Assembly: GCF_000284455.1 (NCBI RefSeq)
Contig: NC_017039.1
Location: 2,730,001-2,762,000 of the forward strand
DNA: 32,000 bases
Source: Synechocystis sp. PCC 6803 substr. PCC-P
GTDB lineage: Bacteria; Cyanobacteriota; Cyanobacteriia; Cyanobacteriales; Microcystaceae
Reading direction: 5' to 3'
The position numbers were made by a program, and so were the translations under genes. Of this stretch, positions 1 to 32,000 are shown piece after piece (position 1 is the first letter of the stretch; each line of letters opens with the position of its first letter). The notes below the pieces were generated by a model, which worked only from the letters and a program-made list of their open reading frames with translations, was not told the DNA's origin and searched no databases.

Positions 1-601
1 CCAGGGTGCCCTCTTGGATCAGATCTAAAAGTTCCAAGCCCCGATTTTGGTATTTCTTGGCGACGGAAACCACTAGCCTTAAATTGGCTTTGATCATGTG
101 GGCTTTGGCCGTAATGCCCTGCTTTTCAATATTCTCTAATTCTTCCACCGTCAACCCCGCCAACTCCGCCCATCGTTTTTTACCGCTTTTGAGGGTTTGC
201 TTAAGGGTCGCTACGGTTTGCCCGAGGATTTTGGCCCAACGTTCATAGGAAGGACGATGACCCAACTGGACTAAAAGTTGATCGTGGACGGCGATCGCCG
301 TTTGGTATTGGTCAATGGCAGCATCGGATTCTGCGGCCCGATTTTGGATTTCCACTAGGCGGAGATAGCTTTGCACCTGCTGGGCTATGTGCACCTCTTC
401 ATCTCGCTTCAACAGGGGAATGCGACCAATATCCTGGAGGTAAAGGCGCACTAAATCAGTACTAAATTGCTGACGATGGGCTACAGCGGTGTATTCCAAA
501 TCCTGGGAGTCTGCCGTTAAATCCTCTTCCTCCAGCGGCAACATAGCTTCCAAATCTCGTACATTAGTCAGTGGCGGCTCATCGTTGCTTGGTTTAGTCA
601 T
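1..601 (-). CDS. sigC: Group-2 sigma-70 family RNA polymerase sigma factor (N-terminal ~200 aa; the 3' end lies beyond the window start)
   Basis: Absent from the ORF track because it runs off the left edge. Reverse translation from ATG (601-599) gives [20 protein letters not shown]...[24 protein letters not shown] (region 1.2) ...[30 protein letters not shown] (region 2.1/2.2). The symbol rests only on remembered PCC 6803 synteny (sll0184 beside slr0201/sll0183/sll0182). The family call is much firmer than the symbol. Confidence 0.8.
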
Positions 602-907
602 GGAGGTCCGGGGGTGACTGGGACTCGATGTTAAGTCAAGGGTAACATTCTTTAATTGTCTATTTTTTTGTCGGCGCTGCCCCTACAAACTGTTCCGACT
701 ATAGTCGGGGTTTGCCTGGACAATATGGTTCTATAATCCCGGTCTCTCCATTGTAAACCTTTCAAAAAATCTATGGCCGATGGCAGGCTTTTCCATTGAC
801 GGAGAGCATTAAAGACGTTGACTAAACTTAGTGGGGAATGGCGTTTTTTGTTCCCCGACCAAAAGCCCACGATATACTGCCTAGAGAGAACACTTCCCGT
901 CGCCGCC

Positions 908-1813
908 ATGATTACTGCCCTTGAATATGCCTACTTTCCCGGTTGCGTTGCCCAGGGGGCCTGTGGGGAATTGCACCTGGCCACCACCGCTCTGAGCAAA
1001 GCTTTGGGCATTAAATTATTGGAGCTAAAAAAAGCTTCCTGTTGTGGCTCTGGCACCTTCAAAGAAGATTCCCAACTGTTAGAAGATAGCGTTAATGCCC
1101 GCAATATCGCCTTGGCAGAACAGTTAAATTTGCCCTTATTAACCCATTGCAGTACCTGTCAGGGCGTAATTGCCCATGTGGACGAACGGCTAAAAAAAGC
1201 CCAAAAAGATGACCCAGCCTATGTGGAACAAATCAACGGTTACCTAAAAAAAGAAAGCTGTGCTCCCTATCGAGGCTCCAGCCGGGTGACCCATTTACTC
1301 TGGGCTTTGGTACAGGATTTTGGGCTAGAAGCTTTGGCCCAGCGGGTCAGGCAAAGTCTAACTGGCCTCAACTGTGCTTCTTTTTATGGTTGTTACCTGC
1401 TCCGGGCCCAGGAAAATTTGCCGGAAGCTAACCCTTTTGATCCCCAATCTCTGGAAAAAGTCTTTACTACCCTAGGGGCTAACCCCATTTACTACGAAGG
1501 TCGTACCCAATGCTGTGGTTGGCCCATCTCCAGCTATGCTACGCCCCAATCTTTTCAACTGGCCGGCCGGCATTTACAAACGGCGATCGCCGCCGGGGCC
1601 GATTGTTTAGTTACCCCCTGTCCCCTATGCCATCTGCAACTGGATTCCCGTCAACCGGAAATTGGTCAGGTATTGGGGCAACCATTAAATTTACCGGTGT
1701 TACATCTGCCCCAATTGGTAGGTTTGGCCCTAGGCATTGATCCCAAGGAGCTGGGACTTGACCGCCATGTGGTTTCTACTACCCCAGTGTTAGCTAAGCT
1801 TGGTCTTACTTAA
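908..1813 (+). CDS. Heterodisulfide reductase subunit B-like protein with two CCG domains (possible succinate:quinone oxidoreductase type-E subunit)
   Basis: Two C...CCG...CxxC modules are present: YFPGC..ASCCGSG..HCSTCQG and FYGC..TQCCGWP..PCPLCHL. The track ORF starts at TTG 818. I prefer ATG 908 ([13 protein letters not shown]), which matches the usual N-terminus of the family. Confidence 0.8.
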
Positions 1814-1856
1814 CTTATCTAACAATTAGTTCAGGCAAATAAGGCTTAACTCGGGT

Positions 1857-2150
1857 TTACTGCAAGCGACTGGCCATGGTGATCAGCCCCTGCTGACCGA
1901 TAAGAATTTCCCGTAAAAAGGTACAGATGAAGACCCAGAGGATAGGAGCTAGGTCAACGCCGCCGATGGGGGGCACTAGCTTACGCAGGGGAATTAATAA
2001 TGGCTCGGTGGGTAGGGCAATGAGCTTCCATGGCCATTTAGTCAGCTCTACCTGGGGATACCAAGTGAGAATAATCCGAAAAATAAATAACACCGTCATC
2101 ACTGCCAGCAGAATTCCTAAGCCCTGGCCGACGATCGCCGCATAATTCAT
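1857..2150 (-). CDS. YggT/Ycf19 family small integral membrane protein
   Basis: MNYAAIVGQGLGILLAVMTVLFIFRIILTWYPQV...LPTEPLLIPLRKLVPPIGGVDLAPILWVF is the characteristic YGGT repeat sequence. ATG 2150 is preferred over the track's TTG 2168. Confidence 0.8.
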   Translation of the reverse strand: MNYAAIVGQGLGILLAVMTVLFIFRIILTWYPQVELTKWPWKLIALPTEPLLIPLRKLVPPIGGVDLAPILWVFICTFLREILIGQQGLITMASRLQ

Positions 2151-2348
2151 ATTTTTTCTGTGCCCCAACTAGGCTGAGATTTTGGCAAAAAGGTCTGCTT
2201 TGATTTTAGGCAAATTGGCGGTCAATCTTCAAATGAGGAACTAGGCCGGCAAGAATTAAGCGCTGATTATGCCCTGTGCATGGGTCACTATTTCTATGGT
2301 TTTTCCCTGGCTTCGTAGGCGATCGCCGCTAACCACAGTTTGATATTC

Positions 2349-3128
2349 CTAGAGTCCCACTAGGGGTAGTAAATATTTAAACGCCATGGAAGCCACCCCC
2401 CGCACAATGGCATCCAACTGGGGATTTCCTGCCCCCTGACGTCGGGCCTCCTGCATATTGGCCAAATCTTCTAAAAACTGCTCTGAAGTTTTAACCCCCA
2501 CCTCATCCTGGTTTTCCTCAAACAATAACTGGGCATATTCCACATTTTGTTTAGCGGAAGCTTCATTGCCAATTTTCAGCAAGGTCAAACCCCGCCCTAA
2601 ATATCCCGGCGCAAATTCCGGGTCCAGGGCCAAGGCTTGGTCATAGTGGTTGAGGGCAGATTGATAATTTCCCTTACTGGTTTCTAACAGGCCCCAGCCA
2701 TAGAATAGTTGGGGAGTGCCGGCTGTATTCGGAACGGCTTTGGCCCCCTGCATATAGGCGGTTTCCAAATTGGTATTGATAAACGTCGCCCGGTCAAAAT
2801 AGGCTTCCCGAAAATCGGTACCATCGGTGATCGCCCCGTTTAAATTTGCCCCCGACAGATTAGCCCCATTCAAGGAAGCGGAAGTTAAATTAGCACCGGA
2901 AAGATTCGCTCCCGTCAAATCTGCCCCCGACAGATTGGCCCCCGATAAGTCCGCCCCCGTCAAATCCGCCCGGGTGAGGTTAACCATCACCAAGCCTGCC
3001 CCCCGCAAATCACAGAGGGGACATTTTTTAGTGGATAGCAGTTGGGTCAAATCCTCAAAGTTGGCCCCGTGGGCAGCGCCAGCAAAGGTAGTTAGGCCCA
3101 GGGCCACAAGAAAGGGACGAATTTTCAT
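2349..3128 (-). CDS. Secreted pentapeptide-repeat protein with a C-terminal TPR-like region
   Basis: There is an N-terminal signal peptide (MKIRPFLVALGLTTFAGAAHG). A run of A(D/N)LxG pentapeptides follows (ADLTGADLSGANLSGADLTGANLSGANLTSASLNGANLSGANL), visible as 15-nt periodicity at about 2830-2990. The C-terminus is TPR-like (GNYQSALNHYDQALALDPEFAPGYLGRG). Confidence 0.8.
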   Translation of the reverse strand: MKIRPFLVALGLTTFAGAAHGANFEDLTQLLSTKKCPLCDLRGAGLVMVNLTRADLTGADLSGANLSGADLTGANLSGANLTSASLNGANLSGANLNGAITDGTDFREAYFDRATFINTNLETAYMQGAKAVPNTAGTPQLFYGWGLLETSKGNYQSALNHYDQALALDPEFAPGYLGRGLTLLKIGNEASAKQNVEYAQLLFEENQDEVGVKTSEQFLEDLANMQEARRQGAGNPQLDAIVRGVASMAFKYLLPLVGL

Positions 3129-3248
3129 GGGTTAACGCCAAGGGAACTGCACTTAAAATTGCTCTCCATTCTAGCCAAATATCTGGATAGTCCCCACCCC
3201 CATGGCCGCAACTCAGTTATGGAGGGGTCAAGCCATGGAGCAAAGTGC

Positions 3249-3425
3249 CTAGATGGGTTTGACTGCTTCCAGTTCCGAGAGCCGAAAAGTGACTAATTTG
3301 TCCCAGTTGCCATTTTCAAATAGGACTGCAGCCTTACCGTCACTAACCCGTTGAACTAAGCCTTCAAAGCGATAGTAAGTATCATCAACATTGGTGACTC
3401 GCACCGTTGCACCGGGAAAAATCAT
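3249..3425 (-). CDS. ndhS: NDH-1 complex subunit S (ferredoxin-docking, SH3-like fold), 58 aa
   Basis: Hand-translated; at 58 aa it falls below the track's length cutoff. Sequence: [61 protein letters not shown] is at 3425-3423, TAG at 3251-3249, and an in-frame upstream stop at 3458-3456. It matches my memory of the NdhS/CRR31 family (ssl0352 in PCC 6803). Confidence 0.7.
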
Positions 3426-3632
3426 AATGGCTACCTGATTTTGGATTGGACAATTCTAGCAAAGGAGCAGGTTTTCTTTCGCCCCTAAACCTAGAGTTAA
3501 CCATAGAAATATGTGGGGGGAAGTACTATGGGCTAATCTTTGGTTGGGGGCTGGGATGGGTCTTGGGATTTATTTATCTTTGACTCAACCCGGGTAGTTC
3601 AAATGGATCAGATGGAATGGCGTGAATATCGA

Positions 3633-4325
3633 TTAATTGTTAATGGGGCTTATTTGCCACCGTCCCTCTGCCTGAACTTCCAAACATTGCCGGTGAAAAT
3701 TTCGCAGGGTAGGTCGATGTCCCACGCTGATGAAGGTTGTACCCAAATCCGTCAGAGCATGGTAGAGTTCCGCCTCGTTATTCACATCCAGAGCGCTGGT
3801 GGCTTCGTCGAGGATGGCATAGCGGGGTTGGTTGATGAAAACTCGGGCTAGGGCAATACGTTGTTGTTCCCCCAGGGAAAGGACGCTGGACCAATTTTCC
3901 AGGCTATCCAAACCACCAAAACGCTCGGCTAAGTCCGGTAGATTAACCTTGTTTAAAGTTTCCAAGAGAAAATCGTCGTCCGCTATGGATTGGGCACTGG
4001 GGTAAATCAACTGTTCACGCAGGGTGCCCAAAATCATGTAGGGCCGTTGGGGTAAAAATAATAAGTCCGCCAGTTCAGGTCGTTCAATGGTGCCTTGACC
4101 GCTGTCCCATAAACCGGCGATCGCCCGGAGGAGAGAGCTTTTGCCACTCCCGCTTGGGCCCATGATCAACAGATGGTTACCGGGAGCCACGGCCAGGGAT
4201 AAATCCCGTACCAAAATCCGTGAGGAATTGGGGGGAGAAAGGGTGACATTTTCCAGGGCAACGGTGGCACCAATACGGGTTGTGATAACGTTGTGGTCAA
4301 AACCAGTACTTTCCGGCCGTTCCAA
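3633..4325 (-). CDS. ABC transporter nucleotide-binding domain (3' part of a split ABCD-type half-transporter gene)
   Basis: Walker A is GPSGSGKSS, the ABC signature is LSLGEQQR, and Walker B is AILDEATSALD. The only available start is a TTG with no SD. The ORF begins 1 nt out of frame from the stop of the upstream TMD ORF. Confidence 0.8.
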   Translation of the reverse strand: MERPESTGFDHNVITTRIGATVALENVTLSPPNSSRILVRDLSLAVAPGNHLLIMGPSGSGKSSLLRAIAGLWDSGQGTIERPELADLLFLPQRPYMILGTLREQLIYPSAQSIADDDFLLETLNKVNLPDLAERFGGLDSLENWSSVLSLGEQQRIALARVFINQPRYAILDEATSALDVNNEAELYHALTDLGTTFISVGHRPTLRNFHRQCLEVQAEGRWQISPINN

Positions 4326-4326
4326 T

Positions 4327-5619
4327 TCATTGCTGGGGCCATTTTAAAGATTCGTAAAATTCTCCTAAACGGTTAATGCTGGCGGCAAATTCAGTAATAT
4401 TTTGAATCTGGTTGGTTACTAGAGATAGGGCAGAAAGGACCATGCCAAAGGCCAAACTAGCTTGGGCGATCGCCCCGAAGTCCAGGTCTCCTGCGAGGTA
4501 AAGGGGGGCGATAATAATATAGGGAATTAGCCTGGTGAAATAGTTATAGCCTAGCTGAAATAGGCTGATTAAAGCTTGCCAAATAATTAGTAAATTAAAG
4601 TTTCTAATCGCCCCTAGCAAACGATCCGTAACCTGTTTCCGCTCTAGCCCTTCTCCCCGGTAAAAAGCGATGGATTCGGCGTTATCTCTTACCCGCACCA
4701 AGCCGTAACGGAAATTAGCTTCCAACCGCAGTTGTTCATAGTTAATGCGGATTAGCCTAGTGCCAATGGCGATCGCCACCACTGTCCCGAAGACCGCATA
4801 ACCAATCAACCCCCACATAAGGGTTTGGGAAATGGTGTAGAGGATGGCGGTAAAGGAAATTAAGGTGAGGATGGAGTCAAGGATATCCAATAAAAAATCC
4901 AGAGTAACCCCGGTAAAGGATTGGATATCCTGGGTTATCCTTTGGTCGGGATTATCAATTAAGGTATAGGCAGAATTGGAGTCGAGATGATAGTAGGAAC
5001 GCCCTTTAAAGTAGCGGCCAAGAAAGTGTTCCGTCAGCCATTGCCGCCAGAGCACCCCTAACTTTTGTCGTAAATAGCGGTAGGCCACAATGATGGGAAT
5101 AGCCACCACAATGACAATGCCATAAATCCAGAGAAATTGCCAAAATACTTCTGCATCTTTGCCGTTTAAAGCTGTATCAATGAAGCGAAAAACAAAGCTT
5201 AAAATAACGTTTAAGCCGTTGACAACAAATAGTAGAGATAATAATACGCCCAACAGCAACCACTGGAGCCACCGTTGTTGTAATTTTTGGCGCTGGCTGA
5301 TGAAAACAGCCCCGGCCATGGCCAAGGCCACTAAACCGATCCAAGGAGCCGGGGAATTGATCAGACCTTGTACCCCATCTACCAAACCCTCACCAGATTT
5401 AGCAAAAAAGTCAGGGAAAATTGCTGTGGCCCAGAGGGTCAACCCCATGGATAAAAATAGGGTCAAGGCCACCACCACCACCATGAGGGCCAGGATGAGA
5501 CCGAGAAAAACCCGAGTTTGCTTTTGCCCCACCGGATAAAAATAGGGCTGGGCAGTTTCAACAAAGCGGTGCCACAGTTGGCGATCAAACTGAAAACGCT
5601 TGGCTTGGGCTTGGGTCAT
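4327..5619 (-). CDS. ABCD-type (ABC_membrane_2 / SbmA-BacA-like) transporter transmembrane domain
   Basis: Multiple hydrophobic helices are present. The ABCD-family signature EANFRYGLVRVRDNAESIAFYRGEGLE is also present. ATG 5619 (MTQAQAKRFQF) is preferred over TTG 5628. The ORF ends at TGA 4329-4327, directly abutting the NBD ORF. Confidence 0.8.
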   Translation of the reverse strand: MTQAQAKRFQFDRQLWHRFVETAQPYFYPVGQKQTRVFLGLILALMVVVVALTLFLSMGLTLWATAIFPDFFAKSGEGLVDGVQGLINSPAPWIGLVALAMAGAVFISQRQKLQQRWLQWLLLGVLLSLLFVVNGLNVILSFVFRFIDTALNGKDAEVFWQFLWIYGIVIVVAIPIIVAYRYLRQKLGVLWRQWLTEHFLGRYFKGRSYYHLDSNSAYTLIDNPDQRITQDIQSFTGVTLDFLLDILDSILTLISFTAILYTISQTLMWGLIGYAVFGTVVAIAIGTRLIRINYEQLRLEANFRYGLVRVRDNAESIAFYRGEGLERKQVTDRLLGAIRNFNLLIIWQALISLFQLGYNYFTRLIPYIIIAPLYLAGDLDFGAIAQASLAFGMVLSALSLVTNQIQNITEFAASINRLGEFYESLKWPQQ

Positions 5620-5662
5620 AATTCTCAAAAGCCGGATTGAACATTAGTGTGTTGAGTAATGG

Positions 5663-5690
5663 AATCTACGGATGTCATTCAAACAGTCAA
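5663..5690 (-). promoter_or_regulatory. Candidate sigma-70-type promoter for the ABC transporter gene
   Basis: On the minus strand: TTGACT (5690-5685), a 16-nt spacer, then TAGATT (5668-5663). This sits about 40 nt upstream of ATG 5619. Pattern match only. Confidence 0.3.
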
Positions 5691-5756
5691 GGACTGTGAA
5701 AGTTACTCTACAAAATGAATAATTGAGTATTTTACTTATTATAATAAGTCATAATT

Positions 5757-6380
5757 TTAATCAGATTCTAACAAGCATTTTTGAAGCGCATCTAGTCGCT
5801 CATTTTCATCATTTATACGAAACCATTTTTGTGAATTTACTAAATATTGGATGGTCATTTCATCAATTTTTCTTGGCCCACTATTTTCTTCTTTTATAAG
5901 ATTGGTGGCTTGAATCACGAGATTTTCAAAATTCAATATATTCATGTCATTTATTAATGATATTGCTTCAAACATAGACTTGAGTCCATGGGAAAGTTTA
6001 CCAGAATAAATGCATATTTTTTCATCGGGAGGGGTAAAGTAAGTTATTCCAAAATTAGTTAAGACTTTAGCATCAGAAAACATTTGAAAGCAGGGAATGC
6101 CGTAGAGAATGAAGCAAGGCAATTTTGTTATCCTTGAGAGTTCAAATATTTGATTAATAGAGCGATCATTAGGCGGCTCACATTTAACTTCAACCCAGAA
6201 GTCAAGCTTCGGAAAATAAAAATCTGGGACATATAATTCCCGATTTGGCAGCTTAAATGTTTTTGGCTCGTATTCAAAAAAAGCTCCGATCATTCTAAAT
6301 ATTGATGCCCAGGCTGCTTCTGTTCTGCCTCTAAAATAAAAACCATTAAAATAGGTTACTTTGCCTTTATTTATATTCAT
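5757..6380 (-). CDS. Orphan PD-(D/E)xK nuclease-fold-like protein (TnsA-N / DUF1064-like core) with an uncharacterised C-terminal half
   Basis: Residues 15-66, YFRGRTEAAWASIFRMIGAFFEYEPKTFKLPNRELYVPDFYFPKLDFWVEVK, carry an E21 ... D53 ... E64-x-K66 arrangement (nt about 6183-6320). The gene is very AT-rich. I recognise no homologue for residues about 100-207. Confidence 0.5.
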   Translation of the reverse strand: MNINKGKVTYFNGFYFRGRTEAAWASIFRMIGAFFEYEPKTFKLPNRELYVPDFYFPKLDFWVEVKCEPPNDRSINQIFELSRITKLPCFILYGIPCFQMFSDAKVLTNFGITYFTPPDEKICIYSGKLSHGLKSMFEAISLINDMNILNFENLVIQATNLIKEENSGPRKIDEMTIQYLVNSQKWFRINDENERLDALQKCLLESD

Positions 6381-6539
6381 AATTTAATACTTTTTTAGAT
6401 TCGATTCTGATTTTGCCTGAGTTTATATTCAAAGAAAAGACTTAAAAACTGGAAAAAAGCAACCTTTTTACTAATAACGAATAAACTAACTTTAATAAGT
6501 CTAAGTTAATATCTTCTCCCCAATAATGAACATCAAGCA

Positions 6540-6743
6540 CTAGGCCATAAATAAAAGTGGTTTAGGATTGGGCAAAGGTTGATCATCTTTTGTTAATAAA
6601 CCTAATACCTGCTGGGCATTATCAAAAGCCTCTTCATAGGTTTCACCATGGGTAACAGGTTGCATCACTGTTTCAAACTCAGGTAAAAAGACAACAAAGC
6701 AATTGTCTTCATTTGACCATTGAATAACGATTGTATATTTCAC
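6540..6743 (-). CDS. hicB: HicB-like antitoxin (UPF0150/HicB N-terminal fold)
   Basis: MKYTIVIQWSNEDNCFVVFLPEFETVMQPVTHGETYEEAFDNAQQVL matches the HicB N-domain pattern. The GTG start lies 2 nt after the hicA stop. Confidence 0.75.
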   Translation of the reverse strand: MKYTIVIQWSNEDNCFVVFLPEFETVMQPVTHGETYEEAFDNAQQVLGLLTKDDQPLPNPKPLLFMA

Positions 6744-6745
6744 CG

Positions 6746-6961
6746 TTAACTGTCCTCTTGATCAAGTTTTTGCAACATAGCAAGGCTATTCTTTACCTGT
6801 TTTTCAAGGTATGGTTTGGCATCACTGCCATCATTTCCACAAATAATGATAGCTTGCTCCAGTTTGGGATGCTTCCATTTACTATGACTTCCCTTCCCTG
6901 ACTCAACGGTAAATCCTGCTTTGCTAAGTAGACTTTTTAGTTCTCTAATTTTCTTGGGCAT
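6746..6961 (-). CDS. hicA: HicA-family mRNA interferase toxin
   Basis: MPKKIRELKSLLSKAGFTVESGKGSHSKWKHP matches the YcfA/HicA pattern, including the conserved GSH histidine. The gene sits upstream of hicB, the typical order. Confidence 0.85.
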   Translation of the reverse strand: MPKKIRELKSLLSKAGFTVESGKGSHSKWKHPKLEQAIIICGNDGSDAKPYLEKQVKNSLAMLQKLDQEDS

Positions 6962-6976
6962 TTACTACTGAATGGG

Positions 6977-17057: not shown

Positions 17058-18269
17058 ATGGTTACCCTTAATGAAACTGAATTGTTGTTGGTTCGGGGAG
17101 TTCAGTTCCGGGACCTGGAGGATTTAGATAAACTGACCGACCAACAGGGCGTAACTTCAGGCCGTTCTTTGGCAGGGGGGTTGCCCCAGAATCTTTTTTG
17201 GTACGGCCTGCTCCGGGCCTTGGGCTGTTTTCCCAATCCTTTGCAACATCTTTTCCATTGCTTTGTGGCGGAACAGAAACCCCAGGGTACCATCGGTGGC
17301 TTTGTGCAGGTGGCCCCATTCAATACCAGTCGATCCACCTGGAAAATTGAGCAACTATCGGTGCAGGCCCAGGCCATTCAGCCGGAGTTGGTCACAGATC
17401 CCAAAGGTATGGGTTCCCAACTATTGCGCTACTGTTTTCAAAATGTTTGGGAAGCCCGGACCTGGGTGTTGGATGTGGACGTCAATGATAAAAATATCCT
17501 GGCCCTTTACCGGCAGAATGGTTTTCAACCCCTAGCCCAAATTACCCATTGGTCTTTGTCGGCGGAACTGTTGACCAGTCTGGCGCAGAACGATCCCGAT
17601 TTACCCAATTTGTTACCCGTCAGCAACGCCGATGCAGCCCTGCTCTGTCAGCTTGATTGTGTTTCCATGCCTCCTTTGATGCGGCAAGTGTTTGATCGCC
17701 ATGTGGCGGATTTCAAGCGGCGCTTTTTGAGTTCCTTATTAAACCGCTGGCAAAATTGGTACACTCACCAAGAGGAAGTTAGTGGCTACGTGTTTGAACC
17801 TCAGCGTAAGGCGGCGATCGCCTACTTCAAACTCACTTTGTCCACCGACGGTCAACAGGCCCACCAGGCAGAGTTAACCGTACATCCTGCCTACACTTGG
17901 TTGTACCCTAAATTGCTGGTGAAAATGGCTCAACTAGTGCAAGAGCTTCCCCCCCAGGCCCTAATGTTAGAGTCAGCAGACTACCAACATGAACGGGAAG
18001 AATATTTGGAACAGTTGGGAGCCCAACGCCAGCAACATCGTTTGTTGATGTCCCGCTCCGTCTGGCACAAACTCAAAGAAACTAAGCCAGAGAGGTTACA
18101 ACTTTCCGAAGTATTACAGGGATTACAACCATTGCCCCGCACCCCCATTCCCAGTCGTATTTCCCTGCTGAATTTGCCGTTAAAGTCCCAAAAGGATCGC
18201 CCAGATAATCAAGATAAACAAGCCAATTTGGGGCATGAAGATCTACCGGAAAACGGTCATCATATCTAA
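17058..18269 (+). CDS. GNAT-like acetyltransferase domain protein (conserved cyanobacterial hypothetical)
   Basis: The segment NILALYRQNGFQPLAQ resembles the C-terminal GNAT motif. Nothing else in the protein is recognisable. Confidence 0.45.
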   Translation: MVTLNETELLLVRGVQFRDLEDLDKLTDQQGVTSGRSLAGGLPQNLFWYGLLRALGCFPNPLQHLFHCFVAEQKPQGTIGGFVQVAPFNTSRSTWKIEQLSVQAQAIQPELVTDPKGMGSQLLRYCFQNVWEARTWVLDVDVNDKNILALYRQNGFQPLAQITHWSLSAELLTSLAQNDPDLPNLLPVSNADAALLCQLDCVSMPPLMRQVFDRHVADFKRRFLSSLLNRWQNWYTHQEEVSGYVFEPQRKAAIAYFKLTLSTDGQQAHQAELTVHPAYTWLYPKLLVKMAQLVQELPPQALMLESADYQHEREEYLEQLGAQRQQHRLLMSRSVWHKLKETKPERLQLSEVLQGLQPLPRTPIPSRISLLNLPLKSQKDRPDNQDKQANLGHEDLPENGHHI

Positions 18270-18404
18270 ATTCAAGGGTCTGTTTGTAATGTTCCATTTT
18301 GGGCAACTAATTCCCCCATATCGGGAGTTTTTTGCCTAATTTGTTCCTTGACAAAATGAGGTCAAGAAGACTAAATTCTAACCATTTAACCGATTAAAAA
18401 ACTC

Positions 18405-18644
18405 TTAAGAAGAAATTTTCCCTTGCTCCGGATTGGGTACAGGATCATAACCCCCCGGATGTAGAGGATGGCATCGTAAAATCCTTTTCAGAGCTAGACA
18501 ACTGCCCCGCCAAACTCCGTGGATCTCCACCGCATCCAAGGCGTACTGGGAGCAGGTGGGCTGGAAACGACAACTAGGAGGAAATAACGGTGAAATCAAA
18601 ATTCGATAGAGTTTGATCAGAGTTAAAAGCAACTTTTTCATCAT
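18405..18644 (-). CDS. yidD: Membrane protein insertion efficiency factor YidD
   Basis: [35 protein letters not shown]...[13 protein letters not shown] is the diagnostic YidD sequence. Confidence 0.85.
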
Positions 18645-18777
18645 GAATTAGCAACTATATGATCACAGAATAACAATTTTTTAATTGGGACTTCAATTAA
18701 TCTTTAAATTTTCGTTCTTGACAACTAATTTATTTATATTTATTGCTCAAAAATAATGCCATGGCTCCATTTCCATG

Positions 18778-18807
18778 TTGTTAGATGAGCGCCAAGCCTC
18801 ATATAAT
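18778..18807 (+). promoter_or_regulatory. Candidate promoter upstream of metH
   Basis: TTGTTA (18778-18783), an 18-nt spacer, then TATAAT (18802-18807), about 47 nt before ATG 18854. Pattern match only. Confidence 0.3.
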
Positions 18808-18853
18808 ATGCCATAACCCCGATCCAATCTAGCTTCTGGTCTCCGACCTCCCT

Positions 18854-21800
18854 ATGAAAAGTGCTTTTTTAGACCGTATCCACAGTCCCGATCGCCCGGT
18901 ATTAGTCTTTGACGGGGCTATGGGTACAAACCTGCAGGTACAGAACCTAACGGCGGCGGATTTTGGTGGGGCGGAATACGAAGGTTGCAATGAATATTTA
19001 GTCCATACCAAGCCAGAGGCCGTGGCTACGGTGCATCGTGCTTTTTACGAAGCGGGGGCCGATGTCGTGGAAACGGATACTTTTGGGGGAACGCCCCTGG
19101 TGCTGGCGGAGTACGATTTAGCAGACCAAAGTTATTACTTAAATAAAGCAGCGGCGGAGTTGGCCAAGGCGGTAGCAGCGGAATTTTCTACCCCAGAAAA
19201 GCCTCGATTCGTGGCCGGCTCCATGGGACCAGGCACCAAGCTACCCACCCTAGGTCATGTGGACTACGATAGTCTCAAGGATGCCTATGTGGTTCAGGTG
19301 CGGGGTTTATACGATGGCGGAGTGGATTTATTGCTAGTGGAAACCTGCCAGGATGTGCTGCAAATTAAAGCGGCCTTGAACGCCATTGAACAGGTCTTTG
19401 CCGAAAAAGGCGATCGCCTACCGTTGATGGTGTCAGTAACCATGGAAACCATGGGGACCATGCTGGTGGGTACGGAGATGGCGGCGGCCCTGGCCATTTT
19501 GGAGCCCTATCCCATCGATATTTTGGGGCTAAACTGCGCCACCGGGCCAGATTTGATGAAGGAACACGTTAAATATCTTTCCGAACATTCCCCCTTTGTG
19601 GTGTCCTGTATTCCCAATGCTGGTTTGCCAGAAAACGTTGGCGGTCAAGCTTTTTATCGCCTCACCCCGATGGAACTGCAAATGTCCCTGATGCACTTCA
19701 TCGAAGACCTGGGAGTACAGGTAATTGGTGGTTGTTGTGGCACTAGACCCGATCACATCAAGGCCCTGGCGGATATTGCCAAGGATCTCCAGCCCAAACA
19801 ACGCCAACCTCACTACGAACCCAGCGCCGCTTCCATTTATTCCACCCAAACCTACGCCCAAGAAAATTCTTTTTTAATCATTGGCGAACGGCTCAATGCC
19901 AGTGGCTCGAAAAAATGTCGAGATCTGCTCAATGCTGAAGATTGGGACAGCCTAGTTTCCCTGGCTAAATCCCAAGTCAAGGAAGGAGCCCAAATCCTTG
20001 ACGTCAACGTGGATTACGTTGGTCGAGATGGGGTAAGGGACATGAAAGAATTAGCTTCCCGACTAGTCAATAATGTCACCCTGCCGTTGATGTTGGACTC
20101 CACCGAATGGCAAAAAATGGAGGCGGGTTTAAAAGTTGCAGGGGGAAAATGTATTCTCAATTCCACCAACTACGAAGACGGGGAAGAACGGTTTTATAAA
20201 GTGTTAGAAATTGCCAAAGAATATGGAGCTGGTATTGTCATTGGCACCATCGATGAAGATGGCATGGGACGCACTGCAGATAAAAAATTTGAGATTGCCA
20301 AACGGGCCTACGAAGCGGCGATCGCCTTTGGCATTCCGGCCACAGAAATTTTCTTTGATCCTTTAGCTCTGCCTATTTCCACCGGCATTGAAGAAGACAG
20401 GGAGAACGGTAAAGCCACCGTGGATGCTATCCGCAGAATTCGCCAGGAATTGCCCGATTGTCATATTTTGTTGGGGGTTTCTAACGTTTCCTTTGGCTTG
20501 AATCCCGCCGCTCGCCAGGTACTCAATTCCATCTTTCTCCACGAATGTATGCAGGTGGGCATGGATGCGGCCATTGTCAGTGCCAATAAGATTTTACCCC
20601 TGGCAAAAATTGACCCAGAACAACAACAAGTCTGTCTAGATTTAATCTATGACCGCCGGGAATTTGAAGGAGAGCGCTGTACATATGACCCGTTAACCAA
20701 ACTCACCACTTTATTTGAAGGTAAAACCACCAAACGGGATAAATCCGGTGATGCCAATTTACCGGTGGAAGAAAGATTAAAACGCCACATCATTGATGGG
20801 GAAAGATTGGGCTTAGAAGAGGCCCTCAATGAAGCTTTAAAACTTTACGCTCCCTTAGATATCATTAACATCTATTTGTTGGATGGCATGAAAGTGGTGG
20901 GGGAACTATTTGGTTCCGGGCAAATGCAGTTGCCCTTTGTGTTGCAGTCGGCCCAAACCATGAAAGCGGCGGTGGCTTTTTTAGAACCCCATATGGATAA
21001 GGATGATTCCGCCGACAATGCTAAGGGTACTTTTTTAATTGCCACTGTTAAGGGGGATGTCCATGATATTGGCAAAAACTTAGTGGATATTATCCTTTCC
21101 AACAATGGCTATCGAGTGGTCAACCTAGGCATTAAACAGCCAGTGGAAAATATTATCGAAGCCTACAAAAAACACAGGCCCGATTGCATTGCCATGAGTG
21201 GTTTGTTGGTCAAATCAACTGCTTTTATGAAGGAAAATTTAGAAGTTTTCAACCAAGAGGGCATTACTGTTCCCGTCATTCTTGGTGGTGCTGCTTTAAC
21301 GCCTAAATTTGTTCACCAGGACTGCCAAAATACCTACAAAGGCCAAGTAATTTACGGCAAAGATGCGTTCGCCGATTTACATTTCATGGATAAGCTAATG
21401 CCCGCTAAAAATAGCCACAATTGGGATGATTTCCAGGGCTTTTTAGGGGAATATGCAACGGAAAATGGCCATAATGTGACCACTGATGATGGTGCTAAAA
21501 CTAATTTTGGCATTGAAGAAGAAAAATTAATTGACGCTAGTGAGCAGTCTAGGGAGCCGGAGGTAATTGATACTGTTCGTTCTGAAGCGGTGGACCCTGA
21601 TCTAGAAAGACCTGTGCCACCTTTTTGGGGCACTAAAATTTTGCAATCCAGTGATATTTCCCTCGATGAAGTCTTCCCTTTACTGGATTTACAAGCATTA
21701 TTTGTTGGTCAGTGGCAGTTTCGCAAACCTAGGGAGCAATCCAGGGAAGAATACGAGCAATTCCTAGCGGAAAAAGTTCATCCCATTTTGGCTGAGTGGA

Positions 21801-22441
21801 AAGGTAAGGTCATGGCAGAAAATTTACTCCATCCTACGGTGGTTTATGGTTATTTTCCCTGTCAATCCCAGGGCAATACCTTGTTAATTTATGACCCAGA
21901 ATTGGTCAGCCAAAATAATGGCCAAATTCCCCCAGACGCAACGGCGATCGCCAAATTTGAGTTTCCCCGGCAAAAATCAGGGCGGCGGCTCTGTATTGCG
22001 GACTTTTTTGCTTCAAAAGAATCGGGGATTACTGATGTTTTTCCTTTGCAAGCGGTTACAGTGGGGGAAATCGCGACGGAATATGCAAGGAAACTTTTTG
22101 CTGGCGATAATTACACCGATTACCTCTACTTCCACGGCATGGCGGTGCAGATGGCGGAAGCTTTAGCGGAGTGGACTCACCAACGGATACGTCAGGAATT
22201 GGGCTTTGGCCATTTAGATCCAGATAACATCCGTGATCTTCTCCAGCAACGTTACCAAGGTTCCCGCTACAGTTTTGGTTATCCCGCTTGTCCCAACATG
22301 CAGGATCAATACACACAATTAGAATTGTTACAAACCGAACGAATTGGCTTGTATATGGATGAAAGTGAACAGGTTTATCCAGAACAATCCACCACGGCGA
22401 TTATTTCCTATCATCCTGCGGCTAAATATTTCAGCGCTTAA
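18854..22441 (+). CDS. metH: Cobalamin-dependent methionine synthase
   Basis: This is a 1,195-aa, four-module protein. It has the Hcy-binding module (GGCCGT), the pterin-binding module, the B12-binding DxHxxG motif (GDVHDIGKN) with MSGLL, and the AdoMet activation domain at the C-terminus. Confidence 0.97.
21944..22129 (+). repeat. Left copy of an imperfect direct repeat (metH 3' region) whose degraded partner lies at 28265-28451
   Basis: Hand alignment gives roughly 85% nucleotide identity over about 186 nt. A second block, 22379-22441, matches 28452-28515. Confidence 0.85.
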
Positions 22442-22468
22442 AATTCCCATACTCTCTTATTTGACGCT

Positions 22469-22678
22469 ATGCCTAAGAAAATTAGGGAATTAAAAACGAT
22501 GCTTTTTCAATCAGGTTTTACCTGTAAATCGGGCAAGGGGAGTCATACAAAATGGGATCATCCCCTACTGGATGGAATAGTCACACTTTCTGGTAAAGAT
22601 GGCAGTGATGCTAAGTTTTATCAAGAAAAGGATGTTTTACAAGCTATTCAAATTGTTAAACAAAAAGGAGGAAATTGA
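22469..22678 (+). CDS. hicA: HicA-family mRNA interferase toxin (second copy)
   Basis: MPKKIRELKTMLFQSGFTCKSGKGSHTKWDHP. It is about half identical to the 6746-6961 copy and starts 27 nt after the metH stop. Confidence 0.85.
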   Translation: MPKKIRELKTMLFQSGFTCKSGKGSHTKWDHPLLDGIVTLSGKDGSDAKFYQEKDVLQAIQIVKQKGGN

Positions 22679-22914
22679 TGATGGAAAATGTTCAAAACCA
22701 TTATTCTTTAATTATTCAATGGTCAGATCTTGACAACTGCTTTGTGGTCAGTTTACCTGAATGGGGTGATTTTTGTCACACCCATGGGGATACCTATGAG
22801 GAGGCTTTCCAACAAGGGAAGGAGTTGTTGGATTTTTTAATTGAAACTACGCTAGAGGAAGGGAATATTTTGCCTATTCCCCAATTTTTTCAACAATCAT
22901 TAGTTACGACTTAA
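22678..22914 (+). CDS. hicB: HicB-like antitoxin (second copy)
   Basis: YSLIIQWSDLDNCFVVSLPEWGDFCHTHGDTYEEAFQQGKELL. ATG 22678 overlaps the hicA TGA (TGATG), and an AAAGGAGG SD lies just upstream. Confidence 0.75.
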   Translation: MMENVQNHYSLIIQWSDLDNCFVVSLPEWGDFCHTHGDTYEEAFQQGKELLDFLIETTLEEGNILPIPQFFQQSLVTT

Positions 22915-23009
22915 GTTAAGGCAAGTAAAATTAAGACATAGATTAAAAAAACACAAATAATTTTATAAAGATGATTGATTCTTCATACCCACGTGTATAG
23001 CAATGCTAT

Positions 23010-23259
23010 TTAATTTTTCAAGCTTAAATAATTTTGAGCAGCGTGTTCTGCCTCTGTTATGCCCAGAGGTAAAATATTGACAGACGTTAAAATGCTGGCA
23101 ATTGCTTGTTCAATTTTTAATGCACGTTGGGGATTTAGGGCTAAGCCATATTGTTGAAACGGCAATCTCGATTGGTGGGGTTTGTTTGAGTTTGGTCGTT
23201 GTTCCCGACTCTCCCTTGATAAAGTCACTAATCACATAGGTATCAAGCAGGTAACGCAT
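23010..23259 (-). pseudogene. vapC: Degraded PIN-domain toxin vapC (frameshifted and 3'-truncated)
   Basis: From ATG 23259 the frame reads MRYLLDTYVISDFIKGESGTTTKLKQTPPIEIAVSTI, then runs to a stop at 23112-23110. A second frame continues QQYGLALNPQRALKIEQAIASILTSVNILPLGITEAEHAAQNYLSLKN and stops at 23010. The last third of a PIN domain, with the third and fourth acidic residues, is absent. Confidence 0.6.
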
Positions 23260-23501
23260 TAGAATAACTCTGGTTCACAGGGAGAGAGAAGCTCATCTCG
23301 ATACGACTCAAATTCAGGGAAATTCGGAAAACCTTCGTAAGATATAACGACTTCTGTCCATTGGGAAGTGGAAACGGTAGGCATTTCAATCATTTGGCGT
23401 AAGGCTTTCAAAATGATGGTTTGTAGGGGAACATTCGCTGTTTTTGCTTGACGAAGTAAATCTTGTTCAATATCTGGCGGTAGATTGATTGTAATTTGCA
23501 T
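23259..23501 (-). CDS. vapB: VapB-type antitoxin (RHH-like N-terminus), apparently intact
   Basis: MQITINLPPDIEQDLLRQAKTANVPLQTIILKALRQMIE is typical of cyanobacterial PIN-partner antitoxins. Its stop overlaps the vapC start (TAATG). A GAGGG SD precedes the ATG. Confidence 0.6.
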   Translation of the reverse strand: MQITINLPPDIEQDLLRQAKTANVPLQTIILKALRQMIEMPTVSTSQWTEVVISYEGFPNFPEFESYRDELLSPCEPELF

Positions 23502-23530
23502 TCTCTTTTCCCTCGGAGGTTAACCATTTA

Positions 23531-26500
23531 TTAATTTTTGGGCATCGCTTGTTGTTCAATCTTTGAAGGGGAACCATTTAAACTATCCTTTAGCACATCG
23601 TTAAATATACCATTAAAAAAAATACCAACTACTGTTGCAATAACTCCAATTATTCCAATCACTCCAAACAGAATCTCCCAATTAAATCTTTTTTGTTTCT
23701 CTGGACTAGAACAAGTCACGTTATTACTTGTTACACCACTTGTACCGACCGGAGCATTAATTGTTGAATCTGAAATATTGTTGATAATTTTGGGCTCATC
23801 TTCCATTTTTTCTGTCCTCTTATCTATGGTACTAAGTTGATTAGATAAATCTAAATTAGAAGGCTCTGGAATAATTAAAAATTCAAGAAGTTTATCTGGT
23901 TTAAAAGGTCGCCAAGTTTCACGGCGCATATTTTGTTGTGCATAAGTTAGCGTTTCTTTTAACCAAGGGAGATGGGGAAGCTCCTGGATAAGACGCTCAA
24001 GTTCAGCACAGGCTTCGATGGTCCCTTTGTCTCTTAATTGTGATAAAGAGTTATTCCTAAAAAATGCAATATTATCTCTAGGGCTAACTATATAAGCCAT
24101 TACTTCGTTTCGATGATCCGGATCTTCATAATGAGGATACTGCCACACTAACCAGGCATATAAATCTGCAATTTGTTTTTCAGTCAAGTCAAACTTGATT
24201 CCACTTAAATTACAAGAAGCGGCTAATTCAAATGCCTCGCGTCCAAACTGTACATCTGCCGTAATTTTTTCCCATATTACATTCCAGCTATCTGGATCTG
24301 AATAAGTGATAAGTGCTTTAATGGCGAACAATGCTTTTTGCCGTTCACTATCAAATTCACTATTAGTATAATTTCGTATTGTGGATAAAGCGATATCTTT
24401 GGCTTGAACAGCTCCTTGCTCAATAAGTTTTTCTAATAGCTTTCTAAATACGTTAGGCTTTAATTGAGAATCTTTTACTTTTTCTGTCAAGTTATTTTCT
24501 AATTTTTCATCCCAACACATCTCTAAGCGATCAATCACAAAAATATTATTATCTTGATTTTCTTTGTCAATCAATTTTAAAAGCGTTGTCAAAAATTCAT
24601 CTGGAGAATGGTGATATGAGAGGCTGACTAATTTTCGGCAATTTTTTCTTGGATTTGAGTCAATAAAACTATTAGGAACTGACAGGATTATGGGTGTCCA
24701 TCTTTTCCATATATCCGTTGAAAAATTGTCTAAAGTTCTTGGAGCTTCCGTCAAGATTAACTGTAATGCCTTGCAACCATACAATTCGGAAAAATTATAT
24801 GTATTTGTTCCTATCCAGCTATAATCTATATTTGTTTGCTGTTGAATATATTGAATTGCCCCCTGAATAATTCTTTTTTTTGTTGCTTGCTCTGCTTCTT
24901 TCCATCCCGGAAGCTGAGTCAGATCTAATTTTAAGTTATGACCATAACGTTTGCTTTGTGGCAGTAAAGTCATTTCTCGATTTAGTCGCCACCATGCGGA
25001 TAAATCTCCCGATTCTAACTGCTCTAAACAGTCAATAACTCTTTCTTTTGGTGGAGGATCTAGCAAGTCCGGCTTATTCCAGGAATTTTTCATTTTAAGA
25101 TAATGATCACGTAATTGAGTCACTTCTTCTGAGTCCAACTCAATAGGAGTAAAGTAATAACTAAAAACGTCACTAAGAATAGAGTTGTTTTGAGTGGCTT
25201 TAATAATTTCACTTATCTGCTTTGTATCTCGACGATCAAATACTTCCTCGATTATTTTAGCCCACGCTCTTTGAATTTTTTCATGGTTGGAATCTTGGAG
25301 TTTTTCTAGCATCCAATCAACATCATTGGAGCTTATAATTGGTTCTGTCATTGAGCTTGTTAAAAAATAAAAATCTTCATCTTCATCTTTTTCTGCAATG
25401 CTTTCAACTAAATTTTCAATAAGAGCATAACGCTTTTGATTGTTTCCCAAAAGTGATTCTTGAAATTGGGCTTGTAAACTCGGAGAATGACTAATGAGTT
25501 TCTGATGCTCTTTCCATTGTAATAATGCTACTTGCGTAAAACCCTCCAGTACTCCAGGAACGTTAACGTGTTCCCATGCTTTTAGCAGAATTGCATCTCC
25601 TAGTTCTTCAAATGGATGCCCAAAGCATCGCACACCTTGAGTTTTCAGCCAGTCGAGAGCAATAACTAAATCTTCGGAATCAAGTTGTGGAACTAACTCA
25701 GACTCAAGAAAATATCGATGCATTCCAAGCAAATTTATCCTTTTCGATGGAGTGAGCGCCTGAAATAATTCTTCGGCTGTTAGTTGCCTTGGCCAGAGTG
25801 CTTTCAACGCATAGGCTTTTAGTTCATCTTGCTCATCTTCCGGTAAAACATTGAGTGCAAGGGACTTTAGCTTTAATCTTGTAGATTGATCACCTATTGA
25901 ACTAATAGCACGGGCGGCATTAACTCTTATACTTATTGGCTGTGATGGACAAAGAGTTAGCTTTGCTAAGTCACCTTGAAGCTCAGAGAGATTACACTCT
26001 ATGGCAATATCAATTGCTATCCTTCGTGTATCCTCTTTCTTGCTGGAATCACAAATATAAACTTTCAACTGCTCAGCTAGCCCAGAATGTTTTAATTTTG
26101 CGTAATTACGAACGTTGCAAAATCCTCGATCAAATAATTTTTCTTCCTCATATTGCATTAATAAATTAGCAACAATTGTCGCTCGAAGCTCTGAATCAGT
26201 AGGTATATCGGTTTGCAAAAGAACGTCAGGATCAGTTTTAATTATCTCTTGAAACACATTATCCCTCATGGAAGCTAACCAAACTGCTGTTTCATGAAGT
26301 TGTGGAATAAGCTTAGGAGTGGAATCAGCAGATGAATACAACAATGTCTTAATCTTTGATAAGTCAATGTTTCGTTGCGTCAAATACCAAGCCGCAAAAA
26401 ACTCAGCATAGGTTTGGTGTGCCCATCCCATTCGATGCAATCCACGAGATGAAAATAAACCAGTATCTAAAACTTCTTGAATTACTTCTTGAGTAATCTC

Positions 26501-27490
26501 AAATTCTCTTCCATTTGATTCTTCATAACCGAAACATAACTTTTGACGAGGAACATCTTCAGCCGGAACTTGTCCCTGTTCGACATCAATCCACACAGCA
26601 AATCGATTAGCAAAGATCGTAACGGCGGCAATTCGAGCTGCCACAATCAGTCGTTGATCAATATCTAAATTGCCTGTCTCCTTTAAGGCATGACGACATT
26701 TACTTACTTCTTCGCAAAGACACTTGCATCCTTCAAGATAAGATTCATAACGTTTCTGTTCTGGAGGAAATTGGCTGTTATGACGGCGGTATGTATTCAA
26801 TAAAAATCCTAGAGAGATTGGTTTAATCGCTAGGGGTACAATATCCCTTTGGTTAATCGCTTTCAGAAAGTCATCGGAAGAAAAACCTTCAGCTTCCACA
26901 GCGTTGATTACGTCTATACGGCGAAGTGGAGCTAGTTCATAAATTGCAAAGTTACTTTCTTCCCAAAGAGCTTTTAGAGCTTCTTCTAAAATGGATGGAA
27001 ACGCCAAAGTTCGACAAGTTAAACGGAGATGAAGACGATTAATATGACTTCGATATTTAGGTTTCTTAAACTCATCAACCAATCCTATCGCCAAGGATTT
27101 GACGTTCAAGAGTCCTTCATCAAGACTGTCCAAAAACAAATGGAGGTGATAATGACCCTCTAACCAGTCGGAAAAAGTTTTATCCCTAAACAAATCCTCT
27201 TTTAAATTAGTAAAGGTTCGAAGATTCAAGCCCAGGACTTTACTATATTCGCAGATTGTTTCTTCGGTAAATCGTTGTAGCTTTTCTAGTTCGTGGGTTT
27301 TGCCAACGCCAGGCTCCCCCAATAAAACAAGGCAAGGAATCTCAGCAATATCTTCTAAACTCACCAGATCTGGGTTACATGCTTTGCCCCATTTTGTATT
27401 TGGATCGTCTAAGTAACCGCCATCTCTCAGACTTATGTTACCTGAGCGAGGACACCAGAACCGCTTCCAATTATAGTTTTGTTGCGACAT
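23531..27490 (-). CDS. NACHT-type STAND P-loop NTPase with a long helical-repeat (ARM/HEAT-like) region and a single C-terminal transmembrane helix
   Basis: Walker A is GEPGVGKT (res 58-65) and Walker B is LFLDSLDE (res 118-125). LRLTCRT, PLAIKP and WAHQTYAEFFAAWYL (res 356-370) are NACHT-like signatures. The TM helix is ILFGVIGIIGVIATVVGIFF (res 1273-1292). The gene is AT-rich and HIP1-free. Confidence 0.75.
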   Translation of the reverse strand: MSQQNYNWKRFWCPRSGNISLRDGGYLDDPNTKWGKACNPDLVSLEDIAEIPCLVLLGEPGVGKTHELEKLQRFTEETICEYSKVLGLNLRTFTNLKEDLFRDKTFSDWLEGHYHLHLFLDSLDEGLLNVKSLAIGLVDEFKKPKYRSHINRLHLRLTCRTLAFPSILEEALKALWEESNFAIYELAPLRRIDVINAVEAEGFSSDDFLKAINQRDIVPLAIKPISLGFLLNTYRRHNSQFPPEQKRYESYLEGCKCLCEEVSKCRHALKETGNLDIDQRLIVAARIAAVTIFANRFAVWIDVEQGQVPAEDVPRQKLCFGYEESNGREFEITQEVIQEVLDTGLFSSRGLHRMGWAHQTYAEFFAAWYLTQRNIDLSKIKTLLYSSADSTPKLIPQLHETAVWLASMRDNVFQEIIKTDPDVLLQTDIPTDSELRATIVANLLMQYEEEKLFDRGFCNVRNYAKLKHSGLAEQLKVYICDSSKKEDTRRIAIDIAIECNLSELQGDLAKLTLCPSQPISIRVNAARAISSIGDQSTRLKLKSLALNVLPEDEQDELKAYALKALWPRQLTAEELFQALTPSKRINLLGMHRYFLESELVPQLDSEDLVIALDWLKTQGVRCFGHPFEELGDAILLKAWEHVNVPGVLEGFTQVALLQWKEHQKLISHSPSLQAQFQESLLGNNQKRYALIENLVESIAEKDEDEDFYFLTSSMTEPIISSNDVDWMLEKLQDSNHEKIQRAWAKIIEEVFDRRDTKQISEIIKATQNNSILSDVFSYYFTPIELDSEEVTQLRDHYLKMKNSWNKPDLLDPPPKERVIDCLEQLESGDLSAWWRLNREMTLLPQSKRYGHNLKLDLTQLPGWKEAEQATKKRIIQGAIQYIQQQTNIDYSWIGTNTYNFSELYGCKALQLILTEAPRTLDNFSTDIWKRWTPIILSVPNSFIDSNPRKNCRKLVSLSYHHSPDEFLTTLLKLIDKENQDNNIFVIDRLEMCWDEKLENNLTEKVKDSQLKPNVFRKLLEKLIEQGAVQAKDIALSTIRNYTNSEFDSERQKALFAIKALITYSDPDSWNVIWEKITADVQFGREAFELAASCNLSGIKFDLTEKQIADLYAWLVWQYPHYEDPDHRNEVMAYIVSPRDNIAFFRNNSLSQLRDKGTIEACAELERLIQELPHLPWLKETLTYAQQNMRRETWRPFKPDKLLEFLIIPEPSNLDLSNQLSTIDKRTEKMEDEPKIINNISDSTINAPVGTSGVTSNNVTCSSPEKQKRFNWEILFGVIGIIGVIATVVGIFFNGIFNDVLKDSLNGSPSKIEQQAMPKN

Positions 27491-27635
27491 GCTCAGCCGA
27501 ACGGGGAAATTTTTTAACTCAAGGATAAATTTCTCTGAAACTCTATTAATTATAATCTATCTGCCCCTAGCATCAGAGATTAAAGCAAGAACACCATTTG
27601 GTTAATGTAGGGAGTCACAGGGCGATCGCCGTTAA

Positions 27636-28208
27636 TCAAAGATCCTTAAAAATTTCATTAACAGTTAACGATAACTGGGGAAACGTAGGGGACTGAATTG
27701 CCATTACCTCTTTAAAATTACCTACTTCCTGATAACAACCGGCTAATAATTCTAAAACCAAGACCGTTTGGGTTTGGGGATCGACAATCCAATATTCAGG
27801 AATGCCACAGGCTTGATATTGTTGACGCTTCGCAATGTAGTCCCGCTCCCGTTGTAATTCCCCCGGACTGACAACTTCCACCACTAGCAAGGGCGGTAAC
27901 ATCGATAACCGAATCGTATTGCGTTTAGCTAATTGGGCAATATGCTCTTCTCGAATAATCGTCAAATCAGGAAAACGGTTTTTGGGTTCGCCGTGAACTT
28001 CTAGTTCTAAACCGTGTCCCCGTACCCGTCGATAACCGACAATTTCAGCAAATTTGAGCAGTAAAAATGTGGCAATTTGAAAGTTTAAACCCGATTCCGT
28101 CGGCACAGCGATTAATTCCCCATTGAATAATTCATAGAGTTGATCAGTATCGTCTTCGTACGCAAGATACTCGTCAAAGCTTTTAAAGCGGGGTTGGAGC
28201 GCTAACAT
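27636..28208 (-). CDS. Uma2 (DUF820) family putative PD-(D/E)xK endonuclease
   Basis: YELFNGELIAVP...PDLTIIREE...PLLVVEVVSPGELQRERDYIAKRQQYQACGIPEYWIVDP is the family signature. Confidence 0.8.
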   Translation of the reverse strand: MLALQPRFKSFDEYLAYEDDTDQLYELFNGELIAVPTESGLNFQIATFLLLKFAEIVGYRRVRGHGLELEVHGEPKNRFPDLTIIREEHIAQLAKRNTIRLSMLPPLLVVEVVSPGELQRERDYIAKRQQYQACGIPEYWIVDPQTQTVLVLELLAGCYQEVGNFKEVMAIQSPTFPQLSLTVNEIFKDL

Positions 28209-28264
28209 AGGCTACCGTTTTCAGAAATAATTAGGCTTTTATTCTAACGATTTAGTAATTTTAT

Positions 28265-28515
28265 GGCGATCGCCAAATTTGAATTTCCCCTGCAAAAGTC
28301 AGGGCGACGGCTTTATATTACGGGCTTCTTTGCCCCAAAAGAGTCGGATATTACCGATGTTTTTCCTTTGCAAGCTTTGACAGTGGGGGAAATAGCAGCG
28401 GAATATGCGAGAGAACTATTTGCTGGCGATAATTACACCGATTGTCTCTACCCAAAATAGTCCGACCAGGGCGATCATGGCCTATCATCCCACTGCCATG
28501 CACTTTAGTACTTAA
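28265..28515 (+). pseudogene. metH: Decayed remnant of a metH 3' end (in-frame ~249-nt internal deletion plus a premature TAG at 28458-28460)
   Basis: The track ORF at 28263-28460 translates [62 protein letters not shown], against met[63 protein letters not shown]. The tail 28452-28515 aligns to the last 63 nt of metH. It ends 1 nt from the convergent pmbA stop. Confidence 0.85.
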
Positions 28516-28516
28516 C

Positions 28517-29857
28517 CTACTCCCCGGTAATGGCCAATCCTTCCACCCAAACTAGGGGACACACTCCCCCTGGGGTGACTTCTGCTTCCGGTTCCAGGTA
28601 AACAATAGTTTTTAAGACTTCTAAAAAGTCCCCTGCCACGGTGGCCGCATCAATACTCTGCTTTTCACCCTTATTTACTAACCAACCATCAAAAGGTAAG
28701 GAAAAGGAACCTTGGAGGGAATTGACCCCGGCGTGGAGAGCTTGGAGTTTATCGATATAAACTACGTTTTCTGCTTGATCAAGACTGTAGCTTTTTTCAG
28801 CAGTTTTCTCGCTATACACATGGTAAAAGTGGGCTCCGACGGTGATTTTAGACCCGATGTTAGCGTGGCCAGTGGGTTGGGTATCAAACCGCTTAGCAGT
28901 GCCAGCGCTGTGTAATAAGCCAGTTAAAACCCCATTTTTAATAATGTCCACTCTCCGGGTGGGGGTTCCTTCGCCGTCAAACCGTTCCGCTGAGATATTC
29001 CCTGGGTGCAGAGCATCATCGCTGACACAGAGCAGTTCACTGGCGATCGCCGTGCCGAGGGTTTCCTTGGTAGCTAAGGACTGTTTATCGAGGATACTTT
29101 GGGCATTGTAAAGGTTAGAAAAAGCACCGAGCAAACTCAAAAAAGCCCGGGCGGAAAAGACGACGGTGTATTTTCCGGTGGGGATGGGGCGGTAATCCAG
29201 ATGGCTAAGGGTTTTCTCTTTAACTGTTTGTAAGCAACCATCAATGTCGAGGCTGGCCAAATCCCGACTAATTTTCATTTCTCCGGCACTGCGGGGTTTT
29301 TTACCTTCCTGTTCTGCCCGACTGTAAAGATAAATGGAAGCATAGGAACGGCATTCATAGCGTTTGGCCCCAGCACTGTTCAGGTAAAACCGCTCCGTGG
29401 TCTGTTCCGATAAACCGTTGTAGGGCACCCCGGTGATGGCGGGATGGCTGGCCAATAAGTCCTGCTCAGCTTTAACTAGTGTGGTAATTAAATCCCCCAT
29501 AGGGGCCGGCTCCGCCACGTCATTCTCTGCGCCACCGATGGGCACTTGGGCTTCGGGGCTGAAGTCGGGAATATTATCTGTGATGCCAAAAGCACTGGCT
29601 TCGGCGGCGGTTTCCAGGGCTAAACTAATGCCGGCTTGGTCCAAATCCGTGGTGCTGGTTACCCCCACCAAACCCTTTTCGTTCCAGACTCGCACAATTA
29701 CACTGGCCCGGTTTGACGCTTCCACCTGCTTCGGTTCTCCAGAATCCACCTCCACTCCGGCATCATCCACGGAAGAACCGTAGATGTCATATTGTTTAAT
29801 TCCCAGTGCAGCGGCTCCCTGGTGAGCATGGTCGGCGATCGCCTGAATATCGAGCAT
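28517..29857 (-). CDS. pmbA: PmbA/TldE family metalloprotease component
   Basis: This is a full-length 446-aa ORF whose sequence resembles the PmbA/TldD family throughout (e.g. VRVWNEKGLVGVTSTTDL, RFDGEGTPTRR, GSFSLPFDGWLV). Confidence 0.8.
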   Translation of the reverse strand: MLDIQAIADHAHQGAAALGIKQYDIYGSSVDDAGVEVDSGEPKQVEASNRASVIVRVWNEKGLVGVTSTTDLDQAGISLALETAAEASAFGITDNIPDFSPEAQVPIGGAENDVAEPAPMGDLITTLVKAEQDLLASHPAITGVPYNGLSEQTTERFYLNSAGAKRYECRSYASIYLYSRAEQEGKKPRSAGEMKISRDLASLDIDGCLQTVKEKTLSHLDYRPIPTGKYTVVFSARAFLSLLGAFSNLYNAQSILDKQSLATKETLGTAIASELLCVSDDALHPGNISAERFDGEGTPTRRVDIIKNGVLTGLLHSAGTAKRFDTQPTGHANIGSKITVGAHFYHVYSEKTAEKSYSLDQAENVVYIDKLQALHAGVNSLQGSFSLPFDGWLVNKGEKQSIDAATVAGDFLEVLKTIVYLEPEAEVTPGGVCPLVWVEGLAITGE

Positions 29858-29941
29858 AGTCTTGTCAATGGTGGACTGAATAATTCCAATTTAGCGAATG
29901 GACGGGGTCGAAAGCTATCCAAACTTCGCGAGAAAGGGTTT

Positions 29942-30781
29942 TTAGCTCAAGCTCAAAAATTTGTCTAGGGCACTGATCACACTGGGGGGCCAACGGCGGA
30001 TCTGTTTCACCCAGTCCAGATCTTGGTAACGGCTATCTACCCCCACAGCGGCCACCCAATTACTTTCCGCTTCCCCCTGTTGGCCATCTACCCAGAGCAC
30101 AGCGGTGAGGGCGGCCCGCATATCCGCAAACATGGGATATTTTTTCACCAGACGACGCATGGTTTGAATGGCTTCGGTTTTTTGTCCCAATTCGTACAAC
30201 GCTAGGGCAGTATTGGCCTGGGCAAAGGCAAAATTAGGGGCGATCGCCGTGGCTTGCTGGAAATCTTCCAATGCACTGGTCCAATTCCCTAGACCCCCTT
30301 CTGCATTACCCCGATTATTGTAGGCAAAGGCATCTTCCGGGTTAACGGCTAAAACCCGATTATAGTCAGCGATGGCGGCTTTAAATTCCCCTTTAGCTTC
30401 CAAGGCAGTGCCCCGGTTGAGGTAAGGATCCGTTTGTTCCGGTGCCAACTCAATGGCCTGGTTAAAATCGGCGATCGCCTCGTCCAATTTGTTTTGGCTA
30501 ACCCGGGAATTACCCCGATTGCTCCACACAGCCGGATTCTGGGGAAACTTTTCGATCAATTCCGTCCAATATTTCTCGGCGGTGACAAAATCCCCTGCTT
30601 CAGTGGCAGCAAAGGCTTTATCCGTCAGGCTATCTCCCACTTCTAACTGTTCATCGGTAAGGGGAATGGGGCTTTCCGTTGCCCAGACTGGGGAAGGAAA
30701 AAACAGCAACAAACCTACCAACACAATGCCCCAGAGGGAGGGCATAAGCAAAGCAAAATATTTTCGTAGAAGGGAAAGCAT
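29942..30781 (-). CDS. TPR-repeat protein with an N-terminal signal/anchor
   Basis: The N-terminus is hydrophobic (LMPSLWGIVLVGLLLFFPSPVWA). At least five 34-aa TPR units follow (e.g. AVWSNRGNSRVSQNKLDEAIADFNQAIELAP, PYLNRGTALEAKGEFKAAIADYNRVLAVNP). Confidence 0.8.
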   Translation of the reverse strand: MLSLLRKYFALLMPSLWGIVLVGLLLFFPSPVWATESPIPLTDEQLEVGDSLTDKAFAATEAGDFVTAEKYWTELIEKFPQNPAVWSNRGNSRVSQNKLDEAIADFNQAIELAPEQTDPYLNRGTALEAKGEFKAAIADYNRVLAVNPEDAFAYNNRGNAEGGLGNWTSALEDFQQATAIAPNFAFAQANTALALYELGQKTEAIQTMRRLVKKYPMFADMRAALTAVLWVDGQQGEAESNWVAAVGVDSRYQDLDWVKQIRRWPPSVISALDKFLSLS

Positions 30782-30875
30782 TAAAAAAATCTGGAGTTGG
30801 GAATGGGATCAACTGGATGCAACTCATTGTAAATTTTCTCCGCGGTAATCTTCAAATTATTGCGCCCCGGTGAAC

Positions 30876-30904
30876 TTGACTTCCGACCGACCGGACGGTA
30901 TCTT
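30876..30904 (+). promoter_or_regulatory. Candidate promoter of the TetR-MATE operon, with overlapping repeat boxes
   Basis: TTGACT (30876-30881), a 17-nt spacer, then TATCTT (30899-30904). GGACGGT boxes lie at 30893-30899 and 30923-30929. The inverted repeat GTCCA-N6-TGGAC lies at 30911-30926. Confidence 0.3.
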
Positions 30905-30997
30905 GAAAGTGTCCAACCAACTGGACGGTTTAATTATTTCCAGGTCTTCTGTCAATTTAAAAAAGAATATTTGCATTATCTGCGGAGGCGAAATTAT

Positions 30998-31561
30998 ATG
31001 GTTTCTGGAAAAAGGCTTCGTTCCAAGTCCATCCAACCCAGCCAACTACTAACTGCGGCTAATCAAGTCATTGTTAGTCAAGGGGTGGACGCCCTCACCT
31101 TGGATGCGGTGGCTAGTGAAGCAGGGGTGAGCAAAGGCGGATTGTTACACTACTTTCCCACCAAGGAGGCTTTAATTGCGGGCATGGTTCAGCAGGCCCT
31201 AGACAGGTTTGTGGAAACATTGCATCAGGAACTTGCCAATGATCCAGCCCCCGACACCCCAGGGCATTGGGTTAGGGCTTATATTCGAGCCTCAGCGCTA
31301 GACGACCAGGAAAATTATGAACTCCATTTCAATTTGCTGGCCGCAAACTTCACCAATCCTGAATTGTTGGCCCCCATGCGACATTTTTGGCAAGAGTGCC
31401 ATGGGCAGATTATGGCTAGCGGGCTCGATCCGGCCGTAGCAACGGTGATTCGATTAGCTATGGACGGTCTTTGGTTAACCCACTTACACGGTTTTGCTCC
31501 CCTGGAAGACCCCCTGCGCTCCCAGGTCATTGCCACTGCTCTGAAACTGGCCCAGCTATAG
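30998..31561 (+). CDS. prqR: TetR-family transcriptional repressor
   Basis: The HTH is TLDAVASEAGVSKGGLLHYFPTKEALI. ATG 30998, preceded by GGAGG, is preferred over the track start 30860. The symbol comes from remembered PCC 6803 synteny (slr0895/slr0896 next to sll0886/sll0887) and is less certain than the family. Confidence 0.75.
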   Translation: MVSGKRLRSKSIQPSQLLTAANQVIVSQGVDALTLDAVASEAGVSKGGLLHYFPTKEALIAGMVQQALDRFVETLHQELANDPAPDTPGHWVRAYIRASALDDQENYELHFNLLAANFTNPELLAPMRHFWQECHGQIMASGLDPAVATVIRLAMDGLWLTHLHGFAPLEDPLRSQVIATALKLAQL

Positions 31562-31694
31562 TTTCCCAATTTTTCATCTTTTGCCGACGTTTGCCAAATG
31601 GTTTCCAGCGCTGGTTGGTGGCTCTAGGGAATATCTTTAGAGAAAATTTGTTTTTTCATATTTAATAACTATTTTAGTTCTTTGGGTCAATGCT

Positions 31695-32000
31695 ATGACA
31701 GATATTTCAATGCGATTTGGCATGCAAGCAGAGGCCCGTGAATTTCTTAAATTAGCAGTGCCCCTGGCCGGTGCTCAAATGGCTCAGGCGGCAACGGGAT
31801 TTGTCGATACGGTCATGATGGGTTGGCTGGGGCAGGATGTGCTGGCGGCGGGGGGATTAGCCACTATGATCTTTATGGCATTTATGATGACTGGGGTGGG
31901 ATTAATCTCCGGGGTCAGCCCCCTAGTGGCAGAGGCCTATGGCGCTGGCCAAACCCGGCGCATTGGGCAATTAACTCGTCAGGGTTTATGGATTGTCCTA
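31695..32000 (+). CDS. prqA: MATE-family multidrug efflux transporter (N-terminal 102 aa; continues beyond the window end)
   Basis: Hand-translated from ATG 31695: MTDISMRFGMQAEAREFLKLAVPLAGAQMAQAATGFVDTVMMGWLGQDVLAAGGLATMIF. This is the typical NorM/MATE N-terminus. It is absent from the track because it runs off the right edge. The symbol is from memory. Confidence 0.75.
   Translation, partial: MTDISMRFGMQAEAREFLKLAVPLAGAQMAQAATGFVDTVMMGWLGQDVLAAGGLATMIFMAFMMTGVGLISGVSPLVAEAYGAGQTRRIGQLTRQGLWIVL

Follow-up and report, generated by a model that had tools for sequence, protein, structure and literature searches.

The interval between metH and pmbA in Synechocystis sp. PCC 6803 ends in a dead duplicate of the metH 3' end, and the reading that we favor, with modest confidence, is that this structure arose when DNA from a related strain entered the locus by homologous recombination on one side and by illegitimate recombination mediated by the HIP1 palindrome on the other. 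The locus (positions refer to the window, the whole stretch of 32,000 nt that was analyzed) has HIP1 sites at its junctions, a repeat of which one copy has decayed, a variable, AT-rich cargo free of HIP1, and no recombinase gene.

The live metH gene (18854-22441, + strand; ORF list) is intact and encodes a methionine synthase of 1195 amino acids, which is 100% identical to the PCC 6803 protein and contains five of the five Pfam MetH domains (precomputed for the identical protein). A decayed metH copy is located about 6 kb downstream of this gene. This 3' pseudogene remnant (28265-28515, + strand) comprises a 187-nt part (28265-28451) and a 64-nt tail (28452-28515). By BLASTN, the 187-nt part aligns without gaps to metH positions 21943-22129 (+ strand), with 160/187 identical nucleotides (86%, E 3e-54); this establishes the significance of the similarity across 28265-28515 for its larger part, and shifts its start in metH by one base from the 21944 proposed in the sequence-only reading. 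The next 249 nt of metH (22130-22378, + strand; 83 codons) have no counterpart in the remnant according to the multiple alignment, and the tail corresponds to the final 63 nt of metH, including the TAA stop (22379-22441, + strand; BLASTN and multiple alignment). The BLASTN match for the tail spans 28449-28490 against 22376-22416 (79%, with a 1-nt indel, E 0.005), and homology extends to the TAA at 28513-28515 by eye and in the multiple alignment. The in-frame translation of the remnant is YPK*S.TRAIMAYHPTAMHFST*, and the NCBIfam model for metH (TIGR02082) matches its 65-residue ORF (28263-28460, E 4.9e-11), in frame with a premature TAG at 28458-28460. The metH repeat was originally approximately 500 bp long and starts exactly at a HIP1 palindrome (GGCGATCGCC). 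The pmbA gene (sll0887; 28517-29857, - strand; Pfam PmbA_TldD domains) is convergent on the remnant, and a single nucleotide separates the remnant stop from the pmbA stop codon (28517-28519). The identity of the tail, the internal gap, the premature stop, and the 1-nt spacing had each been proposed from the sequence alone, and all are borne out.

The remnant is a pseudogene, with separate lesions in each lineage and a relaxed codon-position bias. In PCC 6803, the lesions are the premature TAG and a 1-nt insertion in the tail, with the original TAA retained; other frameshifts occur in the remnants of strain CACIAM 05 and PCC 7339, and an in-frame TAA occurs in that of S. salina. Differences between live metH genes are located nearly exclusively at codon position 3, whereas those between remnants are spread across positions 1, 2, and 3. 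The remnants have diverged more slowly than the synonymous sites of neighboring genes, which counts against a purely neutral relic.

PCC 6803, CACIAM 05, PCC 7338/7339, and S. salina all have the remnant, with an identical deletion and an identical junction between uma2 and HIP1, which points to one old, inherited event, and its occurrence in independent complete genomes excludes an assembly artefact. The end points of the 249-nt deletion are identical in four of four remnants in the multiple alignment, and the remnants form one clade (99% bootstrap), with the topology (7339,(salina,(CACIAM05,6803))). The remnant has a single origin; the event is old and has come down by vertical descent in at least four lineages of species rank, and a recent arrival does not fit. 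The S. salina genome additionally contains a second displaced metH 3' end (S2), without the deletion, accompanied by a second, diverged uma2 (90.8%).

Each mappable edge of the islet coincides with a HIP1 site. The first (21943-21952; BLASTN, alignment, and HIP1 map) is located at gene position 3090 of live metH, where homology with the remnant starts; it is conserved in the live metH of PCC 6803, CACIAM 05, PCC 7339, LEGE 06083, and PCC 6714, and is missing from the metagenome-assembled genome (MAG) L095 and from LKSZ1. The second (28265-28274; alignment and HIP1 map) is the site at which the 5' flank of uma2 meets the metH fragment, such that the 10-bp GGCGATCGCC, present both in the uma2 flank and at metH position 3090, constitutes the microhomology of the illegitimate joint. 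This junction is identical in PCC 6803, CACIAM 05, PCC 7339, and the first displaced metH end of S. salina (S1); S2 is identical on the uma2-flank side, where HIP1 is retained and followed by 61 nt of filler. The third (27622-27629) bounds the variable cargo on the right: from the G of this site onward PCC 6803 is homologous to CACIAM 05 and to S. salina, and leftward of it the three sequences are unrelated, so that the same edge is used in three different configurations. There are 27 HIP1 sites in the 32-kb window (approximately one per 1.2 kb), and at this density a breakpoint placed at random would coincide with one about 1% of the time.

The slot between live metH and this third HIP1 site (22442-27621) was delineated by GC profile, HIP1 map, and strain comparison. 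The cargo is compositionally foreign, with a GC content of 0.34-0.40 (flanks, 0.43-0.52) and no HIP1 between 21944 and 27622, where approximately 4.4 sites would be expected over 5.2 kb. It begins with hicA (22469-22678) and hicB (22675-22914), both on the + strand (Pfam PF07927 and PF15919), a toxin-antitoxin pair (ssr0335/ssr0336) previously listed as type II (PMC4963859). These are followed on the - strand by the remnant of a PIN (vapC-like) toxin gene (23010-23228, 72 codons; tblastn), with 81-85% amino acid identity to an intact 134-residue PIN gene in L095, and by an 80-residue vapB-like partner (23259-23501), which has no match in a Pfam scan and 81% amino acid identity to the 80-residue gene adjacent to the PIN gene in L095. 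The largest gene (23531-27490, - strand) encodes a P-loop protein of 1319 amino acids that is distantly related to NACHT antiphage proteins; its NCBIfam matches (EruA, E 3.1e-41; HyoA, E 3.7e-38) are both far below the curated cut-offs. This gene is missing in CACIAM 05, frameshifted in PCC 7338/7339, and has nucleotide matches of 66-68% on Dolichospermum and Nostoc plasmids. Beyond the slot, uma2 (27636-28208, - strand) encodes a 190-residue member of the Uma2/DUF820 PD-(D/E)XK nuclease family (Pfam PF05685, E 2.2e-31; PADLOC PDC-S03, E 6e-72), and is the gene that stays constant at the right-hand side of the islet, adjoining the remnant in every island-bearing strain.

Cargo content differs among PCC 6803, CACIAM 05, PCC 7338/7339, and S. 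salina, and the cargo is a repeatedly swapped gene slot rather than one insertion. In CACIAM 05, an FAD-oxidoreductase insert is located between two direct repeats of 122 bp with 88.5% mutual identity; one repeat is 6803-like, and the other derives from a diverged allele. In S. salina, the block of S2 and a DUF3592 gene is collinear with MAG L179 over 1358 nt, and in L179 the DUF3592 gene follows metH; in L095, metH is directly followed by vapC-vapB. These arrangements in relatives are donor-like. The sequence-only reading had taken everything from 22442 to 28264 to have arrived as one or more insertions: the layout and foreign composition agree with insertion, and the strain-variable content speaks against a single one.

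We suggest that the ancestor of PCC 6803, CACIAM 05, PCC 7338/7339, and S. salina would have had a metH gene ending 1 nt from the stop of a convergent pmbA, and that DNA from a related Synechocystis-like strain, consisting of a metH 3' end, the genes downstream of it, and uma2, would have recombined with this locus, probably after natural transformation (both PCC 6803 and PCC 6714 have been described as transformable; PMC4060947, PMC4867675). The left join would be ordinary homologous recombination within metH, and the right join an illegitimate one connecting two HIP1 palindromes, that of the uma2 5' flank and that of metH position 3090. Because the resident stop lies 500 bp further downstream than this right join, the resident 3' end would have been kept beside pmbA as a promoter-less, 5'-truncated duplicate, subsequently decaying through the 249-nt deletion, the stop codon, and frameshifts. 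Such a process would amount to homology-facilitated illegitimate recombination or, equivalently, to Campbell-type integration of a HIP1-closed circle. Later, the slot from metH to the HIP1 just beyond uma2 may have been overwritten several times by recombination with relatives, in which metH and uma2 would serve as homologous arms and the toxin-antitoxin and defence cargos that differ between strains would be the outcome. Flanking direct repeats, one complete and one 5'-truncated, are present at the metH islet, and the same pattern is seen in the 122-bp repeats of CACIAM 05 and in S2 with the second uma2 of S. salina. What is inferred in this account is the direction of the event (i.e., which flank served as the anchor), the ancestral adjacency of metH and pmbA, and uptake by transformation.

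Homology-facilitated illegitimate recombination is known from natural transformation in Acinetobacter and Streptococcus pneumoniae, and no report of it in cyanobacteria was found in the literature searched. The metH islet resembles these systems in that homology would act in a single arm (metH, with uma2 in this role during later swaps), the illegitimate joint uses a short, GC-rich microhomology, foreign DNA is inserted with local duplication or deletion, and the host is naturally transformable. It differs in that the process is deduced solely from comparative sequence, in that the direction of the event is presumptive, and in that the microhomology is a hyper-abundant palindrome rather than a random 3-10-mer. 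Recombination at HIP1 has precedents: a 352-bp illegitimate deletion in smtB, flanked by HIP1, in Synechococcus PCC 6301 (Gupta et al., 1993, as summarized in 10.64898/2026.06.24.733823), and site-specific or plasmid recombination at HIP1 in PCC 7002 (Akiyama et al., 1998, as cited in PMC4390886 and PMC5861425); HIP1 also makes integration more efficient, acting similarly to Chi (10.1101/2024.09.10.611283). As in PCC 6301 and PCC 7002, the joints at metH coincide with HIP1, but those cases are a small deletion and plasmid events seen in the laboratory, whereas at the islet they delimit 6 kb inserted in nature, together with a duplication and subsequent cassette swaps, and fixed in several species. 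The rfb island of Synechocystis 6803/6714 (∼40 kb) exemplifies flexible islets that lie between conserved core genes and are exchanged through homologous recombination at their flanks (PMC4060947). The metH islet shares with this type its conserved flanks (here metH and uma2/pmbA), a drop in GC content, and strain-specific cargo, but is much smaller (5-6 kb), preserves a relic of its founding event in the duplicated gene end, and has a sharp HIP1 boundary.

The mirror image of this event would yield an identical structure: metH, cargo, uma2, and HIP1 would be native, and a segment containing a metH 3' fragment, pmbA, a TPR gene, and further genes would have arrived by transformation or chromosomal rearrangement from a genome in which metH and pmbA converge, with a homology anchor on the pmbA side and an illegitimate HIP1-to-HIP1 joint adjacent to uma2. 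On this view, the remnant would have come in already non-functional, carried along with the segment, and no insertion would underlie the "island". We consider this course unlikely, albeit the most serious of the alternatives. The adjacency of metH to small cargo in L095, a more distant MAG, and in L179 could be old, and PCC 6714, which has neither island nor remnant, is placed inside the island-bearing strains on the pmbA-side tree (100% bootstrap) but outside of them on the metH-side tree (98% bootstrap). This disagreement shows that one flank was exchanged between lineages, and because of it the polarity of the event is not rootable. However, a cargo that is AT-rich and lacks HIP1 fits incoming rather than native DNA, synteny of the pmbA-TPR-TetR-MatE block extends to PCC 6714, so that this block looks resident, and the mirror-image event still requires a donor with convergent metH and pmbA.

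No such donor, or empty site, occurred among the 166 distinct pmbA contexts examined outside PCC 6803, which included 80 species-representative genome loci, 80 metagenome contigs, PCC 6714, PCC 7338, PCC 7339, CACIAM 05, and contig L177; besides the island-bearing strains, none of these contexts had metH near pmbA, and in PCC 6714 the two genes are 1.28 Mb apart. The ancestral empty site posited in the sequence-only reading was therefore absent from this survey, and island-free relatives lack the adjacency, an outcome that this reading had itself named as refuting it, although poor synteny weakens the refutation. Its further proposal, that one of the two metH 3' ends is xenologous, could not be substantiated: the HIP1 specific to the clade occurs in the two copies alike, and each of them falls within the 6803/6714 group (alignment and tree), such that these data do not demonstrate a foreign live 3' end, and no evidence was found that either end is foreign beyond the genus. 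Along live metH there is no step in divergence or identity at gene position 3090, which speaks for the mirror-image event. Divergence between PCC 6803 and CACIAM 05 is 5-8% over 21500-22500, against a background of ∼1%, and recombination tracts extend into the live metH 3' end; mosaic tracts are seen in metH and uma2, and none of their breakpoints could be attributed to the founding event.

An integrase island, site-specific for the metH 3' end, whose attP would supply the replacement end and whose integrase would have been lost later, was the original proposal, and appears improbable. The part of it that stands is the layout of an element inserted with a replacement end: a full-length live metH restored in frame by the element-side copy, and a truncated copy that decays downstream, abutting pmbA. 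As in integrative and conjugative elements (ICEs) and integrase-type islands at gene 3' ends, the target gene is kept intact, the displaced end lies downstream, and the AT-rich, foreign cargo carries toxin-antitoxin and defence genes. Nothing points to the integrase itself. Pfam scans of the island ORFs and the larger window ORFs found no integrase or transposase, and the window has no tRNA, tmRNA, or Rfam element, in agreement with the earlier remark that no integrase remains. Gene tables, precomputed Pfam annotations, and ORF lists likewise show no recombinase between metH and pmbA in CACIAM 05, PCC 7338/7339, and S. salina, with the sole exception of an IS5-like transposase in the S. salina islet. 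Short, near-identical attL/attR repeats were considered and rejected, since the two copies still correspond over 187 + 63 nt out of ∼500 nt originally, with 86% identity, and the only sharp edge is HIP1. Unlike such islands, the islet thus has a long duplication with allele-like divergence, both mappable junctions on HIP1 palindromes, and no known empty site, and the unrelated CACIAM 05 insertion has the same signature of long, diverged repeats without an integrase.

It is similarly doubtful that the duplicate is of internal origin, through HIP1-HIP1 exchange between sister polyploid chromosomes with cargo inserted or swapped later: the HIP1 shared by two copies nested in one clade, the demonstrably continuing cargo turnover, and a remnant-live divergence at codon position 3 (25-36%) close to the deepest between live genes of the clade (up to 33%), which requires no extra pre-existing divergence, are in keeping with it, but a tandem duplication would copy past the metH stop, where hicA begins after 27 nt with no trace of pmbA 3'-end sequence, and uma2 would have to lie between metH and pmbA beforehand, which the 1-nt spacing of remnant and pmbA contradicts.

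Under the favored reading, by one-sided homologous and HIP1-mediated illegitimate recombination, the dead metH tail would be the mark of an old recombination event, bracketing a slot that has been repeatedly reshuffled.

On its sequence, the locus between metH and pmbA appears to be a small and old flexible islet that lacks an integrase and arose through a recombination joint at the cyanobacterial palindrome HIP1. Every gene in the region matches Synechocystis sp. PCC 6803-type chromosomes (e.g., CP129343.1) at 100% identity. The live metH gene (18854-22441, forward strand) is followed, 27 nt past its stop codon, by a hicA/hicB pair (ssr0335/ssr0336 in PMC4963859), the 72-codon relic of a PIN toxin gene with its 80-aa partner, a gene for a 1319-aa P-loop protein (23531-27490), and the Uma2-family nuclease gene uma2 (27636-28208); beyond these lie the remnant, a decayed duplicate of the metH 3′ end (28265-28515), and the convergent pmbA (sll0887). 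The stretch 22442-27621 has a GC content of 34-40%, vs. 43-52% in the flanks, and zero HIP1 octamers, vs. 27 in the whole window. No integrase, transposase, tRNA, tmRNA, or Rfam family was found in the window.

The 1319-aa protein combines a Walker A motif (GEPGVGKT) with a membrane segment at its C-terminus; it is without a Pfam or PADLOC match, and its matches to the NCBIfam NACHT antiphage families EruA and HyoA (E ∼1e-38 to 3e-41) lie far below the family cut-offs. The gene may represent an undescribed NLR-like defense gene. A plasmid origin of the cargo was considered and rejected, as only weak matches (66-68%) were obtained, between the NACHT-like gene and Dolichospermum and Nostoc plasmids. 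Elsewhere in the window, 6816-6961 resembles the hicA regions of CACIAM 05 and PCC 7339 (72-73% at the nucleotide level, opposite strand) and is probably a further hicA-like paralog.

Within the remnant, 28265-28451 aligns without gaps to metH 21943-22129 (BLASTN, 160/187 identical, E 3e-54), and the next 64 nt correspond to the last 63 nt of metH plus one inserted base; the 249 nt of metH at 22130-22378 are absent. A TAG occurs at 28458-28460, and the tail, past the frameshift, translates to a recognizable MetH C-terminus that ends in the original TAA (28513-28515); a single nucleotide separates this from the stop codon of pmbA (28517-28519). The sequence-only reading had described this duplicate, and its factual statements all hold, the single exception being a one-base offset in the 187-nt alignment.

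The four remnants known from island-bearing strains agree in both deletion end points and in the junction between the uma2 flank and HIP1, and they form one clade (99% bootstrap) in which 6803 pairs with CACIAM 05, as in the live copies. The remnant of each strain has its own frameshift or stop, and differences between remnants are spread over all codon positions, whereas those between live copies occur at codon position 3. The common deletion and junction, the single clade, the per-strain lesions, and the lost codon-position bias mark the remnant as a pseudogene of single origin, predating the split of these lineages. Its divergence between strains is similar to that of pmbA overall and ∼0.4x that of codon position 3 (synonymous positions) of the live genes; position 3 is still in excess between remnants (11/10/22 differences at positions 1/2/3, 6803 vs. 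7339). Gene conversion from live metH, movement of the locus among lineages, or constraint could account for the slow divergence, which in combination with the residual position-3 excess suggests gene conversion or residual constraint. The uma2 promoter is a possible candidate for such a constraint, with a weak -35/-10 match spanning the junction; when the remnant region was scanned for promoters and terminators, counts were not above those of shuffled sequence. The transcription start of ssr0335 (hicA) is given as 401 nt upstream of the gene (PMC4963859) and would map to window ∼22068, inside metH and the 187-nt repeat; since this is a duplicated part of metH, the remnant may bear the same promoter-like sequence, directed into the pmbA 3′ end.

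The homology between metH and the remnant starts at a HIP1 site, located at 21943-21952 in the live gene (metH position 3090) and at 28265-28274 at the junction of uma2 and the remnant. Another HIP1 (27622), 7 nt beyond the uma2 stop, is the right edge of the variable cargo: in three configurations this edge falls exactly on the site, with unrelated sequence to its left. The chance of a random breakpoint on HIP1 is ∼1% (27 sites in 32 kb). The gene uma2 is framed by these two HIP1 sites, 644 bp apart (window 27622-28273), both of which are recombination boundaries; HIP1 framing as a general Uma2 trait was discounted, being unseen in the few distant paralogs among the loci compared.

Relatives carrying the island retain this plan with different cargo. 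PCC 7338/7339 share the 6803 layout, except that the NACHT-like gene is frameshifted. In CACIAM 05 that gene is missing, and the order is metH, hicAB, PIN relic, FAD oxidoreductase, 80-aa gene, uma2, remnant, and pmbA. The FAD-dependent oxidoreductase gene is on a 1.5-kb insert between the PIN relic and the 80-aa gene, flanked by 122-bp direct repeats (14176-14297 and 12534-12654 of the CACIAM 05 locus L093; 88.5% mutual identity). The window counterpart of both repeats is 23150-23271, which one matches at 97% (6803-like) and the other at 89% (a diverged allele). This repeat-bracketed insert has the same duplication signature as the metH relic.

The order in S. salina LEGE 00031 is pmbA, remnant (S1), uma2#1, a DUF3592-like 169-aa gene, S2, a second uma2, and an IS; its live metH is on a contig that breaks ∼300 nt past the stop, within transposase-like sequence. 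S2 (within 13131-14317 of the S. salina locus L005) is a second displaced metH 3′ end, covering residues 1035-1194 in an open frame with no deletion. Here HIP1 stays on the uma2-flank side, and 61 nt of filler (L005 13617-13677) separate it from the metH sequence, indicating that the uma2 flank has its own HIP1; the filler is without a match among all loci compared. Recent internal duplication of S2 by unequal crossing-over in the 187-nt repeat was rejected because its first segment shares 90-94% identity with live copies but 86-89% with remnants, and because uma2#2 and uma2#1 are only 90.8% identical. S2 and the DUF3592 gene are collinear with the MAG L179 over 1358 nt (86%).

After metH, a different gene occurs in each of LKSZ1, MAG L095, and MAG L179. 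In L179 this is DUF3592, and in L095 it is vapC-vapB, with 81-85% amino acid identity to the PIN relic and partner of the island. Next after metH-vapC-vapB in this MAG is a 1603-aa protein without Pfam hits (L095/L096 6543-11354), in the same position as the 1319-aa NACHT-like gene of 6803 and with undetectable similarity to it.

Both metH 3′ copies contain GGCGATCGCC, which is specific to the 6803/6714 group and missing from L095 and LKSZ1. Along live metH, an identity step was sought as the mark of an imported 3′ end, and none occurs at position 3090 in comparison with 6714, L095, or LKSZ1. Position-3 divergence between remnant and live copies is 25-36%, similar to the deepest live-live pairs in the clade. 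In a phylogeny of 236 shared columns, the remnants are monophyletic, and the tree gives them no firm attachment point relative to the live copies and 6714. Given the clade-specific site in both copies, the lack of a step, and the clade-like position-3 divergence, these comparisons offer no evidence for a donor outside the genus, which we take as excluded. The earlier proposal that one metH 3′ end is xenologous accordingly fails for a donor beyond the genus; it may hold for one within the genus. Between 6803 and CACIAM 05, the general difference of ∼1% increases to 5-8% in two metH patches, 19100-20100 and 21500-22500, the second of which takes in the live 3′ end. These patches are recombination tracts in an essential gene, pointing to ongoing allele replacement; uma2 alleles are mosaic too.

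The empty site anticipated by the sequence-only reading, with metH directly convergent on pmbA, was sought by a PmbA scan of genome and metagenome contigs and by tblastn with MetH and island proteins, and it was not found. Across 80 species-representative genome loci, 80 metagenome contigs, and contig L177, metH is near pmbA only in island-bearing Synechocystis strains. In L177, which at 92% identity diverges most within the PmbA 90% cluster, tldD lies upstream and the genes downstream are unrelated. Both island and remnant are missing from PCC 6714, where 1.28 Mb separate metH from pmbA; MEKHLA, OppC, GH38, and CheA genes come after metH, and a 65-aa ORF and PhzF after pmbA. A single inversion between 6803 and 6714 is ruled out, as the orientation of pmbA relative to metH is unchanged in CP007542. 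A D12-class adenine methyltransferase gene lies between yidD and metH in PCC 6714 (8941-9858 of its locus L085) and is missing there in 6803; MAG L006 has a 64%-identical homolog ∼6 kb upstream of pmbA.

Gene trees comparing window 18854-22441 and 28517-30781 with PCC 6714 (L085/L089) disagree: pmbA and the TPR gene place PCC 6714 with 6803 and CACIAM 05 (100% bootstrap), and the metH 5′ 3 kb places it outside all island strains (98%), indicating that one flank moved between lineages. The founding event cannot be rooted from these data, and we infer an ancestral convergent adjacency of metH and pmbA solely from the relic ending at its own stop codon, next to that of pmbA.

For the founding event, we favor homology-facilitated illegitimate recombination, or an equivalent Campbell-type insertion of a HIP1-closed circle. 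Chromosomal fragments of relatives would have entered the cell and recombined through metH, the homologous arm, consistent with the resemblance of cargo beside metH 3′ ends to L095 vapC-vapB and L179 DUF3592; later changes would be ordinary flank-mediated cassette replacement. Recombination is preferred over a site-specific integrase because the original duplicated stretch, ∼500 bp, has a sharp edge at a HIP1 common to both partners, the cargo edge lies on HIP1 27622, and the signature recurs in CACIAM 05. The mirror-image event, with the pmbA side arriving and bringing a metH fragment as passenger, yields the same structure, and we regard it as unlikely. The proposed insertion into the metH 3′ end stands insofar as the displaced end survives as a decayed fossil; an integrase-type island, whose defining features are missing, is quite improbable. 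Equally improbable is a purely internal duplication, which leaves the absence of pmbA-derived sequence past the live metH stop unexplained.

The function of HIP1 has been debated for 30 years. Work cited in two papers links it to illegitimate and site-specific recombination (10.64898/2026.06.24.733823; PMC4390886), and Chi-like stimulation of integration has been described (10.1101/2024.09.10.611283). The literature searched contained no mention of slr0212 or sll0887 and no description of the remnant or locus. It is conceivable, as a long shot, that HIP1 is more than a handy microhomology and is the very place where a cyanobacterial cassette system exchanges its blocks: HIP1-bounded stretches would be cut and rejoined at the palindrome, with the constant Uma2-family PD-(D/E)XK nuclease making the break. 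If so, the locus would document, in nature, gene-cassette mobility directed by HIP1 and free of any integrase, and it would tie together two features expanded in cyanobacteria, HIP1 and the Uma2/DUF820 family.

By itself, the locus is nothing unusual, a flexible islet that holds a pseudogene relic, and its chief value is as natural evidence for HIP1-associated recombination: recent transformation experiments suggest such a role for HIP1, and natural junctions provide the comparative evidence that those lack. Recombination in the genus has anchored repeatedly at the metH 3′ end, leaving nested displaced ends in S. salina, which bears on the use of this neighborhood as a neutral site or in strain typing. 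With the founding joint and later cassette boundaries exactly on HIP1 palindromes, the islet would represent a clean natural case of integrase-free fixation of foreign DNA in the leading cyanobacterial model organism.

Follow-up and report, generated by a model that had tools for sequence, protein, structure and literature searches.

In type III CRISPR (Cam1/Csx23), CBASS and Pycsar systems, a small transmembrane (TM) element kills or arrests the cell once its sensor domain oligomerises, and these effectors are activated by cyclic nucleotides, with no STAND switch covalently joined to them. A single conserved TM helix flanked by short segments, EACC1, has been described in conflict systems of multicellular bacteria (Kaur et al., 2020; PMC7159879). 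Bacterial NACHT proteins (bNACHTs) are abundant in cyanobacteria and carry a NACHT-specific Walker B signature, D[GAS]hDE, as defined by Kibby et al. (10.1101/2022.07.19.500537). Among bacterial NACHT proteins, C-terminal effectors placed after the repeats are a recognised minority layout, and the effector types recorded for Avs7/Dsr1 relatives include TM. Bacterial amyloid signalling sequences (BASS) with gene-pair logic have been described in cyanobacteria (10.1101/2020.01.06.895854), and Bab/Agp amyloid signalling has been shown to work in phage defence (10.1101/2024.11.07.622273).

A candidate member of this group of switches is encoded in the window analysed here, a stretch of 32,000 nt from Synechocystis sp. 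PCC 6803, where an ORF search recovered the long reading frame reported by a first-pass annotation of the same DNA and placed it on the minus strand:

23531..27490, minus strand: sll0178 CDS, a NACHT-HEAT-(LC-TM) STAND protein of 1,319 aa

The frame begins with ATG, is preceded by an in-frame stop and runs unbroken for 3,960 nt within DNA of 38% GC, and its product is 100% identical to Sll0178 of Synechocystis PCC 6803. A literature search for sll0178 found no paper that mentions it. The first-pass annotation had called the protein undescribed, which stands for the Sll0178 variant itself, as this is new, while the wider family is less obscure, with over 2,200 homologues (many of them annotated as 'NACHT domain-containing protein'), two relatives named as antiphage proteins (EruA and HyoA) and C-terminal effectors after repeats already recognised.

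The N-terminal part of Sll0178 comprises the following features:

27341..27490, minus strand: N-terminal extension of the NACHT module (YxWKRFWCPRSG...NPDL), residues 1-50, not an effector domain (alignment and model)
26366..27340, minus strand: NACHT module with P-loop NBD, helical domain and winged helix, residues ~51-375 (AlphaFold and Foldseek)
27296..27319, minus strand: Walker A GEPGVGKT, residues 58-65
27116..27139, minus strand: Walker B LFLDSLDE, residues 118-125, with the NACHT signature D121-S-L-D124-E125 (alignment)
27008..27028, minus strand: LRLTCRT, residues 155-161, in which R160, the sensor-1 Arg, closes strand 153-160 (alignment and model)
minus strand, residues 219-224: PLAIKP (position check)
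26381..26425, minus strand: winged-helix motif WAHQTYAEFFAAWYL, residues 356-370 (alignment and model)

When residues 1-410 were modelled with AlphaFold (pLDDT 88, pTM 0.88) and compared with known structures by Foldseek, the top matches were all NACHT NLRs, namely NLRP14, NOD2, NLRP3 and NLRC4 (E about 1e-10, TM 0.52-0.59). The motifs lie at exactly the residues and nucleotides first assigned to them, and they are not chance matches. In an alignment of 60 relatives (45-71% identity), no variation is seen at G58, E59, G61, G63, K64, D121, S122, D124, R156, C159, R160, H358, Y361, E363 and A366, and the D[GAS]hDE Walker B, the sensor-1 Arg and the winged-helix His are thus all invariant. The expected match to the Pfam NACHT model (PF05729) was absent from Sll0178, and none of the PADLOC models, Avs included, matched it; the proposal of a NACHT-type STAND NTPase is nevertheless upheld by the fold, the D[GAS]hDE signature and matches to NCBIfam NACHT-family profiles. 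Judged from alignment and model, Sll0178 is a NACHT-clade STAND NTPase and a bacterial relative of the animal NLR immune receptors. Residues 1-50 are nearly invariant across all tail classes described below, and residues 11-50 are modelled at a pLDDT of about 89-94, in agreement with the earlier view that Sll0178 has no N-terminal effector.

The NACHT module is followed by a long repeat body:

23876..26365, minus strand: HEAT-like alpha-solenoid, presumed sensor, residues ~376-1205 (AlphaFold, Foldseek and homologue alignment)

The AlphaFold model of residues 381-1319 (mean pLDDT 80) consists of all-alpha repeats up to about residue 1230, as had been proposed, and Foldseek relates the body to the HEAT solenoids of SF3B1, importin-beta and CAND1 (E about 1e-5, low TM). 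Homologue alignments extend to about residue 1205, and the remainder of the protein forms a separate module:

23534..23875, minus strand: C-terminal tail module, residues 1206-1319 (tail classification, tail alignment and exhaustive profile search)
23735..23761, minus strand: INAPVGTSG motif, residues 1244-1252, inside the low-complexity segment (motif counts)
23603..23680, minus strand: predicted single TM helix, residues ~1271-1296 (hydropathy and AlphaFold helix)

In all 159 full-length, non-redundant relatives the body comes to its end close to residue 1205, and what follows is a swappable C-terminal module. Classified over these 159, the tails consist of a low-complexity segment plus TM helix (52, Sll0178 among them), a low-complexity segment plus helical domain (47), a PD-(D/E)xK-like domain with invariant D..ExK (33), a CHAT domain (21; Pfam 1.7e-12) or a TIR domain (1; TIR_2 7.9e-15). 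Because relatives carry CHAT, TIR or PD-(D/E)xK-like domains exactly there, the TM tail occupies the effector slot, which places on firmer ground the suggestion that the membrane helix alone is a candidate for the output module.

The tail of Sll0178 is made up of a linker (EPSNxDLSNQ..KMEDEPK), an N/S-rich low-complexity segment, a basic patch, the TM helix and a GxFN juxtamembrane motif. Its Kyte-Doolittle 19-residue maximum is 2.77 at residues 1273-1291, against a runner-up of 1.74 elsewhere in the protein, and AlphaFold leaves 1231-1270 disordered and then places helices at 1271-1289 and 1297-1304; as the pLDDT of the tail is below 40, the TM prediction combines hydropathy with a low-confidence helix. 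The hydrophobic stretch in relatives' tails measures about 14 to 24 residues, the lower end of which is short for spanning a bilayer. In a full HMM scan of 1.84 billion representatives the TM tail was rare (45 clusters) and always at the extreme C-terminus, and it was also found on Roc-COR scaffolds, on HEAT_2 scaffolds and by itself, in proteins of 107-169 aa. By the tail alignment and this distribution, the TM tail is a conserved module mobile between scaffolds, and not a random hydrophobic end.

The explanation that we favour overall, with somewhat more belief than doubt, is that Sll0178 is an NLR-like STAND protein with a C-terminal membrane-tail effector and a candidate defence protein, probably a phage-defence or cell-suicide switch acting on the membrane. 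Its family shares one build: a short N-terminal extension that is conserved, then a NACHT switch, then ~830 aa of HEAT-like solenoid, and finally a variable C-terminal effector. In the mechanism we infer, the solenoid would bind a trigger (a phage protein or a perturbed host protein being the likeliest), which would free the ADP-locked NACHT module and lead to nucleotide exchange and oligomerisation, thereby gathering the C-terminal modules. While the output of relatives would be a CHAT protease, a PD-(D/E)xK-like nuclease or a TIR domain, that of Sll0178 would be the ~115-aa module of conserved linker, Asn/Ser-rich low-complexity segment, one TM helix and conserved GxFN motif, whose clustered helices may insert into and perturb or permeabilise the membrane, with toxicity to the cell, so that infection is aborted.

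A rather unlikely alternative is that the low-complexity segment is an amyloid-like signalling motif, as in HET-S/NWD2 and BASS. Oligomerisation of the NACHT module would then seed a cross-beta fold in the low-complexity segments, which would push the helix at the end of the same chain into the membrane and could also template stand-alone LC-TM proteins in trans. The segment is indeed conserved and not random, since motifs of the INAPVGTSG/FNAPVN type recur in non-enzymatic tails (27/52 TM tails, 4/4 class-D tails and 4/6 class-C tails) and occur in none of 55 enzymatic tails, against a background of one in 166,899 flank-ORF residues and none in 182,850 body residues. In two stand-alone LC-TM proteins (P0123 and P0124) there is a GNYNExIxGDYIxGN motif with a further copy in the adjoining gene (loci L088 and L089), an arrangement that fits the gene-pair logic of bacterial amyloid signalling. 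However, AlphaFold gives the segment as disordered, and neither the window nor the sequences flanking TM-class loci contain a second copy of the INAPVGTSG motif. Published BASS/Bell pairs also have the opposite order to Sll0178, in which the motif precedes the terminal domain and both lie at the C-terminal end of an NLR, and it is simpler to read the segment as a flexible Asn/Ser-rich linker.

The gene lies in an AT-rich island, much as the first-pass annotation had described it, with toxin-antitoxin modules and a putative nuclease:

21943..22129, plus strand: metH segment, left copy of a 187-nt direct repeat, with a HIP1 site at its start (blastn)
22469..22914, plus strand: hicA-hicB toxin-antitoxin pair, marking the island's left end (Pfam HicA_toxin 3.4e-8, HicB_lk_antitox 4.3e-6)
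23010..23259, minus strand: vapC (PIN) pseudogene, frameshifted, 3' part missing (three-frame translation against L001/L002)
23259..23501, minus strand: intact vapB-like gene of 80 aa, 29 nt downstream of sll0178 (identity to L001/L002 genes)
27636..28208, minus strand: Uma2-family putative endonuclease gene, 145 nt upstream of sll0178 (Pfam Uma2 2.2e-31)
28265..28451, plus strand: displaced metH fragment, right copy of the repeat (blastn; ORF 28263-28460 encodes a metH-like peptide)

GC is 0.34-0.41 over 22.5-28 kb, compared with some 0.48-0.53 on either side. The window has 27 HIP1 sites, not one of which falls between 21944 and 27622, and the direct repeat that brackets the island is 85.6% identical across its 187 nt. 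The vapB-like gene has no Pfam match and shares 64-71% identity with its positional counterparts in two homologue loci (L001 and L002), and the intact vapC homologue is a Pfam PIN protein (E 6.5e-19). A same-strand vapB-vapC pair is found at about 22 of 84 homologue loci, with several other tail classes as well as the TM class, and so the gene is not strictly the orphan it had been called, because this particular pair usually follows the NACHT gene.

The single helix could be only an anchor, in which case Sll0178 would be a sensor or scaffold tethered to the membrane and would signal via another protein. The obvious candidate is the downstream PIN RNase, for which the 80-aa VapB-like protein would act as inhibitor or adaptor. 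In most linked loci the pair lies 4-66 nt behind the NACHT gene and has the same orientation (so in 10 of 12 TM-class genome loci, with an 11th within 315 nt), a NACHT gene or its remnant lies upstream of 15 of 25 metagenomic PINs of at least 70% identity and of 0 of 29 more distant ones, and the PIN is better conserved (72-84% identity) than the NACHT protein (40-58%). On the other hand, the same pair follows members with PD-(D/E)xK-like tails (L022, L024, L028 and L063) and is thus no substitute for a missing effector, and the NACHT gene is absent from 10 of the 25 close PIN loci. One locus (L093) retains intact vapBC beside a 74-aa remnant of the NACHT gene and the window is the reverse, with vapC dead and the 1,319-aa ORF intact; given such independent loss in both directions, the pair reads as a hitch-hiking toxin-antitoxin system. 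Under the partner reading the system would be crippled in PCC 6803, since vapC is a pseudogene. A tail that is conserved, mobile and present on other scaffolds is more than an anchor would need. Signalling through a partner is therefore an unlikely reading, and the downstream genes are best read as a co-travelling addiction module that would not be part of the mechanism.

The vapC pseudogene is a sign of decay in the island, and as the Synechocystis PCC 7339 orthologue is also truncated to 805 aa, the system may be relaxed in the PCC 6803 lineage. That sll0178 is itself an inactive relic, in frame and no longer functional, is improbable. Such a reading would draw on the dead vapC, the degenerate metH fragment as the mark of an old rearrangement, the truncated orthologue and a juxtamembrane motif (NGIFNDV) that departs from the SGxFNEE consensus, whereas the unbroken ORF with all invariant catalytic residues kept argues for ongoing purifying selection, and the FFNGIFN variant recurs in two other carriers of the module (P0160 and P0162).

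Family members were found in Brocadia, Binatia, Chloroflexota, Paenibacillus and one archaeal MAG, on plasmids beside TIR, SIR2 and Abi genes, and on three viral contigs. Around 78 homologue loci, 383 of 428 flank-ORF clusters were limited to a single locus, and there was no conserved synteny beyond vapBC and Uma2, the latter flanking 9 of the 78. The survey of neighbourhoods that the first-pass annotation had called for thus returned variable contexts and plasmids instead of consistently conserved housekeeping ones, and from this spread the family is, by all appearances, large, horizontally mobile and centred on cyanobacteria. Some neighbours are metabolic or housekeeping genes (aldolase, malic enzyme, PhoX), the island of the window lies between metH and pmbA/tldD, and the PADLOC defence models all miss Sll0178, as might be expected of a non-immune STAND protein, such as a membrane-associated regulator, in an island by chance. 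This is very improbable in view of the lack of synteny, the patchy spread over phyla, plasmids and viral contigs, and the antiphage names that NCBIfam gives to the related EruA and HyoA; the swapping of C-terminal CHAT, TIR, nuclease-like and TM modules is moreover the pattern of conflict systems, unlike that of housekeeping regulators.

Compared with the systems described above, the tail resembles EACC1 in its single TM helix, while EACC1 is encoded by a separate 5' gene, has a caspase partner and is found mainly in actinobacteria; no EACC1-type match was found in the tail with Pfam. We know of no sequence relationship between the tail and the Cam1/Csx23, CBASS or Pycsar TM effectors. Avs proteins, of which Avs4 (PDB 8dgf) is at Foldseek rank 21, likewise combine sensor, switch and effector in one protein, and differ in their STAND clade, N-terminal effectors and TPR-like sensors. 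The bNACHTs share the D[GAS]hDE module and C-terminal HEAT-type 'antigen-receptor' repeats, but most characterised ones have N-terminal effectors or short C-terminal extensions, and TM regions are treated as multi-pass sensor elements and not as a single C-terminal effector helix (10.1101/2022.07.19.500537); the part of that study's supplementary tables consulted here includes neither Sll0178 nor Synechocystis. HET-S/NWD2, BASS/Bell and Bab/Agp also join an NLR-type sensor to a membrane-targeting domain via a short Asn/Gly/Ser-rich motif, such amyloid-controlled membrane effectors occur in cyanobacteria, and the stand-alone LC-TM proteins share a motif with a neighbour gene; in Sll0178, unlike these pairs, motif and membrane element are fused in cis at the NLR C-terminus and a partner gene bearing the motif is absent.

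EruA (NCBIfam NF058535) and HyoA (NF058534) are, by profile comparison, distant relatives whose description as 'antiphage' comes from the NCBIfam label only. Both are of similar size (1,318-1,430 aa), with no N-terminal effector and a NACHT module followed by a long helical body, and both profiles match Sll0178 (E 3e-41 and 3.7e-38) with scores far under their equivalog cut-offs (142 against 1000 bits for EruA and 131 against 1200 for HyoA). HyoA shares 20% pairwise identity in the NACHT region only. True HyoA (WP_050598590.1, 1422 bits) is found in three E. coli genomes and on the Klebsiella plasmid NZ_CP129856, where it lies between SIR2, helicase and WYL genes in a defence-island context, and the profile of the PD-(D/E)xK-like tail gives a weak match to the HyoA C-terminus (hhalign probability 66%, E 5e-5). 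The EruA profile is collinear with Sll0178 over its full length (residues 44-1212 to profile positions 17-1145 of 1318) except for the last ~170 positions, where Sll0178 instead carries a different module as its tail.

The open reading frame runs without interruption for 3,960 nt on the minus strand (window 23531-27490), and the encoded protein matches Sll0178 of Synechocystis sp. PCC 6803 at 100% identity. The P-loop, Walker B, sensor-1 and winged-helix motifs that the first-pass annotation had picked out were all confirmed in their residue and nucleotide positions, and an alignment with 60 relatives, which are 45-71% identical across the first 410 residues, showed the following conservation:

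Residues 58-65: Walker A, GEPGVGKT; G58, G61, G63 and K64 invariant
Residues 121-125: Walker B, D121-S122-L123-D124-E125; D121, S122 and D124 invariant, E125 at least 90% conserved
Residue 160: sensor-1 arginine R160, at the end of the strand 153-160; invariant
Residues 156 and 159: R156 and C159, beside R160; both invariant
Residues around 358: winged-helix motif with H358 in WAHQTYAEF; H358, Y361, E363 and A366 invariant

Invariance across 60 relatives indicates that these motifs are under selection and excludes chance matches. The segment D121-S-L-D-E125 fits the D[GAS]hDE signature that separates NACHT proteins from other STANDs (Kibby et al., 10.1101/2022.07.19.500537). When residues 1-410 were modelled with AlphaFold, using 60 homologues as input (pLDDT 88, pTM 0.88), and compared with the PDB by Foldseek, the best matches were NLRP14, NOD2, NLRP3, NLRC4, NLRP1 and NAIP5 (E ~1e-10, TM 0.52-0.59); NLR NACHT modules occupied ranks 1-20 throughout (E 1e-10 to 2.5e-8, TM 0.46-0.59), with Avs4, ORC/Cdc6 and clamp loaders ranking lower. 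The modelled NLR-like fold, together with the D[GAS]hDE motif, the sensor-1 arginine and the winged-helix histidine, settles the placement of Sll0178 as a predicted NACHT-clade STAND NTPase, as had been claimed from the sequence. A Pfam match to NACHT (PF05729), which had been expected, is absent even at E ≤ 1, and the scan of the whole protein returned weak AAA_22 and AAA_16 matches only; the sequence is divergent from Pfam NACHT, and the assignment is carried by fold and motifs. Searches with whole Sll0178 of PHROGs and of PDB sequences gave no meaningful match, and PADLOC-DB v2.0.0 gave no system match, with mad8 reached at E 0.034 and at P-loop level only.

The first 50 residues are near-invariant family-wide and confidently modelled by AlphaFold; they form a constant extension at the N-terminus of the NACHT module and not an effector, in agreement with the view that the protein has no N-terminal effector domain. 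Downstream of the NACHT module, the AlphaFold model of residues 381-1319 (pLDDT 80) consists of helical hairpins stacked without a break to ~1230, so that the proposed helical-repeat body at about 380-1230 is indeed modelled as all-helical and HEAT-like, and it is followed by:

Residues 1231-1270: disordered stretch
Residues 1271-1289 and 1297-1304: helices, the second one short

Foldseek with the body retrieved generic HEAT solenoids only (SF3B1, importin-beta, CAND1, mTOR/ATM; TM ~0.2), and for this reason no particular sensor homologue can be named. Relatives share 38-54% identity in the body against 45-71% in the NACHT module, and lower conservation of this kind is expected for a recognition surface.

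What the family places behind this body is variable, and this is the principal new finding. From more than 2,244 homologues, the best 120 proteins and 80 genome loci, one per species, were sampled, which yielded 159 non-redundant full-length members, and in all 159 the similarity to Sll0178 ends near residue 1205.

C-terminal tails of the 159 sampled members
52 of 159: low-complexity segment and TM helix (Sll0178 type)
47 of 159: low-complexity segment and small helical domain; four subtypes, one member without the terminal helical part
33 of 159: domain of ~205 aa with an invariant D..E-x-K and a sub-threshold PDDEXK_3 match
21 of 159: compact CHAT protease (Pfam, 1.7e-12)
1 of 159: TIR domain (TIR_2, 7.9e-15)
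5 of 159: short or odd ends

The assignment of the 33-member class to the PD-(D/E)xK fold rests on the invariant D..ExK and on a PDDEXK_3 match at E 0.0086, which is below threshold; a profile search of PDB sequences with this class found nothing. Pfam had no match to the tails with a small helical domain, and across the non-enzymatic tails (the TM class and the low-complexity and helical classes B, C and D) it gave noise only, and hence no ground for naming these tails EAD, Death-like or Bell domains. A more distant relative on a Rhizobium Ti plasmid has a glycosyltransferase domain at its C-terminus. This protein of 1,637 aa (locus L086, 5986-10899, Rhizobium sp. K1/93 pTi) is flanked by genes for SIR2, an AAA ATPase, an integrase and a Tn3 transposase. 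Bacterial NACHT proteins typically use proteases, nucleases, TIR domains and glycosyltransferases as effectors. The strongest argument for reading the membrane tail of Sll0178 as an output, and as more than an anchor, is that relatives bear a killing enzyme at its position; the earlier suggestion that the membrane helix is the sole visible output module is thereby supported by relatives that put CHAT, TIR or PD-(D/E)xK-like domains in the same place.

As to the proposed single hydrophobic helix, Sll0178 has one strong hydrophobic stretch, at 1273-1291 (Kyte-Doolittle 2.77), with the runner-up reaching 1.74; AlphaFold places the predicted TM helix at 1271-1289, with pLDDT below 40, and a KQKR flank precedes it. 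In the aligned TM tails five elements follow one another:

Element 1: linker, EPSNxDLSNQ..ID.RTKKMEDEPK
Element 2: Asn/Ser-rich segment, with INAPVGTSG in many tails
Element 3: basic patch, KKGxNW
Element 4: hydrophobic stretch of 14-24 residues
Element 5: SGxFN(E/D)E, near-invariant

When the TM-tail profile was run with HMMER against all of 1.84 billion cluster representatives, a search that supersedes a word-indexed one with 4 proteins, only 45 proteins were found, and in all 45 the match lies at the extreme C-terminus. Besides family members and their fragments, the carriers are canonical HEAT_2/PBS-HEAT proteins (P0136, P0139, P0155), metagenomic Roc-COR GTPase fragments (P0162, P0157; COR-B at 1e-30) and free-standing proteins of 107-169 aa (P0123, P0124, P0158-P0160, P0164, P0165). 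The FFNGIFND variant of Sll0178 is also present in one free-standing protein (P0160) and one Roc-COR fragment (P0162). NACHT and Roc-COR switch proteins therefore have the low-complexity TM module in common. A tail that is rare, mobile between NTP-switch and repeat scaffolds, and able to stand alone behaves like an effector module. Single-TM modules occur in other conflict systems, with EACC1 as an example (PMC7159879); EACC1 itself was rejected as the identity of the tail, being a different module with no such Pfam match there.

The low-complexity segment, which AlphaFold leaves disordered in Sll0178, has a recurrent motif of its own. A scan for [FIV]N[AGN]P[VIF][NG] found it in 27 of 52 TM tails, in all four class D tails, in four of six class C tails and in one of 36 class B tails; it is found in none of 55 enzymatic tails and nowhere in the bodies of family members (182,850 residues), and it occurs once in the flanking ORFs (166,899 residues). 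The free-standing proteins P0124 and P0123 bear a second motif, GNYNExIxGDYIxGN, which recurs in the adjacent gene, at its start at locus L088 and internally at locus L089. In these gene pairs (L088, 6867-8072; L089, 406-2037) the recurrences read MEGNYNETIQGNYIQGN and RGGNYNETVQGNYIQGDYI, and a variant is seen in the tail of family member P0105. Such sharing between a low-complexity TM protein and its neighbour resembles the gene-pair pattern of amyloid signalling motifs and is only a lead. NLR-associated amyloid signalling motifs have been described in cyanobacteria and actinobacteria (10.1101/2020.01.06.895854), and Bab/Agp is an antiphage system with amyloid signalling (10.1101/2024.11.07.622273). 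Sharing with a neighbour is limited to the free-standing proteins; the INAPVG motif does not occur outside the tail in the window or in the TM-class loci, and the pairing that marks BASS/Bell is thus not seen there. By analogy, the 115-aa tail might be an undescribed self-contained death module, in which the Asn/Ser/Gly-rich segment would fold cooperatively (in an amyloid- or beta-arch-like manner) upon oligomerisation of its scaffold, be it NACHT, Roc-COR or another NTP-switch, and drive the terminal helix into the membrane; it would then be a cis-fused bacterial counterpart of HET-S/NWD2 and Bab/Agp, with the stand-alone proteins as trans-templated amplifiers. We hold this to be quite improbable.

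The gene sll0178 is set in a stretch with a GC content of 34-41%, and none of the 27 HIP1 sites in the window lies between 21944 and 27622, a gap with a Poisson chance of ~0.003 at the flank density of ~1 site/kb. Together with hicAB and a Uma2 gene, both of which the island additionally holds, this confirms the earlier description of an AT-rich, HIP1-free island with toxin-antitoxin modules and a nuclease. Elsewhere in the window, GC also falls to 0.34-0.42 in three places, at 5500-7000, 11000-12500 and 14000-15500. The features at the borders of the island are:

18854-22441: metH, the source of the repeated segment
21943-22129 and 28265-28451: 187-nt direct repeat of a metH segment, 85.6% identity, copies 5.8 kb apart, bracketing the island
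27636-28208, minus strand: Uma2-family putative endonuclease gene, adjoining the NACHT gene

The bracketing repeats, each with a HIP1 site at its very beginning (GCGATCGC; 21944 and 28266), suggest insertion or replacement in the 3' part of metH, possibly via recombination at HIP1. Promoter-like and terminator-like matches in the island did not stand out from those in shuffled sequence (19 versus 16.8±4.0 and 7 versus 4.9±1.9, respectively).

Across 78 homologue loci, 538 flanking ORFs fell into 428 clusters, 383 of which were confined to a single locus, so that the neighbourhood survey proposed in the first-pass annotation found variable contexts; the only recurring clusters were PIN (17 loci), Uma2 (9) and one unknown Nostoc gene (9). 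Uma2 genes adjoin the NACHT gene in 9 of the 78 loci (L003, L004, L022, L032 and others) as well as in the window. Because Uma2 genes abound in cyanobacteria, this adjacency may be chance. Members with 45-50% identity in the NACHT region occur in Brocadia, Binatia, Chloroflexota, Bacillota, Paenibacillus and an archaeal MAG, and homologues are found on three IMG/VR contigs and on plasmids of Nostoc, Dolichospermum, Bradyrhizobium, Rhizobium and Bacillus, where the neighbours include TIR, SIR2, integrase, Tn3 and Abi genes. Several homologue contexts hold TIR, SIR2, Abi or toxin-antitoxin genes, some hold metabolic genes, and contexts are highly variable overall. At one locus (L001, Egbenema chromosome) the homologue has a second, unrelated NACHT gene (1-61; Pfam NACHT and NCH2, 765 aa) 10 kb upstream, with YafQ-like, PIN and HTH genes between the two, so that toxin-antitoxin and NLR-like genes seem to form a small cluster there. 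Outside PCC 6803 the nearest orthologue is P0016 of Synechocystis PCC 7339 (88% identity), an 805-aa fragment without the P-loop region and the tail, and the gene is decaying in this sister strain. Variable contexts, plasmids, viral contigs and patchy spread make a housekeeping role a poor fit.

The gene had been described as an orphan, a claim that does not stand, as it has a conserved companion on its 3' side, a vapB-vapC pair. In the window the pair comprises:

23259-23501, minus strand: vapB, 80 aa, 29 nt downstream of sll0178; intact
~23010-23259, minus strand: vapC (PIN) pseudogene, frameshifted after its first ~37 codons, with a further ~40 codons in a different frame; the final third (~50 residues) is missing

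The antitoxin is thus whole and the PIN frame broken. Elsewhere the pair is intact (vapB 54-74% and PIN 72-84% identical), on the same strand and mostly 4-66 nt after the NACHT gene; it is found 3' of that gene in 10 of 12 TM-class genome loci, with an eleventh at 315 nt, and it also follows some PD-(D/E)xK and low-complexity and helical loci, and no CHAT locus. This association raises the question of whether the vapC PIN is the missing effector of the system, and the link is indeed specific: in a metagenome search starting from the PIN, 25 loci combined a PIN of at least 70% identity with 1.2 kb or more of sequence upstream, and among them 24 had vapB and 15 a NACHT gene or its remnant, compared with none of 29 metagenomic loci with more distant PINs. 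However, vapBC also occurs beside members that already have enzymatic tails, and loss has gone in both directions. At locus L093 the NACHT gene is reduced to a 74-aa 3' remnant (2674-2898) beside an intact vapBC, and remnants of ~60-80 aa directly upstream of intact vapBC are also found at L094, L116, L125 and L151; such remnants are footprints left by loss of the NACHT gene. PCC 6803 is the reverse of L093, its NACHT ORF being intact and its vapC dead. An effector role for the PIN is thus unlikely, and a link that is specific yet dispensable both ways, and seen with enzymatic tails too, is read as that of a travelling addiction module.

The most likely mechanism, for which the architecture is observed and the function conjectural, is as follows: the solenoid would bind a trigger, the NACHT module would oligomerise, the low-complexity TM tails would cluster, and the membrane would be damaged. 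We infer that the family has a probable antiphage role, to which effector swapping, mobility and the defence-gene neighbours of some relatives point indirectly. If this reading is right, the family is a natural experiment: a conserved NACHT-HEAT sensor chassis is combined with five or more exchangeable outputs at the C-terminus, among them a minimal membrane module of ~115 aa that also occurs on Roc-COR GTPases and free-standing. It opens the questions of how an NLR-type oligomer activates a C-terminal rather than an N-terminal effector, and of whether a single helix with a low-complexity segment suffices for cell killing; if true, bacterial NLR-like proteins would gain a class of TM effectors and may be tied to amyloid-type signalling, so far known in fungi, in actinobacteria and in a single system of E. 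coli. Synechocystis PCC 6803 serves as the principal model cyanobacterium, yet its immune repertoire is poorly charted. The worth of follow-up rests on the swapping in the effector slot and on the rare, mobile low-complexity TM module.

With respect to known systems, the claim that the protein is undescribed is borne out in part. A literature search for sll0178, EruA and HyoA returned nothing relevant, with no paper found behind the latter two names, and Synechocystis is absent from the supplements of two systematic NACHT/STAND surveys; on the other side, relatives are annotated and distant ones are named as antiphage proteins. Sll0178 matches the NCBIfam models EruA (NF058535; 141.6 bits, E 3.1e-41, residues 44-1212) and HyoA (NF058534; 130.9 bits, E 3.7e-38), both named 'NACHT domain-containing antiphage protein', in long, collinear alignments, which fall far below the equivalog cut-offs of at least 1000 and at least 1200 bits, respectively. 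Six other family members scored 82-304 bits against EruA, and none of the seven reached either cut-off. A genuine HyoA (WP_050598590.1; 1,425 aa, 1422 bits against the cut-off of 1200) is carried by a Klebsiella plasmid and, among 5,426 E. coli genomes, by 3. On that plasmid (L170, NZ_CP129856, 478993-494102) it lies amid an ATP-binding protein/DEAD-box helicase pair and SIR2-family and WYL-domain genes, and PLSDB annotates it as a hypothetical protein. HyoA and Sll0178 are 20% identical, in the NACHT region only, and the HyoA C-terminus weakly resembles the PD-(D/E)xK-like tail profile of the Sll0178 family (hhalign probability 66%, E 5e-5). These comparisons make the Sll0178 family a separate branch of one design, that of NACHT, solenoid and C-terminal effector, which it has in common with EruA and HyoA. 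For Avs7/Dsr1-type STANDs, too, TM is among the listed effectors.
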